A stretch of DNA of 64,000 bases from Nitrosopumilus sp. GTDB taxonomy: Archaea > Thermoproteota > Nitrososphaeria > Nitrososphaerales > Nitrosopumilaceae. The translations under genes and the position numbers were made by a program. The stretch is from positions 864,001-928,000 of the forward strand of contig CBDBLO010000002.1 in NCBI GenBank assembly GCA_965207075.1, given 5' to 3'. Under the pieces are notes generated by a model. That model saw only the letters and a program-made list of their open reading frames with translations, did no database searches and was not told the DNA's origin. Below, in pieces: positions 1-64,000 of this stretch. Each line of letters opens with the position of its first letter. Positions within the stretch are counted from its first letter, which is position 1.

Positions 1-1
1 C

Positions 2-778
2 ATATGGAGAAAGATACGCGACATGACTCCTGACAAGATTGCAAAGATTCCTACAATAAACTCCTCGCGGGCGGACACCCTGCGCGCCTCCGTACTCGTA
101 ATAATGTCGTTCCTCAAAAGCGTAAAATGCGAAAGGCTGACTGTCAGCGCGCACGGGCTGCGAGAGGGCGCGCTTGCGCTGTCAATACAGCACCCGGCCG
201 CGTTCAAGTCGCAGCACATAGACGAGCAGCACATCCGGGAGACGGTCCTCAGCGCGGTCTCCCCGTCTTCGGCCCTCGTATCGTCCAAAATCGACGCGCT
301 TGTGGAACTCCTCCTGTCTGCAAATCTTCTGCACCCGGTCGACCGGCCCGTAATCCGATACGCTCTGGAGCAGACGGACCGCCTGAGGTCGTTTAGGGAC
401 ATCTCAAACATACTGTATACCATAATGGACGACGACTCGCACCTGAGCCACGGCGACCAGCTTGCCGCCGCTCTGGCCCTGATGCACCTGAGAAAGCGCC
501 GCAAGGCGGACATAAACCTGCTCAACTTTGGCTCCATAGCCCGCTCGTACGACAAAAAACGGATACGCCGGATGTCGGCTATTGTGCTTGCGTACCAGAT
601 ACTGGAGAAGTCTTCGGCCGACATGGTTCCGGAGTTTGGCAAGGGCGGCTCCGTCACGCTTGCCGTGCGCGCGCCGTCCGGAAGCCGCTTTCCGCACCTC
701 ATGTTCAAGGAAGCGTGCTCCCAGCTGGAGGACGCGTTTGGAATCCCATTCCGTCCGGACATCCGGGTCATCGGGTGA
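2..778 (+). CDS. ppx: Ppx/GppA-family exopolyphosphatase, C-terminal part (5' truncated by window edge)
   Basis: Frame open from window start; 'SRADTL..S.LVI' and 'VSAHGLREGAL' match the conserved Ppx/GppA C-terminal ASKHA motifs; adjacent to kinase pair and CHAD gene. Confidence 0.8.
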   Translation: MWRKIRDMTPDKIAKIPTINSSRADTLRASVLVIMSFLKSVKCERLTVSAHGLREGALALSIQHPAAFKSQHIDEQHIRETVLSAVSPSSALVSSKIDALVELLLSANLLHPVDRPVIRYALEQTDRLRSFRDISNILYTIMDDDSHLSHGDQLAAALALMHLRKRRKADINLLNFGSIARSYDKKRIRRMSAIVLAYQILEKSSADMVPEFGKGGSVTLAVRAPSGSRFPHLMFKEACSQLEDAFGIPFRPDIRVIG

Positions 779-899
779 CGCACGTGCGCCCACCCTGCCG
801 CGGTGGGCCCACCCTGCCTCAGTGCGTCACTGCGGCGCGCGGGGCAACCCTGCAGATTATTTGCAAGACTTATAGTCTATTTGCGGGCAAAAACCATGC

Positions 900-1688
900 A
901 TGATGGTTGTATCCTCGCGCTCCAGCGCCGCGGACGGCGATTACGGCGCCACGGGACATGCGGGGGCCAAAAAGGCCGAAGCCGGGAGGCGCCGCCCGCG
1001 TAGGGGGGACGTCCCTGGCAAGCTTATCGTAGTCGAGGGGATAGACGGCTCTGGCAAGTCTACCCAGTTGTTGTTGCTTGAAAAGTGGCTGCGGTACAAC
1101 ATGTTTGAGGTCTTTCGCACGGAATGGAACTCTTCGGATATAGTCCGTTCCATAACATCCAAGGGCAAGAAAAAGGAAGCCCTGACACCCACCACGTTCA
1201 GCCTTCTTCACGCGACGGACTTTGCCGATCGATTTGAGCGGCACATACTGCCGCTGCTTCATGCCGGCTATTTCGTGCTGGCCGATAGGTACGTCTACAC
1301 CGCGTACGCCAGGGACGTGACCCGGGGCTGCGACCCGGCATGGGTCCGCAAGGTCTACGACTTTGCCATAAAACCCGACATTACATTCTACTTTAGGGTG
1401 CCTCTTGACACCGCGATGGACCGCATATTGTCCGGCAGACCAAAACTGAAATTTTATGAAGCCGGCGCCGATCTGAACCTCTCAAAGGACCTCTACGAGA
1501 GCTTTAGGATATTCCAACACCGCATCGTAGAGCAGTATGAGGCGATGCACAAGCGCGAGAGCTTCGTGGTTATGGATGCCACGATGCCCATACACGAACA
1601 GCAAATGATCATGCGGGCCAAGGTGCGCAAGATGCTTCCAAAGAAGCTCAAGAAGAAGACGGTTCTGGAGGTGCCCGGGCACGTCTGA
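900..1688 (+). CDS. Thymidylate-kinase-like P-loop kinase (probable catalytic subunit of heteromeric polyphosphate kinase)
   Basis: LIVVEGIDGSGKSTQ Walker A, LADRY motif; ~40 aa low-complexity N-terminal extension; polyP gene context. Confidence 0.85.
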   Translation: MMVVSSRSSAADGDYGATGHAGAKKAEAGRRRPRRGDVPGKLIVVEGIDGSGKSTQLLLLEKWLRYNMFEVFRTEWNSSDIVRSITSKGKKKEALTPTTFSLLHATDFADRFERHILPLLHAGYFVLADRYVYTAYARDVTRGCDPAWVRKVYDFAIKPDITFYFRVPLDTAMDRILSGRPKLKFYEAGADLNLSKDLYESFRIFQHRIVEQYEAMHKRESFVVMDATMPIHEQQMIMRAKVRKMLPKKLKKKTVLEVPGHV

Positions 1689-1728
1689 TGCGAGTGACTT
1701 TGCATCCATACGCGACGCGTCCGGGACG

Positions 1729-2694
1729 GTGGTAGCAGAGGCGCGCGCCGCACATGGCCGCGTCATGCATGACGATGCCGGGGAGGGCTCTGAGGATAGC
1801 GACGCGTCCGGCGATTTCGGGGCCGGCGACACCACTGAGGAGTATTCTGACAGCCACGCGTACTATGACTCTGACATATACCGCCAGCTTGCAGGAGTGG
1901 GGGATGCCGCCACGGCCGGCGTCGGCAGCCGCGGTGCCGGTACCGGTGGTGGCGCTGGCAGCAGCGGCAGCAACATGGGCGGCATGAAATCCCGCAAGCC
2001 CAGATGGTACGGAACAAAAAAGTTCGGCGGGCTGCACTATCTACGCGACATCGAGATAGCGGGGCGCCTGATCGTAATAGAGGGGCCCGACGCGTCCGGG
2101 AGAAGCACCCAGATCGAGTTGCTCACCACACAGCTGGAGGCAGAAGGGTACGCCGTGCTAAACACGGGACTCACCCGTTCGGAGATAATCGGCCAGGGCA
2201 TACTAGAGGCCAAGCGCAACATCTCGCTTGGGGTGAGGACGCTTGCAATGTTTTATGCGGCCGACTTTGCAGATCAGCTAGAGCACAAGATCATACCGGC
2301 ACTGCAGGCGGGCTACGTGGTACTGGCAGACCGGTACATCTACACGCTCATGGCGCGAAACACAGTACGCGGCATCAGGCGTAGCTGGTCAAGCAACCTG
2401 TACAGCTTTGCACTCGTGCCGGACATGACCTTTTACCTTGATGTGGACCCGTACGTGCTTGTACACCGCGTCTTTGCAAAGAGGCAGAGCTTGGACTATT
2501 ACGAGTCGGGAGCCGACATGGGCATATCAAAGAACATGTACGACTCTTTCATAAAATACCAGCAGAGGCTCGCCCGGGAGTTTGGGATCTTGGAGCAAAA
2601 GTACGACCTCAACATCGTAAACGGAAACCGCCCCACAGACGTCATAAACGCCGGGCTCAAGAAGCAGATCCTGCGGTATCTCTCAAAGGCATAA
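1729..2694 (+). CDS. Second thymidylate-kinase-like protein with degenerate P-loop (probable partner/regulatory subunit); start uncertain
   Basis: IVIEGPDASGRSTQ (K->R), LADRY motif; paralog of upstream gene; long Asp/Gly/Ser-rich N-terminus. Confidence 0.85.
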   Translation: MVAEARAAHGRVMHDDAGEGSEDSDASGDFGAGDTTEEYSDSHAYYDSDIYRQLAGVGDAATAGVGSRGAGTGGGAGSSGSNMGGMKSRKPRWYGTKKFGGLHYLRDIEIAGRLIVIEGPDASGRSTQIELLTTQLEAEGYAVLNTGLTRSEIIGQGILEAKRNISLGVRTLAMFYAADFADQLEHKIIPALQAGYVVLADRYIYTLMARNTVRGIRRSWSSNLYSFALVPDMTFYLDVDPYVLVHRVFAKRQSLDYYESGADMGISKNMYDSFIKYQQRLAREFGILEQKYDLNIVNGNRPTDVINAGLKKQILRYLSKA

Positions 2695-2718
2695 TGATAA
2701 TGGTGGTGATGGTGGCGC

Positions 2719-3870
2719 ATGGCTCACACAAGGTCCAAAACTACGCACGGGGAATATGACGATCATGGGCGGGGCGTCCCCATCGTCGCCGCCGACGCCT
2801 ACACTACCACTGCTGCCGTTGACACTGCCCCCGACACTTACGTGACCGCCTCGGCACACGGCCTCGTCCCTGACGCTGCGGGCGCGGTGACGGATATTGT
2901 GGACTCCGGAGGAAAGCCGCCTAAAAAGGGCGGGCCGCGCCCAGTCCGGGGCAACGATACTGACACTACAAGGCCGTACCACAACGCAATGCGCAGGCGC
3001 TACGATCTCTTTGCAAAGCGCCTTGAGGCATACCTGTCCAGTCCGGGCGAGGAACAGCTGCACGACCTGCGCACGTCCATACGCCGGCTCGAATCCACGT
3101 ATGGCGCACTGCCAAAGTCAGAAAGGCCCGCGCGATGCGGCAAGCTGATGTCCGCTGCAAGGGACCTGTTCCGCGGGACCGGCCCGCTGCGGGACTCTGA
3201 TGTCGTATCGGGCATGCTGATTAAGCTGGGCGTTCCGGCCGACTCGGAGGCGGTTGTAAAACTCTGCCGCGGCAGGGAGGGCGTCCTTGGGGACGCGCTA
3301 TTCCGCGCCAGGAAGATTGCGGCGCTCAAACCGCTGTCTGGAGCAGTGGACAGGATTGACCGGCACAAGATGGCGTTCAAGCGCAGGCGCATGATCTGGT
3401 CGCTCTTTGATGACGTGCGTGGCATCTCTGTAACAGTGACCTCTGACGAGTCAAAGGTTGAGGAGCTTCATGCCATGCGGAAGATGGTAAAGAGGCTCCG
3501 CTACCTGCTGGAAGACGAGACCCAGTACAGGACATATTGTCGCGTCGCTGCAGCTGCCCCTGCCGGTACGAGCGCTGCCATATCGCCTGGTAATGACGCC
3601 AGTTGCAGCGTCAATGACGCCCAAAACTATGATGCATCGCTGTCGAGGGTCTTGGACAGCGTAAGGCAGGTCCAGGAATCGACTGGCACCATACACGACT
3701 GCGACATTGCACTACAGTACGTCACTGCAAACTATGCCAGTCTTGGGGACGGCGCCGCAGGAATCTTCGATGCGATTCAAAAGCGCCGCCACAAAACCTA
3801 CCTGGATCTTGTGGGCGCGCACGATGATGACGCGCCCTCCGCGACGCGTCCCAAAACGGAACCGTCTTGA
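2719..3870 (+). CDS. CHAD-domain polyphosphate-binding protein
   Basis: EQLHDLRTSIRRL, LRDSDV, ELHAMRKMVKRLRYLLE, QESTGTIHDCD are hallmark CHAD motifs. Confidence 0.88.
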   Translation: MAHTRSKTTHGEYDDHGRGVPIVAADAYTTTAAVDTAPDTYVTASAHGLVPDAAGAVTDIVDSGGKPPKKGGPRPVRGNDTDTTRPYHNAMRRRYDLFAKRLEAYLSSPGEEQLHDLRTSIRRLESTYGALPKSERPARCGKLMSAARDLFRGTGPLRDSDVVSGMLIKLGVPADSEAVVKLCRGREGVLGDALFRARKIAALKPLSGAVDRIDRHKMAFKRRRMIWSLFDDVRGISVTVTSDESKVEELHAMRKMVKRLRYLLEDETQYRTYCRVAAAAPAGTSAAISPGNDASCSVNDAQNYDASLSRVLDSVRQVQESTGTIHDCDIALQYVTANYASLGDGAAGIFDAIQKRRHKTYLDLVGAHDDDAPSATRPKTEPS

Positions 3871-4199
3871 AGTCGATAAATGATTCGGACGTTCCGTGCC
3901 CGTGTGAAATCGTTCGGCAGGGTGGGCTCTGCATGGGATATGGACATGTTCGGGGGTGCTTGGGGGCGCTCCTGAAACGCCCGAGGGCCATGACGCGCCG
4001 TTTTGCATAGGCGAGGGCAAGGATGAAAATCTAGTCGTCGTTCGTCATGGGACTCACCAAGCGACAGCGTGAAATAATGGTGGCGCCGGTATCTGAAAAG
4101 GCAAGGTTTGTCGATCCCCCGGCGGCCGTAGTTATGGCCACACCGACATCGTGGTCGGTGCTGTTTATATCTGCACACGGGAACGGGACGAGGTGGACG

Positions 4200-4820
4200 A
4201 CACGAAAAAGAAGTTCCTGGGACTGGTTTACCTGATAATAGGGCAATATCGTTACTTTCCGGACTCTCTTCCACTGCGTAAGTATATCACTACTATGAAA
4301 ACATTCCAGTTGATCTTCTGGCGCTTCTGATCCTCTCGTATGCGCTGAGCGGAATCACATTCTTTTTTGGCATCAGATGTGTTAAATAAGGACCTGTTCC
4401 AGTTTTTCCCTGAACAAGTACGTCAAAATCTCGTTACTCGTACCCGCGGGAATAGTAGTGTATCTTGTGTTCGCCAACCTGTATGTTCATAGTATTATTC
4501 CCGAAGTATACCAAAGATACGATTCAAACGAGCACGTCCTGGCCTTTAGGGAGGCGTATAACTCCGGAAGTATGACTACGACGTTTAGCATCTTTTGGGG
4601 CGTTGATGCAATAAGCTATTCCGACACGAGGGGAATCAAGTCTGCGGAGCTTGTGATACACGTCAGTGAGGATGAACGCATGGAACTGAACTGCTATGAC
4701 GACGTGTTTAGCGAAAAACCCGTCAAGTTCCACAGCGTGGACTCCCCGTCAATCGACGACATCGCATCGTCAGTTTCCATCTGCGGTTTCAACGACATGG
4801 GCCGCCTCATCCCGCCCTGA
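4200..4820 (+). pseudogene. Probable frameshifted membrane-protein gene (lower GC); intact 3' ORF 4458..4820
   Basis: Hydrophobic segments (KKKFLGLVYLIIG; VDLLALLILSYALSGITFFFG; KISLLVPAGIVVYLVFA) lie in successive frames separated by stops/frameshifts and lead into ORF 4458..4820. Confidence 0.4.
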
Positions 4821-5204
4821 TCATATTGCAGGTACAAAACGGCACCGGCAAGGCCTGGGGACATGCGCAGCGCGTTCGGGTCCGGACTCTCGGAGGCCAG
4901 CCGCATGCGCGCGTGTCTTGACACGCAGCTGCGGGCGGTGGATGCGCCCCGCGGACGTATGCACGTCACACCCCGCCCGCCAGAACCAAAATCCGGATTG
5001 GCACGGGTTCGTACGTATTTCAGAATTTGAGAGAGGGCCGACGTGTAAGCGGAATTGCCGGATTCTTATCCTGGTGCGGTTTGGAGGCGTGCAACATATC
5101 GCGCCCCGCAATCCGCGGTTGGCCGGCCGTGCAAAAAGAGCCCGGACCGCGCCCTCCTGCCTGCATCCTGCTAGAGTTAATAGACGCGGCGTGTCCTGAC
5201 GTCC

Positions 5205-6032
5205 ATGGCGCTTGCCGAGTCGGCGGTATTTGGCATGCTGCAGGGCGTCCTTGAGTGGCTTCCGATATCAAGCACGGGCGAGCTCGTCATTATAATGACC
5301 GGGATATTCGGGTACGCGCCACAGGACGCGGCGGACCTGTCGTTTTTCCTGCACCTTGGAACGGCTGGCTCGGCCGTCCTCTACCTGCGCCGGGACATCG
5401 CACGCATACTCCGCAGCGCAGGCGGTTACCGCCCCGGATACGGCAACCCCTCCGACGGCATGATCACGTTCCTGGTAGTATCCACGCTCCTGAGCGGGGC
5501 GCTCGGGTTCTCCGTGTTTGCGCTTGCAACGGATGCGGGCGCCGCGTCCGGCGAGTTCCTGCTCGGACTGGTCGGGATCGCGCTGATAGCGACGGGGATA
5601 ATCCTGTATGCCACCAAGAGGCGGCAGGGCCCTGCCGCGTATGCCGCCGGCCTAAAGTCCGCCGAGTCGCTCAACTTGCGCGACACCGTGCTTCTTGGGG
5701 TGGCCCAGGCGTTCTCCGCCCTGCCCGGGCTGTCCCGGTCCGGCGTCACGGTCTCCGCGCTTCTCCTGCGCGGATACTCTGCGCCCGAGGCCCTGCGCCT
5801 CTCCTTTTTGATGGGCATCCCCGCCGTGCTGACGGCCCAGGCGGGGCTACTGCTCGTGTACGGCCTCCCGGATGCCGAGCCCGCCGAACTGCTGGTGGGG
5901 CTTGCGCTCTCGTTCGCGTTCGGGTACCTGTCCATGCGCGTACTTGTGGGCATAGCGGGCAGGGTCAGCTTTTGGTGGTTTGCAATCATAATGGGCTGCG
6001 TCGCGCTGCTCTCGTTTGCGGGCCTGTTCTGA
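5205..6032 (+). CDS. uppP: Undecaprenyl/polyprenyl-diphosphate phosphatase (BacA/UppP family)
   Basis: QGVLEWLPISSTG, LHLGT, AQAFSALPGLSRSGVT, LSFLMGIP motifs; multi-TM. Confidence 0.92.
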   Translation: MALAESAVFGMLQGVLEWLPISSTGELVIIMTGIFGYAPQDAADLSFFLHLGTAGSAVLYLRRDIARILRSAGGYRPGYGNPSDGMITFLVVSTLLSGALGFSVFALATDAGAASGEFLLGLVGIALIATGIILYATKRRQGPAAYAAGLKSAESLNLRDTVLLGVAQAFSALPGLSRSGVTVSALLLRGYSAPEALRLSFLMGIPAVLTAQAGLLLVYGLPDAEPAELLVGLALSFAFGYLSMRVLVGIAGRVSFWWFAIIMGCVALLSFAGLF

Positions 6033-6045
6033 CTCTCCCGCACCT

Positions 6046-6073
6046 TTAGCTGCGCCTATTTAGCTCTGCCTAT
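6046..6073 (+). promoter_or_regulatory. Tandem imperfect palindromic boxes (DtxR/MntR-like) upstream of suf operon
   Basis: TTAGCTGCGCCTAT + TTAGCTCTGCCTAT back to back; similar boxes at 29571-29603. Confidence 0.55.
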
Positions 6074-6086
6074 TTTCCCACATCTA

Positions 6087-6093
6087 TTTATAA
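6087..6093 (+). promoter_or_regulatory. TATA box of suf operon
   Basis: TTTATAA about 25 nt upstream of sufB ATG (6116). Confidence 0.65.
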
Positions 6094-6115
6094 TAACGAC
6101 GTTATGTCGTGTGTG

Positions 6116-7516
6116 ATGGCAACTGAGAACCTTGAGATGGATTATTCAAAGTATGACTTTAAGGATTCTACTGAGATGTACGTCCACCTGAGCAAGAAGG
6201 GGCTCACAAAGGAGACGGTAATTGGAATCAGCAAGATGAAGGACGAGCCGCAGTGGATGCTCGACTTTAGGCTGAGATCGTTTGAGACGTTTATGAAGAA
6301 ACCCATGCCCACGTGGGGCGGCGACTTGAGTACGATCGACTTTCAGAACATCTACTATTACGCAAAGGCGTCAGAAAAGACCGAGAAGAGCTGGGACGAC
6401 GTTCCGGCCGACGTAAAGAACACCTTTGACAAGCTCGGAATTCCAGAGGCCGAGAAGAAGTTCCTGGCCGGCGTCGGGGCCCAGTACGAGTCTGAGGTCG
6501 TATACCACAACCTCCGGGAGGACCTGCAAAAGCAGGGCGTGATGTTCCTTGACACGGACTCGGCGCTAAAGGAGCAGCCCGAGATATTCCGCAAGTACTT
6601 TGGCAAGGTCATACCGCCCGAGGACAACAAGTTTGCGGCCCTCAACAGCGCGGTCTGGAGCGGCGGCTCGTTCATCTACGTGCCGCCGGGCGTAAAGGTC
6701 GACATGCCACTCCAGGCGTACTTTAGGATAAACGCGGAGAATATCGGGCAGTTTGAGCGCACCCTGATCATCGTAGACGAGGGCGCAGACGTCCACTACA
6801 TAGAGGGGTGCACGGCCCCCGTATACTCGTCCGAGTCGCTGCACTCTGCGGTGGTGGAGCTGGTGGCCCACAAGGACGCCCACCTGCGGTATACCACAAT
6901 CCAGAACTGGAGCAACGACGTGTACAACCTGGTGACAAAGCGCGCCTACGCGTACGAAGGGGCCACGGTGGAATGGATTGACGGCAACATAGGAAGCCGC
7001 CTCACGATGAAGTACCCGGGAGTGTACCTGATGGGGCAGCGCGCCTACGGCGAGACGTTGTCAATCGCCTTTGCAGGCAAGGGACAGCACCAGGACACGG
7101 GCGCCAAGATGGTGCACCTGGCGCCAAACACCAAGTCAAAGATCACCTCCAAGTCGGTGAGCAGACATGACGGACGCTCCACGTACCGCGGGCTGCTCAA
7201 CGTGGCAAAGGGCGCGACCAACGTAAAATCGACCGTAAGGTGCGACGCGCTGCTTCTTGATGACACGTCGAAGACCGACACGTACCCGTACATGGAGATA
7301 AACCAGGAGGACGCCACCATTACGCACGAGGCCACCGTAGGCAAGATCGGCGACGACCAGATATTCTATTTGATGAGCCGGGGCTTTACGGAGGAGGAGG
7401 CCCTGTCGCTGATAGTAAACGGGTTCATGGAGCCGTTCACAAAGGAGCTTCCGATGGAGTATGCGGTGGAGCTGAACCGGCTGATAAAGCTCGAGATGGA
7501 CGACTCCGTGGGGTGA
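6116..7516 (+). CDS. sufB: Fe-S cluster assembly scaffold SufB
   Basis: [52 protein letters not shown] motifs. Confidence 0.97.
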
Positions 7517-7553
7517 CCGTCCTGCCCGCCCGCTGCCTGTGAGTTGATATGCA

Positions 7554-8993
7554 ATGTCCGCACTTCAAAAGCTGTCAGAACTTGACGAGTCCCACATAGA
7601 CGCGATATCCGCCCAGGGGCGCGATCCGCAGTGGCTTCAAGAGTACAGGCGCAGCTCGTTTGAGGCGTACGGCCGGCTGCCGCTTGAGACCTCTCCACTG
7701 TACAACAAGTATACCGATGCCAGGAGGCTTGATCCCGCGCAGGTACTGCTGCCGCCGGGCATGTCTGCATCTGATGCCGAGCCCGCGTTCTTGGGCCGCC
7801 GGATTGCGGAACTGAAGGACGAGTTGTCGATCATACAGGTGGGCACCAGCATTGCCCGCGTCAACGTTACTGACGACGCGGCGGCCAAGGGCGTCGTGGT
7901 CAGCTCCATATATGACGCGCTCAACGACGGCAACAGCGAGTCGGCCATACGCGCCGCCCTCGAGTCGTCGGACTCGGAGGGTGACAAGTTCACCGCGCTG
8001 AACAATGCGGCCTTTAACTCCGGGATATTCGTACACGTTCCCGACGGGGTCCAGATTGACAGGCCCATATACGCGCTGGTCTGCCTGCCCCAAGACGGCT
8101 CTTCTGTAATATCGCGCAACGTCATTGCAATGGGAGACTCGGCGAGGGCCACCATCGTACAGGAGATGTACTCGCCAAGGCCCGGCGACGGTTCTGCGTC
8201 CCCCGGGGCCCTGCAGCCGTCATATCTGGAGATGCTCAACACGACGGTGGGAGCCAACTCGCGCCTTGACGTGACTACGCTCCAGATGCTTGACCAGTCT
8301 GCCGTCAACTTCTCGACCCGGCTTACCAACATATCGCAGGACGCCCAAGTGAACTGGTATTCGGGACTCTTCGGGGCCCAGCTGAGCAGGTACCGCATAG
8401 ACTACTTTTTGCGCGGCAGCGGGGCGTCTACGAACGACTCTGAGGTGGTGTTCGGCAACGCGGACCAGTCCTTTGACATCCAGACCGAGGTGAACCACGA
8501 GAGCCCCGCGACCGAGGGCAGGGTTGTCGAAAAGTCCATCCTACGCGACAAGTCCAAGTCGCTGTTCAAGGGCATGATACGCATAAGGGAGAACGCGACA
8601 AAGTCAAACTCATTTCTGTCAGGCAGGTCCATCCTGCTTGATCCCGACGCCAAGTCCGACGCCATACCCGGGCTGGAAATACTGACAAACGATGTCAAGG
8701 CCACGCATTCGGCGTCGGTCGCCCAGATCGACGAAGAGCAGATATTCTACCTGCAGTCGAGGTGCCTCAGCAAGGAGGAGGCCGAACGCACCATCGTCGA
8801 GGGGTTCTTGGAGCCGCTGTCCAGGAAGATGTCGTACCAGGTAAGGGCCTGGATTGCATACCTGATCGAGTCAAAATGGGAAGGCCGCGAGCTTGGCATC
8901 AATACGGACGAGGAGCTTGCAAAGTTCATCGAGGTCGAGGAGACCAGATACAACGAGGATGCGGAGATTGAGCAACACTACAAGTACCGCTGA
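7554..8993 (+). CDS. sufD: Fe-S cluster assembly protein SufD
   Basis: SufBD beta-helix; DAIPGLEI..NDVKATHSASV, IFYLQSR, IVEGFL. Confidence 0.93.
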   Translation: MSALQKLSELDESHIDAISAQGRDPQWLQEYRRSSFEAYGRLPLETSPLYNKYTDARRLDPAQVLLPPGMSASDAEPAFLGRRIAELKDELSIIQVGTSIARVNVTDDAAAKGVVVSSIYDALNDGNSESAIRAALESSDSEGDKFTALNNAAFNSGIFVHVPDGVQIDRPIYALVCLPQDGSSVISRNVIAMGDSARATIVQEMYSPRPGDGSASPGALQPSYLEMLNTTVGANSRLDVTTLQMLDQSAVNFSTRLTNISQDAQVNWYSGLFGAQLSRYRIDYFLRGSGASTNDSEVVFGNADQSFDIQTEVNHESPATEGRVVEKSILRDKSKSLFKGMIRIRENATKSNSFLSGRSILLDPDAKSDAIPGLEILTNDVKATHSASVAQIDEEQIFYLQSRCLSKEEAERTIVEGFLEPLSRKMSYQVRAWIAYLIESKWEGRELGINTDEELAKFIEVEETRYNEDAEIEQHYKYR

Positions 8994-9015
8994 TGGCGGC
9001 GGCGGGAACGGCGCC

Positions 9016-9375
9016 ATGGACGCTGCCGCAGGTGACGGCGCCGGCGGCAACGACGACGGCAAAAAAAGATGGCTCCGCGTGTGCCCGCTCTCCGACGTTG
9101 CAGACGGGACGCTGCAAAAATTCGAGGATCACGAGGGCGGCCGCAGGATGCTGATCGCAAACCAGGGCGGGGCAATACGCGCGACTGACCTGATGTGCAC
9201 TCACGAGGACGCGGACCTGTCGACAGGCTTTCTGGGGCCCGACGGCGTGCGCTGCCCGTTACACCTTTCTGTGTTTGACTTGGAGTCAGGCTGCCCACTC
9301 AACCCTCCCGCCGAAAAACCCGTGCAAGTCTACAATGTTAGAGTGGACGATGGACAGATATACGTAGAGGCGTAG
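9016..9375 (+). CDS. Rieske [2Fe-2S] ferredoxin
   Basis: CTHE...CPLH.SVFDL.SG Rieske ligand motifs. Confidence 0.92.
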   Translation: MDAAAGDGAGGNDDGKKRWLRVCPLSDVADGTLQKFEDHEGGRRMLIANQGGAIRATDLMCTHEDADLSTGFLGPDGVRCPLHLSVFDLESGCPLNPPAEKPVQVYNVRVDDGQIYVEA

Positions 9376-9384
9376 TGATCGGCC

Positions 9385-10833
9385 ATGGACGCGACTCAGA
9401 ACGGACAATCATCCCAGCAGCAGCAGCAGCAAAAGCAGCAGCAGAACAAAAAGGCACGCCGCCGGAATCGACGGCATCGGCAATTCCAGGATGCGCAAAG
9501 GCAGCCGCAGACTCCGCAGCAAAGGCAGCCGCAGACTCCGCAGCAAACAGAACCCCCTGCGCAGTCAGCGGTAAACTTTGAGGATCTTCGAGGGGACTTT
9601 CCGATACTTGCCCGGACCGTCAGGGACGGAAAGCCCCTGGTATATCTGGATAATGCATCCACCACGCAAAAGCCCACGCAGGTGATAGACGCGATAGGCG
9701 ACTATTACAGGACGTACAACGCGAACACCCACAGGGCCGTATACGCGCTTGCCGAGGAGGCCACTGAGGCCTACGAGGCGGTCCGGGACAAGGTGGCCAA
9801 ATTTGTAAACATCAAGGACCGGCAGGAGATAATATTCGTCCGCGGCACTACTGAGGCAATCAACCTGGTGGCGTACGCGTGGGGAAGAGGACACGTAAAG
9901 CCCGGCGACATCATAGTCACTACGGAGTACGAACACCACAGCAACATTGTGCCGTGGCAGCTCGTGGCCGAAGAAAGAGGGGCCGTCCTAGAGTATATCC
10001 GGATTGACGATAACGGCGAGCTGATTCTTGACGACTTGGACAAGCTGCTTGAGACTGGAAGGGTGAGGCTGGTCGCGTTCAGCCTGATGTCAAACGTGCT
10101 TGGCACCATCACGGACTCAGACGCAATCATATCAAAGTGCAAGGCTGCCGGCGTCCCCACGCTGGTGGACGGCGCCCAGGCCGTGCCGCACATGCCAGTC
10201 GACATCGCGTCGCTCGGGTGTGACTTTTTCGCGTTCTCCGGCCACAAGATGATGGGGCCCACCGGCATAGGCGTGCTCTGGGCGAGCAAGGAAATGCTGG
10301 GCGAGATGGTGCCGTTCCACGGGGGCGGCGACATGATACGAGAGGTTCACAAGTACGAGTCCACGTGGAACGACCTGCCGTACAAGTTCGAGGCCGGCAC
10401 GCCCAACATCGCCGACGTGATAGGGCTGGGAGCCGCCATAGACTACCTTGAGAGAATCGGGATGAAGAACGTCCGAAGCCACGAGCTGTTCCTCACGCGG
10501 TACGCGCTAGAAAAACTGTCGGCCGTACCGGACCTCAAGATATACGGGCCAAAGGACGCCTCGAGGCGCGGCGGCGTCATCTCGTTTAACTTCCAGTCGG
10601 TGCACCCGCACGACGTCGCGTACATAATAGACGAGGCCGGCGTGGCGCTCAGGTCGGGACACCACTGCGCGCAGGTGCTGATGGAAAAACTCGACGTGGC
10701 GGCCACGTCAAGGGCGAGCTTTTACCTGTACAATACAACCTCCGAGATCGACGCGCTGGTAAGATCGCTTGACACGGTGGCGCAAAAGTTTGCGGTGCGC
10801 GGCAAGGAAGGGGAGGACGGGGCCGCAAAATGA
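9385..10833 (+). CDS. sufS: Cysteine desulfurase SufS with ~65 aa Gln/Arg-rich N-terminal extension
   Basis: VYLDNASTTQKP, EHHSN, DGAQ, SGHKM, FEAGTP, RSGHHCAQ (group II). Confidence 0.96.
   Translation: MDATQNGQSSQQQQQQKQQQNKKARRRNRRHRQFQDAQRQPQTPQQRQPQTPQQTEPPAQSAVNFEDLRGDFPILARTVRDGKPLVYLDNASTTQKPTQVIDAIGDYYRTYNANTHRAVYALAEEATEAYEAVRDKVAKFVNIKDRQEIIFVRGTTEAINLVAYAWGRGHVKPGDIIVTTEYEHHSNIVPWQLVAEERGAVLEYIRIDDNGELILDDLDKLLETGRVRLVAFSLMSNVLGTITDSDAIISKCKAAGVPTLVDGAQAVPHMPVDIASLGCDFFAFSGHKMMGPTGIGVLWASKEMLGEMVPFHGGGDMIREVHKYESTWNDLPYKFEAGTPNIADVIGLGAAIDYLERIGMKNVRSHELFLTRYALEKLSAVPDLKIYGPKDASRRGGVISFNFQSVHPHDVAYIIDEAGVALRSGHHCAQVLMEKLDVAATSRASFYLYNTTSEIDALVRSLDTVAQKFAVRGKEGEDGAAK
9496..9543 (+). 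repeat. 24-bp tandem repeat x2 (QRQPQTPQ) in sufS N-terminus, preceded by CAG runs
   Basis: caaaggcagccgcagactccgcag repeated exactly. Confidence 0.9.
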
Positions 10834-11324
10834 GCAGCGGTGGCAACGCGGACATCTACCACGAGATGATCGTGGACTATTCGAGGAATCCGGCAAACTT
10901 TGGCAAGATAGAGAACCCCGACGTGACGTTTCATGACGCAAACCCGCTGTGCGGTGACACCATAGACATAGACATGAACATATCCGACGACGCCGTCTCG
11001 GACATAAAGTTCCACGGCAAGGGCTGCGCAATCTGCATGGCGTGCTCGTCGGTCCTGACTGAGATTACAAAGGGAAAGAGCCTGGAGGAGGTGAGGGCAG
11101 TCGGCAAGGACGACATACTGGGCGAGCTGGGGCTGGAACACCTGCAGGCGGTCCGCATAAAGTGCGCGCTGCTGCCGCTGAAGGTGTTCAAGTCGGCGCT
11201 GTACACGTACCTTGGAAGGCACCTGCAGGGTGCGGGCAGCTCCACTGACCCGGCCGCCGCGGACACTGGCATGTCTGCCGAGGAGATCGACAGACTAAAA
11301 GAAGAGGCTGCCGGACTATACTAG
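10830..11324 (+). CDS. sufU: SufU/NifU-N scaffold / sulfur-transfer protein
   Basis: NPLCGD, GCAICMA, RIKCALL; ATGA overlap with sufS. Confidence 0.9.
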   Translation: MSSGGNADIYHEMIVDYSRNPANFGKIENPDVTFHDANPLCGDTIDIDMNISDDAVSDIKFHGKGCAICMACSSVLTEITKGKSLEEVRAVGKDDILGELGLEHLQAVRIKCALLPLKVFKSALYTYLGRHLQGAGSSTDPAAADTGMSAEEIDRLKEEAAGLY

Positions 11325-11723
11325 ATGGCTGGCGATTCCCACGGGACGGCAGGGGCCGGTGACGCTCCCGCCGCTACTGCCTCCGGCAACAACGCCGACG
11401 GGCTGGGCCTTGAGATGCGCCGCGCGATATTTGAGAATTTCAACGACCTCGAGCTCCGGTTCACGAACGACGAAGTCCTTGACATCATGCGCAAAAAAGG
11501 CGTCGTGGACGACGCGTGTGACGTGTGCGACGTCGAGTCCGACTTTGTGTCGCTGTGCGAGTCGGGCCTCGTGCGCAACATAGCGCAGAACTTTAACACG
11601 ATGTGGCTGCGCCTCTTTGACGTGGTGGACGAGGTGAAGTGCGGCGCCTGCTCCCAAACAATCCACTTGGGAAGGGCAGAGGAGCGCGCGTGTCCAAATC
11701 CCGGCTGCGGGGCGCCACTGTGA
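11325..11723 (+). CDS. Conserved hypothetical protein with C-terminal Zn ribbon
   Basis: Abuts sufU stop; CGAC...CPNPGC motif; host-like codon usage. Confidence 0.75.
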   Translation: MAGDSHGTAGAGDAPAATASGNNADGLGLEMRRAIFENFNDLELRFTNDEVLDIMRKKGVVDDACDVCDVESDFVSLCESGLVRNIAQNFNTMWLRLFDVVDEVKCGACSQTIHLGRAEERACPNPGCGAPL

Positions 11724-11727
11724 AAAC

Positions 11728-12833
11728 TATAGTCAAGAGCAAAAGTTCGTGAGCAGGCACTTGTCCTAAACGGAACCTTCATTGATCATACTAATCGGCA
11801 TACCGCATGGTCGAAACATCCAAGGAGGAATTCAAACAAGCCTACCGAAAGGAAAAGGATCCCAGGGCGGTCAAGAGGATGGCCGCGGTGAACATGGCGT
11901 ATTACAACCAGGAGAGCACGCAGCACGTGGCCGACTCGCTCATGCAGTGTCCGAACCGGGCCCTGACGTGGGTAAGGCGGTTTGAGGAGGGCGGAATAGA
12001 CGCCCTCCGGGACCTTCCCAGGAGCGGAAGGCCTCCAAGGATCGACCGCGCGACGATGGATAATATGTTGTCGGAGGCGGGGCAGTCAAAGACCACGCCG
12101 GCGAAACTCCGGCAGAAGATACGCCGGGAGGCGGGGATCATATTCCACGTGACGTACGTCAGGAAGCTCATGTGCAGGGCCGGACTCTCCGCCAAGACGG
12201 CCACCATGGTGCCCGCCAACCGCGCAGACAGCGGGACGGTAAACTCGTGGCGCCACCGGACGAAAAGGCGCACCGCACGCCTGAAAAAGGCCGGATTCGC
12301 CGTTGCGGCGATGGACGAGGCGTTCTTCATGCATAATGACGCGGTAGGTCGCAAGTACTGGCCGCCCGTGGGAACCCCGGTGAGGGTTACGCATGCGGGG
12401 GGACGCAGGAGGCTGACCGTGTTTGGCGCAGTCACGGACGACGGGAGGCAGTTCTTCAGGACGTCCACCCAGGGCTTCAACGACGGGACGTTCGTGCCGT
12501 ACGTCAGGGCCATTCTCCGCCGCTTCAAGAGAGTCGCGCTGATACTGGACGGGGCGTCGACGCACCGCTCAAGACTGACAAGGGAGGCATTTGGCGGAAA
12601 CAAGAACGTCGAGCTCATCTACCTGCCCACGGCCTCGCCGTACCTCAACGCCTCCGAACAGTGCTGGAACAGGGGAAAGAGAGATCTGATGAATTCGGAA
12701 TACTATGAGACCTTTGACGACATGCGCAAGGCCGTGTCAACGTACCTCAGAACAATACGGTTCGACCTTGACATACACAGGTACCTCAACAGAAAAGCCT
12801 CAAAGTACTCATGAACTTTGGATCGGCACTATA
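11728..12833 (+). mobile_element. IS630-family insertion sequence (coordinates include flanking TA)
   Basis: Imperfect 26-bp terminal inverted repeats tatagtcaagagcaaaagttcgtgag / tatagtgccgatccaaagttcatgag (rc), TA target duplication, transposase inside. Confidence 0.9.
11807..12814 (+). CDS. IS630-family DDE transposase
   Basis: HTH 'WVRRFEEGGIDAL.D.PRSGRPP', MDEA, LILDGA..H, LP.ASP.LN.SE..W. Confidence 0.93.
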   Translation: MVETSKEEFKQAYRKEKDPRAVKRMAAVNMAYYNQESTQHVADSLMQCPNRALTWVRRFEEGGIDALRDLPRSGRPPRIDRATMDNMLSEAGQSKTTPAKLRQKIRREAGIIFHVTYVRKLMCRAGLSAKTATMVPANRADSGTVNSWRHRTKRRTARLKKAGFAVAAMDEAFFMHNDAVGRKYWPPVGTPVRVTHAGGRRRLTVFGAVTDDGRQFFRTSTQGFNDGTFVPYVRAILRRFKRVALILDGASTHRSRLTREAFGGNKNVELIYLPTASPYLNASEQCWNRGKRDLMNSEYYETFDDMRKAVSTYLRTIRFDLDIHRYLNRKASKYS

Positions 12834-13020
12834 TTATATTTTTTACTTGATTCCTGCTCGAGTCTTTCAATCCTGCTCTCGTATTCCTTTTTCATTTTTT
12901 CAACTTTATAATTGATCTTCAAATTCTCAATTGCCACACCTGATTTACCTGATGATTGTGTGTAACTTGTGACTGAGTTATCATGACCGTATGCACTCAG
13001 GTCGGCGCATCTCACAACAC
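12834..13020 (-). pseudogene. AT-rich gene remnant between IS630 and IS66 end; possibly a tyrosine-integrase C-terminus
   Basis: Reads ...GHDNSVTSY...AIENLKI...KKEYESRIERLEQE and runs into the IS630 end. Confidence 0.3.
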
Positions 13021-13024
13021 GAAC

Positions 13025-13295
13025 GTAGGTGAAGAGCTGTTTCAGCATGCCGCAGCGATGGCGACGACAGAGGGAGTCATTGTTGCAGCCTGCCCGGACC
13101 GTTCCGCGCGCTCCGGGCAGTCGGGCGGCCTGAATATGCGCCAGTCCGGATACTCGATCATGCACTCCACCGCCGCGCGCGGGAACATGCCCAGCTTCTG
13201 GCACGTGCGCGCGACGGACACCAGCACGGAGAACACCTGGCGCCCCTCCGGCGTGGACAGCTGGCGGCGCACGTTGCGGTGCAGCACGACCCCCT
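13025..13295 (-). mobile_element. IS66-family transposase 3' remnant with probable terminal repeat
   Basis: VLHRNVRRQLSTPEGRQVFSVLVSVARTCQKLG resembles the IS66 TnpC C-terminus; GC-rich patch in AT-rich DNA; ends at GTAGGTG (IS66-like end). Confidence 0.6.
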
Positions 13296-13396
13296 AAAAC
13301 ATATTAATGAAATAAAGGTTTCAATGATTTTGAAGTAATACCGCAACATTGATTTTAATTTTTAGCAAAACTCACCACCACACAACCATCATCAAG

Positions 13397-13440
13397 AATA
13401 ATTTTAATAATTAATAATAATTAATAATAATTAATGATTG
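13397..13440. repeat. AT-rich TAATAATTAA tandem repeat
   Basis: aataattttaataattaataataattaataataattaatgattg. Confidence 0.75.
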
Positions 13441-13722
13441 AGAATTGATCGTATATTACACATGTTCACTTGGGTGATTTTAAATATTCATGTCAGGTAG
13501 GGAGCTTGGTTCACACTGTAATTTAGCGTCACAGCAGTGGTTGACACACCGACAAGGACGCGAGTGCCCTCGAATCGTACCCACCGCGTTTGCACAAGCA
13601 CTCTAGGCCGTAATGCATTTATACGTACATGTGACTTTGTGTTGCGATGGACAAATTGGGCAGTCTTGCAGTAAAAAGACTCTTGAGATTATACACTGTG
13701 CCTGAGAGACACTGCGATACCT

Positions 13723-16700
13723 GTGAGCAAAAAAGAACTAATGTACAACTTTGCGTTTTGCCCGGGAGGAGCGCACATCGCGCGGAGGTTGAATGACAGA
13801 TTGCAGGCGCTGACGTGGGTCGTAATGGCATTTGTATTGTTTACAGTTGCATATGCGCCGTCTGCGTTTGCACAGACTGTCGTGGGGGATCCGTGCAATG
13901 ATGGCAACAGTGTGGACGTCACTCCGGGACGAGTAACATACGATCTGAGCAGTATAGAATGCATGGTCGACGAGGCAGTCTCAGAAGCCTTGGAGATGTA
14001 TGAAGAACGGGGCAGTTCCTCTTTTGACGCGATTACGGCCTCTGCTGTGGATGAGCCCCCGTTTGCACCGTTTGTCATCCATGCCGATGATCTGCGTATC
14101 GTGGCAAACAGCGCCGACCCTGATTACGTGAACCGGACTGCTGAATACCTGCGCAATGCCAATACTACTCTTGAACAAGTTCTTGCCCTGCAGAACGGTG
14201 AAAAAATCTGGGTAAAGTACATCGACACCAATCCTGCGCTTGGACAGGAACAGGTAAAAGTTGCACTGTTGCTTTTACATGGTGACTATATATTCGGGGC
14301 CGGATATTATCTGCCGGACTTTGAGGTTCAGGAACTGATCGAGCAGACCGTGCGAGGGTACGAGTCTGACGGCGTGGCCACATTTGAGGACATTACTCCG
14401 GACTCGCCAAGAGTTACAGATGACCTGTACGTGTTTGTGATAAGTTACCCGAATTGGATCAGGGTGGCAGACGGTGTGGTGCCTGACCGGGTGAACAAAC
14501 CTGATACCATTCTTGACACGTCCGCTCGAACGGTTGATGACGTACGTGCGGACCTAGCGGCCAATGGCTCTACATGGGCCACGTATACGTTTCACAACCC
14601 TGCCACCGATATAATACAACTCAAGCGCACGTGGCTCTACCTACATGATGGCTATGTGTTCGGCTCTGGGTATTATCCGCATGACTCTAGGTCGCAATCG
14701 CAGGCAGAATCTGCAAAGATACAATATACTGCACACGGCACCGCTGCCTTTGGAATGATAACTCCGATGGTGCCCAATCCACTATTGACAGACTCTACCT
14801 TTGTACTGGACTCGTCAACCCTCGAGGTGGTGGCACATGCACGTTCGCCATATTTGCTAGAGACGAACTTTGCGCAACTCGCTATGGCAGACAAGCCACT
14901 GGAGAGGATCAGAGACGAACTGCAGCGTGACGAGGATGGCATCTGGGTGTGGTATATGGACTTCAACCCAGCAACTGGGACCAACCAGCTCACCCATGCA
15001 TATATCATATTATATGATGGCTACATATTCGGTGCCAGCTCTCCGCTTCCTGACATACGCGCGCAGGCGGTGATAGATGATGCAATCTACACGTACAGGA
15101 ACAATCCTGACACTGCATTTGACATTATAAATTCCGGAGCGCTCAACAGACTTGATGTCATTCCACTAGTGATCAACGGCACGCTGGTGGCGCACGGACT
15201 CCTGCCGCACTTGGTCGGAATGCCACTGGAGGGTGCGATAGAGAGGAGTACCACGCAAATTTTTGACGATCTGGAGGACGGATATTCTGCGGCCGGGCAC
15301 CTTGCATTTTTTGACCCTCTGACTGGAATAACGCAGATCACGCGCGCCCTGTATGTGTTTCATGATGGTTACTTTTTTGCCGCAACGTATACTATAGCAG
15401 ACGCCGACACTCAGTCCCAGACAGACTATGCTCGGTTTGTGTACGAATCCAACATGGAAGACGGAAAATGGAGGGATATCCTGACTCCTGATGAGCCCAT
15501 AGTGACAGATGATCTGTATTCGTTTGTAATCGACTTGGAATCGTGGACTCGGCTTGCAGACGGTGTGGTGCCAGCGCGTGTAAACCAACCTGAGACCATA
15601 CTGGATACATCCTACAGGTCGGTTGCTGACGTGCGAAGCGACCTAGAAGAGAACGGCAGGACGTGGCTGACGTACACGTTTCACAATCCTGCCACCGGGG
15701 TAGAGCAGCTAAAGCGCACGTACCTCCAGCTGCGAGACGGGCTTGTGTTTGGATCCGGCTACTATCTGCTGGACTCTGAAGTCCAGGCCGTGGCGTATTC
15801 GAGCATACTCTCATACCTTGCCTCTGGCGCGAACGTGGCGCTCGCTACCATCAACGCCATGCAGGACACACCGGTCTCGACGTATCCGTTTGTTGTAGAT
15901 CCACGCTCTGGAACGATACTGGCTCAGGGTGTAAGAGACAGCACGATCGGCACTGCCGACTGGGATGAAATCCTCAAGATACTTTCAGTGGATGAAATTT
16001 TTGCAGAGCTGCAGACCAAACCCGGCATCTGGGTCAGTTATACCCATACAGAACCCGTCAGCGGCGTGTCAGAAGTAAAGCGTACTTGGCTTGCCCATTA
16101 TAATGGATTGATATTCGGATCCGGATACTATACATCGGACATACCGGCATCTGATGCCAAGTTTGTGGTGAATAACGCGATACAGACCTATGACGCCAAC
16201 AGACAAAACGACGCGTGGATAGACATAATCACGCCTGATGAGCCGATCACGACTGACGCCCTGTATCCGTTTGTAATCGACTTGGAATCGTGGACCCGGC
16301 TTGCAGACGGTGTGATACCAGCGCGAGTAGGGCATTCTGAGACCATACTTGAAAAGTCTGGCCGCACTCTGGAAAGCGTGCGTACGGAGCTTCGCGAGCG
16401 CGGCAGCATGTGGATTTCCTATACGTTTCACAACCCTGCCACCGGAATCGAGCAGCTAAAGCACTCTTACTTGCAGCTGCACGACGGTATCGTATTCGGT
16501 TCCGGGTACTATGTACTTGACTCTCGGGTCCAGTCTGCCGTAAACGGCAAGACCATAGAGTATGAGCGCGACGGCTGGGCCGCCACCATTGCCGCCACGT
16601 CGGCAATACCTGCAGAACCAATTTCCACGTACGCCTTTATCGTTGATCCTCAGAGCGGCGCAACCCTTGCGCAGAACGTGGATCCCGTGAGAATCGGCCA

Positions 16701-17700
16701 CGTGGATGACTGGACGGCCATTACGACAACGACGAGCGCACAGTCAATACTCGATATCATTGACAAGGGGACCGGCACGTGGGTCAGTTATGACCACACC
16801 AACCCATTGACTGGCGTTTCGGAGACAAAGCGCGCCTGGCTTGTCTTGCACGACGGTATCGTGTTTGGTTCAGGATATTACACTACTGACATACCTGTAT
16901 CTGACGTGAGATTTGTGGTGAATAACGCGATACAGACCTATGACGCCAACAGACAAAACGACGCGTGGATAGACATAATCACGCCTGATGAGCCGATCAC
17001 GACTGACATCCTGTATCCGTTTGTAATCGACTTGGAATCGTGGACCCGGCTTGCAGACGGTGTGATACCAGCGCGAGTAGGGCATCCTGAGACCATACTT
17101 GAAAAGTCTGACCACACTCTGGAAAGCGTGCGTACGGAGCTTCGCGAGCGCGGCAGCATGTGGGTTGTCTACACTTTCCACAACCCTGCCACCGGAATCG
17201 AGCAGCTAAAGCACTCTTACTTGCAGCTGCACGACGGTATCGTATTCGGTTCCGGGTACTATGTACTTGACTCGCACGTCCAGTCTACCGTAAACGGCAA
17301 GACCATAGAGTATGAGCGCGACGGCAGGGCCGCCACCATTGCCGCCACGTCGGCAATACCTGCAGAACCAATTCCCACGTACGCCTTTATCGTTGATCCT
17401 CAGAGCGGCGCAACCCTTGCGCAGAACGTGGATCCCGTGAGAATCGGCCACGTGGATGACTGGACGGCCATTACGACAACGACGAGCGCACAGTCAATAC
17501 TCGATATCATTGACAAGGGGACCGGCACGTGGGTCAGTTATGACCACACCAACCCACTGACTGGAATCTTGGAGGAAAAGCGCGCCTGGCTTGTCTTGCA
17601 CGACGGTATCGTGTTTGGTTCAGGATACTACGAGTCTACTCAGATTGACATTGAGCCACTGTCATCTGGATCAACACCTGCCCCTGGGCAATGCAGGTGA
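13723..17700 (+). CDS. Secreted protein built of 10 tandem single-Cache (sCache_2-like) domains; start may be downstream
   Basis: Signal-like VVMAFVLFTVAYAPSAFA; ten ~125 aa units ending W..Y...NP.TG..Q/E.K......HDG.VFGSGYY; no C-terminal TM or output domain. Confidence 0.8.
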   Translation: MSKKELMYNFAFCPGGAHIARRLNDRLQALTWVVMAFVLFTVAYAPSAFAQTVVGDPCNDGNSVDVTPGRVTYDLSSIECMVDEAVSEALEMYEERGSSSFDAITASAVDEPPFAPFVIHADDLRIVANSADPDYVNRTAEYLRNANTTLEQVLALQNGEKIWVKYIDTNPALGQEQVKVALLLLHGDYIFGAGYYLPDFEVQELIEQTVRGYESDGVATFEDITPDSPRVTDDLYVFVISYPNWIRVADGVVPDRVNKPDTILDTSARTVDDVRADLAANGSTWATYTFHNPATDIIQLKRTWLYLHDGYVFGSGYYPHDSRSQSQAESAKIQYTAHGTAAFGMITPMVPNPLLTDSTFVLDSSTLEVVAHARSPYLLETNFAQLAMADKPLERIRDELQRDEDGIWVWYMDFNPATGTNQLTHAYIILYDGYIFGASSPLPDIRAQAVIDDAIYTYRNNPDTAFDIINSGALNRLDVIPLVINGTLVAHGLLPHLVGMPLEGAIERSTTQIFDDLEDGYSAAGHLAFFDPLTGITQITRALYVFHDGYFFAATYTIADADTQSQTDYARFVYESNMEDGKWRDILTPDEPIVTDDLYSFVIDLESWTRLADGVVPARVNQPETILDTSYRSVADVRSDLEENGRTWLTYTFHNPATGVEQLKRTYLQLRDGLVFGSGYYLLDSEVQAVAYSSILSYLASGANVALATINAMQDTPVSTYPFVVDPRSGTILAQGVRDSTIGTADWDEILKILSVDEIFAELQTKPGIWVSYTHTEPVSGVSEVKRTWLAHYNGLIFGSGYYTSDIPASDAKFVVNNAIQTYDANRQNDAWIDIITPDEPITTDALYPFVIDLESWTRLADGVIPARVGHSETILEKSGRTLESVRTELRERGSMWISYTFHNPATGIEQLKHSYLQLHDGIVFGSGYYVLDSRVQSAVNGKTIEYERDGWAATIAATSAIPAEPISTYAFIVDPQSGATLAQNVDPVRIGHVDDWTAITTTTSAQSILDIIDKGTGTWVSYDHTNPLTGVSETKRAWLVLHDGIVFGSGYYTTDIPVSDVRFVVNNAIQTYDANRQNDAWIDIITPDEPITTDILYPFVIDLESWTRLADGVIPARVGHPETILEKSDHTLESVRTELRERGSMWVVYTFHNPATGIEQLKHSYLQLHDGIVFGSGYYVLDSHVQSTVNGKTIEYERDGRAATIAATSAIPAEPIPTYAFIVDPQSGATLAQNVDPVRIGHVDDWTAITTTTSAQSILDIIDKGTGTWVSYDHTNPLTGILEEKRAWLVLHDGIVFGSGYYESTQIDIEPLSSGSTPAPGQCR
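16162..17630 (+). repeat. Near-identical 750-bp intragenic tandem duplication (two Cache domains per unit)
   Basis: 16162-16880 aligns with 16912-17630 at a fixed 750 offset with scattered substitutions. Confidence 0.95.
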
Positions 17701-17800
17701 TTTGCGTACTTTGATATGCCGCAATCGTTGATGTGCAGAACGAGACTGATGCGCAGAGCGCATGAATGTGGTATTGCAAAGTCTACTTAATGATTAAGCT

Positions 17801-18250
17801 TTGAGGAAATTCCTCAATATTGTAAATGCCGAGGGAGCAATACACTACAAGAGTACAAAAAAGTGAGAGGTGGCATCGCAGTCTGATTCCGGCACATGGC
17901 ATGCCGCACTCGTGACAGAGAAAGGGTTGGCATGTGACTGTCCATACAACCAAAAACAAAATGCCGTTTGTAAACATGCAGAGGCAGTTGAGATGCTGAT
18001 ATTGTAAAAAACATTTCAGATAAAATCAGGTGGCAAAAAAGTTGTACTGAAAGAGAATACGGATCTATAGTTATAGTGTCGTGCAAAAGTCTTGGAGCTA
18101 AAGTATGATCATGAACCAAAAGCTTATAGATCAGATAACATTACGCTGGGTATGACGAGTCTAGAAAATCTTTGCATCGAATACAGAAAGGAGAAAAACG
18201 GCGACGTAAGGATCGGGGTTCATGACCTTTTTTGCAACGGAATGATATGC
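17801..18250 (+). pseudogene. SWIM zinc-finger gene remnant (likely N-terminus of a degraded transposase)
   Basis: Frame from 17801 reads ...KSTKK*EVASQSDSGTWHAALVTEKGLACDCPYNQKQNAVCKHAEAV: CxC...CKH SWIM motif with in-frame stops. Confidence 0.6.
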
Positions 18251-18789
18251 TTGTAAAGTTATTATTTTATTTTCATATGGCTGTTTTTTATAGACCTGCT
18301 TTATCGGTTCATTCTAGTAGCCATTAGTAAACTCCTCTGACTGTGCCGGCATTGATGCGTGATCCGGACCACACCTATGATGTACGGGTTCACGTCCTCC
18401 TGAAACCGGCACCAGTCCCACACCGTATGTGCCCTTTGACCATGATGGGTTAATTCATGCCCCATAACACAGATGATCTTTTTTAGATTTGTGGGAGCAG
18501 CAACGCCATGAGCACGGCAGTACAAAAAAAGACATGCTCGGCTGTAGTAACCGGGGATCTTGAAGGGGAGGATTCGTCGACACCTGCGACGAGCTTCATG
18601 CAATATCGGAAGGCGATACATCTGGGGAAGTGATGGGAAACATGAGGGAGGCAATGGGGCCTGCAGCAGAAGAGGTGGGGGATACGATAGGCTTCAGCAT
18701 GCTCGCCATGGAACGGCGATGGCAAGGTTTCCACGGTATCTGGCAGTCAGGCGGCAGGATACTTGCAAAGGGGTTTGTCACAACCCGCA

Positions 18790-20010
18790 TCATCTGGGCC
18801 TCTGGTTCCTGTGCCTGGCGGCCGCGTCCTCGAGTGCGCTTATCATGGGAAGGCGCTTGCCTGTCAGGTACAGCACGAGGGCTCCGCCGGCGGTGCTGAT
18901 GTGGTTTATCCTGTCGGTCAGCCCCAGATTCTTTAGCGCCGAGGTCAGGTGGCCGCCGCTGACTATGGTGGTGGCCATGGAGTCCGAGACTGCCCTCAGC
19001 AGGGAGTTTGTCCCATAGCTAAAGTTCTCGTTCTCAAAGAACCCCGCAGGCCCGCTTATGAACACGGTGCCGGCGCCCGATATCAGCTTTGAATAGTACT
19101 CCACCGTCTTTGGGCCCATGTCGTACACCTTGTCCCCCCTGCTCATCTCCCTGACGTCCATCTCGACCCTCTCGCCGTCCTTGTCGATTGCCACGTCCAC
19201 GGGGGTGGCAAACACGTCGGGATACTCGCCGATCAGCGCGTGGGCCTTTGCCACTGCCTCCTCCTCGCGTATTATCCCGAGCGACGACTTTATCCTTGCC
19301 TGCGCGCGCAGGAACACGTTTCCGATGAGCCCGGTCAGCAGTATGTGGTCGGCCCTGCCGTTCTCTATCAGCATCTTTATGGCCTCGAGCCTGTCGGGCA
19401 CCTTTGAGCCCCCCAGCACGATCACGTGGGGGGCCTTTGCCACCGTCATTATGTTGTCAAGGTTCTGGACCTCGCGCTCCACAATCCTGCCGGCGCACGC
19501 CGGCAGCACGTGGGGAAAGCCCACAATAGACGGATGCTGCCTGTGCGCGCTCGGAAACGAGTCCATGACGCACGCGTCGAACAGCTTTGAGAGCCTGGAG
19601 ACCATTATCGTCTTGGCGGCGGCCTCGGGGGGAAACTCATAGTTCTCCTCCGCGCAGAACCTGAGGTTGTCAAGCAGTATGATGTCGCCATCTTTCATGC
19701 CGCGTATCTCGTTTTGGGCCGCCACCCCCATCACGTCCTCCACGTATTTGATGCTGCGGCCGGTCACCTTCTGGAGCACCTCCGCATGGCTTGACATTCC
19801 GGTATAGTCGTTGTTGCCCACCCTTCCCTGATGGGATGCGATCACCACCTTTGCATCCTGCAGCGACTTTAGGCTGGCCGCCGCCTCCTCTATCCGTTTT
19901 GTGCCTAGGATCTCCATTGTGTTGGGGTCGATGGGGCAGTTTATGTCGACCCTCAGGAGCACGGTCTTGCCCCTGAGGTCAAAGTCATCAAGTGTGAGGA
20001 CACTCTTCAC
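18790..20010 (-). CDS. pgk: Phosphoglycerate kinase
   Basis: LLRVDINCP, SHQGR, LLDNLRF, AHR, LGGSKV, SGPAG.FE, HISTAGGA; GTG start at 20010 likely. Confidence 0.97.
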   Translation of the reverse strand: MKSVLTLDDFDLRGKTVLLRVDINCPIDPNTMEILGTKRIEEAAASLKSLQDAKVVIASHQGRVGNNDYTGMSSHAEVLQKVTGRSIKYVEDVMGVAAQNEIRGMKDGDIILLDNLRFCAEENYEFPPEAAAKTIMVSRLSKLFDACVMDSFPSAHRQHPSIVGFPHVLPACAGRIVEREVQNLDNIMTVAKAPHVIVLGGSKVPDRLEAIKMLIENGRADHILLTGLIGNVFLRAQARIKSSLGIIREEEAVAKAHALIGEYPDVFATPVDVAIDKDGERVEMDVREMSRGDKVYDMGPKTVEYYSKLISGAGTVFISGPAGFFENENFSYGTNSLLRAVSDSMATTIVSGGHLTSALKNLGLTDRINHISTAGGALVLYLTGKRLPMISALEDAAARHRNQRPR

Positions 20011-20146
20011 GATTGTACTGCCAAGGGCCCCGTTAAATTCCTTAAGAGGGGCTGTTTTTGTCCGCGGCCGCATTCCGGGGTGAGGGTGGCAGCGCCCGCC
20101 GCCGATGCTTGGCAAGCTTAATTTGGCCGCCCCCGCCCACCACGCC

Positions 20147-20827
20147 ATGGATCCTCCAATTACGGTGTCTCAGATGTACGACATCGAGAACAGGGGGCAC
20201 GACATGGGCTTTCTCAAAAAATTCATGATGGAGAATGCCGGCGCCGCCGCCGCCAGGCGCCTGGTGGAGGCCGTACGCGCCGGGGGGCACGACGTGGCAG
20301 GCAAGCGCGTTCTGGTGGCCGCCGGCCTTGGAAACAACGGCGGCGACGGGATGGTAGTTGCCCGGCACCTTGCCGGGTACGGGGCTCGTCCCGCAGTGCA
20401 CCTGCTAGGCGGCCCCGATATGATAAAGACGGAGGAGAGCCGGTGGAACTGGTCCCTCTTGGAGAGGATGCCCGGCTCGGTGTCCTTGGTGTCATGCGGC
20501 GCCGGGTTTGTGCGGCCAAGCAGCACGCCTGACGTCCTTGTAGACGCGATATTCGGAACCGGAATTACGGGCGACATACGGGAGCCGTACTCGTCGGCCA
20601 TCGCGTACATCAACGAGCAGCAAGGGCCGTTCAAGATGGCAGTAGACGTGCCCTCGGGGCTCGACCCTCAGACCGGGGAGACTGCCAACATGCATACGGC
20701 GTGCGACATGACCGTCACGTTTCACCGCATGAAGCAGGGCATTCCAAGGCGCCCCGACCTGACCGGCGCCCTGCATACGGAAAAGATAGGCATCCCGCCG
20801 GAGGCGGAGGCAGGAATCGTCTCATGA
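20147..20827 (+). CDS. nnrE: NAD(P)H-hydrate epimerase (YjeF N-terminal)
   Basis: MMENAG, GLGNNGGDG, VDAIFGTG, AVDVPSG. Confidence 0.93.
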   Translation: MDPPITVSQMYDIENRGHDMGFLKKFMMENAGAAAARRLVEAVRAGGHDVAGKRVLVAAGLGNNGGDGMVVARHLAGYGARPAVHLLGGPDMIKTEESRWNWSLLERMPGSVSLVSCGAGFVRPSSTPDVLVDAIFGTGITGDIREPYSSAIAYINEQQGPFKMAVDVPSGLDPQTGETANMHTACDMTVTFHRMKQGIPRRPDLTGALHTEKIGIPPEAEAGIVS

Positions 20828-21444
20828 CCGTTGCAGTGGAACAGGTGCCGGTGGGCCGGATGCAGAACTTTACGTACGTCGTGTCAGATGTGGGCACAAG
20901 GGACGCGGTCATAATAGATCCGTCCTGGGATCTGGCGGAACTGGATCTGATAATCAAGCGCGACTCGCTCAACGTCAGGTATATCGTAAACACGCACCAC
21001 CACTTTGACCACACGACGGGAAACGAGCAGATGGCCCAGTCCACGGGCGCCCCCGTCGCGCAGCACGAGGCGTCAGAGCTGCCCCACGACGTGTCGCTGC
21101 GGCACGGCGACGCCGTCGCGTTTGGGGACTCGGCGCTCGAGGTGCTGCACACCCCCGGCCACTCAAAGGACAGCATATGCCTGGTCGGGGACGGCAAGAT
21201 CTTTACCGGCGACACGCTGTTTGTGGGCGCGTGCGGGCGCGTCGACCTGCCCGGCGGCAGCGCGCGCGAACTGTACCACAGCATATTCGGCACACTTGCA
21301 AACCTTGAGGACTCGCTTGTAATGTATCCGGGGCACGACTATGGGGCCTCGCCGACGTCCACCCTCGGGGATCAAAAGCAGAGCAATCCTGTGATGCGCC
21401 CGGTATCCGAGGAGCAGTTCGTGGCAAGGATGACCATGGGGTGA
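20824..21444 (+). CDS. MBL-fold metallo-hydrolase (glyoxalase II-like)
   Basis: THHHFDH, HTPGHS, FTGDTLF, YPGHDY; ATGA overlap with nnrE. Confidence 0.92.
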   Translation: MTVAVEQVPVGRMQNFTYVVSDVGTRDAVIIDPSWDLAELDLIIKRDSLNVRYIVNTHHHFDHTTGNEQMAQSTGAPVAQHEASELPHDVSLRHGDAVAFGDSALEVLHTPGHSKDSICLVGDGKIFTGDTLFVGACGRVDLPGGSARELYHSIFGTLANLEDSLVMYPGHDYGASPTSTLGDQKQSNPVMRPVSEEQFVARMTMG

Positions 21445-21519
21445 CCGCGCACGGCCGCACTGTTCTTTACGCGAGGGGGCCGGCCTGCGCCGCGCACGGG
21501 ATGGTGATGCGCAACGGAC

Positions 21520-22842
21520 ATGGGCGACGGCCTGAGGATACATGGAAGCGAGCGCAGGGGTGCAGACTTTGTCGACTCTGTAGCCTCCGGCAGGTTCCTG
21601 TTCTCGATGGTGATGTCGTATACGTCCACCTGCGAGGTCCCCGGGCTTACGATTGCCGGCGCCGACGCGGACTCGTTCAAGTTCACGCCGCCTGCCGACG
21701 CCGAATACCTGCATTACGGATACTGCAGGACCATCAAGGGCATCCCCGTCACGCCCGACGGCAAGCCGACCCCTGCCGTCCTTACAAAGGCGGCCCTCGA
21801 GCACGCAAGCATTCCGCACGTGGCGATAAACGCCGGAAGCCGCGTATCCCCGAGGCTGCCGTACGTGGCCACGGGGCTCGGATACGGCGGCAACATCCGC
21901 ACGCGTGACGCGATGTCGGTGCAGGACGTGCTGCATGCGGTGGACTACGGGCGCATAGTAGGGAGGAGCTTGGCGCCGCTTGCCGACTGCCTGGTGATAG
22001 GCGAGAGCATTCCGGCCGGAACCACCACGGCAATGGCGGTCTTGTACGGGCTGGGGTATCGCGCGAGGGTCAGCTCCAGCATGCCCTCAAACCCGATATC
22101 GCTCAAGAGAAGGGTCGTACGCGACGCGTTTCTGCGGCTCGGCAGGGATGGCGCGGGGCGTGCACGGCAGCATGCACCCGGGGGGAAGGACGGCCGTGCC
22201 GAAGGCGTCCCTGATGGAGCCGCGGGCAACGCAGCTGGCACTGCACCCGGTGACGGACGGCGTCTGTCAGGCCGGGACCGCCCGAACGCGGCCGCGCACC
22301 CGGAACGCGGCGGCAGTACCTCCGACGCGCAGGCCACCCTTGATGACGTCGCGCCAAAGCCGCCCGGACCGGGTTCAAGCGAGGCGGAGAGGCAGCATTA
22401 CGTGTACCGGATAACGGCAGCCGTGGGGGATCCCATGATTCCGTTCGTGGCCGGCATGCTAAGCTCCGCGTCCGTATCGTCCAAGGTGATGCTGGCAGGC
22501 GGGACGCAGATGGCCGCCGTCCTTGCCGTTGCGTCGGGAATAGGATACGATGACAGCAACGTGGCAGTCGGAACAACCTCGTACGTAGCAGAGGACAAGA
22601 ACGCGGACTTTGCGGGGCTGCTGTCCGACGTGTCCGACGTGCCTGCAATCGCGGTAGATCCGGGGCTTGACGCCTCGCAGCATGCGGGACTGAGGGCGTT
22701 TGCGGGGGGGTATGCCAAGGAGGGTGTGGGCGCAGGCGGCTGCATCATATCTGCCATGCTAAAGACGAATGCCGGGCGCGCAGAGATGGCGCGCGCAATA
22801 GACGCCGAGTACTCCAAAATGCTCGGATCGCGGGCCGCATAA
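21520..22842 (+). CDS. cobT: Archaeal CobT-type nicotinate-nucleotide phosphoribosyltransferase (cobamide lower-ligand activation) with large low-complexity insertion
   Basis: TPPADAE, GKPTPA, GESIPAGTTTA, SSSMP, LAGGTQMAAV, KEGVGAGG. Confidence 0.88.
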   Translation: MGDGLRIHGSERRGADFVDSVASGRFLFSMVMSYTSTCEVPGLTIAGADADSFKFTPPADAEYLHYGYCRTIKGIPVTPDGKPTPAVLTKAALEHASIPHVAINAGSRVSPRLPYVATGLGYGGNIRTRDAMSVQDVLHAVDYGRIVGRSLAPLADCLVIGESIPAGTTTAMAVLYGLGYRARVSSSMPSNPISLKRRVVRDAFLRLGRDGAGRARQHAPGGKDGRAEGVPDGAAGNAAGTAPGDGRRLSGRDRPNAAAHPERGGSTSDAQATLDDVAPKPPGPGSSEAERQHYVYRITAAVGDPMIPFVAGMLSSASVSSKVMLAGGTQMAAVLAVASGIGYDDSNVAVGTTSYVAEDKNADFAGLLSDVSDVPAIAVDPGLDASQHAGLRAFAGGYAKEGVGAGGCIISAMLKTNAGRAEMARAIDAEYSKMLGSRAA

Positions 22843-22908
22843 GGGCTGGCTTGCGGGCCGCGTGCCGGACGGGGCACGTCCGAGGTCCTTTTGGCACCGG
22901 CGCCGCTG

Positions 22909-24777
22909 TCATTTGACCGTTACAGACTTTGCCAGGTTCCTCGGATAGTCCGGGTCCGCATTCCTCTCCAGCGCCGTATAATACGCGAGCAGCTGTATGG
23001 GTATGATCTCCGATATGGCATAAAGCGGGCTCTTTGGATTCTCCTCCCTGTCACTGATCTCTGGAATCCTTATCCAGTGGTCGTACACGTCGGAATGCGC
23101 GTCGGATATCCCTATTATTCTCGCGCCCCTGGCCTTTATCTCCCTTGCACTGGTCAGCATATCTTCGTGCGTGGAGTCGGCCGGGTTTATCACAATGACA
23201 TATGTCGAGTCGTCCATCAGCGCAAGCGGCCCGTGCTTTAGTTCGCCTCCTGCAATTCCCTCTGCGTGTATGTACGTCAGCTCCTTTATCTTCAGGGCCG
23301 CCTCTGTCGCAATGGGATAATGCACGCCTCTGCCTAGTACGTATATGTCCGAGATGTCCTTTAGCTCCTTTGCCACCTTTTGCATGCCAGTGGGATCCTC
23401 CAGCGTCCGGAGTATGAGGCCCGGGACCGCGTCTGTGATGTCGCTGCCACCGCTGCCGCCGCCTTCACCATCGCCATCAAGGCGCCTGCCTTCTGCCACT
23501 TGTGATATTATCCTGTATAGCACCACCAGCTGGGACGTAAAGCTCTTGGTGGCGGCCACCCCTATCTCGGGGCCGCAGTTCATCCCGATTGTCACGTCCG
23601 ACTGGCGCGCAAGCGAGGAGGTCATCATGTTGATCACCGATATTATTCTGCACCCTGCCTTTCTCGCCGTCCTGACTGCGCTCAGCACGTCGGCGCTCTC
23701 CCCACTCTGTGATATGGCCACGAGTACCGAGCCGGGGCCCATTCCTTCCGATGAGAACTGCATCTCGCTTGACATGACAGCCTCTGTGCTCTTTTTGGCA
23801 TGGCTTGCAAAGAAGTGCTTTGCGACCAGCGCCGCGTTGTAGCTGCTCCCACTGCCAGTCATGCATACGTTGTCCGCGTCGCGTATGATCTTGGCGGCCT
23901 CTGCTATCTCCCGCACGGCCGTTCCGCCTGCCTTGGACGCGGTCTCGTGCTGCTCGAAGATCTCCTTTAGGGTAAAGTGCGCATAGTCGCCCTTGTACGC
24001 GTCCCCGAACTCCTTTGAGACCTTTGTTATGCTGTACTTGACGGGACTTCCCTCAAAGTCAGTTATCTCAAACGTGGACATGTCGCCGTTTGTAATCACC
24101 ATGCTGCCGTTCTCCACGTATACGGCCTCGTCTGTATACTCGATGAACCCGAGCACGTCGCTTGAGAGAAACATGTCGTTCTTTCCGACCCCGATTATGA
24201 GCGGCTTGTGGAGCCTGGCCGCGGCCAGCCTGCCTCCGCTGAACATTGCCACGAACGCGTACTCGCCCTGCAGCCTTGAAACCGTGCCCGTCATGGCTTC
24301 CTTGACGCTCCTGGTTCGCTCGTAGTTTTTCTGCAGCAGGTTTGAGATCACCTCGCTGTCCGTCTCGCTCCTGAACGTGTATCCGTTCTTTACAAGCTCG
24401 GACTTTATCTCCTCGAAGTTTGTTATGATGCCGTTGTGTACTACGGCGATCTCGCCTGAGCTGCTTGGGTGGGGGTGCGCGTTTGTATCCGTCACGTTTC
24501 CATGGGTGGCCCACCTCGTATGGCCTATTCCTACGCTTCCGGGCATCGCGTCGAGGCGCGCCGACCTGTTCACGTCATCCACCCTGCCGGTGCCCTTGCG
24601 TACCATTATGCCGCCTTCCGTCTGCTGCCCCGAGCCGCGCTCGCCTGATGCGGTTGCGACCCCCACGCTGTCATATCCTCGGTACTCCATGCGCCTGAGT
24701 CCGCGTACCAGTATGGGCGCCGCGTCGTTGCCGTTGCCGTTGCCCCTACCGCTGTATCCTATTATAGAACAACACAT
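22909..24777 (-). CDS. glmS: Glutamine--fructose-6-phosphate transaminase (isomerizing)
   Basis: EYRGYDS.G, GHTRWATHG, HNGII.N, SQSGES, ATKSFT, ELKHGP, PRNLAKSVTV. Confidence 0.97.
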   Translation of the reverse strand: MCCSIIGYSGRGNGNGNDAAPILVRGLRRMEYRGYDSVGVATASGERGSGQQTEGGIMVRKGTGRVDDVNRSARLDAMPGSVGIGHTRWATHGNVTDTNAHPHPSSSGEIAVVHNGIITNFEEIKSELVKNGYTFRSETDSEVISNLLQKNYERTRSVKEAMTGTVSRLQGEYAFVAMFSGGRLAAARLHKPLIIGVGKNDMFLSSDVLGFIEYTDEAVYVENGSMVITNGDMSTFEITDFEGSPVKYSITKVSKEFGDAYKGDYAHFTLKEIFEQHETASKAGGTAVREIAEAAKIIRDADNVCMTGSGSSYNAALVAKHFFASHAKKSTEAVMSSEMQFSSEGMGPGSVLVAISQSGESADVLSAVRTARKAGCRIISVINMMTSSLARQSDVTIGMNCGPEIGVAATKSFTSQLVVLYRIISQVAEGRRLDGDGEGGGSGGSDITDAVPGLILRTLEDPTGMQKVAKELKDISDIYVLGRGVHYPIATEAALKIKELTYIHAEGIAGGELKHGPLALMDDSTYVIVINPADSTHEDMLTSAREIKARGARIIGISDAHSDVYDHWIRIPEISDREENPKSPLYAISEIIPIQLLAYYTALERNADPDYPRNLAKSVTVK

Positions 24778-25144
24778 CTCAAACAGATCCGCGGGGGCCG
24801 GGTTTGCGATAAAAGCTTACTCTTTTTAGCATTTCGGCACTAGTCCACAGCCGGCAGGAATGACGTGCTAAAAAATGGCGCTTATCCTTACTTTGTTTGT
24901 CAAGAGATGCGGGGAGGGGGAGGGGGGAAGGAGAAAATGGGGTGGAGGGAAGTTAGTGCAACCAGTGAGACATGCGCGCCTCGGGCTTTGATGGCGGTGC
25001 CGCCATATGCCTCGGCCGCGATGGGCACGCCGGGCTTTTCCTGCGCAGTGGCAGGCCTTTAAACCGTTTTGCGGTGTGACTGGCCATGAGCGCAGACATT
25101 TTCGCCCTTGGGCCGCCCCGTCAGACGGCATATTCTGCTGGCAG

Positions 25145-26689
25145 TCACCTTGTCAGTATGACGTGTACGGCGCCGAAGGCTGGTTCCGCCGACCTGCCGG
25201 ACACCTCGCCTGAGACAGCCTCGCGCTCCTCGGGGGTCAGCGTGTCGGCCTCCTCGATGGTCTGGTCGTGCAGCCCCCTTATGTTGTCTAGGTACGCGCC
25301 CACTGCAATGTCGGGCCTGCCGTCTCCGTTCACATCGGCGCGGGAGGATACCGAGAAGCCAAAGAAGTTGTAGTCGTCAAGGGAGGGTCCGTTGGGGGCC
25401 AGGTCGTCGAGTGTCTGCGTCGCCTTTATGGAGCCGTCCTTGTTCATGTACATGATGTGCACCTCGCCCCTATCGAGTCCCCCTCCGTCGCCGCGGTTGG
25501 AGCCGCCGGCCAGCTCGGTCACTCCGTCCCCGTCCAGGTCGCCGATAGCCGACACTCCTATCCCGAAGAACTCGAACTCGTTCAGGACGGGCCCGTTCTC
25601 AGTCGCGCCGTCTATGGTAAAGCTGTCCTTTACCGACCCGTCCCTGTTCATCATCAATACGTGAATGGATCCGGTATTCAGTACGGTGAGGCTGGACGAG
25701 CCGGAGTCGCGGCACATCTTGGCGTATGTCAGGTCCGTGGAATCCGAGCCGACGACCAGGTCGCGCACCCCGTCTCCGTCAAAATCGTCGATTCCGGCCA
25801 CGGCGGTTCCAAAGAAGTGCCCCGGTTCGATGTCGGGCGCGTTGGCCGTACCGTGCCCTATGCTTGCAGACTCCCTGGCCGTACCGTCGGCGTTCATGAA
25901 TATGACATCCACCGATCCGTAGAACTCCTCGTCGGGGTAGGCCGCCAGCCGCTCGCTGACGGTATCTGTAAAGTTAAACGGCAGGTTCAGAAACAGAAAG
26001 GAGCCGTGCGCCAGATACCTGCCGACGGCCACGTCGGGCACACCGTCGTCATCCAAGTCGCCTATGCCGGCCACTCTGAACCCAAAGTACTCGTACTGTC
26101 TGGCCGACAGCCCGGGCACGGTGTCCGGGTTGAGCTCCGCCGACGAGAGCACTGCGCCACTGCGGTCAAGGAAGAGTACGTGCACCGCGCCGGCGTCGGT
26201 TCCGCCCGCATCATCCCCGTCTGCGCCGACGGCCACGTCGGGCACCCCGTCGTCGTTCACGTCGCCTATGCCGGCCACTCCGGCTCCAAAGTAGTCTCCG
26301 GCCCTCAGGGACGGCACGTCGGCGCCGGTGATCTTGACGGCGCTTTTGGCAGTCCCATCGGCATTCATGAACAGCAGGTACGCGGCCCCGGAGTCCTCGG
26401 CGTGCGAGTCGTCACCACTGGCTCCAACTATGAGGTCGGGCACCCCGTCACCGTTCACGTCGCCCACAAAGTCCACGCTGCTGCCGAACGCGTCGTGGTC
26501 ATTGAGTGTCAGTGCGGGTATGCTGCCGTTGTGGATCTTGACGGTACTCTGGGCGTACTGGAACGGCGCGGACGAGGCGTGGGCCTCTTGGTGGTGCGGT
26601 GCGCCCGCCGCCGCCACCGTCGCTGCGACTGCAGCCAGTACCAACACCGCCGCCGCGACGCGGGTTGTCCCAAGTAGCGCTCGTACCAT
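25145..26689 (-). CDS. Secreted FG-GAP (integrin-alpha-like beta-propeller) repeat protein
   Basis: Signal peptide; six FG..V...GD.(N/D).DG..D..VG repeats with Ca-binding DxDxDG loops. Confidence 0.9.
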   Translation of the reverse strand: MVRALLGTTRVAAAVLVLAAVAATVAAAGAPHHQEAHASSAPFQYAQSTVKIHNGSIPALTLNDHDAFGSSVDFVGDVNGDGVPDLIVGASGDDSHAEDSGAAYLLFMNADGTAKSAVKITGADVPSLRAGDYFGAGVAGIGDVNDDGVPDVAVGADGDDAGGTDAGAVHVLFLDRSGAVLSSAELNPDTVPGLSARQYEYFGFRVAGIGDLDDDGVPDVAVGRYLAHGSFLFLNLPFNFTDTVSERLAAYPDEEFYGSVDVIFMNADGTARESASIGHGTANAPDIEPGHFFGTAVAGIDDFDGDGVRDLVVGSDSTDLTYAKMCRDSGSSSLTVLNTGSIHVLMMNRDGSVKDSFTIDGATENGPVLNEFEFFGIGVSAIGDLDGDGVTELAGGSNRGDGGGLDRGEVHIMYMNKDGSIKATQTLDDLAPNGPSLDDYNFFGFSVSSRADVNGDGRPDIAVGAYLDNIRGLHDQTIEEADTLTPEEREAVSGEVSGRSAEPAFGAVHVILTR

Positions 26690-26834
26690 TTGTAATGAGA
26701 TCAGTTGATTGTCAATTTATAACATTTCCGATGCAGATGGGTGCGCCCTGCGGGCGTATGCCCACTCAAGATCCGGCAGCGACTATTCAAGATGGATTCT
26801 TGATGAATTCTTCTGTAACGCAAGTTGATGGTGG

Positions 26835-27533
26835 TTACGGCGGTGATGATGATTCTGCGGACGCATTCTCTGATGCCGGTACGGTCTCTACATTCTGCCC
26901 CGCATCGCTGTCATCATTTTGAGCCTGTTGTTCCTCTTGGGCATCCTGCTGCTTCCCTTCTGCCTCTGCCGCATCGCTGGCAGCCGTCTCTTGATCAGTC
27001 TCCTCACTGTCGCCGCCCTCTCCGTCCTGCTGCTTTTTCTTGAGCCTCTCTGGAATCTTTGACTCTGCTGCAAACCTGATGCGGTCCTCTTCCTCCACTG
27101 TTACGACATACGACGGAATGTTTATCCTTCTCTCCCCTATCATCATGTGCCCGTGCACCACCGCCTGCCTTGCCTGGTACGGGGTCTTGAACTCGAACTT
27201 TTTGGTGACGATGGTCTGGAACCTCCTTGCAAGCAGGTCGCTCACCTTGAGGTTCAGCACGTCATCAAGCGTCGCGTCCGGACTCACAAGCCCTATTCTG
27301 GCAAGTGACCTCATCAGTATGGGCTCCTTTTTAGATCTGTCCTCCGCCCTCAGGGCCAAGAGTGATCTCGCCTGGTGCCTTACGCGCGACAGTTCTGTGT
27401 GCGCCTTCCACAACTCGCGCTTTGTGCGCAGCCCGAACGTACCGAGCGTCTTGAGCTCGTCCATCTTTAGATCGTAGTTGAGCGGCCTCTTTGGCTTTCT
27501 CCATGCCCGACGCGGATATTTTGGATCGCCCAT
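26835..27533 (-). CDS. rps4: 30S ribosomal protein S4 (uS4) with acidic C-terminal tail
   Basis: MGDPKYPR, GLRTKRELW, RRFQT, QARQAVVHGH. Confidence 0.97.
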   Translation of the reverse strand: MGDPKYPRRAWRKPKRPLNYDLKMDELKTLGTFGLRTKRELWKAHTELSRVRHQARSLLALRAEDRSKKEPILMRSLARIGLVSPDATLDDVLNLKVSDLLARRFQTIVTKKFEFKTPYQARQAVVHGHMMIGERRINIPSYVVTVEEEDRIRFAAESKIPERLKKKQQDGEGGDSEETDQETAASDAAEAEGKQQDAQEEQQAQNDDSDAGQNVETVPASENASAESSSPP

Positions 27534-27542
27534 GCTATGTCA

Positions 27543-28151
27543 CTATTCCTTTTTCTCGCTCTCTTCGGGTTTGGAGTCCGCCGCGGGCGCGGGCGCCGCT
27601 GCTGCCGCAGCAGCAGTAGCGCCGGTCGGGCTCTGAGGCGCCGCCGGGCCTCCGCCACCTGAACTCTTCTTTGCCGGGACAGCTGCCGCACCGCCGCCCT
27701 TTGCGACGCCTACCGCGCCGCCTCTCCTGCCGGAGGTCCTGGTGCGCTGGCCCCTGACCTTTAGGCCGCTCAGGTGCCTGTATCCCCTCCAGCTGGCGGT
27801 GATTCTCTCCCTCTCTATGTCGTTGCGGAGAGTAAACGGAATGTCGGACGTCAGCAGGTGCTTGTCCTGGCCCGTCTCCATGTCCTTTTGCCTGTTGAGA
27901 AACCACCTTGGAAAGCCGGCTCCCGCCGGATCCGCTATTGTCCTCTCTATGTCCTGGACGTTTGCATCCGTAATGTCGCCCACGTTCAGGTCGGGGCTTA
28001 TCTTTAGTGTGTCGAGAATGGCAGTCGCAAAGTTGTATCCTATTCCCTTGATCTGGGTCAGGCCGATGAGCAGCTTCTTCTCGCCCGGTATGTCGTTTCC
28101 TAGGATCCTTACTATGTGCCTGTATTCCTGGGTACTGGTGCTGCTGCTCAA
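27543..28151 (-). CDS. rps13: 30S ribosomal protein S13 (uS13) with Ala/Gly-rich tail; TTG start probable
   Basis: [43 protein letters not shown]. Confidence 0.97.
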
Positions 28152-28252
28152 GTACGAAAAATGCGGAAAATCCCCGATAAAAACCATGCAAAGGCGCGCT
28201 TTGCGGCGCAGCCTCCGGGTTGGCAGTGGACGGGAGGGGTGGAGATAGGGAG

Positions 28253-28312
28253 GGATGGCGGGTGGATGGATGGCGGGTGGATGGATGGCGGGTGGATGGA
28301 TGGCGGGTGGAT
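28253..28312. repeat. 15-bp tandem repeat x4 (GGATGGCGGGTGGAT), intergenic
   Basis: Four exact copies inside a G-rich purine tract. Confidence 0.92.
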
Positions 28313-28395
28313 GATGGACGGAAGGCGGGCGGGTGGGAAAGGAAGGAAGGAAGGGCAGAAAAGTCGGATGGCGCCGGGCCGGGGCCGGCGCCTGC

Positions 28396-28548
28396 TCACC
28401 TGTAGTCCTCCGTGCTGGTCCAGTCCCTTCCGTGCACGTTCCACATGCCGCACCTGCAGCATTTCCTGACGCCCCTCTGCTGGTCTACCTCCTTGCAGTA
28501 ACAGTGCTCCCCTCTGCCTGACTTGTCCCCCCTGCACATGGGCTGCAT
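28396..28548 (-). CDS. Small Cys-rich protein (50 aa), not in ORF track
   Basis: [50 protein letters not shown]; mostly G/C third positions; TTAAAAA about 30 nt upstream. Confidence 0.65.
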
Positions 28549-28660
28549 GGTTATCTGACATGTATCTTGATTTTTAACCGCTTTGGAGCCCGAGTCCGCG
28601 TCCCCTGCAGCCGCCGCATGCGCGCCGAAGGATTATAACGGCACGCAGCGCCTGCCGCAT

Positions 28661-28975
28661 ATGGAGCCCGCATACGACAGGGACAGGGCAGTAGAGTGCA
28701 TGTTTGACCCTGCCGCGTCTGCAATGCTTGCGGAACTCGAGGACGGGGCCAAGACCTGCCGGCACCTTGCCGATGCATCGTCCTCCACCGAAGAGGACGT
28801 GCTGGCGCGGCTCGGATACCTCATAGAGTGCGGATTCGTCGTACGCGGCACGGACGACTCGGGACGCGTCACGCTGGAGGCCGACTCTGAAAAACTCTCT
28901 GAGCTGGTCGAGGACGGTGACGGTTTTGGTGCCGCGGTCGAGGGACTCGAGAAGATGGACAGTTATCTCAACTGA
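28661..28975 (+). CDS. Small winged-helix (ArsR-like) hypothetical protein
   Basis: MFDP..S.MLAELEDG.K...LA......EDV..RL.YL...GFV pattern. Confidence 0.7.
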   Translation: MEPAYDRDRAVECMFDPAASAMLAELEDGAKTCRHLADASSSTEEDVLARLGYLIECGFVVRGTDDSGRVTLEADSEKLSELVEDGDGFGAAVEGLEKMDSYLN

Positions 28976-29522
28976 GACTTCTCCGCCTTCTAATGCTGGT
29001 GGCCCAGTATATGCCCAGTCCGGCCATTCCCATTATGCCTGCGAGCAGCACGTAGAACGGTATGAACGCCAGCGCCTTTGATGACGCGTCCGGCAGGGGG
29101 CCGATTGCCCCGAACGTGAGGACGCCGTCCTGCCCCGCGTTACGTATGACGAGGCTGTACGTGCCCTCCACCTCGGCGCCGAACCTGCCCTCGACGCTGC
29201 CCCCGGGCTCTTCGGCTATGCGTGAAACGGACGCAACTTCTGCACCGAGCGGGTCCAAGACCGTTGCCGACACCTCGCTTCCCTCCGGCGCGTCGAGCAC
29301 CTGTACTGCAAACACGCCCATCCGCTCTCCGCCGTCATCGTCACCGTCGTCATTATCATACCCCACCGCAAACTCGATCTCCAGCGGCGGCGTCGCCGCG
29401 CTTATCGTGCTGCTGCCCTGCACCACGTCCTCCAGCACCGCCTGCGTGCCGAGTGCCATCAGTACGAGCCCCAGCGCAACGGCCCCGCCGGAGCCTGCCA
29501 TTGCAACCGATATCTTATTCAC
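28968..29522 (-). CDS. Hypothetical membrane protein (two TM segments flanking a beta-rich domain)
   Basis: N- and C-terminal hydrophobic helices; VLDP.G...G.F.....GTYSLVI.N (GOLD-like). Confidence 0.7.
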   Translation of the reverse strand: MNKISVAMAGSGGAVALGLVLMALGTQAVLEDVVQGSSTISAATPPLEIEFAVGYDNDDGDDDGGERMGVFAVQVLDAPEGSEVSATVLDPLGAEVASVSRIAEEPGGSVEGRFGAEVEGTYSLVIRNAGQDGVLTFGAIGPLPDASSKALAFIPFYVLLAGIMGMAGLGIYWATSIRRRRSLS

Positions 29523-29570
29523 GCTGCCTGTCTGGCATGTCGCCTTAAAAACCTGCACGAGGCCCAAAAG

Positions 29571-29612
29571 TTAGGCTGCATTAAAAAAATTAGCTCTGAT
29601 TAAATTTAAATA
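29571..29612 (+). promoter_or_regulatory. Two DtxR/MntR-like palindromic boxes plus TATA box upstream of MCO-ZIP
   Basis: TTAGGCTGCATTAA (29571), TTAGCTCTGATTAA (29590), TTTAAATA (29605), ATG at 29634. Confidence 0.6.
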
Positions 29613-29633
29613 AACGTCACAGGCATATACGTC

Positions 29634-30830
29634 ATGGCAACTGGGAGCCCCCGGGCTGTAATACTGGCGCTGGCCGCGGCATCCGCCATTGCCGTGCTGT
29701 CCGCGTCGGCAATCTCTGACGTGTATACGGAGGCACAGCGGCCGCCGCAGACCTTTGTTACCCATACGGGCGCGGTAATCACGACCACCGGCGAGGTGCT
29801 TGATCCAGTATACCAGGTATCAGAGGTGGAGTTTGACCCCGACGAGTACCTGCGCAACTTTGAGTACGGACGCGTATCCGTGGACAGCGAGACGGGCCAG
29901 ACCGTACGCGAGTACGTCATAGTGGCCGAGGATGATCTCGTACAGGAGATTGCGCCCGGGGTGTTCTACAACGTGTGGACGTTTAACGGAACCGTGCCGG
30001 GCCCTACCATACGCGCCACGGAGGGCGATCTTGTGCGCATAACGTTCGTCAACAACGGCACAAAGCCGCACACGATGCACTTTCACGGGATACACCCGGC
30101 CATAATGGACGGGGTCTTTGAGCCCGTCGGGGGCGGGGGCGGACAGTTCACATACGAGTTTGAGGCGGCGCCCGTGGGCGTCCATCCGTACCACTGCCAC
30201 ATCATGCCGCTTGAGGAGCACATCATACACGGCCTGTACGGCGTGTTTATAGTGGACCCGAAGGAGGGCAGGGCCCCGGCAGACGAGATGGTCATGGTGC
30301 TCAACGGGTTTGACACGGACTTTGACGCGGAGAACAACTTTTACGCGGCCAATACCGTGCCGTTTTACTACCAGCACCACCCGATACAGATAGAGAGGGA
30401 CCAGCTGATACGCGTATACGTGGTCAACATGGTGGAATTTGACCCGATAAACAACCTCCACCTGCACGGGAACCTGTTCTACTACTATCCGACCGGGACG
30501 GACCGGGTTGCGTCGTTCTACACCGACATGATTACAATGTCGCAGACGGAGCGCGGCATAATGGAGTTCACGTACGAGCATACGGGCAAGTTCCTGTTCC
30601 ACGCGCACAAGGTCGAGTTCTCAGAGAAGGGATGGGTCGGGGTGTTTCTGGTCAAGGATCCGGGGCCTGGAGATGGCGGTGGTTATGACGGCGACAGCAG
30701 TGACGGGGACGCAGCCACCGGGGGATCCTCCGGCGCGGCCTGGGAACCGGCCCAGGACGCGACCGGTCCTGCCGCCGCCGCCGCCGCCGCTGCTGCACAT
30801 GACGGACGGGAGGCGCCCGATGGCGCATGA
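29634..30830 (+). CDS. Secreted two-domain multicopper oxidase
   Basis: HTMHFHG and YHCH...H....L in domain 1; HLHG and FHAH in domain 2; signal peptide. Confidence 0.9.
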   Translation: MATGSPRAVILALAAASAIAVLSASAISDVYTEAQRPPQTFVTHTGAVITTTGEVLDPVYQVSEVEFDPDEYLRNFEYGRVSVDSETGQTVREYVIVAEDDLVQEIAPGVFYNVWTFNGTVPGPTIRATEGDLVRITFVNNGTKPHTMHFHGIHPAIMDGVFEPVGGGGGQFTYEFEAAPVGVHPYHCHIMPLEEHIIHGLYGVFIVDPKEGRAPADEMVMVLNGFDTDFDAENNFYAANTVPFYYQHHPIQIERDQLIRVYVVNMVEFDPINNLHLHGNLFYYYPTGTDRVASFYTDMITMSQTERGIMEFTYEHTGKFLFHAHKVEFSEKGWVGVFLVKDPGPGDGGGYDGDSSDGDAATGGSSGAAWEPAQDATGPAAAAAAAAAHDGREAPDGA

Positions 30831-32124
30831 GCAGGACCGCGGCCTGCCCGGGCGCGGAAGCAGCGCGGGGCGTTTCCGCGTCGTGGCAAGCGGGGCGGCT
30901 CCGCTGGCCCTCGTTGTTGTACTTGTGCTTTACGTGTCAGGCCCCGGCTCCACGATGCTCGAAGTCGGCGTGCCGCTGCCGGAAGTCACCATAGAGCGCG
31001 TGGACTTTGTCGGCTCGGAGATCCTTGCGACCGTGCGTAACACGGGCCCCATCCCCGTCTCCATAGCAGTGGCCGACGTCAACGATAGGATACACCCGGC
31101 CGCGGTGGAGCCCGATGCGTACCTTGAGAGGTACGAGACCGCGGTGGTGCGCATACCGTTTGACTGGAACGTGGCCGAGCCGTATACGATAGGCATCACC
31201 ACCGATGACGGGACGCGCTTTGAGCGGGAGGTCGAGTCGGCCGCCCCCGCCCTGAGGCCCTCCGGCGAGATGGCCGCCTTTTTTGCCGTGATAGGGACGT
31301 ACGTGGGGGTGATCCCGGTACTGATCGGGCTCCTGTGGCTGCCGTTCATGCGCCGTATGGGCAGGCAGGTCTACGTCTTCTTTCTGGCCGTGACTGTGGG
31401 GCTCCTGTTCTTTCTGGCGCTCGACTCGGTGGAGGAGGCGGTGGACGTGTCGCAGGAGAACCTCGCCGGCAGCTTTAACGGGCTGATGCTGCTTGCCACA
31501 TCAGTCGTGGTGTCGTTCCTGGGACTGTTCTATGCCGGCGAGAGGCTCTCTGGCAGTCGCGGTATTGGGGGCGGCGGCGGCCGTGTCAGGGAAGGGGACG
31601 GCCGCACCGGCGGCGGGGCCTCCCCGCGGCTTGCGGGCCCCGTGGCCATTGCCCTGATGATATCGATAGGAATCGGACTGCACAACTTTGGCGAGGGGCT
31701 TGCGATAGGGGCGGCCGTCGGACTGGGCTCTGTCGCGTTCAGCTCGTTTCTGATCGTGGGGTTTGCAATACACAACGTGACGGAGGGCGTGGCGATAGCC
31801 GCCCCGCTCTCAAGGGAGCGCGTCGCGGTCTGGAAGCTTGCGGGCCTGGGAGTGCTGGCGGGCGCCCCCGCCATATTTGGCGGATGGGTGGGGGGATTTG
31901 CGTATTCGCCCATCGCCTCAGTGGTATTTCTGGGCGTGGGAGCGGGGGCCATATTCCAGGTCATGGTGGTGCTTGTGAGGTGGATTGGCAGGGGCGACAG
32001 TCCCGCTAACGGCAGTAACGGCAGCGGCGCATCCGGCGGCGGCAGCGGCCTGTCCGGAGCCCCGTTTGCTGCGGGAATCGTGGTCGGCATGCTGATCATG
32101 TACGTGACCAGCATCCTGGTGTAG
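30820..32124 (+). CDS. ZIP-family divalent metal transporter with extracellular N-terminal domain
   Basis: GIGLHNFGEGLAIG and IHNVTEG ZIP signatures; GGAGG 6 nt before ATG, overlaps MCO end. Confidence 0.92.
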   Translation: MAHEQDRGLPGRGSSAGRFRVVASGAAPLALVVVLVLYVSGPGSTMLEVGVPLPEVTIERVDFVGSEILATVRNTGPIPVSIAVADVNDRIHPAAVEPDAYLERYETAVVRIPFDWNVAEPYTIGITTDDGTRFEREVESAAPALRPSGEMAAFFAVIGTYVGVIPVLIGLLWLPFMRRMGRQVYVFFLAVTVGLLFFLALDSVEEAVDVSQENLAGSFNGLMLLATSVVVSFLGLFYAGERLSGSRGIGGGGGRVREGDGRTGGGASPRLAGPVAIALMISIGIGLHNFGEGLAIGAAVGLGSVAFSSFLIVGFAIHNVTEGVAIAAPLSRERVAVWKLAGLGVLAGAPAIFGGWVGGFAYSPIASVVFLGVGAGAIFQVMVVLVRWIGRGDSPANGSNGSGASGGGSGLSGAPFAAGIVVGMLIMYVTSILV

Positions 32125-32298
32125 TTCGGAGCATGCGGGGCGCGCGCCCGGCCCGCGTGCGGCAGAGCCGGCCGTGCCTGAGCCCCCGCGGTTCTCCCCA
32201 TCCCTCCACCTTCCTGGGTAGAAGCAGGCACCTGCGGCGATCCCCGCGGCATGACAGTCGGGTCGCCGCCTGCGCGCACCGCGGTGCGCGGCCGCCGG

Positions 32299-33789
32299 TC
32301 AGAGGGGCTCTGGGTGTATCGTAATTACCGCGTTCTCCAAGCCCTCTGCAATCGCGCGCTCAATCTCAGACGTGAGGCCGTGAACCTCTGCTATCGGCAG
32401 CGCGCCGTCAAAGGAGCAGTCTATGTCTATCTTGAACGCGGATTTGTCGTTCAGGGCGATTATCCTGCCCACGGCCCTTATCTGCGGATATCCCTCCAGT
32501 ATCACCCTTATCTTCTCGTTGAGCGCGGCATCCTCTGCCTCTAGATTGCGCGGCATGTTGGTGAACGGCTCCAAGTGCACCGTGGTGTGCTCTATGTATG
32601 GCATCTGGCGCCTGATGTCCGACTCCACAACTTCTGATATCGCGTGCGCCCTCTGCAGGCTCATCTCGCTGTCCACCATCACGTGCAGGTCCGCGTACGT
32701 CTTGCCCTTCGTCATGCGGGTGTTGACGTTGTGGACGCCCTTGACGCCATCCACGCGCCTTGCGATGTCGAGTATCCTTGCATCGGGCGGAACGCCGCTC
32801 CAGTCGGGCTCAAAGTGGACGGTTATCGAGGCGTCCCCGGGTATGCATTCTGCCACGTTCCGCTCCACCCCCGCGCTGATCTCGTGGGCGCGCTCAAAGC
32901 TCGAGTCGCCCCGCAGCGACACGGTGATGTCCGCGAACGTGGTGCCGCCTGACCGGCGCATCAGCACGGATCCCGTCATGATTACGCCGTCCGTGCCGTT
33001 GGCAACGCCCCTGACCCTCGAGACCATCTTCGGCGATATCACGTCAGTCAGGTCAAGGGCCGTCTTGTGCACCAGCTTTACGCTGAGGACTGCGAGCAGC
33101 CCTCCGAGAATCAGCGCCGCGGCCAGGTCCCCCTGGTGCGTGCCCGTGTACGCGAGATATATTCCGATTATGGCCACTGTGGTGGAGCCCAGGTCCATCA
33201 TCGCATGGTACAGGTCGGCCTTCACCGTGGTGCTGCCGCTGAGACTCGTTCCCGGCCCTGCCTTCAGGCTCCTTTTGAGCAGCACTATGCGAAATACGTC
33301 CACGCCTATGGTGTACAGCCCGCCTGCGATTGCAAGCATGCCCGGCAGCACGGAGGGAGGCGGCGATTGGAATCGGTGCAACGACTCGTATATGAAGAAG
33401 CACGCGATGGCAAATATGGCGATTCCGCCCATCATGCCGCCCAAGGACTCGATCTTGCCGTGCCCGTAAGTGTGCTCTGCATCCGGCGGTTTTATTGCCA
33501 TTCTGGTGGCAATCAGCAGCACCGCCGTGACTATGCAGTCGAGCAGCGCGTGTATGCTATCAGTTATCAGCGCCAGGCTGTTTGACACCACCCCCAGTAC
33601 CAGCTCTACCACGAATGCCGAGAATATTGCGGCAAGCGACATGTAGAGGACCCTTGTCCTGTTGTTGGCCTTGGCATTGGCGCGGCCGGCGCCCACGCCG
33701 GCGCCCGCGCCGGCAGACTGCCTGCCACCTTTGCGGTTATCCGAAGAATTCCCTGCACGTGCGTCGCCGCGGCCATCTCCGTCGTTCAT
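32299..33789 (-). CDS. Cation diffusion facilitator (FieF-like) with three C-terminal dimerisation domains
   Basis: SLALITDSIH, PPDAEHTYGHGKIE, ADLYHAMMD; three H....E...VH.EP modules. Confidence 0.92.
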   Translation of the reverse strand: MNDGDGRGDARAGNSSDNRKGGRQSAGAGAGVGAGRANAKANNRTRVLYMSLAAIFSAFVVELVLGVVSNSLALITDSIHALLDCIVTAVLLIATRMAIKPPDAEHTYGHGKIESLGGMMGGIAIFAIACFFIYESLHRFQSPPPSVLPGMLAIAGGLYTIGVDVFRIVLLKRSLKAGPGTSLSGSTTVKADLYHAMMDLGSTTVAIIGIYLAYTGTHQGDLAAALILGGLLAVLSVKLVHKTALDLTDVISPKMVSRVRGVANGTDGVIMTGSVLMRRSGGTTFADITVSLRGDSSFERAHEISAGVERNVAECIPGDASITVHFEPDWSGVPPDARILDIARRVDGVKGVHNVNTRMTKGKTYADLHVMVDSEMSLQRAHAISEVVESDIRRQMPYIEHTTVHLEPFTNMPRNLEAEDAALNEKIRVILEGYPQIRAVGRIIALNDKSAFKIDIDCSFDGALPIAEVHGLTSEIERAIAEGLENAVITIHPEPL

Positions 33790-33980
33790 GCGGCCCCCCG
33801 CGCGCACGGCCGTAGTTGGAGCCGGCCGCGACGCGCCGTCGCTTCCTCCCCTCCTTCTACCGCCGCCGCCGCCATTGCAGTTCCATGGGCAGGATTCAGT
33901 TATTATGTGTGGCCGGCTTTGTTATACACGTGAGGGATTCATCTGGCGTGGCCGTTTGCAGCCGTTCGGAACGCGTTGCA

Positions 33981-36900
33981 GTGAATGGGCGGCCCGCCGC
34001 GCGAGTACTGCGCCCGTATGTCCTGCTTGCAGTAGTGGCCGGCGCCCTGTTTGCGGCCGCAGCGGCTGCACCCGATGCCGCGGACCTACCGTTCTCACCA
34101 GCGCATGCGGCCCAGAACTCCAATGACAACCTGCTGGTGTCTGCTGAGAATCCCGAGTTCGACAATCACTTTGCGGGGTCGATGGTAGTCGAGGTCGTGG
34201 TCGCCGATCCGCTGGTCTCCGATACCAAGGGAGGGGCTGCCGGCGAGCCCAAGGTGTCCGTAAACGGGGCCACGCTGCGCATGGTCCAGTCCAGCAGCGG
34301 CCAGTGGTACGCCTACTTTGCAAACGAGGACGCCGCGAGGCGGGCCGATCAAATATCCCATGACGCGAGGCGGCCCGGACAGGGACTCGACTTTGGCGTC
34401 TTTTGCGGCCCCCGCACGCCTGCACCGGTACTGGGTGCCGAGTTTCCCGACTCTGACGGCGTGGCGATCCCACGCTCCGGCGGGCTCTCGAACTTTGCAA
34501 ACGGCGTGGAGCCGCTCTCGCCGTGCGGTGGGTTGGTGGATCCTGCATCGCCTGCGGAGAACAACGTGGTGAGATCCCCCCCGTCGCCCAGTGGGGGCGA
34601 GCCCTTGCATGGGCAGATCGGACTCAAGAGCGGGGCATGGCCGGTGATACAGCTCTTCTCGTTTGGCGGCGACGTGCGCATCGAGTACGAGCGGGGAGGC
34701 GGCGGCCCGCAGCGCGTCATCCTGCAGTATACTGACGATATTCGGACCATATCGTTCTCAACTGATCGCGGACAGGCAGAGCCGTATCCGGCGGGCGCCG
34801 AGGTCGTGCTGCGGGTGAGTGATCCGCAGCTCAACCAGGATCCCACCGACGAGGACTCTTGGACGTTTGGCACCTCCCCCGGCAGCCCCTCGGTGTTCTA
34901 CCAGGCGTTCTATGACGGGGGGCGCACCGCCGCAAACGGGGGCCCCGGACTTGCGGACCTGTATCCGCACCTTGGCAGGCTCGGGTTCGGCGACAACGGA
35001 TATCTGGGGGTCTCGCATGGCGGCGGAGACGTGCTTGAGCTGCGGCCCAACAGAAACCAGCCTGTCGGCAGCGTATACGACGGCGTGCGCCACTATGAGG
35101 ACATAGTAACGCTGGTCGAGAGCAGGCCAAACTCGGGACTCTTTGAGAGCGTGGATGCGTCGCACGTCTCAAACATGCGCATAGCGCCCGGCGCCGACAG
35201 GGGGACGTCTGCGGTAATATCGTACAACGACCGGTCGCTCTCTGTACTGACCGGCTCCCACACCGCCTCCCTGTCGCTTGGCGGTACTGCCGGTGCGGCC
35301 ACTGCCAGAGACGGCAGCCCCGTCCTGTCCGTGGACGCCTCGGGCTGGCGCTCGGGCCTGCGCATACCGGTGGTGCTCCAAGACGCCGATCAGAATACGG
35401 ATCCAAACCGGCGCGACAGGCTTGACGTGTTCCGTGACGGCGCCATCGTCCCGTCCATCAGGATTGGCTCGCCGCTGGCCCTGTCCTCCGCCTCCTCGGC
35501 CGCCGCATACCCGGACAGCGGCTCGTTTGAGGGGGCCGTGCCCATACCGGCGCGCTCGCCGGATCCGGTCTCGGCCCGCCTGCATCTTGATCTCGGACTG
35601 GCCGCGCTAGACCGCTCCGTCACATACGAGATGCTTGCAATCGACACGGGATACTCTGCGTCGCGCCTGTATGACGCGCTGATAGACGTATCTGGGGAGT
35701 CGAGCATCGGGACCAACTGGCTCAACATAGACATGCGCTCCCTTGGCGGCGCGAGGGGACTGGGCGGAGCGTCACTGCTCTTGTACGTGGGGGGAACGTC
35801 GGACGCGGATCCGATAATAATCGCGGACAGGCTGGGCGCGGCGCAGAGCCTGCTGTACGTGGATCCAGACCATGTGAAAAGGATTGCCTCTGGCCTGCAG
35901 GAGGGGGGCAGAGGAGGAGGAGGCACGGTGCATGCGGTGGTCGATTTCGGACCCGGCGGCGGGCTTGACGCCGGAGGCATGGGGGCCGCGGTCACGGCGC
36001 CCGTGGTGCTCGACGTCTTTTCCATTGGGGTGGAGGACAAGAAGATTGTAAACAACGCAATATACAGGCTTGAGCTCGAGGAGACTTCCGGGGACTCCGG
36101 TGTGTTTGGGGGCACGCTTGAGTTTGCCGCCGCAAACCAGCTCAACATTGACGATCCAGACTTTATACTTGATACCACCCCGATAGGAAGCGACGTAAAG
36201 TTCGTCACGCTCGGCCGGATGGTCGACGAGGATGCCATTACCATCACATACTCTGATCTGGCGCGGGTGGGGGCCGTCATACCGCAGTCCGTCTCGCAGC
36301 CCGAGACAGAGATCAAGTCGGAGAGCGGCAGGGTCTCCGTATACACGCCGTCCGGGCAGCTGAGGTTCGGCACGCCGGTTACGATCACGCTAAACGATCC
36401 GGATCTCAACCTGTCCGCGGACACCATCGAGGTGTATCTGGTGGTGGACGATTCGCGCCTGCCAAGCGTAGACACGGTGGGACGCGGGGCCCATACGATG
36501 CTTGAGGTAAAGTTCAAGGATGTCCGGTACAAGCGCTGCACAGTCGACGGCGTGCAGCACGGAGGCCTTGCATCTACGGGATTCGCGCTAGTGGAGACGG
36601 GCCCCGGAACCGGCGTGTTCGAGGGGGTGTTCAAGATGCCGACTCGAGTATGCGACAAGTCCGGCTCCGGTCTGATGTCCACCGCCGGAGGCGCCATGGA
36701 CGTCGTATACTACGACTCTGTTGACTCGTCGGGAAACCCAAGCGCGTTTAGCATGCTGCGTCAGCAGCAGCAGCAGCAACAATCCGACCCTTCATCCGGC
36801 GCCCGCACCCAATCCCCCCTGACGGTGGGAAATACGGGAAGCATATCGGGTTCTGCCGGCCCTGTACCTAACGATGATAATGACGATATCGGCCTCAGCG

Positions 36901-37586
36901 GCGCCGGTACTGTGGACGTCGAGATCAAGCAGCCCCGCAAGCCATCTGCAAGCCTTAGCGCCAACCGTGTCGCATTGGAGCGCGTGGGTGACGTCTCCTC
37001 CATTATACTTTCTGGCAACGTCGGCACGTATGTGGCGAACTCCATAGCTGCCATCACCGTCAAACATCCGGACGGAACCGAGCGGTCCTTTGACATGCGC
37101 GTGGGGGCCGATGGAAAATACGGCGCCATCATAAACCTGAAGGGTGGGAACGATCTGCAGGGCAACTATTCGGTATCCGTCGAGCACGGACAGAATGCAG
37201 ATCCTGTTGCTCTTCTCACGTTCTATGTGGAGTCGACCCCTTTGGTGATCCCTGATTCTGTGAGGGCCGCTGCATCCGAATGGTCCGCTGGTATGATATC
37301 CGATGCCGAGTTTGCCAAGGAACTGTCTGTCTTGGTGTCGATGGACATACTCGCGTACGATTCTGCCGTCCTTGGCGCCGGTGATGATGACGCGGGGCGG
37401 GCGCCGGTTGTGGGTGACAACGAGACGCAAGGGCACGGCGCAGCCGTGCCACCCCTTGCAGGATCTTCGACACTGCCAGCATGGATGGACGCACCGGTCA
37501 GATGGTGGACCATGGGACTCGTTCCTGACGAGACCTTTGTCGAGTCCGTCCAGTACCTGCTTGATGCGGGGATTGCAAGATTCTAG
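33981..37586 (+). CDS. Large secreted S-layer-like protein with C-terminal IP.W...A..W repeats; start uncertain
   Basis: Signal peptide; VSAENP.F.NHFAG.MV.EVVV, DPQLNQDPTDEDSWTF, repeated LEET..SG.F.G Ig-like modules typical of thaumarchaeal S-layer paralogs. Confidence 0.75.
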   Translation: MNGRPAARVLRPYVLLAVVAGALFAAAAAAPDAADLPFSPAHAAQNSNDNLLVSAENPEFDNHFAGSMVVEVVVADPLVSDTKGGAAGEPKVSVNGATLRMVQSSSGQWYAYFANEDAARRADQISHDARRPGQGLDFGVFCGPRTPAPVLGAEFPDSDGVAIPRSGGLSNFANGVEPLSPCGGLVDPASPAENNVVRSPPSPSGGEPLHGQIGLKSGAWPVIQLFSFGGDVRIEYERGGGGPQRVILQYTDDIRTISFSTDRGQAEPYPAGAEVVLRVSDPQLNQDPTDEDSWTFGTSPGSPSVFYQAFYDGGRTAANGGPGLADLYPHLGRLGFGDNGYLGVSHGGGDVLELRPNRNQPVGSVYDGVRHYEDIVTLVESRPNSGLFESVDASHVSNMRIAPGADRGTSAVISYNDRSLSVLTGSHTASLSLGGTAGAATARDGSPVLSVDASGWRSGLRIPVVLQDADQNTDPNRRDRLDVFRDGAIVPSIRIGSPLALSSASSAAAYPDSGSFEGAVPIPARSPDPVSARLHLDLGLAALDRSVTYEMLAIDTGYSASRLYDALIDVSGESSIGTNWLNIDMRSLGGARGLGGASLLLYVGGTSDADPIIIADRLGAAQSLLYVDPDHVKRIASGLQEGGRGGGGTVHAVVDFGPGGGLDAGGMGAAVTAPVVLDVFSIGVEDKKIVNNAIYRLELEETSGDSGVFGGTLEFAAANQLNIDDPDFILDTTPIGSDVKFVTLGRMVDEDAITITYSDLARVGAVIPQSVSQPETEIKSESGRVSVYTPSGQLRFGTPVTITLNDPDLNLSADTIEVYLVVDDSRLPSVDTVGRGAHTMLEVKFKDVRYKRCTVDGVQHGGLASTGFALVETGPGTGVFEGVFKMPTRVCDKSGSGLMSTAGGAMDVVYYDSVDSSGNPSAFSMLRQQQQQQQSDPSSGARTQSPLTVGNTGSISGSAGPVPNDDNDDIGLSGAGTVDVEIKQPRKPSASLSANRVALERVGDVSSIILSGNVGTYVANSIAAITVKHPDGTERSFDMRVGADGKYGAIINLKGGNDLQGNYSVSVEHGQNADPVALLTFYVESTPLVIPDSVRAAASEWSAGMISDAEFAKELSVLVSMDILAYDSAVLGAGDDDAGRAPVVGDNETQGHGAAVPPLAGSSTLPAWMDAPVRWWTMGLVPDETFVESVQYLLDAGIARF

Positions 37587-38041
37587 GCATGTCCTGCGTC
37601 CTCAAAATCGTACTGTTGCCGTTTATCTGGGCACTGATCTGCCGGGACATCCACGAGCACATGGGGGTTCTACAACGTGGCATGCAGGATGTATGGGGGC
37701 GGCACACCCGTATATTCGCGCCTTGCCAATATGCTTCTGGGGGGGGGGGGAGAGAGGGGAGGGGAGGAGAGGCCAGCCGTGCCGGTCCGAGTACGGACGC
37801 ATGAGCACAAGCTGGTACAGGCTGCCAGCCCGTACCTGCTCAACTCGGTGTCTGTACCCCCGCCCTGAATGAACTGACTTTCAAGTTCACAGTTTATGGG
37901 GCGGCATAATGACGGGACGCGGGGGTGTCGGATGAGCCACAACCGTTACAGCAGCCGTGCTGTTCGGCTTCCTCACACGGCATTCTGATGCAAGCCGAGC
38001 CTTTCTCTAGAATACATAAATACAGGATTGATATCCACTAG

Positions 38042-39124
38042 ATGAATATGAGAGTTGCAGGCCTTCTGGCTTTTTTGCTACTTGCTGTAACGGTATTGTC
38101 TTATGGAATGGTGCCTATATCACACGCGCAGTCAAGTGATCCCAGTGATATGGTTCTTCCGACAGCCGAGTATGACCTTGTCACTTTGGAGGCTCTGTAT
38201 GCGAACGGCCAGCAAGTCACGGCGCAGGGCACGATTCCAAACTATGCAGATCAGTCCCTGAAGCATCCCGTGACCGCCAGGGTCATGTACCTTGATGACA
38301 GTACCGATCCCGTCAAGGCCCAGCTACTGTGGTTCGGGCAAGTCATGCCGTCAGAAGATGGTTCATTTTCATTTTCATTCAAGGCCGGCGGGCCATTGTG
38401 GAAGTTCAACGGCGATTACTATATTGTGGCATATTATGGCGGCAACAACAGGGACGTGGCGTCATTCGAGTTTACTGGCGCAAACACGCCTCTCTTCGAC
38501 GATCCTGTGTCCGAGCCGCCCGTAGAGGAGCCGCCCGCCACCGTTGATCCGCCCGCCCCAGTGGATCCACCGACTACCCCCCCACCTCCACCTCCACCAC
38601 CCCCCCCACCTCCACCCCCCCCACCTCCACCACCTCCACCACCTGAGCCAGAAGAGCCCGTATGCGGCCCCGGAACCGTCCTGATTAACGGTGTGTGCCA
38701 AGTGGAGCAGCCTGAGCCCGAACCGGATGATAATCGTAACGGATGTCTGATTGCGACTGCGGCATACGGCACGGAGCTCGCGCCACAGGTACAGATGCTC
38801 AGGGAGATACGCGACAACACGCTGCTGAGCACCGCGTCCGGTTCGTCGTTCATGACAGGATTCAACCAGATGTACTATGCGTTCTCGCCCGCCGTGGCCG
38901 ACCTTGAGCGGGAGAACCCGGCGTTCAGGGAGGTGGTGCGCGCGGCAATCACGCCGTTGATCTCGACTCTGTCCATAATGTCCCTTGCAGATCCGGGCTC
39001 CGAGGAGCAGGTTCTCGGACTGGGAATCTCCGTTATAGCGCTCAACCTGGCGATGTACATTGCCGCGCCGGCGCTGGTTGTCGTCGGGACACGCAGATAC
39101 ATAAAGTCCCGAATGGCCCTTTGA
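38042..39124 (+). CDS. CFI-box-CTERM surface protein (Ig-like domain, poly-Pro linker, Cys motif)
   Basis: Signal peptide, poly-Pro, CGPGTVLINGVC, GCLIATAAYGTELAPQVQMLREIRD, C-terminal TM. Confidence 0.9.
   Translation: MNMRVAGLLAFLLLAVTVLSYGMVPISHAQSSDPSDMVLPTAEYDLVTLEALYANGQQVTAQGTIPNYADQSLKHPVTARVMYLDDSTDPVKAQLLWFGQVMPSEDGSFSFSFKAGGPLWKFNGDYYIVAYYGGNNRDVASFEFTGANTPLFDDPVSEPPVEEPPATVDPPAPVDPPTTPPPPPPPPPPPPPPPPPPPPPPEPEEPVCGPGTVLINGVCQVEQPEPEPDDNRNGCLIATAAYGTELAPQVQMLREIRDNTLLSTASGSSFMTGFNQMYYAFSPAVADLERENPAFREVVRAAITPLISTLSIMSLADPGSEEQVLGLGISVIALNLAMYIAAPALVVVGTRRYIKSRMAL
38575..38645 (+). repeat. Poly-proline-encoding CCN tract
   Basis: Run of about 22 consecutive Pro codons. Confidence 0.9.
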
Positions 39125-39132
39125 GAGGCGCA

Positions 39133-40222
39133 GGGCGGATTCAACGCGCACGGCGCTGTCCAACTTTTCACCGCCAAAGTCACGAAAAGCTTAAAGATCA
39201 TGACGCGCCCCGGTGGCAAAGCTTATTGATCATATTGTAATCGCCATGTCAATGGCTTCCAAAAGAAGCAAGAAGGACGACAAGAAAAGACAGGATGCCC
39301 ATGTGCGGGCATACAAGGCGGAACGGCGAAGGCAGAAGATCAAGGAGTGCCGCGACTACAAGACGTATGAGAGAAAGCGAAGGGGCGAGGGCAGGGTGAA
39401 GAGGATCAGGATCAAGCAGCTAGCTAAACTGATCCGCGACACCCTGCCAGACGCCACAGATACGAACGTTTCCAGGATCGTGTGCGTCGTAGACATGACA
39501 TACCGCGGCCACTCGTACCGCAGACACGTCGAGTACCTGGATGAGCATTCAGGCTCCGTAAGCATGTACGGGCTAAAAAGAGTTCCCTCGAAATCCGGCC
39601 TCCACGGCTGGGCAGGGGAGCTTGCAGGCGACATGGAGTTCGTGCTGGGGCTCCTCGCCAGACAGGCCGGGGACGACGCGCGCGGCACCCTGCTGGGCGA
39701 CTCGTCGGGGTTCTCCATAGTGAAATACGAGGACTGGGAGGACGCCAAGCGCGGGATCATATCCCGGCGCGAGTTCGACAAGCTCCACATACTGGTCGCG
39801 CCGCACGGCAGGATCGCGACGTGCGCGGTAACCGCGGGACGGCGGCACGACTCGCCGGTGTTCCGGGAGATGTACGGGCGCATACCGCAGGGAAGCGGCC
39901 GCACCATACTGGACGCCGCGTACCTGTGCAAGGCAAACTGCAGGATGATCGCGCGCAGCGGGCGCAGTCCGGTCATATGCCCAAAGGGGAACTCCCGGGC
40001 AAGGGGGCTGCATCCGATGGGCCAGATGCTGAAGTGGTACGAGAGCGACCGTGACGGGTTTGACAGGGCATACCACCAGCGGAGCCTGGTCGAGACCGCG
40101 TTCTCCGTCATCAAGGAGAGGTTTGGCGCCGTCGCGCGCGCAAAGACGTTCCGCATGAGGCAGCTGCAGCTCGCGCTAAAGTGCGTCTGCTACAATCTCG
40201 TCGCCTGATTCCGCATCCGCCC
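39133..40222 (+). mobile_element. IS5-family insertion sequence with GCA target-site duplication
   Basis: Ends GGGCGGAT / ATCCGCCC; GCA at 39130-39132 and 40223-40225; transposase inside. Confidence 0.8.
39246..40208 (+). CDS. IS5-family DDE transposase
   Basis: GDSSGF, KLH, HDSP, LDAAY, YHQRSLVETAFSVIKERFG (YREK motif). Confidence 0.9.
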   Translation: MSMASKRSKKDDKKRQDAHVRAYKAERRRQKIKECRDYKTYERKRRGEGRVKRIRIKQLAKLIRDTLPDATDTNVSRIVCVVDMTYRGHSYRRHVEYLDEHSGSVSMYGLKRVPSKSGLHGWAGELAGDMEFVLGLLARQAGDDARGTLLGDSSGFSIVKYEDWEDAKRGIISRREFDKLHILVAPHGRIATCAVTAGRRHDSPVFREMYGRIPQGSGRTILDAAYLCKANCRMIARSGRSPVICPKGNSRARGLHPMGQMLKWYESDRDGFDRAYHQRSLVETAFSVIKERFGAVARAKTFRMRQLQLALKCVCYNLVA

Positions 40223-40446
40223 GCAGGGGGGCAGTGCACCCCCCCAGCGTACGCTGCAGACTGATGCGCCACACGCAACCAAAAACCGGAGACTTGCCGC
40301 CGGACATGCCACAATTGCGGCAGAAACGGACCCGCCCATCGCCTAAAGCCCGCTTAATTGTCCATAAAATTGGGGCGCGGCTTACAAGAGTTGGACAGCG
40401 CCAACGCGCACAAACAAGTTATAAGCTGTTTGTACCGGTATTCGTC

Positions 40447-41352
40447 ATGGTAGTGACGGCGGCCGCATCCCCGGCGCTGTTCGCAGTGACCGCCGTCGGA
40501 CTGCTGGTGGCCGTTGGATACGCACCGGCCTGGCCGTCGGCCGCCCACCACGCGTACGCGGACACCCTGGCGGTCCAGATCCCAGACACGGCCGCCGGCA
40601 GCCCGTTTACGCTGGGCGCGTCGGATACCGGCACCATCGGCACGTTCTACTTTGACGCGTCGTTTGAAGGAACAACAACCCCGATCTCGACTGAATACGG
40701 CGACTACTACTGCATAGGATGGGAGGCGCGATGCCAGGGACTGCAGGATGACAGCGTGCCGATAATTGTGTTTCTGGAGGATGACGAGGGGCGCGACGCG
40801 CTCGTCAACTTTACGGTCATGCAGAGGGTGCTGGGCGACGAGAACATCGGCCCGTCAAACACCGTCAGCGTATCTGAGTCCGATAACATCGCAGTGCTTC
40901 CGGAGCCTCCGGGGGACTTTGGAGCCGTGACTCACATCGCCATTGACTTTAGAATCGACGCCAAGTCGTTCAAGGAGGCCCTGGTGACGGATCCGGACTT
41001 TGAGGGGCGCCACGTGTTCAACTACGACTTTAGGTCCCTGCAGCTGGGGGACGACGCGCACCCCCTCTTTTCCATAATAAGCGCCGACGGCCCCATAGGG
41101 CCCGACATCGACGGGTACTATGCGCACTCCATCCTGGACTCCCCCCTGACGGAGCGCGCCGGGACGATTCAGATACCACACAGGCACGTGCTGGCGCTAG
41201 ACCAAATAGACGACGACAGGAACATCGGGGTGATAATCGGTTTTGTGAACGCGGACTACACGGACTACACTCCACAGCACCTGGCCGATGCCGACATGCC
41301 CATAGCGTTCAACGTATGGGCAGAGCCGGCGCCCCCAAGCGTGTGCCGCTGA
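40447..41352 (+). CDS. Secreted protein resembling one internal domain of the S-layer-like protein
   Basis: Signal peptide; GSPFTL, IAID, FNYDFRSL, PIAFNVW align by eye to GSPLAL, LAID, LNIDMRSL, PVVLDVF of 33981..37586. Confidence 0.6.
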   Translation: MVVTAAASPALFAVTAVGLLVAVGYAPAWPSAAHHAYADTLAVQIPDTAAGSPFTLGASDTGTIGTFYFDASFEGTTTPISTEYGDYYCIGWEARCQGLQDDSVPIIVFLEDDEGRDALVNFTVMQRVLGDENIGPSNTVSVSESDNIAVLPEPPGDFGAVTHIAIDFRIDAKSFKEALVTDPDFEGRHVFNYDFRSLQLGDDAHPLFSIISADGPIGPDIDGYYAHSILDSPLTERAGTIQIPHRHVLALDQIDDDRNIGVIIGFVNADYTDYTPQHLADADMPIAFNVWAEPAPPSVCR

Positions 41353-41692
41353 ATCCCGCCGACGTACGCGTAGCGTTCGGCGCCTTTGTGTTCGTGTCAT
41401 CCGGTGGCAGCGGTGCGCACATGCAGCGGGATGGCAGGCCGGCACAAGGCCGGATCACGAGGAGACCGTGTCCGGCCGGCACGCGTTGGCGAGGAGGACG
41501 TATTGAGAATGTCATGATGGAGTATGCAAGCAGCACCGGGAGGTTCCGGGGACTTGGGATAATCTGCATGGATCCCGTGGGTGACTTGATCGCCGTAACT
41601 AGGATTACACCATGCGCCTGCGCGGCATGGGCCAAAAGCAGGACCACAGGCGCACTAGCATCCTTATTATATTGAGGGGTATAACGCGCCCC

Positions 41693-42016
41693 ATGCATAC
41701 CGAATACGAGGAGTTTGAGACGATTGAGGACTTCTTCATGTACATCACCTCTGCAATCTCCCCGATGAAGAACACGCTTCCGATAAGCTCCTACCGCGGA
41801 TACCTGATGTCGTTTGTTCCGCTTGGGGCCTCGAGCGGGGACTCTTTTCTGGTGGTATACGCGCAGGCTACGCTTGAGCCCGGGCTGTACGAGTTTGACC
41901 TGCCGTCAAAGTCGTACTCCAAGGTGGACCGCGTAGAGCGCGCGGACAAGTTCTACTTCGTCGTGCTGACCCCAAAGCGCAACACGCTGGCCGACGAGGC
42001 GCTCAAGAACATCTGA
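41693..42016 (+). CDS. Conserved hypothetical protein
   Basis: 107-aa ORF with host codon bias; AT-rich TATA-like sequence upstream. Confidence 0.7.
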   Translation: MHTEYEEFETIEDFFMYITSAISPMKNTLPISSYRGYLMSFVPLGASSGDSFLVVYAQATLEPGLYEFDLPSKSYSKVDRVERADKFYFVVLTPKRNTLADEALKNI

Positions 42017-42174
42017 CACTGCGTTCCTGCATTTTTTGCTGTTGCTGCTGCTGTCGCCGCCGCCGCCATTATCTGCCGCGTCGTATGCCGCGTCGCCCTT
42101 CCAGGCGCCCTCTGCGCATGCCGCCATCTGGTGTCGTGCGGGTGGGCCAAAAACCGGGCTAGTCCGTCTGGCGG

Positions 42175-43755
42175 TCAGAGTTTCTTTGCCTGTATACGTG
42201 GCATGGATACGGACCTGCTCCTTGCATACTTTGAGATGATGTCGTCGGGGGTTCTTCCGTTGAACAGGTCCTTGCAGAGCCCCCTGAGGTACCTCATTAT
42301 GGCCCACGTGCCCGCCTTTAGCATTCCGTACATGAACACCTTCATGGGGGGCCCGTACGTCTTGTTCCTGAGTATTATTGGTATGATGTCGTTGATCACG
42401 CGCAGGTTGTTCTCCCAGCACTTCCAGAACAGCGTGAACTGTGCCTCGTTGAGGTTGCCAAAGTGCATCGAGTTCTTCTCGCTAAAGTCCTGGTACAGCA
42501 GGGGGGCCACCAGTCCCCTAAAGTCCATCTCCCTAAAGTCGCTCATCATGTCTATGGTATACTGTATGTCGTCCGGCGTCTCGTCGGGCCACCCTATGAT
42601 TATGGTGGCCGCCGGGAACCAGTGGTTCTCGTTGAGTATGCGCGCGCCCTCCCTCACCACGCTGCCCCACTCGTCAGTGGAGAACGGGCGCGTCTTGACG
42701 CCTAGGTGTTTTTTGACCATTGCCGGCGACACGGTCTCGATGCCCAGGTTGGTCGCAAGCCACCTGCCCGTCTCGTGCTGCATGTTGATCTCGGCAATCT
42801 TGCGCATCAGGTCGGGGTCGGCCGCCACCGCGGAGAACGTCATGTGCGTCGTGCCGACAAAGTTTGCCCCCAGCCCCTTCAGGCCGCTCCACAGTTCCGT
42901 GATTGCGTCGCTGTTGGGGCGCATGTCGCGGTTGTCGCACCCGTACAGCAGCATCTCGTCGGAGTGCAGCCATATGGAGTCAAACCCATAGTCCAGGTTT
43001 ACCTTGGCCTCGCGCTGCAGCCTGTCGAGCGGAAGGTCCTTTTTGGACCTCTTGTTGACGTCGCAAAAGTCGCACCCCCTTCCGCATCCCCGCATTGCCT
43101 CTATGAGCGAGTTTATGGTGGGCGACTCGATGACTGGGATGTTCTGTATGTTCCTGACAAAGCAGTGCATGAGTTCCGGCGCGTCCCCCTTTTCAAGGTC
43201 GTGGAACAGGTCCACTGCAAGCTCGTCGGCCTCCCCGGTCACCACCGTGTCTATGCCGTGGATCTTCATGCGGTCGCTCTTTGCAAGCTCCCACGCCCCG
43301 TTGCCTCCGACGACCACCTTGAAGTCGTACTTTTTCTTTAACTGTATTATGCTGGCGCACATCTTTTTGAACTTCATCGCCACGTACGAGAGCTTTTCGG
43401 GGGACATCGTGGTCGTGACCGGGGCCATCCCAAGCGGGTCCATCACGTTGATTCCGACCACCTTTGTGTCGGGACCTATGGACTTTTCAAGCATCTCGGG
43501 GTGCGCAACGAAGATGTCCTCCCTGCTGTAGTTGCCCTGCAGAAGGGCGCTCTCCACCCTCCGGAGGCCGATCTGGGCGACCTTTACCTCGCCGGTGACC
43601 GGATCCGTCTCGACAGACGGGCAGAACACCTTGTCGAAGACCCATTCAGGCAGTACCTCGTAGGGCCCGCACGCTATGAACCCGTACAGAAAGTTGCCCC
43701 TGTAGTTTGTCATGAGGCTGCGGTCGGCCGTGAGTACGATGCGCCTGCCATTCAT
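42175..43755 (-). CDS. B12-binding-domain radical SAM protein
   Basis: RGCGRGCDFC (CxxxCxxC), VVVGG.G...GEA, GIET, IIGWPDET. Confidence 0.92.
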   Translation of the reverse strand: MNGRRIVLTADRSLMTNYRGNFLYGFIACGPYEVLPEWVFDKVFCPSVETDPVTGEVKVAQIGLRRVESALLQGNYSREDIFVAHPEMLEKSIGPDTKVVGINVMDPLGMAPVTTTMSPEKLSYVAMKFKKMCASIIQLKKKYDFKVVVGGNGAWELAKSDRMKIHGIDTVVTGEADELAVDLFHDLEKGDAPELMHCFVRNIQNIPVIESPTINSLIEAMRGCGRGCDFCDVNKRSKKDLPLDRLQREAKVNLDYGFDSIWLHSDEMLLYGCDNRDMRPNSDAITELWSGLKGLGANFVGTTHMTFSAVAADPDLMRKIAEINMQHETGRWLATNLGIETVSPAMVKKHLGVKTRPFSTDEWGSVVREGARILNENHWFPAATIIIGWPDETPDDIQYTIDMMSDFREMDFRGLVAPLLYQDFSEKNSMHFGNLNEAQFTLFWKCWENNLRVINDIIPIILRNKTYGPPMKVFMYGMLKAGTWAIMRYLRGLCKDLFNGRTPDDIISKYARSRSVSMPRIQAKKL

Positions 43756-43780
43756 AAACCTGACTTTCTCTTATGTGTAT

Positions 43781-44686
43781 TTATGATTTTCTAGAATGTC
43801 GCCTTTTCGTGCCTGGCCAAGGCCGGCGCGTGCCGCCGGATCCGCCTGTATTGCCGCTGTCGTCCCCTCCGCCTGCGGCATCGCCGTCCGCGTCTTTCCC
43901 GCCTCCGCGGGCCGCCGCCCCGCGCGCCCTGTTTGCGATCATTGACGCAATGCTTCCGGCCGCCGCCCCGCCGTCTATGTTTACGACTGCCATCCCAAGC
44001 GAGCAGCTCTGCAGCATCGATGCCAGGGCGGCCACGCCCCCCTGGCCGTACCCGTACCCCACGGATGTCGGCACGCCTATGACCGGCACGTCCATGAGTG
44101 AGGAGACCAGCGTGGCAAGCGCGCCCTCCATCCCCGCCACCACTATGACGCATCCCACGCCGGCGCACGTCATCTCCTTCAGCATGGGGAATATGCGCTG
44201 CAGCCCGGCCACGCCAACGTCGTATCCGGTGACGCATCTGCAGCCCATGGCCTCGCAGACTATTTTGGCCTCTTCTGCCACGCCCACGTCGGAAGTGCCT
44301 GCGGCAAGTATCCCGACTGTGGCGCCCGTCTGCCTTATGGGCCTGGTGTGCGCCAGTATCGTCGACGCGTTCCTGCCGGTTGACACTGATGCCCCCAGTC
44401 CCTTGGCATACGATATGATGCTGTCGTGGTCCTCCTCTCTTATGCGCGATATCACGGCCACGCCCTCTTTTTCGAGCATCCTTTTTGCAATCTCCTTTGT
44501 CTCGTGGACGCGCTTGGACTCGGCAAGTATTATTTCTGGAATGCCGCCCCTGCGCATTGACCTTTTTGTGTCGATCCTTGCATAGTCCTCTACCTCCTCT
44601 ATGGCGTATATCGAGAGGAGCTTTTCTGCCTCCTGCGCCGTGACGTCTCCGGACTTTAGCGCCTGGAGTATCTCTTGGACGTCCAT
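43781..44686 (-). CDS. larB: Nickel-pincer cofactor biosynthesis protein LarB
   Basis: ARID..R..R.G.PE, AGTSD..VAEEA, DVGVAGL.R, AGMEGAL, GVPTSVGYG, VVNIDGG. Confidence 0.93.
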   Translation of the reverse strand: MDVQEILQALKSGDVTAQEAEKLLSIYAIEEVEDYARIDTKRSMRRGGIPEIILAESKRVHETKEIAKRMLEKEGVAVISRIREEDHDSIISYAKGLGASVSTGRNASTILAHTRPIRQTGATVGILAAGTSDVGVAEEAKIVCEAMGCRCVTGYDVGVAGLQRIFPMLKEMTCAGVGCVIVVAGMEGALATLVSSLMDVPVIGVPTSVGYGYGQGGVAALASMLQSCSLGMAVVNIDGGAAAGSIASMIANRARGAAARGGGKDADGDAAGGGDDSGNTGGSGGTRRPWPGTKRRHSRKS

Positions 44687-44842
44687 CACGAAACAGCGCG
44701 GCGTGCGTCTAAAAAAAGCTTGAGTCTGTATCCGCCGCATGGGCCCGGGCCCCTGCAGGTCCGCTCCTGCCGGACTCCGCCTTCGGATTTCACGGGCCAG
44801 GGGCTTGGGCTTGTGCCAATTTGTCACAATGGCGGGCGGTGC

Positions 44843-45760
44843 TCATGCCTCGATTGAGGCTATCGCGCTCTTTACCGACTCGGCCGATTTTGCAAGGGCC
44901 GCCCTCTCCTCGTCGTTGAGGTCGAGTTCTATTATCCTCTCCACCCCGTCGCGGCCGATCACGGCCGGCACGCCCATTGTGATGCCCGAGTAGCCGTACT
45001 CGCCTTCAAGCGGCGTCGAGACGGGCAGCACCTGCTTTTTGTTCCTGACGACGGACTCTATTATGGACGACACTGCGTTTCCGGGCGCGTGCACGGTGGC
45101 CCCCTTCAGCTCTATCACTCTTGCAGCCACCTGCCTCGTGTCGGTTGTCAGCTTGCCAAGCTCCTCCCTCTGCAGTATGTCGTGCAGCGGCACGCCTGAT
45201 ACGGACGAGAACCTCGTCAGCGGCAGCATGTTCTCCCCGTGCTCGCCTATGACAAGCGCCCTTATCGAGTCTCGGGAGTGTCCCGTCGCCTCGTGTATGA
45301 ACTGCTTGAATCTTGACATGTCGAGCATTCCGCCCATTCCAAATACGCGGCTCCTGTCGAATCCAGAGACCTTGTATGCGACGTACGCCATGGGATCAAG
45401 CGGGTTTGTCACTGGTATCAGCATCGAGTCGGGCGCGTGCCTTTTCACCTCGCCAATCACGCTCTTTACTATGGACGAGTTGATCTTCAGCAGGTCCATC
45501 CTGGTCATGCCGGGCTTTCTGCCGGAGCCTGCCACTACGACTACGATGTCTGACCCCCTCATGTCGGCATAGTCGTTGGAGCCTCTCACCTCCACGTCCG
45601 TGCCGAGTTCTGCAAGCGCGTGGTTGATGTCCATGGCCTCTCCCTGCGGCAGCCCCTCGACCACATCGAGCAGCAGTATCTGATCGTCAAGCTGCTTTAG
45701 CGCAGAGAAGAGCGCGGCGTCTCCGCCCACCTTGCCGGAGCCTATGATCGTAATCAACAT
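44843..45760 (-). CDS. mdh: Malate dehydrogenase (LDH-like)
   Basis: [23 protein letters not shown] (Arg specificity), TNPLD, GEHG. Confidence 0.95.
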
Positions 45761-46037
45761 GTGGGATGGACAGGAGTCGATAATTAAACCTAGATCAGTG
45801 GCCCGCCCACTCGCACGCGCAGGCCGTCGGCAGGCTCGCGATTGGAGCGGCTGGATTCCGGTCGTGTGCACGCGCAGAGCCGGCCGGCCCAGGCGCCGCC
45901 ATGTCAATGCGGCCGGGTAACCGGCCAGTCACTGGCCGCTTGCTGGTGGGGGCTTTGTGGGATGCCTGCCGTGCGTGAATTCGGCGCCCGTGCGGGCGTT
46001 TAGTCGAATTTATAAGCATTTTTTCGTGTCAAGACTC

Positions 46038-47510
46038 ATGGTTCTGGTGATAGATCCGCAGGTGGCCGGCATCTCCGGCGACATGTTCCTGTGCGCCCTT
46101 GTCGACATGGGCGCCAACGGCGGCGCCGTCATAGACGGTGTCAGAAAATCTGCCGTACACCTGGACGGCTGCGCCATAGACTCGATGGAGTTCAGGCCGA
46201 CCACCAAAAACGGCACCTCGGCGACAGGGCTGTCCTTGGAGGCCCGGGACGGGCATTGCGACGACGGCGCACCCCGGCACCCCACACGAGCAGGCTCGGA
46301 GATGCTGGATGCCGTGAGGATCTCGTCTGCAGGCCTTGGGCTGTCTGATGAGGCCCGCTCGTACGCGTCTAGGTGCGTGGAGATCCTGGTGACGTCCGAG
46401 TCAAGGGTGCACGGCGTCACGCCGGATTCGGCAATACTCCACGAGGCGTCTGACGTCGATACCCTGGTTGACATAATCGGAACCGCGGTCGCGCTTGACG
46501 ATCTGGGGCTTTTCGGGCAGCGCATGGTATGCCTTCCTGCATGCGTGGGAAACGGACTGGTCTCGTTCTCGCACGGGACGGTGTCGAACCCTGCGGGCGC
46601 CATACTTGAGATATTCGAAGAGTCCGGGCTGCAGATACTGGGCTCGCAGGCCGGCCGCGAACTCACGACCCCGACTGGGGCCTGCATGCTTGCCGCACTA
46701 TCCCCCGAGCCGGTCTCCTCTTATCCTTGCATGCGTGTGGAGTCAGTCGGGTATGGGGCCGGGCAGGCCGACGTCGAGGGGATCTCAAACGTGCTGAAGC
46801 TCGTGCGCGGATCTGAGCCTCGTGCGCCTGCTGCAACTGCTGCAGCTGCCGCCGCCTCCGCTGGCCAAGCCCTGGGGCACGGCGGCCTCAGGACCGAGCG
46901 CATATGCGTGCTGGAGACCAACGTCGATGACGTGTCCGGCGAGGTCCTTGGAAGCGTGGTGGGCAGGCTCATGGCGGCCGGGGCAAAGGACGTATCCTTG
47001 TTTCCCGGACTGACAAAAAAGAACAGGCCGACCAGCCTGATATCTGTCATGTGCCCCGAAGAGGCGTCAGGACGCCTCGCTGGGCTGCTGATGGCCGAGA
47101 CCGGCACGCTGGGGGTCCGGATATCGGCCTCGGAGAGGATCGTGGCGCAGAGGCGGCAGCTGAAGATTGATGTGACCATATCGGGCAAACGGTTCGAGGT
47201 GCGGTACAAGGAGCGCTTGCCCGGCACGCCGGGCACTGCCGGCCGCTACGACAAAACCTCTGGATTCAAGATAGAGCATGATGACATCCAGGCCGTCTCA
47301 GAGGAGCTGCACGTCCCGTTCAGGGATGCCGAACTGCTGCTGCGGCACCGTATAACGGAGAGGCGGCTTGATGGCCACGGCCGCGGCGGTGACGACGGCG
47401 ACGACAAAGAAGATGCTGCTGCTGCTGCAGCTGCTGCTGGCACCGGCAGCAGCCCTGCCGGCCGCGCCGACGCAGGAGCAGCAAGAGGGGAAGGAGGCGG
47501 TGCCGCGTGA
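46038..47510 (+). CDS. larC: Nickel-pincer cofactor nickel insertase LarC
   Basis: AGISGDMFL.AL, E..VHG, LHE, DIIG, ELTTPTGA, GYGAG, LETNVDD.SGE, KKNRP, ETGTLGVR. Confidence 0.93.
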   Translation: MVLVIDPQVAGISGDMFLCALVDMGANGGAVIDGVRKSAVHLDGCAIDSMEFRPTTKNGTSATGLSLEARDGHCDDGAPRHPTRAGSEMLDAVRISSAGLGLSDEARSYASRCVEILVTSESRVHGVTPDSAILHEASDVDTLVDIIGTAVALDDLGLFGQRMVCLPACVGNGLVSFSHGTVSNPAGAILEIFEESGLQILGSQAGRELTTPTGACMLAALSPEPVSSYPCMRVESVGYGAGQADVEGISNVLKLVRGSEPRAPAATAAAAAASAGQALGHGGLRTERICVLETNVDDVSGEVLGSVVGRLMAAGAKDVSLFPGLTKKNRPTSLISVMCPEEASGRLAGLLMAETGTLGVRISASERIVAQRRQLKIDVTISGKRFEVRYKERLPGTPGTAGRYDKTSGFKIEHDDIQAVSEELHVPFRDAELLLRHRITERRLDGHGRGGDDGDDKEDAAAAAAAAGTGSSPAGRADAGAARGEGGGAA

Positions 47511-48454
47511 AGCGGCTCCGTGATCTCACCCGGTGGTTTGAGGGCAGGCGGGGGGCCCTCGTGGCCCTCTCCGGCGGGGTGGACAGCGCCCTCGTGGCAT
47601 ACGCGGCGTTCTCCCGTCTCGGGGACTCTGCCGTCGCAGTCACGGCGGACTACCGTACCCTGTCACAGGAGGAGCTTGGTGCCGCAAAGTCCGTATGCTC
47701 CGAGATCGGGATCCGGCACGTGATGCTCCAATATGACGAGCTTGAGAACCCTGACTTTGTAAGGAACGACAGCCTCAGGTGCTACCACTGCCGGTCGGAG
47801 CTTGGGGGGCGCATCGCGAAACTTGCCGAGGAGATGGAGGGGCACTGGGACGTGGTGGACGGCACGAACCTTGACGATCTTGGCGATTATAGGCCCGGCA
47901 TAGAGGCGATGAGAAAAAACCGAGTCCAGAGCCCGCTGGTGGAGACGGGCTTTACCAAGGATGACGTGCGGGCAGTCGCCAGGGATGTGGGACTCTCCGT
48001 ACATGACAGGCCGTCAAACTCCTGCCTTGCATCTCGAATACCTTGGGGCGAGCGCATTACTGCCGAGCGCCTTGCGCGCGTCGAACTCGGGGAGCGGATA
48101 GTGCGCCAGATGTCCGGAGCGCGGCAGGTGAGAGTGAGGGACGTGGGGGGCTCCGCGAGGATAGAGGTGGAGCCTGAGGCGCTCTATGTGTTCGATGACG
48201 GCGACGACCGCGTCCGTGACGGCAACTGCGGCGCCACGCACCGGGGCAAGCCCGACGGCGGCAGCCGTCTAGATGCGCGCCGCGGAGTTGCCGATGGCCG
48301 CGCCGCGGATGCCACCGGTCCCGCGCGGGGACTTAGGGGGCGCCGGCTGATGCAGGCAATCACAGAGCGCCTTGTCCTGATCGGGTTTGACGGGGCCGCC
48401 CTTGACCCCGAAGGATACAGGCCCGGCAAAATCAACGACGTGGTGACGCATTGA
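47507..48454 (+). CDS. larE: ATP-dependent sulfur insertase LarE
   Basis: SGGVDS PP-loop, RCYHC, DGTN.DD..DYRPG, SCLASR. Confidence 0.93.
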   Translation: MKRLRDLTRWFEGRRGALVALSGGVDSALVAYAAFSRLGDSAVAVTADYRTLSQEELGAAKSVCSEIGIRHVMLQYDELENPDFVRNDSLRCYHCRSELGGRIAKLAEEMEGHWDVVDGTNLDDLGDYRPGIEAMRKNRVQSPLVETGFTKDDVRAVARDVGLSVHDRPSNSCLASRIPWGERITAERLARVELGERIVRQMSGARQVRVRDVGGSARIEVEPEALYVFDDGDDRVRDGNCGATHRGKPDGGSRLDARRGVADGRAADATGPARGLRGRRLMQAITERLVLIGFDGAALDPEGYRPGKINDVVTH

Positions 48455-49770
48455 ACTTCATATACCTTGACAATGCGGCGTCCACCCGCATGTATCCGGA
48501 TGTGGTTGACGCCATGCGCCCGTATCTGGAGGGCCAGTACGGAAACCCGTCCTCGATTCATCGCGGTGGACGGATGGCCAGAAAGGCGGTCGAAGCGGCG
48601 CGCAAGCAGGTGGCACGCCTGATAAACGCCATGCCCCGGGAGATCGTATTCACGTCCGGCGGGACGGAATCCAACAACATGGCCCTCTGCGGAGCTGCGC
48701 TGGCCGCGTCTGAGACGCGGCGCGCGTGTCGCATAATCACCTCGTCCATAGAGCACGATGCGGTACTGGAACCGTGCATGGATCTGGCACGGCGGGGAAC
48801 CGCCTCAGTCGAGTATCTGCCCGTCGACCGGCGTGGAACGGTTGACACCAGAAGACTTGCCAAACTGCTTGGCGTGGATGAGAACAGCGGCTGCGGTGAC
48901 GGCTGTGATGGAAGTGTCAATAATGGCGACGGCCACGGAGGCGGCAGCGCCGGCGCTACGCTGCGGGATCCGCGGCTCAAACCGCCTGCCGCGCCCAATC
49001 CTGCATCCGGGCAGCTGACGCTTGTCTCCGTGATGTATGCCAACAACGAGGTGGGGACAATCCAGCCGGTCCGGGAGATTGCACGCATGTGCCGCGCCGC
49101 AGGGGCGCTGTTCCACACCGACGCGGTCCAGGCCGCCGGAAAGATCCCAGTTGACGTCAAATCACTCGGGGTCGACATGATGTCAGTATCGTCGCACAAG
49201 ATACACGGACCTAAGGGTGTCGGGGCCCTCTACGTACGCGCCGGGACAAGCCTGGCGCCGCACGCGCTGGGTGGGGGACAGGAGGATGGAATGCGCTCGG
49301 GAACGGAGAACGTGGCCGGAATTGTGGGGTTTGGGGCGGCCGCCCGCATCGCGCGTGACGGCATTGGCATCCACATGAGCCACACGCGTGCACTGCGTGA
49401 TCTTCTCGTATGCCGGATACTTGAGGAGATACCCCAGTCCGCGCTGAACGGCGATCCGGCCGCCCGCCTTCCGGGAAACTCGCACTTTACGTTTCTTGGC
49501 GTCAACGGAGAGGATCTGCTGGTAAAACTCGACGAGTATGGCGTTGCCGCCTCCACAGGATCGGCCTGTTCTGTACACACACAAAAGGCGTCCCACGTAC
49601 TGCAGGCAATGGGGTTCACGCATGAGCAGATAGCCGGCTCTCTGAGGCTTACTCCTGATACGCTCAACACCGGTGACGAGGTGGATCGCGCAGTAGACAT
49701 CCTCAAGAGGGCGGTGGCAGAACTGCGGGCCGTCTCCCCCTTCAAGTCAAAGTACGGGTTTGACGCGTAG
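48451..49770 (+). CDS. iscS: Cysteine desulfurase IscS/NifS (group I)
   Basis: YLDNAAST, GNPSS.H, FTSGGTESNN, NNEVG, HTDAVQ, SSHKIHGPKG, STGSAC; overlaps larE stop. Confidence 0.93.
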   Translation: MNFIYLDNAASTRMYPDVVDAMRPYLEGQYGNPSSIHRGGRMARKAVEAARKQVARLINAMPREIVFTSGGTESNNMALCGAALAASETRRACRIITSSIEHDAVLEPCMDLARRGTASVEYLPVDRRGTVDTRRLAKLLGVDENSGCGDGCDGSVNNGDGHGGGSAGATLRDPRLKPPAAPNPASGQLTLVSVMYANNEVGTIQPVREIARMCRAAGALFHTDAVQAAGKIPVDVKSLGVDMMSVSSHKIHGPKGVGALYVRAGTSLAPHALGGGQEDGMRSGTENVAGIVGFGAAARIARDGIGIHMSHTRALRDLLVCRILEEIPQSALNGDPAARLPGNSHFTFLGVNGEDLLVKLDEYGVAASTGSACSVHTQKASHVLQAMGFTHEQIAGSLRLTPDTLNTGDEVDRAVDILKRAVAELRAVSPFKSKYGFDA

Positions 49771-49788
49771 CGGCCCGTCACATCGCTG

Positions 49789-49816
49789 CAAAAACAAGTA
49801 AAAACAAAAACAAAAG
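49789..49816 (-). terminator. Probable oligo-T terminator
   Basis: A-rich tract on + strand (T-rich on -) just downstream of the 49872..50834 gene. Confidence 0.45.
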
Positions 49817-49871
49817 CCACGTGACCCGCGCCGCACACCCCGCGTCTTGCGCGCGCGCACGGCGTAGGAGC

Positions 49872-50834
49872 CTACTGGGACGCTGCGGATCCGCCATAGC
49901 GGGCGGTCAGAACACCATACCGCTTGCCTCTAAGCAGCATGACTGATGCCAGCATTACTCCAGCAACTGCGGCCATTACGGCTATCATGTGCTCGAACTC
50001 TGGCACCGCATACGTCCCTATTATGGCGATCTCTGAATCGCCCTCCAGAAAGTCGATTGTAATCTCCCTTGAAGTCTGTCCGGGAGATGACTCGTCGTAT
50101 GCGGTCTCCACGTCGTCGATCAGAACTATAAAGATCTCGTCCGTGGTGCTGGATCCGTCTGTCCTCTCGGCCCCTATGTACTTGCGCGGCAGTTCCATGG
50201 TGATAGAGCCGCCACTGCTGCCGGTCACGCTGATGTCTACTAGGAGCGTAAAGTCCCTCCAGTCGAGCGTCATGTCCTCCACCGTGCCGCCGGTTATGAC
50301 GTACTTTACATCAAACGTCTCGCTTCCCGCGTCCACCTCTGTGCTCCCAGTTATCACCTCTGAGCTGCCGCCCGGCACGCCGGTCCCTGGCACGATGGTG
50401 AACTCTGTAGTGGCCTTGCCGTCAGGGCCATATCTGACACTCACCTCGTACTCTCCGGGCTTTGCCCATTTTGCGCCCTCGGTCTTTACTATATCCCAGT
50501 ACGAGTTGTCGCCTGCCGGCGTAATCTGGTTTATGTAGACGGGGTTGACGTCCGTGAATACCTGCAGTATTATCGGCGTGTCTATGACATTGGTCGCAAT
50601 CTTGCCTGATATTATGATGGCATCCCCGTTCCTGTATTCGGCCCTGTCAGTGGTCACTGTTACGATCTGATTCTGCGGGGCTATCTGGCGCGTCCCGCTT
50701 TCGTCTCCCTCCTCCTGCGCGGCCGCGTCTGAGACCGTCCAGACTGCCGGAGCCGCGGCGCCAATCGCTGCTGCCGCCACCAGCACCACCATAAAAAAAC
50801 GCCGTGCATCCCACCGCAGAGTCATCCCGCTCAC
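49872..50834 (-). CDS. PEFG-CTERM-type surface protein (PEFE variant)
   Basis: Signal peptide, Ig-like domain, I.IIGTYAVPEFE + TM + basic tail. Confidence 0.88.
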   Translation of the reverse strand: MSGMTLRWDARRFFMVVLVAAAAIGAAAPAVWTVSDAAAQEEGDESGTRQIAPQNQIVTVTTDRAEYRNGDAIIISGKIATNVIDTPIILQVFTDVNPVYINQITPAGDNSYWDIVKTEGAKWAKPGEYEVSVRYGPDGKATTEFTIVPGTGVPGGSSEVITGSTEVDAGSETFDVKYVITGGTVEDMTLDWRDFTLLVDISVTGSSGGSITMELPRKYIGAERTDGSSTTDEIFIVLIDDVETAYDESSPGQTSREITIDFLEGDSEIAIIGTYAVPEFEHMIAVMAAVAGVMLASVMLLRGKRYGVLTARYGGSAASQ

Positions 50835-50959
50835 TAAGTTCGTATATACTCATTACTATTTAAAAGAAGTAATGCCGGCCTGCGCGGAGGTCGGCCTGCA
50901 CACACGTGCCTTTGGCCAGCACGCGCCGCCAATAATAAAAAATGAAAAATGCCGTCTTT

Positions 50960-51880
50960 CTAGAGCCTCGGCGCAATTATGCTTAGCCTTGATCTTGCAG
51001 ACACTACTATCACTGAGACAATGGCGACTGCCAGTATCATGGCCGCGATGGTACCGAACTCTGGTATGACATGCGTGCCGATCACCTCTATCACCTCTGT
51101 CTCGGGGCCGAATTCTACTGTGATCGTACCGTCTTCGCCGATCATATAGTCGTCAGACTCCTCGTTGTCCACCAGAACCATGAAGACCCCGTCGATGACC
51201 TCGCTGGAGGGCATGAGCACGAGCGTTCCGTCGCCGGACGCCTCGATCATAATGACAAGCGAATTGTCCTCGGTGTTGGCGCTTATGCCGGTTACCGTTC
51301 CGCCCTCAATGGAGTATGGGAGGCACGCGTCCATGACTGTCAGCTCATTTGCTGCGCACTCCCCGTCCCCTGCCATCACCTCGTCCATGGCCAGTACGGG
51401 ATTGCCGGTACCGCCTACGAGCTCGATGTGGATCCTGTTTGAGTTGTGGCCCTGCTGAACCTTTATGGTGTAGACACCGTCTGACGCCCACAGCCTGCTT
51501 GCGGTGTTGAGGGCCACCTCGAACGTGTTGTCATCCTTGACATCGATCTGATCGATAGTAACCACGCTTCCGATTGCGTTCCTCACCATGACGGTGACCT
51601 GGGGCATGCTCCCGGTGCCTGCCACGCTGGGATTGGATACGTATCCACTAAGCGTTACTATCTCGTCGTGGCCGTACACTTCCTTGTCAGTCCATACTGA
51701 TATGGGGACTGACCTTAGCAGGTGCTCTTCTGCAACTGCAATGGAATCTTCAGCACTGCAACCCACGCATGCTTCTGGAAGGCCCTGGTTCTCGAACTCT
51801 TGGGCATGCGCTGATGATATGGTTATGGTACTGACTACTGCCAAAACGACCAGTAGCGCTAAAGATGCACTGATATTCAT
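50960..51880 (-). CDS. PEFG-CTERM surface protein
   Basis: Signal peptide, IEVIGTHVIPEFGTIA + TM + SARSRL. Confidence 0.92.
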   Translation of the reverse strand: MNISASLALLVVLAVVSTITISSAHAQEFENQGLPEACVGCSAEDSIAVAEEHLLRSVPISVWTDKEVYGHDEIVTLSGYVSNPSVAGTGSMPQVTVMVRNAIGSVVTIDQIDVKDDNTFEVALNTASRLWASDGVYTIKVQQGHNSNRIHIELVGGTGNPVLAMDEVMAGDGECAANELTVMDACLPYSIEGGTVTGISANTEDNSLVIMIEASGDGTLVLMPSSEVIDGVFMVLVDNEESDDYMIGEDGTITVEFGPETEVIEVIGTHVIPEFGTIAAMILAVAIVSVIVVSARSRLSIIAPRL

Positions 51881-51938
51881 CTTGATGGGATCTGCACCTC
51901 TCACTATTTATATATTTAAAAAGTAAAAAATTGTCCCT

Positions 51939-52820
51939 TTACTGCCCGGCGACGATGCTGAGTCTTGATCTCGCCGACACGACAATTACGGATACTATGG
52001 CCACTGCAAGTATCATGGCGGCGATGGCGCCAAACTCTGGCACTACTACGCCGTCTGCAATGTCCACCTCGGCAGACGCCGTGTACAACGGATCATCGTT
52101 CTGCTGTGCAGTTACCGTGTACATGCCGTCGCTCTTCCAGAGGTTGCCGCCCGTGATGATGATTGCATCATACATGCCGTCCAAGTTGGCCGTGGCCTGC
52201 TCTACCGTCACGACGTTGCCGTTTGGAGCCGTTACGGTCAGGGTTATGTCCTCGTTGAGCTTGTCCGTCATTCCAGTCACCATGATGGTGTTCGAGCCTA
52301 TCTCTCCGGTAGCCTCTATGGTAATTCCGGTCGGCTCGCGCATGCTGGCGGTCGTGTCATATACCATGAGCTTTTCAAGGTTCCCGTCTGTCATAGCGGT
52401 GGACTGGGCTGCCCCGCCGACGATCATTACTGGCAGGGACACCCTGTACTGGGAGGTCTCTGCGCTGATCCCGCCTGACGCCGTGACCGTGTACAGTCCG
52501 TCGGCCTTCCACAGCTGGCTGTCCGGATCGATGACAAACGACGTCTCAAACACGCCGTTGCCGTCTGGAGTGACCTGATCCACGCTGACCACGTTGAGGC
52601 CGTTAGGCGACGTTACGGTAAATGTAATGTCAGTCGGCATGGATTTTACTATGGTGCCCATGACCATAATGGTGTCCGATCCCTCGTCGGCCATCACCGT
52701 CATCTCGATTCCTTGCCCGTCGCTCTGTGCAAGGGCGGCCTGTTGCTGGGCCGGCATCGTTGCCAAAAGCGATACTGCAAGTAACGCTACTGTTATAGAC
52801 GTTAGTGAGCCTGCGTTCAT
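51939..52820 (-). CDS. PEFG-CTERM surface protein with two Ig-like repeats
   Basis: Two I.V.G...DIT.TVT.PNG.VV.V.Q...LWK.DG.YTVTA units; VVPEFG + TM. Confidence 0.92.
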   Translation of the reverse strand: MNAGSLTSITVALLAVSLLATMPAQQQAALAQSDGQGIEMTVMADEGSDTIMVMGTIVKSMPTDITFTVTSPNGLNVVSVDQVTPDGNGVFETSFVIDPDSQLWKADGLYTVTASGGISAETSQYRVSLPVMIVGGAAQSTAMTDGNLEKLMVYDTTASMREPTGITIEATGEIGSNTIMVTGMTDKLNEDITLTVTAPNGNVVTVEQATANLDGMYDAIIITGGNLWKSDGMYTVTAQQNDDPLYTASAEVDIADGVVVPEFGAIAAMILAVAIVSVIVVSARSRLSIVAGQ

Positions 52821-53838
52821 TGAATATTCAATCTTGCATTGTTATTTATGTATTTAAAAATTTCAGTGGCGCCACGCGGCACTCCTGCCTGCATTATGAT
52901 CCTGCTGACCGTACGGGCGCCACGCCCGTACCGGATCGCTACCGTGGGTGCGATCTGTCCCGATGCCCCGAGATCGCCCGGATCTGGCATTGGTGCCGCC
53001 ACCCGCGCGATCAGGGCCCGCGCCAGCACCGATCGGATACGATCATCTGCGCTGCATGGCCGCCTTTCCTCCCACACAAGCTTCCTCTCCTGCCGTATGC
53101 GCGGACCGTGACGGCCACCGCCACCGCCACCGCCACTACCGCTACTGGGAATACTCCCCCCGATCGCACGTGCCCTCATCCAAGCACGCGGAACCTGTTG
53201 CAGGCGCGCCCTGGCCGATGAGCTGTGGACTCGCACCGGCATTCTCACTACCTGGCATGCCGGTATGACAGACGCGCCCCAATCCCCCAATCCCTGATCC
53301 TCTTGCCGCTTGCGCTGCCGTCAACTCTGGGACACGCGGCCACCTTTTGCTTGGTTCGGTGCCTGCAAAGACATATGCCGCGGCGCCGGCTGGCCTTGTG
53401 AGGGCGACGGCCGCTTTGTCGATCGTGCCGCCACCGTACGGCCCCGTAAGCTCGTCTGTGCGTATGTCGCGCTGGTTGGATTGGGATCGGAATTGGAACC
53501 GGGATAACGTGCTAGGCTCCGGATGCTGGACCGGTACACGGCGGCGCAAGACTTGTTTGGCGGCGGCGCACGTGACGGCCGCCAAGTCCTACAACTTGAC
53601 GCTCGGTGTGCATTCGACACCGGACTGAATCGAGGCGCGCCCCGGCCGGGGGAGAATTCCTAATCCGTGATTGGCGCGCCCCGGCTCGCCCTGTTGTGCT
53701 TCATGTGCGAGCGCTGCGAGATCTCGCGCGGCTGTCCGCGATTGCCACTTGGTCATAACGTGCGGTGATCAAGGCGATCGTCCTGCGCAGCCCGTCTTGC
53801 GGCGCGGTGGGTAGCGGCCGCTCGCATCCTGCCGCACA

Positions 53839-53870
53839 GAAAAATAACAAACAAAAAAGAAAAAAAGAAT
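53839..53870 (-). terminator. Probable oligo-T terminator
   Basis: gaaaaataacaaacaaaaaagaaaaaaagaat directly downstream of the 53878 stop on - strand. Confidence 0.55.
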
Positions 53871-53877
53871 ATGACTA

Positions 53878-54753
53878 CTACAGCTTGGGGGCCATTATGC
53901 TAAGTCTGGACCTTGATGATACGACTATTGTCGCGACTATTGCGACTGCCAGTATCATCACTGCAATGACGCCGAACTCTGGAACAACCCAAGTGCCGAT
54001 TATCTCTATAATCTCAGCTCCGTACTCGAACTCTATGGTCACGGTCCTGCTCGTCTCCGTCGTATCCACGTCGAACTCGCGCTCCTCGCCGTCGATCAGG
54101 ATGAACAGGTCGCTGTCCTCGTCGCCCTCCATGGACTCTAGTATGGTCCTTGGGATGGTCATGGTCAGAACCCCGTCGTCGGTGGACTCTATGGTTATGA
54201 CCAACGAGTTTGACTCTACGTCGGGTACCACGCTGAGGATCTTTCCGCCCGTTATCTCGTAGGAGATGGTGTCGTCGGTGCCCTCCATGGTTATGGTGTC
54301 GTCACCAATGTTGGCCGCCACGCCGGGTCGTTCTGCGGGATCCATTGGATCCTCCCTTTCAGCCGCAATGAACTCGAACGTTGTGGTGGCCTCTACCGTC
54401 ATTATGGATCCGTACTGGGCGTTTACCGTGTACGTGCCGTCCCTGTTCATAGTGCCTCCCGCCTTTATCTCCGCCTCGAAGGTGCCGTCCCTGTTAACCG
54501 TGGACTGTGCGACCCCCGCGATGTTCTGGGAGTCGTCTGGCCCTACTATCTGTATGGTGACATCCCCGTCGCCGGACCTTGCCACTGCACCGCTTATCAT
54601 TATCGTGTCGCCCTCGTTGTACGTGGGCTTGTCGACTGAAACGGTGATTGGCTGGCTTATGTCGCCCATCATCTGTTGTCCGTATATTGGTGCGGTACTC
54701 AGACTGGCAATCATAATTGCAGAGAGAGCAAGCACCGATAGCTGGGTTTTCAT
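53878..54753 (-). CDS. PEFG-CTERM surface protein
   Basis: Signal peptide, Ig-like domain, IEIIGTWVVPEFG + TM + SRSRL. Confidence 0.92.
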   Translation of the reverse strand: MKTQLSVLALSAIMIASLSTAPIYGQQMMGDISQPITVSVDKPTYNEGDTIMISGAVARSGDGDVTIQIVGPDDSQNIAGVAQSTVNRDGTFEAEIKAGGTMNRDGTYTVNAQYGSIMTVEATTTFEFIAAEREDPMDPAERPGVAANIGDDTITMEGTDDTISYEITGGKILSVVPDVESNSLVITIESTDDGVLTMTIPRTILESMEGDEDSDLFILIDGEEREFDVDTTETSRTVTIEFEYGAEIIEIIGTWVVPEFGVIAVMILAVAIVATIVVSSRSRLSIMAPKL

Positions 54754-54979
54754 ATACTTTACGCTCAGCCAGCTGTGCTAATTAATTCTTGTGAAAAATA
54801 TTCTTGACAAAAGAGCAAAAAATACTAAATCAACTCGTTCCTGCGATCGTGCGCGCATGAGTCCCGTGACGGCTGCCCGGGGCTGTCTACGTATATATTA
54901 GTCGTTACTTGACGCATGACTGCTTGTCTGTGTGTGCTATTCCTACAGCTAATGTTATTGTTCGTTGTGCTGGGCGGAG

Positions 54980-55240
54980 GTGCCTGGATTAGCCACCAAG
55001 AAGAGCCCCATTCTGGTGCCCGACCACGTCTACGTTCCAAAGCACGAGATAATCTCAAAGGAGGAAGCCGAGCGGATCCTTGCAAAGTACAACTGCAAGC
55101 CAACCGAGCTTCCCCTCATATTCGTCAGCGATCCGGCCATAATGGAGCTCGGGGTAAAGCCCGGTGACATGATAAGGATTACGAGGCGCAGCCCTACTGC
55201 AGGTGAGAGCATCTATTACAGATACGTGGTGGAGGCATAG
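54980..55240 (+). CDS. rpoH: RNA polymerase subunit Rpo5 (H); start codon ambiguous
   Basis: HVYVPKHEI, LPLI...DPA...LG.KPGD.I.ITR.SPTAG..YYRYVV. Confidence 0.96.
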   Translation: MPGLATKKSPILVPDHVYVPKHEIISKEEAERILAKYNCKPTELPLIFVSDPAIMELGVKPGDMIRITRRSPTAGESIYYRYVVEA

Positions 55241-58200
55241 TGGCGGACCCATCAATGAAGCGGTGGCCCATCATCGAGGACATCCTCAAGAGGGAGGGCA
55301 TTGCCAGGCAGCACCTCAACTCGTTTGACGAGTTCTTCGAGCACGGACTGCAGAGCATCATAGACGAGGTCGGGCACGTCGAGATCGAGAACGCCGAGTA
55401 CCCGTACAAGATACAGCTTGGAAAGATAAAGATAGAGAGGCCCCGGATGATGGAGCTTGACGGCTCCATCACGCACAGCTCGCCGGCCGAGGCCCGGCTG
55501 CGCAACGTCTCGTATGCGGCGCCCGTGATGATGGAGGCCAGGGTGGTGGAGGACAACAAGACGCTCGAGTCGCGCTTTGTGCACATCGGCGACGTGCCGG
55601 TAATGATAAAGTCGTCGAAATGCATACTGCGCAACTGCAACGACAGGAAGCTCATCGAGAAGGGCGAGGACAAGAACGACCCCGGCGGGTACTTTGTGAT
55701 AAACGGCTCTGAGCGCGTCATTGTGGGCTTGGAGGATCTCTCCTACAACAAGATCATCGTGGACCGCGAGATGGTGGGCGGAAACACGACCTTCAAGGCA
55801 AAGGTGTACTCGTCCATCGTGGGGTACAGGGCAAAGCTCGAGCTTGTGATGAAAAACGACGGGCTGATAGTGGCCCGCATACCCGGTTCGCCTGTCGACA
55901 TTCCCGTCATCACCCTCATACGCGCCCTCGGGCTAGAGTCCGACAAGGAGATCGCCGGAGTAGTCTCGCTAGTCGAGAAGGTCCAGGACGAGCTGGAGGC
56001 CTCCTTTGAGAAGTCCGGCGACGTGTCCACGTCAAAGGACGCCATAGTATACATCAGCAAGCGGATCGCGCCGGGGATGCTCGAGGAGTTCCAGATAAAG
56101 CGCGCCGAGACGCTTCTTGACTGGGGACTCCTGCCCCACCTGGGCAAGCACCCTGAGAACCGCAAGGAGAAAGCCCAGTTTCTCGGGGAGGCAGCGTGCA
56201 AGCTGCTGGAGCTAAAGCTGGGGTGGATCGCCCCGGACGACAAGGACCACTACGGCAACAAGGTCGTAAAGTTTGCCGGTCAGATGCTTGCGGACCTGTT
56301 CAGGACGGCCTTCAAGAACCTGATACGCGACATGAAGTACCAGCTGGAGCGCTCCGGGCAGAAGCGCGGCATAAACGCCGTCGCGGCCGCAATACGCCCC
56401 GGAATAATAACCGACAAGCTCAACAACGCGATCGCCACCGGCAACTGGGGGCGCGGACGCGTGGGCGTCACGCAGCTGCTCGACCGCACGAACTATCTGT
56501 CCACGATAAGCCACCTGCGCCGCATCCAGTCCCCGCTGAGCAGGACGCAGCCCAACTTTGAGGCCAGGGACCTGCACTCGACGCACTTTGGGCGCATATG
56601 CCCCAGTGAGACGCCGGAGGGCTCCAACTGCGGGCTGGTAAAGAACCTGGCCCTCTCGGGGATAATATCGATAAACGTGCCGTCCGACGAGATAGTCGAG
56701 AAGCTGTACGAGCTGGGCGTGGTGCACTTTTTTGACGCAAAGGAGGACGTCAAGCAGGCCGGCACCCGCATATTCGTGGACGGCAGGCTGATCGGATACT
56801 ACAGGGACGGCGCGGATCTTGCAAGGAACCTCAGGACCATGAGGCGCAGCACAAAGATACACCCGCACGTGGGTGTCTCGTTCCACGATTCGATCGTGGA
56901 GAGCGCCACAAAGCGCCTCTATGTCAACTGCAACGCCGGACGCGTCCTGCGCCCGCTGATAATAGTGGAGAACGGCAGGTCGAGGCTCACGCCGGAACTG
57001 CTTGAGAAGGTGACCGGCCGCACCAAGAACTGGACTGACCTGCTTCACGACGGCGTGCTTGAGCTGGTGGACGCAAACGAGGAGGAAAACTGCTACATTG
57101 CAATGGACGAGGACGCGATTACGGCCGGCAGCGGCGCGGAAGGACACACGCACTTGGAGGTCTTTGCGCCCGCGATACTCGGGGCGGGCGCGTCAATCAT
57201 ACCATACCCGGAGCACAACCAGTCGCCCCGTAACACGTACGAGTCGGCCATGGCAAAGCAGTCGCTGGGATTCTCAACCCCCATGATGAACACCAGCACG
57301 TACGTGCGGCAGCACTTTATGCTGTATCCGCAGACGCCGATCGTAAACACAAAGGCCATGAAACTGCTCGGACTGGAGGACAGGCCGGCGGGCCAGAACT
57401 GCGTGGTGGCGGTGCTTCCGTTTGACGGGTACAACATAGAGGACGCCATCGTGCTGAGCAAGGCGTCCGTGGACCGGGGACTGGGGCGCACGTTCTTTTA
57501 CCGCATATACGACGCGGAGGCAAAGCAGTATCCGGGCGGCGCCCGCGACTCGTTTGAGATACCGAGCGCGGACGACAACATACGCGGCTACAAGGGGGAG
57601 CGCTCCTACAGGCTGTTGGAGGAGGACGGGATAATAGCATCCGAGTCCACGGTAAAGGGCGGCGACATCCTGATCGGCAAGACGTCCCCGCCCCGGTTCA
57701 TGGAGGAGTTCAGGGAGTTTGAGCCCGGCGGCACGTACAGGCGCGACACGTCAGTCGGCATGAGGCCGTCGGAGAACGGGGTGGTCGACACCGTGGTGAT
57801 GACCCAGTCAAACGAGGGCGGGCGCATGTACAAGATCAGGGTCCGCGACATGCGGATCCCGGAGATTGGCGACAAGTTTGCCTCGCGGCACGGGCAGAAG
57901 GGCGTGCTGGGAATACTTGCAAACGCCGAGGATCTGCCGTATACTGCTCAGGGCATGTCACCGGACGTGCTGATCAACCCGCACGCGTTCCCGTCCCGCA
58001 TGACGGTCGGCATGATGATGGAGTCGATATGCGGCAAGTCCGCCGCGCTCCGGGGAAGGCGGTTTGACGGATCCGCCTTCGTGGGGGAGAAGATGGACGA
58101 GGTGAAGGAGGTCATGGACGCGCACGGGTTCAAGTACTCGGGCAAGGAGATGATGTATGACGGGCGCACCGGCAAGGCGTTCCCCGTCGAGGTCTTCATC

Positions 58201-58605
58201 GGTGTCGTATACTATCAGAAGCTGCACCACATGGTGGCCGACAAGATACACGCAAGGGCCAGGGGGCAGGTGCAGATGCTCACAAAGCAGCCGACCGAGG
58301 GCAGGGCCCGCGGAGGCGGCCTGAGGTTCGGCGAGATGGAGCGCGACTGCCTGATTGCGTACGGAGCCTCTATGATACTAAAGGACAGGCTGCTTGACGA
58401 GTCTGACAAGTCCGACGTGTTCGTATGTGAGAGGTGCGGGCTGGTCGCGTACCACGACATGCGGCAGCGAAAGTACGTGTGCCGCGTCTGCGGCGACAAG
58501 GCAAAGGTGTCGTCGGTCTCCGTGGCGTACGCGTTCAAGCTGCTGCTGCAGGAGATGCAGAGCCTCAACGTGGCGCCGCGTCTGCTCATAAAGGAGAGGG
58601 TGTAG
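55240..58605 (+). CDS. rpoB: RNA polymerase subunit Rpo2 (B, unsplit)
   Basis: GGYFVINGSERV, ETPEG.NCGL, GYNIED, GDKFASRHGQKG, GLRFGEMERD. Confidence 0.99.
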   Translation: MADPSMKRWPIIEDILKREGIARQHLNSFDEFFEHGLQSIIDEVGHVEIENAEYPYKIQLGKIKIERPRMMELDGSITHSSPAEARLRNVSYAAPVMMEARVVEDNKTLESRFVHIGDVPVMIKSSKCILRNCNDRKLIEKGEDKNDPGGYFVINGSERVIVGLEDLSYNKIIVDREMVGGNTTFKAKVYSSIVGYRAKLELVMKNDGLIVARIPGSPVDIPVITLIRALGLESDKEIAGVVSLVEKVQDELEASFEKSGDVSTSKDAIVYISKRIAPGMLEEFQIKRAETLLDWGLLPHLGKHPENRKEKAQFLGEAACKLLELKLGWIAPDDKDHYGNKVVKFAGQMLADLFRTAFKNLIRDMKYQLERSGQKRGINAVAAAIRPGIITDKLNNAIATGNWGRGRVGVTQLLDRTNYLSTISHLRRIQSPLSRTQPNFEARDLHSTHFGRICPSETPEGSNCGLVKNLALSGIISINVPSDEIVEKLYELGVVHFFDAKEDVKQAGTRIFVDGRLIGYYRDGADLARNLRTMRRSTKIHPHVGVSFHDSIVESATKRLYVNCNAGRVLRPLIIVENGRSRLTPELLEKVTGRTKNWTDLLHDGVLELVDANEEENCYIAMDEDAITAGSGAEGHTHLEVFAPAILGAGASIIPYPEHNQSPRNTYESAMAKQSLGFSTPMMNTSTYVRQHFMLYPQTPIVNTKAMKLLGLEDRPAGQNCVVAVLPFDGYNIEDAIVLSKASVDRGLGRTFFYRIYDAEAKQYPGGARDSFEIPSADDNIRGYKGERSYRLLEEDGIIASESTVKGGDILIGKTSPPRFMEEFREFEPGGTYRRDTSVGMRPSENGVVDTVVMTQSNEGGRMYKIRVRDMRIPEIGDKFASRHGQKGVLGILANAEDLPYTAQGMSPDVLINPHAFPSRMTVGMMMESICGKSAALRGRRFDGSAFVGEKMDEVKEVMDAHGFKYSGKEMMYDGRTGKAFPVEVFIGVVYYQKLHHMVADKIHARARGQVQMLTKQPTEGRARGGGLRFGEMERDCLIAYGASMILKDRLLDESDKSDVFVCERCGLVAYHDMRQRKYVCRVCGDKAKVSSVSVAYAFKLLLQEMQSLNVAPRLLIKERV

Positions 58606-61600
58606 ATGTCAGTGGAGACGGTAAAGACCATCGACAGCATCAGGTTTTCGGTGTGGTCGCCGACTGAGATACGCAAGTACTCCGTGGCCGAGGTGACGGC
58701 TCCCGAGACGTACGACGAGGACGGGATTCCGGTACAGGGCGGGCTGATGGACGGCCGGCTTGGCACGCTGGAGCCCGGACAGAAGTGCCTCACGTGCGGG
58801 AACACTGCCGCGAGGTGTCCGGGGCACTTTGGACACATCGAGCTTGCAGAGCCCGTGCTCCACATCGCGTTCATAGACAACATCCACAAGCTGCTCTTGT
58901 CGATGTGCCGCTCCTGCTCCCGGCTGAAGGTGCCGCAGGACGTGCTTGATGCGTTCCGCGCGGTAAAGCGCAAGGAGGCCGCGTACACCATAGTGTCCCA
59001 AAAGCGCATACCCGAGAAGATAATCGAGAAAGCCCGCAAGCAAAAGGACTGCCCCCACTGCGGCAAGTCCCAGTATGAGCTTATATTTACAAAGCCCACC
59101 ATATTCGTGGAGAAGACCGAGGCCGGCGAGAACAGGCTGCTGCCGATCACGATCCGCGAGCGCTTCTCGCAGATACTTGACGATGATCTCGAGCTGCTGT
59201 CCTACGACCCGACCACGGCGCGTCCCGAGTGGTTCGTCCTCCAGGCGCTGCCCGTCCCGCCCGTGACCGTGAGGCCCTCCATTATACTGGAGACCGGGAT
59301 ACGCTCCGAGGACGACCTGACGCACAAGATGGTCGACATAATACGCGTCAACCAGCGCCTCAAGGAGAGCAAGGAGGCCGGGACACCCCCCCTAATAGTG
59401 CAGGATCTCGTGGACCTGCTGCAATACCACACTACCACGTACTTTGACAACGAGGTCTCCGGCATACCGCAGGCGCACCACCGCTCCGGCAGGCCCCTCA
59501 AGACGCTGACGCAGCGCCTCAAGGGAAAGGAGGGAAGGTTCCGGGGCTCGCTGTCCGGCAAGCGCGTGGACTTTTCGAGCCGCACCGTGATATCCCCCGA
59601 CCCCAACCTGGACCTCTCCGAGGTGGGCGTCCCGGAGAGCGTCGCCATGAAGCTTACCATACCTGAGATAGTGACGGAGTGGAACATCGAGCACATGCGC
59701 AAGCTCATAATCAACGGGCCTGAAAAGTTCCCCGGCGTCAACTATATCGTCAGGCCCGACGGCGTAAAGATACGCCTCGACTTCGTGGACGACCGCAGCG
59801 GAATAGCCGAGTCCCTGGAGCGCGGGTACAGGGTGGAGCGGCACCTGTCCGACGGCGACATTGTGATGTTCAACAGGCAGCCGTCGCTGCACCAGATGTC
59901 CATAATGGCCCACTATGTGAGGGTGCTTCCGGGCAAGACGTTCCGGCTGCACCCGTCAGTGTGCCCCCCCTACAACGCGGACTTTGACGGTGACGAGATG
60001 AACCTGCACGTGCCGCAGAGCGAGGAGGCCCGCGCCGAGGCAATCCTGCTGATGAGGGTACAGGAGCAGCTGATATCGCCCAGATACGGCGGCCCCATCA
60101 TAGGGGCGCTGAGGGACTTTGTTACGGGCGCCTACCTGATGACCAAGGACGACACGCTGCTGTCCGTCTCGGAGTTCTCAAACCTGGCCATGCTCGGCGG
60201 GTACGACGGCAAGCTTCCAAAGCCCGCGGCCTCGATGCCTGTGGAGGGGGGGAGCAGAGGAGGCGGCAGCAGCAGGAAGGGAGAGCAGCCCGCGTATACT
60301 GGCAAGCAGCTCTTCTCGCTCTTCCTGCCCGCCGACTTTAACTACGTGATGACATCCAAGTGGTCCAAGGGCACGAAGGGCAAGCAGAACGACGTCGTGA
60401 TAAAGAACGGGCAGCTGATAAGCGGGGTCATCGACAAGACGTCCATCGGGGCGGAGGAGCCGGAGAGCGTGCTGCACCGAATCGCCAAGGACTATGGGAA
60501 CGACGTCGGCAAGAAGTTCCTCAACTCCATACTCATCATGGTCAAGCAGTTCATCACACACTACGGGTTCAGCTACGGCCTCGGGGACCTGGAGGTGCCG
60601 GAGGCCGACCGCAGACACATACTGGACGACATACGCGGCACGTACGACCAGGTGTCGGATCTGATCGGGCAGCACGAGGACGGCACCCTGAAGGTCACCC
60701 GCGGAATGCGCCCCGAGGAGGCGCTCGAGGCGTACATCGTAAACGAGCTTGGCAAGGCCAGGGACCGCGCAGGCTCGGCCGCGAACGACTCGATGCATGC
60801 TGACAACGCCGGCAAGATAATGGCCACCACGGGCGCACGCGGCTCGTCGCTCAACGTGGGGCAGATGGCCGGCGCCCTCGGGCAGCAGTCCAGGCGCGGC
60901 AACAGGCTCAACGACGGGTACAGCGACAGGGCCCTGCCCCACTTTAAGAGGCACGACAACAACCCCGACGCGCACGGGTTTGTAAAGTCCAACTACCGGG
61001 ACGGACTGTCCGCCCTCGAGTTCTTCTTCCACGCGATGGGCGGACGGGAAGGGCTTGTCGACACGGCCGTCCGCACGCAGCAGAGCGGCTACATGCAGCG
61101 GCGCCTGATAAACGCGCTGGAGCACATCAGGCTCGAGTATGACGGGACGGTCAGGGACCCGCACGGGCACATAATACAGTTCATGTACGGCGAGGACGGC
61201 ATCGACGTCGCAAAGAGCGACCACGGCGAGGCGTTCAACGCGCGCAGGCTCACCGAGTCGCAGACTATAGTGGACACCGGGGCCAAGGCCACAAGGGCCG
61301 AGCTTGACGCGCTGGTCGCCAAGTATACAAAGACGTTCAATCCGAGGCTCGCATCGCACGTGGCCGACGCGCTGCACAGCTCCGGACTCAGCAAGGCGGG
61401 GGCAGAGGCCGTCTGCAAAAAGGGGCTCCTGCTGTACAACAAGGCAAAGGTCGAGCCGGGACAGGCCGTCGGCATCGTCACGGCGCAGTCGATAGGGGAG
61501 CCCGGCACGCAGATGACGCTCCGGACCTTCCACTTTGCCGGGATCCGGGAGCGCAACGTCACGCTGGGACTGCCCCGGCTCATCGAACTGGTCGACGCGC

Positions 61601-62439
61601 GCAAAAAGCCCGTCACGCCCACGATGGACATATACCTTGACGAGGAGAACCGCACGTCGCGTGAGGGGGCCATAGAGGTCGCAAAACACGTGCTCCAGAC
61701 AAAGGTAAGCTCCCTTGTGGAGACGCACGACACGGACTATGCGACCCAGATAAGGCTGGTACTGGGGGAGCAGAAGCTGAAGTCCCGGGGGTGCAGCATG
61801 GTCGACGTGGAGGCGGCGCTCGCATCCAACAAGAAGTTCAAGACCGAGAGCACCGGCAACATGCTGGTGCTCAACTTGGTCGAGGAGCCGGACACGGCGA
61901 CCGTAATTGCAATCCGGAACAAGGTGCTCAATACCACCGTCAAGGGCGTGCCCGACATAGAGCGCGTCTCGCTTGTCCAAAAGGACGGCGAGTGGGTGAT
62001 ACAGACCACCGGCTCCAACATTGCCAAGATACTGGAGGTCGGAGGGGTGGACAGGCGCAAGGTGCGCACGAACAACGTCTTTGAGATTGCCGGGACGCTC
62101 GGGATAGAGGCCGCCCGCAACGCCCTGATAAACGAGCTGAACAACACGCTGGAGGACCAGGGGCTGGAGGTCGACAACCGCTACATCATGCTCGTCTCCG
62201 ATCTGATGTGCTCGCGCGGATACATGCAGCAGATAGGGAGGCACGGGATCGCCGGCACAAAGGACAGCGTGCTTGCAAGGGCGGCCTTTGAGATCACCGT
62301 CCCGACCATAGCGCACGCGGCTCTCGGCGGCGAGATCGAGCAGCTGAAGGGAATCACGGAGAACGTCATAGTGGGCAGCAACATACCGATTGGAAGCGGG
62401 ACCGTCGACCTGTACATGCAGGTCAGCAAGAAGAGGTGA
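58606..62439 (+). CDS. rpoA: RNA polymerase subunit Rpo1 (A'/A'' fused)
   Basis: CPGHFGH, NADFDGDEMN catalytic motif and AQSIGEPGTQMTL in one ORF. Confidence 0.99.
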   Translation: MSVETVKTIDSIRFSVWSPTEIRKYSVAEVTAPETYDEDGIPVQGGLMDGRLGTLEPGQKCLTCGNTAARCPGHFGHIELAEPVLHIAFIDNIHKLLLSMCRSCSRLKVPQDVLDAFRAVKRKEAAYTIVSQKRIPEKIIEKARKQKDCPHCGKSQYELIFTKPTIFVEKTEAGENRLLPITIRERFSQILDDDLELLSYDPTTARPEWFVLQALPVPPVTVRPSIILETGIRSEDDLTHKMVDIIRVNQRLKESKEAGTPPLIVQDLVDLLQYHTTTYFDNEVSGIPQAHHRSGRPLKTLTQRLKGKEGRFRGSLSGKRVDFSSRTVISPDPNLDLSEVGVPESVAMKLTIPEIVTEWNIEHMRKLIINGPEKFPGVNYIVRPDGVKIRLDFVDDRSGIAESLERGYRVERHLSDGDIVMFNRQPSLHQMSIMAHYVRVLPGKTFRLHPSVCPPYNADFDGDEMNLHVPQSEEARAEAILLMRVQEQLISPRYGGPIIGALRDFVTGAYLMTKDDTLLSVSEFSNLAMLGGYDGKLPKPAASMPVEGGSRGGGSSRKGEQPAYTGKQLFSLFLPADFNYVMTSKWSKGTKGKQNDVVIKNGQLISGVIDKTSIGAEEPESVLHRIAKDYGNDVGKKFLNSILIMVKQFITHYGFSYGLGDLEVPEADRRHILDDIRGTYDQVSDLIGQHEDGTLKVTRGMRPEEALEAYIVNELGKARDRAGSAANDSMHADNAGKIMATTGARGSSLNVGQMAGALGQQSRRGNRLNDGYSDRALPHFKRHDNNPDAHGFVKSNYRDGLSALEFFFHAMGGREGLVDTAVRTQQSGYMQRRLINALEHIRLEYDGTVRDPHGHIIQFMYGEDGIDVAKSDHGEAFNARRLTESQTIVDTGAKATRAELDALVAKYTKTFNPRLASHVADALHSSGLSKAGAEAVCKKGLLLYNKAKVEPGQAVGIVTAQSIGEPGTQMTLRTFHFAGIRERNVTLGLPRLIELVDARKKPVTPTMDIYLDEENRTSREGAIEVAKHVLQTKVSSLVETHDTDYATQIRLVLGEQKLKSRGCSMVDVEAALASNKKFKTESTGNMLVLNLVEEPDTATVIAIRNKVLNTTVKGVPDIERVSLVQKDGEWVIQTTGSNIAKILEVGGVDRRKVRTNNVFEIAGTLGIEAARNALINELNNTLEDQGLEVDNRYIMLVSDLMCSRGYMQQIGRHGIAGTKDSVLARAAFEITVPTIAHAALGGEIEQLKGITENVIVGSNIPIGSGTVDLYMQVSKKR

Positions 62440-62620
62440 CCTGGCGGGTTCCGTCTGCGGTAGGATATGTGTTGGTGACTATTATTATTATTATTATGAC
62501 AATGGCGATGATGGTGATGACGACGATAATAAAATCGGCGACGGCTGTAACAGCGGCCCCAGTGACATCAATGGCCGTGCCGCGGACGAAAACCGCGGCA
62601 CTGCGGCAGCGGCGGCGGCG

Positions 62621-62875
62621 ATGATCTTGGCCGACGAGATATCCGCGTTGCTTGAGGGCAGAAAGGGAAAACCGCTGATGATAAAGCTGCGGAGCGGCAA
62701 GGTTGTAAACGGGATATTGCGCGACTTTGACATACACATGACTATGAAGCTTGACTCTATCAGCGAGGTATCTGCCGACGGCAAGGAGCGGGACGAGCTT
62801 GACACTGTACTGCTCCGGGGCGACAACATCGTGATGATCTCGATACCCGATGATGATGACGGTGCTGCGGAATAG
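62621..62875 (+). CDS. Sm/Lsm RNA-binding protein (start 62621 or TTG 62627)
   Basis: G.LRDFD.HM.M.L Sm1 and LLRGDNIV Sm2 motifs. Confidence 0.9.
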   Translation: MILADEISALLEGRKGKPLMIKLRSGKVVNGILRDFDIHMTMKLDSISEVSADGKERDELDTVLLRGDNIVMISIPDDDDGAAE

Positions 62876-62939
62876 CACCGGTCCAAGACAGCGGCGATGC
62901 TGGATCCTGATCGCCTGTCACCCTGCATCGGCCGGCGCG

Positions 62940-64000
62940 TCACGCGCTGCCTGATTCTCCGTTTATCTCGTTGACTGCCCTGATTCCGTATATGTCGCGG
63001 ACTTGGGACATGTTAATGGACCCCCTTACCATGTCGGCGCCCATCATTTCATTCATGATGGAGTAGACGTCGGCAAACCTGATCTCCCACCTGTCGGCGC
63101 AGTCCAGTATCTTGCTGGCCGCCCACCTTCTCACGCCGGGCGGAAGCCCTCTGGGGCCATCGCTGTCGTCACTGCCCCCGTCGCCGCCGCCAAACACCCC
63201 GTCGATGTCCGCCGTCTTGGCCGACATCTCCCGTATCGTGTCCAGGTCCCCGTACTTTGACTCTGAGCTCATCCTCATTGCGGATTGGTACTCGGAGAGC
63301 CTCAGCAGCCTCGCCGTCTCCTCTGACGCCTCGCGGGCCGACTCGTCTGAGCTGCCCTTGATCTCCTGAATCCTGGAGTACATCTCGTCTATCTTTCCGT
63401 ATAGATCCGCCGCATTCTCCTGCTGCCTCTGCAGGATCCCCGACGCGCTGGACATCTTTTGGTCCATTATCCCTATTATCCCCGCAATGTCTGATTTTAC
63501 GGAGACGATCTCCTCCCGGACCCTGTCGAGGCTGTCCTTTGTGAGGGCCGCCTCGTCGGCGCTTTTTGCAAGGATCGCAATCTCAGAGCCTATGCTCTCA
63601 AGCCTGCCTGTAATGGATTCTGGAATCTCGATCCTAGCGGCCGACTCTGTCTTTGACGTGATGGCGTCAAGCTGACTTTTGAACCCGTCAAGCACCGCGT
63701 CCACGTCTTTGATCTTGGCCGTTTCTGCTGCGACCTGCCCCAGCGTCTCCCTGATACCTTCCTGCACCCCAGAACTGGACTTTGCAACGGTCTCCACCCT
63801 GTCGGCAAGCCTGTCGAGCTCCTGCTTTAGGTGGGTACTCGAGGCAGAGCCGGCATTGACCGCGTCTGCAATGCCTGAAATCTCGGTCCTCAGCGCGTCT
63901 ATCTCGATGCCGGTGCCCGTGGCCGAGGCTGCCCTTGCGCCCACCACCCTTATCTCGTTCCTTGTCGCATCCAATGCCCGTGACAGGCCTGCGATAGACT
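62940..64000 (-). CDS. Coiled-coil protein, C-terminal part (5' truncated by window edge)
   Basis: Long heptad-rich ORF open to the edge; conserved-looking C-terminus ESKYGD...WA.SKILDCADRWEIRF.D...RDIYGIRAV. Confidence 0.8.
   Translation of the reverse strand, partial: SIAGLSRALDATRNEIRVVGARAASATGTGIEIDALRTEISGIADAVNAGSASSTHLKQELDRLADRVETVAKSSSGVQEGIRETLGQVAAETAKIKDVDAVLDGFKSQLDAITSKTESAARIEIPESITGRLESIGSEIAILAKSADEAALTKDSLDRVREEIVSVKSDIAGIIGIMDQKMSSASGILQRQQENAADLYGKIDEMYSRIQEIKGSSDESAREASEETARLLRLSEYQSAMRMSSESKYGDLDTIREMSAKTADIDGVFGGGDGGSDDSDGPRGLPPGVRRWAASKILDCADRWEIRFADVYSIMNEMMGADMVRGSINMSQVRDIYGIRAVNEINGESGSA

Follow-up and report, generated by a model that had tools for sequence, protein, structure and literature searches.

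The closest described counterpart of the locus analysed here is SaPPK3 of Sulfolobus acidocaldarius, a heteromeric 'family 3' polyphosphate kinase (PPK) made of two dTMP-kinase-like subunits, catalytic cPPK3 (Saci_2019) and regulatory rPPK3 (Saci_2020), hereafter c and r, whose operon also contains sixA, ppx and a CHAD gene (saci_2017-2021; PMC12995831, Hofmann et al., JBC 2026); a system of this kind in Sulfolobales had been named in the first-pass annotation of our sequence, and it does exist. In that paper, PPK activity is assigned to Saci_2019 and dTMP kinase activity to Saci_0893, Saci_2020 alone is described as inactive, and SaPPK3 is described as strongly favouring the formation of ATP from polyphosphate (polyP). 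Conserved basic residues of cPPK3 are reported to line a positively charged cleft, and replacement of the DRX Arg is given as the reason for the inactivity of rPPK3s. The paper also states that most PPK3 genomes lack PPK1 and PPK2, and it already reports PPK3 in ammonia-oxidising Nitrososphaerota.

Two further systems invite comparison. STK_15430 of Sulfurisphaera tokodaii, which was deposited under the name 'probable thymidylate kinase' (PDB 2plr, 4nzy, 4rzx and 5h70), consists of one c-type subunit, in contrast to the c + r pair of our locus. Two-domain class II PPK2 (for example PA3455 of P. aeruginosa) resembles the pair in joining an active P-loop kinase module to one that is inactive and serves oligomerisation and activation (PMC12995831). 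However, it belongs to another family, of which Pfam detects no member in the genome studied here, and its two modules sit on one fused chain instead of being encoded by two genes, although natural fusions of the PPK3 type also exist (P0077, P0093 and P0122), which fits physical cooperation of the c and r proteins.

Our window, a 64,000-nucleotide stretch of a Nitrosopumilus sp. genome (GCA_965207075.1, CBDBLO010000002.1:864001-928000), opens with four ORFs, all on the plus strand (Table 1). With a probability of about 0.85, we read this locus as a PPK3 operon encoding a SixA-like phosphatase, an exopolyphosphatase, cPPK3, rPPK3 and a CHAD protein, with function assigned by homology with SaPPK3. 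The order sixA-ppx-c-r-CHAD is common to both organisms (PMC12995831), as are a separate canonical dTMP kinase, the lack of PPK1 and PPK2, and conserved c motifs together with the basic residues specific to c. The differences are the host, which here is a mesophilic ammonia oxidiser, low-complexity extensions on the window's c, r and CHAD proteins, and the r motifs discussed below.

Table 1. Coordinates of the PPK3-like locus and of the solo tmk copies of the same genome
Feature	Position	Strand	Basis or remark
ppx, 3' part (exopolyphosphatase, Ppx/GppA family)	2..778	+	ORF open at window 5' end
Hairpin + T-run; TTATAG	839-863; 870-875	+	between ppx and c; sequence reading
cPPK3 orthologue (predicted catalytic subunit), 262 aa	900..1688	+	ORF, Walker A GIDGSGKST, DRY motif, c-specific invariant basic residues, tree
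rPPK3 orthologue (predicted regulatory subunit), 321 aa (start GTG 1729) or 239 aa (start ATG 1975)	1729..2694	+	GPDASGRST, ADRYIY, tree
CHAD-domain protein, 383 aa	2719..3870	+	Pfam CHAD
SixA-like histidine phosphatase (His_Phos_1)	L006:6153-6854		upstream of window; Pfam 9.7e-12
ppx, full gene	L006:7024-8778		start ~G000:C2:863024 if TTG used
Solo tmk copies outside the operon	C2:79371-79910; C1:39784-40323; C2:1255488-1256051		PF02223

The initial reading of two co-oriented kinase-like paralogues between ppx and a CHAD gene is borne out by ORF calls and Pfam: both middle ORFs match Thymidylate_kin (5.4e-23 for the first and 1e-21 for the second), and their products align over 216 residues with 35% identity (E 1e-50). 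Equally, the P-loop of the first is intact and that of the second degenerate, as had been stated. The ppx assignment needed amending: the gene is present, but the window edge truncates it, and the remainder lies upstream together with a fifth gene, the SixA-like one. The part inside the window matches the tail of Ppx-GppA only (5.2e-4, below the Pfam cut-off); the full gene matches PF02541 at 3.1e-45 (155.2 bits versus a gathering score of 27), and ppx of relatives, 466-531 aa long, occupies the same position. CHAD (PF05235) is matched at 3.4e-16 (60.3 bits versus a cut-off of 25.6) by residues 90-265 of the last ORF. Since the CHAD relatives detected measure only 250-273 aa, the window protein carries an N-terminal low-complexity extension. 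The gap between ppx and c may hold an internal terminator (terminator-like site at L006:8839-8853, that is, window 839-853) followed by an archaeal TATA box about 25 nt upstream of the ATG at 900, and the five genes may thus perhaps be carried on more than one transcript.

How far this arrangement is conserved was assessed in a locus map made by phmmer, which covers 20 related loci: nine from the window's family (f1), two from f3 and nine from Sulfolobaceae (f21). A co-oriented run sixA-ppx-c-r is found in 14 of the 20 (5/9 f1, 1/2 f3 and 8/9 f21), and one further f21 locus has the same run with a shortened ppx ORF. In two f1 loci sixA-ppx is divergent from c-r, and three related loci have c-r without adjacent ppx. 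A CHAD gene follows r in five of the nine other f1 loci mapped (L008-L011 and L013), is found close by but on the other strand in two more (L012 and L014) and was not detected in the map of L007 and L026. Among 80 loci of named archaea and bacteria, 78 have c and r adjacent, frequently beside ppx and sixA.

We placed the paired genes in a tree of 70 archaeal proteins from one phylum only, comprising 42 tandem-pair proteins and 28 solo Tmks. All 42 tandem-pair proteins form one clade (support 100/100) apart from the solo Tmks. Within it, the window c is nested in a first-gene clade (97/91, 21 rows) that includes the Sulfolobaceae first genes, and the window r in a second-gene clade (95/93, 21 rows), which makes each of the two the orthologue of the corresponding Sulfolobaceae gene. 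Some solo Tmk rows of this tree have long branches. The first gene of L021, a Sulfolobaceae locus, matches PDB 2plr_A over 213 of 213 residues (467 bits), and the first-gene clade is therefore anchored to a solved cPPK3 homologue. The same S. tokodaii structure (2plr/5h70) is matched by the window c at E 1.1e-63 over residues 40-244, compared with E 1.8e-15 for the best canonical Tmk in the PDB, and by the window r at E 1e-33; it is the closest solved structure for both proteins. Sequence identity to Sulfolobaceae is 49-50% for c (two sequences in alignment A1) and 26-36% for r. No heteromer structure was present among the PDB sequence matches to c, r and the L021 first gene. A predicted complex of c residues 36-262 (alignment A1) with r residues 84-321 (alignment A2) scored 0.72, but one control reached 0.56, and we give this prediction no weight for or against a heteromer.

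The genome itself, which is 95.4% complete and carries archaeal amoA, has no match to PPK2 (PF03976) or PPK1 (PF02503) at E <= 0.01. PF02223 matches five proteins, three of which lie outside the operon (Table 1) and fall in the family's solo-Tmk clade as canonical-type copies. The proposal made from the sequence, that the pair are catalytic and regulatory PPK subunits, called for a phylogeny and a search for a separate canonical tmk; with c and r in their respective clades, canonical-type tmk copies elsewhere in the genome and no PPK1 or PPK2 match, it is well supported, the roles of the two proteins being assigned from sequence. The PPK3 identification is right but already in print, because PMC12995831 reports PPK3 in ammonia-oxidising Nitrososphaerota. 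Among the matches listed, 'PPK3' did not turn up in the ammonia-oxidiser literature, and earlier reports on Nitrosopumilaceae may exist.

By homology with SaPPK3, c would catalyse reversible phosphate transfer between ATP/ADP and polyP; its nucleotide site would be that of a Tmk, with a basic cleft where Tmks have the dTMP site. The r protein would be non-catalytic, bind c (as in the alpha2beta2 complex of Sulfolobus) and raise its activity, while Ppx would degrade polyP and the CHAD protein would bind it. Because no PPK1 or PPK2 was found, both the making of polyP and the recovery of ATP from it would, as far as known enzymes go, depend on the c-r pair alone in this organism. For the window locus we infer the activity of c, its preferred direction, the heteromer and co-transcription; since SaPPK3, in the published account, strongly favours ATP formation (PMC12995831), net polyP synthesis in a mesophile would be an extrapolation.

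The regulatory subunit of the window locus departs from that of Sulfolobus. The start of r is uncertain: with GTG 1729 as the start, r gains some 80 acidic low-complexity residues for which 11 relatives have no counterpart, and the 239-aa product of the ATG 1975 start compares with 236-266 aa in relatives. The published rPPK3 feature, replacement of the DRX Arg, is absent from the window r, which retains this Arg (ADRYIY) and has Arg in place of the Walker-A Lys. In the numbering of the window c, which we use for all residues, R130 (DRX) is kept and the Walker-A Lys position is Arg in 12/12 r proteins of f1 and f3, in contrast to the Sulfolobaceae r proteins, which have Gly for the DRX Arg in 9/9; the r of one Sulfolobaceae locus, L019, keeps the Walker-A Lys. 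The two-gene loci of named genomes combine DRX Arg with Walker-A Arg in r in 78/78 cases (motif states of the 80 loci were read from hmmalign alignment columns), and r-classed representative segments have both in 53/62, with DRX Arg in 61/62 and Walker Lys in 0/62. Replacement of the DRX Arg thus seems to be a feature of Sulfolobaceae and not of PPK3 as a whole. Because the DRX Arg is kept, the case for a regulatory and inactive r comes down to the Walker-A Lys-to-Arg change and to the fact that roughly half of the basic residues specific to c are lost: the twelve f1 and f3 r proteins keep K90, R91, R138 and R142, and their commonest residues at four other positions are Asn 92, Gln 111, Asp 166 and Asp 184 (K92N, R111Q, R166D and K184D relative to c).

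In other P-loop NTPases, Walker-A Lys-to-Arg changes usually leave nucleotide binding intact and stop transfer. The locus could then encode a PPK3 pair whose r is not an inert scaffold but a nucleotide-binding sensor of energy charge, perhaps with some transfer activity left; the retained DRX Arg, the segment YYESGAD, which resembles the c lid, and the largely intact core speak for this, as does the recurrence of the same two motif states in f1, f3, the named two-gene loci and most of the representative segments. The four lost basic residues argue against polyP binding by r, Saci_2020 alone is inactive (PMC12995831), and on balance we consider residual function of this kind rather unlikely. 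A related suggestion, which we advance only tentatively, is that the Sulfolobus r is perhaps atypical and that r of ammonia-oxidising archaea and bacteria may bind nucleotide without transferring phosphate, and act as a sensor through which the ATP/ADP ratio determines whether PPK3 makes polyP or regenerates ATP, rather than as a dead oligomerisation scaffold.

We counted alignment columns in 20 c proteins, including that of the window, and 28 solo Tmks. K53 (P-loop) and R130 are kept in 20/20 c proteins, which also agree without exception (20/20) at K90, K91, K92, R111, R138, R142 and K184, basic residues that solo Tmks lack. Canonical Tmk (PF02223, TIGR00041) has the same fold family, P-loop, DRY motif and a lid arginine in common with the window proteins, but canonical Tmks form a separate clade and lack both these extra invariant basic residues and a segment at about 184-189, which is present in the PPK3 clade and missing from 28/28 solo Tmks. 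Position 108 is Arg in 25/28 and Lys in 2/28 solo Tmks, and Phe in 20/20 c and 12/12 ammonia-oxidiser r proteins; we take the Arg at this position of Tmk to be a dTMP contact. With Phe at 108 and a place outside the solo clade, neither window protein has the marks of a canonical Tmk. A second-substrate site remodelled in this way might also suit a substrate other than polyP, in which case the pair might be an NMP/NDP kinase independent of polyP, or a kinase for a small phosphorylated compound on which the SixA-like phosphatase acts, and only one family member has been assayed so far (PMC12995831); however, the 49-50% identity of c to Sulfolobaceae c, its conserved basic residues and the ppx and CHAD neighbours all point to polyP, and we regard this alternative as improbable.

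Both window proteins just exceed the cut-off of the dTMP kinase equivalog NCBIfam TIGR00041 (c 90.6 and r 85.4 bits versus 83.25), and every named relative is labelled dTMP kinase, in good agreement with the early warning that annotation pipelines would mislabel the genes tmk. That the two are nevertheless ordinary redundant dTMP kinases, adjacent to ppx and CHAD by coincidence, is favoured by these scores and the Thymidylate_kin matches but is hardly credible given the fully supported clade apart from the solo Tmks, Phe for Arg at 108, the canonical-type copies elsewhere in the genome, the recurring c-r adjacency in named loci, often by ppx and sixA, and the published division of labour between Saci_0893 and Saci_2019 (PMC12995831).

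The distribution of the PPK3 pair is patchy: it occurs in 69/300 other genomes of the window's family and 2/37 other genomes of its genus, and it is also found across many bacterial phyla. A search for related loci confirmed 551 of them. Data S1 of PMC12995831 gives PPK3 = 0 for most cultured Nitrosopumilaceae strains; we considered that it simply misses this family but do not uphold this in general, because the pair is present in so few other genomes of the genus that the zeros of many cultured strains are credible.

Earlier studies report ppx in 2/23 thaumarchaeal genomes (PMC7848895) and find polyP genes to be missing from N. maritimus SCM1 (PMC11082331); for ammonia-oxidising archaea of marine and symbiotic habits, ppx or phosphorus-rich granules are on record, but no known kinase. 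For lineages with this operon, PPK3 would be the missing kinase, its activity being assigned by homology. Since relatives carry 'dTMP kinase' labels and both proteins score above the cut-off of the equivalog model, KEGG- or COG-based surveys will go on overlooking the capacity for polyP. The r motif difference marks where the published mechanism needs testing beyond Sulfolobus. Finally, the patchy spread of the pair (69/300 genomes of the family) would make it a marker for ammonia oxidisers able to buffer phosphate or energy with polyP.

The window lies at C2:864001-928000 of its genome (G000). Adding 8 kb of upstream DNA (L006, the operon with that DNA) brought in the full ppx gene and a SixA-like gene, so the unit reads sixA-ppx-kinase 1-kinase 2-CHAD. 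The first-pass annotation had described two kinase-like paralogues between ppx and a CHAD gene, all co-oriented, with an intact P-loop in the first and a degenerate one in the second; the ORFs and Pfam matches bear this out, and the P-loops read GIDGSGKST and GPDASGRST, respectively. The two proteins are 35% identical (E = 1e-50). A putative hairpin with a T-run and a TTATAG box, located between ppx and kinase 1, may split the unit into two transcripts.

Features of the window operon and related loci (window positions unless prefixed)
Feature	Position	Strand	Match
His_Phos_1/SixA-like gene, 5' of ppx	L006:6153-6854		9.7e-12
Full ppx	L006:7024-8778		Ppx-GppA 3.1e-45
ppx tail	2-778, open at window edge	+	Ppx-GppA, tail only
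Putative hairpin with T-run	839-863
TTATAG box	870-875
Kinase 1 (c), 262 aa	900-1688	+	Thymidylate_kin 5.4e-23
N-terminal low-complexity extension of c	900-1010
Kinase 2 (r), 321 aa	1729-2694	+	Thymidylate_kin 1e-21
N-terminal low-complexity extension of r	1729-1974
CHAD gene, 383 aa	2719-3870	+	CHAD 3.4e-16
N-terminal low-complexity extension of CHAD	2719-2990
Orphan ORF, 120 aa	4458-4820		no Pfam match
uppP/bacA	5205-6032
Tmk-type gene L001	C2:79371-79910
Tmk-type gene L002	C1:39784-40323
Tmk-type gene L003	C2:1255488-1256051
Locus L026, window's genus	G259:C1:2107800-2118300
c gene of L026	L026:5306-5989	-
Upstream fragment like c residues 25-77	G259:C1:2115130-2115288

The putative N-terminal extensions, which may be translated or a product of start-codon choice, are missing from relatives, in which c measures 224-246 aa, r 236-266 aa and CHAD 250-273 aa; the long r form recurs in the representative protein P0121 (322 aa, 89% identical to window r). 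Downstream of CHAD, the stretch 3871-5204 holds the orphan as its sole ORF, and its G+C content is 0.474 at 4001-4500 versus 0.54-0.67 around. Three relatives have sufB immediately 3' of r, so the window carries CHAD, the stretch 3871-5204 and uppP in addition.

The 'family 3' heteromeric polyphosphate kinase (PPK3) that the annotation had named is real. Saci_2019 (cPPK3, catalytic) and Saci_2020 (rPPK3, regulatory) of Sulfolobus acidocaldarius, annotated as thymidylate kinases, are reported to form a reversible alpha2beta2 polyphosphate kinase (SaPPK3) that prefers ADP + polyP -> ATP; their operon also holds sixA, ppx and a CHAD gene, and the true dTMP kinase is a third gene, Saci_0893 (Hofmann et al., J Biol Chem 2026, PMC12995831; preprint 2024, bioRxiv 10.1101/2024.08.28.610084). 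Data S1 of that paper gives PPK3 = 0 for most cultured Nitrosopumilaceae and Cenarchaeum and PPK3 = 1 for one 'Nitrosopumilus sp.' and Nitrosotalea okcheonensis, and Nitrosopumil* is absent from the main text. Since PPK3 is already in print, with ammonia-oxidising Nitrososphaerota included, the window operon is a further member and not a new system. The observation of the window pair is confirmed, and its interpretation as the catalytic and regulatory PPK3 subunits is supported.

Kinase 1 matches the S. tokodaii cPPK3 homologue (PDB 2plr/5h70) at 1.1e-63, compared with 1.8e-15 for the best canonical Tmk; for kinase 2, the match to that chain is at 1e-33. Across 401 genomes of the phylum scanned with the kinase-2 domain, adjacent pairs occur only in the window's own family (12 of 56 others, plus the window genome), a further ammonia-oxidiser family (2/2) and a Sulfolobaceae-like family (14/15); the remaining genomes with matches have single, weaker ones. 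Gene order, mapped by phmmer in 20 fetched pair loci, is co-oriented sixA-ppx-c-r in 14, and again in one further locus whose ppx ORF is shortened; sixA-ppx is divergent from c-r in two loci of the window's family, and three loci have c-r without an adjacent ppx. In a 70-protein tree (IQ-TREE, LG+C20) confined to archaeal sequences of one phylum, with some solo branches long, the 42 pair proteins form one clade (100/100) against 28 solo Tmks. This clade divides into 'first' (97/91) and 'second' (95/93) clades of 21 rows each, with the window genes nested within their own family. The first gene of L021, a Sulfolobaceae-like locus, matches 2plr_A over its full length (467 bits), a direct link between the 'first' clade and the cPPK3 homologue of the literature.

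The window genome (95.4% complete) encodes archaeal amoA (1.1e-116) and gave no match to PPK1 or PPK2. The phylogeny and the search for a separate canonical tmk that the first-pass annotation had proposed both favour its reading: the window kinases fall outside the solo Tmks, in the c and r clades, and three Tmk-type genes outside the operon (L001-L003) all lie within the family's solo-Tmk clade. A PF02223 search of five genomes likewise found a solo Tmk plus the pair in every one. L001 and L002 share 97.9% DNA identity over 2097 bp; since L002 sits on the 46-kb contig C1, either a segmental duplication or a contig from a variant strain may account for the two copies. Their products end in a ~60-residue tail rich in Lys, Arg, Ala and Pro. 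The third copy, L003, has diverged strongly (end branch 1.93). The predicted mislabelling as tmk is also seen: NCBIfam TIGR00041, a dTMP-kinase equivalog (cut-off 83.25 bits), passes both c (90.6) and r (85.4), so every named relative is called 'dTMP kinase'.

Residues at three positions (window-c numbering; the broken c gene of L026 is excluded from c counts)
Position	c	r, both ammonia-oxidiser families	r, Sulfolobaceae-like family	Solo Tmk
53, Walker-A Lys	Lys 20/20	Arg 12/12	Arg 7, Lys 2 (n=9)	Lys 24/28
130, DRX Arg	Arg 20/20	Arg 12/12	Gly 9/9	Arg 28/28
108	Phe 20/20	Phe 12/12	Leu 9/9	Arg 25, Lys 2 (n=28)

Basic residues K90, K91, K92, R111, R138, R142 and K184 are invariant in c and missing from solo Tmks, and the segment ~184-189 is missing from all 28 solo Tmks. 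Ammonia-oxidiser r proteins keep K90, R91, R138 and R142 and have lost basic residues at 92, 111, 166 and 184. These residues agree with the published account of unconserved dTMP-site residues and a basic cleft conserved in c and not in r; they disagree with it on the DRX arginine, which by that account 'is replaced in rPPK3s' but here is so only in the Sulfolobaceae-like family (PMC12995831). Among the 150 best 50%-identity representatives matched by the r domain, 62 r-classed segments spanned both columns; none kept the Walker Lys and 61 kept the DRX Arg, with Arg (53), Cys (6), His (1) or Pro (1) at the Walker position, the last segment having Arg with DRX Gly. Exactly two kinase ORFs are present in 78 of the best 80 of at least 551 loci from species-representative genomes, and all 78 pair one Lys/Arg/K184 protein with one Arg/Arg/(D, S or N)184 protein, in the order c-r in 76 and r-c in 2; the two that remain span only 5919 and 4831 bases and show one kinase ORF each. 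Judging by these motifs, the explanation of r inactivity in the accessible part of the published account does not fit window r or most of the PPK3 family. The sole obvious catalytic lesion of window r is the Walker-A Lys->Arg exchange. In other P-loop proteins this exchange usually spares nucleotide binding.

Of 300 further genomes in the window's family, 69 have a strong c match (E <= 7.3e-55), a count that includes three flagged unpublished (G092, G077, G228), and among the matches listed nearly all positives have an r-type match beside c. By genus, positives number 2/37 in the window's own (g1), 3/5 (g2), 3/7 (g4), 7/11 (g6), 2/2 (g7), 27/37 (g11), 1/5 (g14), 3/3 (g16), 3/31 (g17), 9/10 (g18), 6/37 (g20) and 3/19 (g22); the other 15 genera have none in this sample, where missing does not equal absent from the lineage. 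Inside the pair clades, the window groups with both g1 positives (100/98). This grouping, together with the position of sufB in the three relatives, means that inheritance with frequent loss fits better than recent gain. In L026, the c gene is without the P-loop N-terminus, and a fragment resembling that part of c lies ~1.3 kb upstream; c seems interrupted there and r intact.

The c-r loci confirmed in species-representative genomes number at least 551. Archaea among the best 80 include Nitrosopumilaceae, Nitrosotalea, Nitrososphaeraceae, Nitrosocosmicus and one Ca. Methanoliparum; these 80 also include MAGs titled as Acidobacteriota groups (Terriglobia, Bryobacterales, others), Verrucomicrobiota, Nitrospirota, Planctomycetia, Armatimonadota, Chloroflexota, Binatia, Desulfuromonadales and Brocadiia, and most bacterial matches among them share 57-64% identity with window c. 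In the named loci (L063-L142), ppx and sixA frequently lie near c-r, in varying order. The c-r pairs are widespread among uncultured bacteria, far beyond 'a few bacteria'.

Gene content, gene order, orthology and motif states are established. By analogy with SaPPK3, c would move phosphate between ATP/ADP and polyP, r would bind and activate c, and polyP would be hydrolysed by Ppx and bound by CHAD. Natural c-r fusions exist (P0077, 444 aa; P0093, 440 aa; P0122, 460 aa) with the c-type module N-terminal (Walker GK) and the r-type C-terminal (GR in P0077), which lends indirect support to physical cooperation of c and r. One or two such modules also occur inside larger architectures (P0131, P0150 and P0152, 650-696 aa; P0225, 1030 aa; P0245, 1237 aa). 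What is new here is how far and how patchily the operon spreads in the window's family, a bacterial spread much wider than published, and the misfit between window r, with most of the PPK3 family, and the cause of r inactivity given in the published text as accessible.

Follow-up and report, generated by a model that had tools for sequence, protein, structure and literature searches.

The window, the whole 64,000-nucleotide stretch of DNA from an ammonia-oxidising archaeon analysed here, encodes a predicted exported protein built from ten tandem Cache-type units without a signalling output. The best explanation, to which we assign a probability of about 0.45, is that this protein is tethered to the cell surface and serves solute capture as a multivalent array of ligand-binding units, that it is not a sensor, and that it is probably not free-floating. 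This reading builds on the repeats and the way they fold, on a family without output domains among the members examined, on relatives fused to solute-binding domains, and on the Cys-Arg (-CR) end of the protein. In the proposed mechanism, a chain of ten sCache_2-like modules without a transmitter would be exported, tethered to the surface through the cysteine of the -CR end, and would bind small molecules in its pockets, possibly of particular kinds. The array would thus act as an “antenna” of a sponge-associated Nitrosopumilaceae archaeon, holding small solutes at the cell surface and working in functional association with ABC-type uptake systems rather than in signalling. The Cache fold and the possible antenna role put forward in the earlier note on this DNA were supported, as was its view of the copy as more than a truncated receptor; its description of a stand-alone, secreted protein with no known example was not.

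Ten Cache units and their candidate pockets

The protein is encoded by a single intact open frame of 3978 bp (positions 13723-17700 of the window, plus strand, as are all window features given below with coordinates; 1325 aa) with a GTG start at 13723, whereas public records start at the ATG at 13741 (1319 aa, P0122). Residues 1-50 (13723-13872) were predicted by a hydrophobicity scan and by reading of the sequence to form a signal peptide, with RR in the n-region, a hydrophobic core at residues ~27-45, and A-F-A at residues 48-50; the predicted cleavage between A50 and Q51 fits a signal peptidase I site. The mature N-terminal segment (residues 51-74, 13873-13944) holds Cys58, and Cys80 lies at the start of the first repeat. 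Ten repeats of 114-127 aa (~123 aa) follow, nine of which carry the signature W..Y...NP.TG...K......G.GYY. Units R1 (residues 75-197, 13945-14313) and R3 (320-442, 14680-15048) are divergent, and R4 (443-556, 15049-15390) is the most degenerate, reading ...FFAATY in place of the signature. The remaining units fall into type A, comprising R2 (198-319, 14314-14679), R5 (557-682, 15391-15768), R7, and R9, and type B, comprising R6 (683-804, 15769-16134), R8, and R10. Identity was 49-92% within type A and 38-93% within type B versus 30-39% between them. The predicted signal peptide, the ten repeats, and the two alternating subtypes described in the earlier note were all recovered. The A-B di-unit R9-R10 (residues 1055-1304, 16885-17634; R9 1055-1181, R10 1182-1304) is a recent 750-bp tandem duplicate of R7-R8 (residues 805-1054, 16135-16884; R7 805-931, R8 932-1054), with a nucleotide identity of 95.1%.

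Pfam placed the protein in the Cache superfamily (PF17200 / PF08269) above the gathering score, with 38.1 bits for dCache_2 (cut-off 26.5) and 27.0 bits for sCache_2 (cut-off 25), and its paralogs scored 36-70 bits; NCBIfam gave no meaningful match. The AlphaFold model of the R7-R8 di-unit (from 16144) had a pLDDT of 95.8 and a pTM of 0.86, and each modelled unit showed a PAS-like fold, in which N-terminal helices precede a five-stranded sheet interrupted by short helices, with the order H-H-E-E-H-H-E-E-E. The top structural matches among 48161 chains were the sCache_2 domains 4k08 (Z 12.0, rmsd 2.8 over 118 residues) and 4exo (Z 11.4), followed by other Cache/PDC sensor domains, and Foldseek listed 5g4y, 4k08, and 4exo for the same model with TM scores, normalised to the target, of 0.57-0.62. 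The proposed Cache fold was supported by both Pfam and structure prediction. A point against the best reading is that no solved relative was found at the sequence level: when the ten-unit profile and a single unit were searched against the PDB, the best E values were 0.88 and 1.0, both to unrelated proteins. The four-unit model, based on an alignment of 23 rows, was weaker (pLDDT 80.3, pTM 0.55), so no rod shape or other overall shape is claimed.

In PscD, a carboxylate is hydrogen-bonded by Tyr90, His103, Tyr143, and Lys156, as described in the available part of PMC5062169. The pocket was mapped onto the model by secondary-structure register from the residue ranges in that part of the paper, not by superposition, and the position of the His-equivalent is uncertain by 1-2 residues. 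By this register, PscD residues Tyr90, Trp92, Tyr143, Trp145, and Lys156 corresponded to model residues Y41, F43, Y93, F95, and K106, which were invariant or at least 90% conserved across 65 di-units; the conserved aromatic residues of this putative pocket could be core residues. The Lys position was K in 370 of 495 unique units. Among 25 six-, eight- and ten-unit proteins, it was K in 42/42 A-type and 42/42 B-type units, and the candidate His-equivalent was D in 32/42 A units and Q in 39/42 B units. Type A and type B units thus appear from sequence to carry two distinct, strictly conserved candidate pocket signatures. In the ten-Cache protein, Y-[D/Q]-Y-K was found in seven of the ten units (for example, Y/D/Y/K in R2 and R5 and Y/Q/Y/K in R6), and R1 (A/N/Y/K), R3 (S/H/Y/T), and R4 (I/H/L/T) were more degenerate. 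Position 106 was T in 22 of 25 third units, and the peculiarities of R3 and R4 are family-wide. From protein to protein, each ordinal unit kept its signature, as would be expected of pockets that are under constraint and differ in specificity. Two observations weigh against the best reading: by register, no unit has the full Tyr/His/Tyr/Lys set of the carboxylate-binding sCache_2 subgroup (PscD, McpP, Adeh_3718), and the constraint on the recent duplicates R7-R8 and R9-R10 is only moderate (dN/dS ~0.5). Under the bolder proposal of a solute-harvesting organ given below, type A units, with their Asp and Lys, might prefer nitrogen compounds that are uncharged or cationic to carboxylates; in TlpB, the domain that binds urea depends on an Asp.

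Family growth and fusions to solute-binding domains

The array is neither one of a kind nor, as the earlier note had it, stand-alone. The genome contains five such genes with 38 Cache units in total, and 1027 representative clusters were found at E <= 0.001 in a metagenome library clustered at 50% identity. Relatives number in the hundreds and have 1-16 units, and those with names belong to Nitrosopumilaceae, one genome of which reached a maximum of 112 candidate units. The only hint of arrays outside Nitrosopumilaceae is given by P0116 and P0134, whose lipoprotein-like signal peptides are suggestive of such an origin. PF27194 was among the precomputed domains listed for relatives. Across the family, the N-terminal core is conserved, and new length comes from duplications of the A-B di-unit at the C-terminus. 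In the present array, four divergent N-terminal units and one A-B pair would form the old core, to which repeated duplication of the C-terminal di-unit would have added the rest.

Two of the five paralogs combine four Cache units with a solute-binding domain, SBP_bac_3 in one and NMT1 in the other (loci L003 and L004, one match each), and the gene of the NMT1 fusion is followed immediately, on the same strand, by two BPD_transp_1 permease genes. Among 38 relatives picked for extra length, 11 had SBP_bac_3, 4 had ANF_receptor/Peripla_BP_6, and 3 had SBP_bac_5. Since the family is often fused to binding proteins for nutrient uptake, solute capture is likelier than sensing, and these predicted fusions lend real support to the antenna suggested by the earlier note. 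Against this, the ten-Cache protein itself had no match to the models SBP_bac_3, SBP_bac_5, Peripla_BP_6, and NMT1, and no transporter gene lies near its gene.

The array may instead be a structural or adhesive surface fibre, with the Cache modules as rigid blocks or lectin-like contacts for sponge recognition or for avoiding being eaten and with no nutrient role, an alternative that we consider unlikely but deserving of real weight. The expansion of the family is patchy and lineage-specific, as would suit such a fibre: matches were found in 24 of 200 other Nitrosopumilaceae genomes, including 10/10 in genus g33, but in only 4 of 24 genomes of the same genus and in 0 of 16 from other families of the order, and the named matches are sponge-type MAGs (Cenarchaeum sp. 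and Thaumarchaeota isolate TS). The length varies by whole di-units in an adhesin-like manner, some relatives carry fused BspA-type LRR (DUF285), LVIVD, PKD/Ig or laminin-G domains, and the A-B pair was predicted as one well-defined body. The available part of PMC7848895 reports an enrichment of Cache Pfam domains in sponge Thaumarchaeota, not the ten-Cache architecture, and puts forward surface recognition; the family was thus less novel than the earlier note had supposed. However, scaffolding alone poorly explains the buried Lys in every A and B unit of the 25 proteins and the unit-specific pocket signatures, and the commonest fusion partners among the families listed were solute-binding rather than adhesin domains.

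Probable surface retention and the absence of signalling output

The Pro/Ser/Gly-rich C-terminal tail (17635-17697; TGA stop at 17698-17700) ends in ...PAPGQCR, with Cys1324-Arg1325 as the last residues. As the earlier note had said, no PEFG-CTERM/archaeosortase motif with TM helix and basic tail is present, and the tail ...SSGSTPAPGQCR contains no hydrophobic stretch. The C-terminus is not featureless, though, for the -CR end recurs on exported proteins of this genome. It was found in 21 of 1357 non-overlapping ORFs of at least 200 aa, versus 1.35 expected from composition, and 18 of the 21 had an N-terminal hydrophobic segment, compared with 290 of the 1357 overall. With the ten-unit Cache proteins left out, 11 of 17 -CR loci matched solute-binding families in Pfam, and the -CR ORFs are mostly exported solute-binding proteins. 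In the homologs of one such binding protein, -CR was kept in 24 of 24, down to 43% identity. Stop-codon read-through into a hidden anchor was considered and rejected: the Arg codons of the -CR genes vary, all three stop codons are used, and no hydrophobic frame is encoded downstream of the stops.

A freely released ligand sponge or scavenger, diffusing into the sponge mesohyl and sequestering host or competitor signals as the earlier note had proposed, would agree with the signal peptide and with the lack of a TM anchor and of a PEFG-CTERM domain, which this genome does use on another protein (L001:13627-15423). This reading is improbable, given that ABC solute-binding proteins, which must stay at the membrane in an archaeon without an outer membrane, have the conserved -CR end in common with the ten-Cache protein. 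The shared end suggests that the ten-Cache protein is tethered and not freely secreted. No report of a C-terminal cysteine anchor in these archaea was found in the literature, and we know of no biochemistry for the -CR end, so tethering through it is a guess. On exported binding proteins, this end may be the sign of an unrecognized way of retaining surface proteins in Nitrosopumilaceae.

A Kyte-Doolittle scan of the whole protein revealed only the hydrophobic segment at residues ~27-45 and no second TM-like segment, and Pfam gave no match to HAMP, kinase or MCP, in agreement with what had been claimed earlier. The features of a transmembrane receptor (a second TM helix plus HAMP, HisKA/HATPase_c, MCPsignal, and GGDEF) are thus absent from the ten-Cache protein. 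No transmitter Pfam was found among 120 near-length relatives listed, nor among the families listed (25 of 40) for the 38 long relatives, and a C-terminal hydrophobic segment was seen in only 3 of 282 relatives scanned, terminal in each and with no domain after it. The idea that this copy is a truncated receptor, whose homologs should continue into TM or output domains, was therefore rejected.

Cache domains are classic sensor inputs, and some solute-binding proteins relay ligand information to bacterial receptors. The protein could accordingly be an extracytoplasmic co-sensor that reports bound ligands to another protein in the membrane, such as a histidine kinase or a regulatory transporter, and at least two high-scoring kinase-like HATPase_c matches exist in the genome. 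We regard this as improbable too: the genome (95% complete) had no match to MCPsignal or HAMP and only 5 to HATPase_c versus 38 Cache units, none of the five Cache genes examined adjoins a kinase, regulator, MCP, or HAMP gene, and ten units per protein far exceed what sensing requires. The neighbours of the ten-Cache gene within ~9 kb encode SufS-like and NifU-like proteins, a DDE_3 transposase, phosphoglycerate kinase, YjeF_N, a metallo-beta-lactamase-fold protein, and GlmS, with no signalling gene among them, as had been noted before.

The AT-rich intergenic region upstream of the gene (13298-13722) was read from its sequence as the probable promoter region and contains a short AATAATTAAT-like tandem run at ~13395-13435. 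A DDE_3/HTH transposase gene (11807-12814) lies just upstream, and the GC content of the ten-Cache gene is 52.7% versus 60.3% for the genome, both of which hint at acquisition or movement of this copy. The low GC, the adjoining transposase, and the degenerate R4 could also indicate that the repeat gene is decaying or without function, but this is hardly credible with the frame intact, a conspecific record (P0003) 98% identical over the full length, the recent duplicates at a dN/dS of 0.5 with unchanged pocket residues, and the oddities of R3 and R4 shared by the family.

Significance and comparison with known systems

Cache domains are the commonest prokaryotic sensor module and are normally viewed as input modules of receptors. 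In this family, they are used without a transmitter in arrays of up to 16 units, and 38 units occur in one 2.2-Mb genome that has hardly any signalling machinery. Should the pockets bind solutes, the arrays would represent a new way of gathering substrates for a cell without a periplasm, which would bear on archaeal symbionts living on host metabolites. A bolder and rather unlikely proposal is that some sponge-associated ammonia oxidisers have made the sensor module into a surface organ for solute harvesting, expandable and without output, with arrays of 4-16 pockets of a few fixed specificities. An undescribed Cys-Arg tether (a lipid or another covalent attachment at the penultimate cysteine), common to ABC binding proteins, would hold the arrays at the envelope, where they would concentrate host-derived small molecules for ABC importers. 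Ligand screens and structures are directly feasible, since the units are small and predicted with high confidence.

The closest likeness is to the sCache_2 sensor domains of bacterial chemoreceptors and kinases (PscD-SD 5g4y, Adeh_3718 4k08, and the V. parahaemolyticus MCP 4exo), which, by the Z and target-normalised TM scores given above, have the same fold and helix-strand order as the model. Both share the C-terminal signature W..Y...NP..G...K...G.G.Y, those domains are extracytoplasmic, as the array is predicted to be, and the carboxylate-binding Tyr, Tyr, and Lys of PscD have conserved counterparts by register, whereas His103 is replaced by Asp in type A or Gln in type B. The units here are shorter (~123 aa versus 144-147 aa in the solved chains), match no PDB chain at the sequence level, and occur as ten copies in series instead of one, without flanking TM helices, HAMP, or a transmitter. 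Like dCache proteins, the array has two PAS-like modules in one polypeptide, predicted here to be extracytoplasmic, and exceeds the Pfam dCache_2 cut-off. However, the modelled units stand in simple series, with their own helix pairs (H2-18/H21-29 and H124-143/H145-153) instead of one long N-terminal helix that a membrane-distal and a membrane-proximal module share. The alignments of dCache chains covered a single unit (model range 1-125 to 1-131), and dCache proteins run on into a TM helix and an output domain.

ABC solute-binding proteins have a Venus-flytrap fold, and the ten-Cache protein has neither such a domain nor an adjacent permease gene. They are likewise exported, surface-retained, and small-molecule-binding, in this genome the -CR end is common to them and the Cache proteins, and their domains are fused to Cache arrays in relatives and paralogs. 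Tandem binding domains fused to transporters exist in archaea and Gram-positive bacteria (GlnPQ type). A further parallel, which also tempers the claim that no example was known, is offered by the animal calcium-channel alpha2delta subunits and CACHD1, described in the available parts of PMC9901441 and PMC7351808 as extracellular proteins that are anchored to the membrane and contain several Cache modules (two dCache_1 domains) but no transmitter; one or more of the pockets bind amino acids and gabapentinoids. These proteins are eukaryotic channel subunits of another Cache subfamily with a VWA domain, which had no match in the ten-Cache protein, and the resemblance would be one of analogy, not orthology.

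The ten-unit protein and its genomic setting

Analysis of window 13723-17700 (+) revealed one open frame of 1325 residues; an identical protein in public records (P0122) started at the ATG at 13741 and had 1319 residues. The N-terminus had the make-up of a signal peptide, with an Arg-containing stretch, a hydrophobic segment at about residues 27-45 and A-F-A at residues 48-50 before Q51. By hydrophobicity scan, the protein had no further membrane-type segment, consistent with the earlier note, which had described a signal peptide without a second TM helix. Ten tandem repeats of 114-127 residues (R1-R10) occupied residues 75-1304 and were followed by a 21-residue tail, rich in Pro, Ser and Gly, with Cys-Arg as its last two residues (the -CR end). 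The two repeat subtypes proposed earlier were recovered as type A (R2, R5, R7, and R9) and type B (R6, R8, and R10), and R1, R3, and R4 were divergent. R7-R8 and R9-R10 formed a recent 750-bp tandem duplication with 95.1% DNA identity and a dN/dS of about 0.5.

At 52.7%, the gene had a lower GC content than the genome (60.3%) or its paralogs (58-60%). A DDE_3/HTH transposase gene (Pfam match; window 11807-12814, +) was located directly upstream, and both genes lay inside an 8-kb low-GC stretch at window 12000-20000 (0.52-0.54 versus about 0.60). Because of the low GC and the adjoining transposase, the gene may have been acquired or moved. Upstream of the gene, the 425-bp intergenic region contained an AT-only short tandem run (units like AATAATTAAT) at window 13380-13440.

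Fold and putative pockets of the units

The Cache fold that the earlier note had assigned to the repeats held. Pfam matched the protein to dCache_2 with 38.1 bits (cut-off 26.5) and to sCache_2 with 27.0 bits (cut-off 25). An AlphaFold2 model of the A-B di-unit, built from an alignment of 65 A-B di-units from the window protein, its paralogs, and related MAG loci, had a mean pLDDT of 95.8 and a pTM of 0.86, and each unit consisted of two helices, two strands, short helices, and three strands. A structure search over 48161 solved chains, independent of Foldseek, showed that the nearest structures were the sCache_2 chemoreceptor sensor domains 4k08 (Z 12.0, rmsd 2.8 over 118 residues, 21% identity) and 4exo (Z 11.4), with further Cache/PDC sensor domains below them; unit B best matched 4zr7 (Z 10.1), and Foldseek was concordant (5g4y, 4k08, and 4exo). 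No solved relative was found by sequence profile. A four-unit model from 23 sequences was weaker (pLDDT 80.3, pTM 0.55), and because it was less certain, no claim is made on the overall shape of the array.

PscD contacts the carboxylate through Tyr90, His103, Tyr143, and Lys156, with Trp92 and Trp145 on either side of it (PMC5062169). By secondary-structure register, these residues would correspond to Y41, position 54 or 55, Y93, K106, F43, and F95 of the two-unit model. The Y41, Y93, K106, F43, and F95 columns were among the most conserved of the 65 di-units. Among 495 unique units, Tyr41 was present in 367, Tyr93 in 390, and Lys106 in 370, and position 55 was His in 258, Asp in 82, and Gln in 60. 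A comparison of 25 proteins of six to ten units showed that each ordinal unit kept its own signature: unit 2 was mostly Y/H/Y/K, Thr replaced Lys in unit 3 of 22 of the 25 proteins, A-type units had K in 42/42 and D in 32/42, and B-type units had K in 42/42 and Q in 39/42. Seven units of the window protein carried Y-[D/Q]-Y-K, and R1, R3, and R4 were degenerate. From these residue patterns, we read the putative pockets as constrained and of few fixed kinds, not matching the canonical carboxylate site.

Array family and its distribution

The source genome (2.23 Mb, 95% complete) contained 38 Cache units in five genes. Apart from the window gene, two were ten-unit paralogs with -CR ends (L001:6153-10052 and L002:6064-10011), and two carried four Cache units followed, by Pfam, by a C-terminal SBP_bac_3 domain (L003:5959-8778, +) or NMT1/THI5 domain (L004:2157-8753, -, corresponding to about 1303157-1309753 of contig C2 of source genome G000). 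An exhaustive profile search revealed 1027 representative clusters at E <= 0.001, and 151 of them also passed E <= 1e-30; individual relatives had from 1 to 16 units. The observation of the earlier note was confirmed and its interpretation was supported in part; these five genes and many clusters do not fit a “stand-alone” protein. When every unit was classed as A-like or B-like, the patterns AAAAAB (six units), AAAAABAB (eight), and AAAAABABAB (ten) recurred, which points to a conserved six-unit core lengthened at the C-terminal end by A-B pairs. The window gene was a fourth lineage among the ten-unit genes, with 57-63% identity to the others; L001/L010 and L002/L008 were orthologous pairs between the source genome and a related MAG (91-92% identity).

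The protein was not merely a truncated receptor. A word-index search found 193 near-length relatives, and no transmitter Pfam was present among the 120 listed. A hydrophobic 19-mer past residue 70 occurred in 8 of 282 relatives scanned, only 3 of which had it at the very C-terminus before a short basic tail, and no further domain came after it in any of the 8. The last G.GYY was within a few residues of the protein end in most relatives.

The distribution was patchy. The best 80 matches in species-representative genomes (76 loci) were all in Nitrosopumilaceae or Nitrososphaerales MAGs, recorded under the names Nitrosopumilus sp., Cenarchaeum sp., and Thaumarchaeota isolate TS. Matches were found in 4/24 genomes of the same genus, in 24 of 200 other Nitrosopumilaceae genomes sampled at at least 80% completeness, and in none of 16 genomes belonging to the order's other families. 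The 24 matching genomes of the wider family sample clustered in a few genera (g33, 10/10; g29, 4/4), and four genera with 20-22 genomes sampled each had no match. Some genomes of the family had up to 112 first-look candidate units; three of genus g33 (G163, G155, and G102) had 81-112, two to three times the source genome.

C-terminal ends, solute uptake, and the proposed role of the array

All closest relatives of the window protein terminated in x-Cys-Arg and were nearly free of Cys, apart from Cys inside some signal peptides. The genome had 1357 non-overlapping ORFs with a length of 200 aa or more, and 21 of them were CR-ended, compared with 1.35 expected from composition; 19/21 had V, I, or M before the terminal Cys, which was often the sole cysteine of the mature protein, and 18/21 had an N-terminal hydrophobic segment (290/1357 overall). 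The ends, at sites that included window 17692-17697, window 40234-41352, and loci L081-L096, were mostly on exported ABC solute-binding proteins. Pfam analysis of the 18 CR-ended ORFs apart from the ten-unit genes (17 loci and window 40234-41352) gave solute-binding family matches for 11, the weakest two below the curated cut-off; the rest were one 14-fold PKD, one BspA-LRR/PKD, one VCPO-like, and three Pfam-less proteins, including the 372-aa ORF at window 40234-41352 (+; ...PPSVCR), and a cytoplasmic-looking dehydrogenase, on which the end is probably a chance case. The -CR end was kept in 24/24 homologs of one such binding protein, at identities down to 43%. Stop and Arg codons varied among the -CR genes, with no hydrophobic sequence past the stop, which indicates, at the sequence level, a genuine, selected C-terminus. 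Binding proteins of cells without an outer membrane need retention at the surface. Because the -CR end is found on such proteins, we infer that it acts as a retention signal, which would leave the ten-Cache protein tethered. The [V/I/M]-Cys-Arg end may be a surface-retention signal without earlier description, and no reports on it were found in the literature.

In the -CR subfamily (L001:6153-10052, L002:6064-10011, and relatives P0004-P0013), the signal peptide often contained a lipobox-like Cys (L-V-A-C, L-A-A-C, or F-A-L-C) 7-10 residues ahead of the A-x-A site; the window protein had none and carried Cys58 and Cys80 instead. Another exported protein, 598 aa long and Pfam-less (L001:13627-15423, +), had ...VPEFG near its C-terminus, then a hydrophobic helix and finally a basic tail. 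As this is a PEFG-CTERM-type end, exported proteins of this genome carry at least two kinds of C-terminal end.

Directly downstream of the NMT1/THI5 fusion gene of L004, and on its strand, lay a 172-aa ORF and two BPD_transp_1 permease genes, both with long N-terminal extensions; the arrangement resembles an operon for ABC uptake in which the binding protein bears a Cache array. The L003 fusion had homocitrate-synthase-like and aminotransferase class IV genes as neighbours and no adjoining permease gene. In 38 relatives selected for extra non-repeat length, the solute-binding domains were SBP_bac_3 (11), ANF_receptor/Peripla_BP_6 (4), and SBP_bac_5 (3), other domains were VCPO-like, DUF285, Ig-like, and 5'-nucleotidase, and no transmitter domain was present among the 25 families listed of 40 found.

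Our leading interpretation, with a probability of roughly 45%, is a surface-tethered, multivalent ligand-binding array working with solute uptake. The main rival, a structural or host-contact fibre, seems rather unlikely. In its available part, PMC7848895 reports that certain sponge-associated Thaumarchaeota are enriched for Cache Pfams, for which it suggests a role in surface recognition, and the tandem architecture is not described there; no other relevant literature combining Cache with these archaea was found. A free scavenger would lack the tether suggested by the -CR end and is doubtful. A co-sensor is similarly doubtful, and signalling by the arrays appears unlikely: Pfam gave no HAMP, kinase, or MCP match in the window protein, neither MCPsignal nor HAMP matched anything in the source genome and HATPase_c matched just 5 times, in searches to which control genomes responded, and no kinase or regulator gene lay beside the Cache genes examined, in line with the earlier note, which had seen no signalling genes nearby.

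The Cache module itself is already known; no description was found in the literature of an output-less, expandable tandem Cache architecture associated with binding proteins and the -CR end. The nearest functional analogue of this putative tethered array is the animal alpha2delta subunit, which, in the available parts of PMC9901441 and PMC7351808, is likewise an anchored, extracellular, multi-Cache protein.
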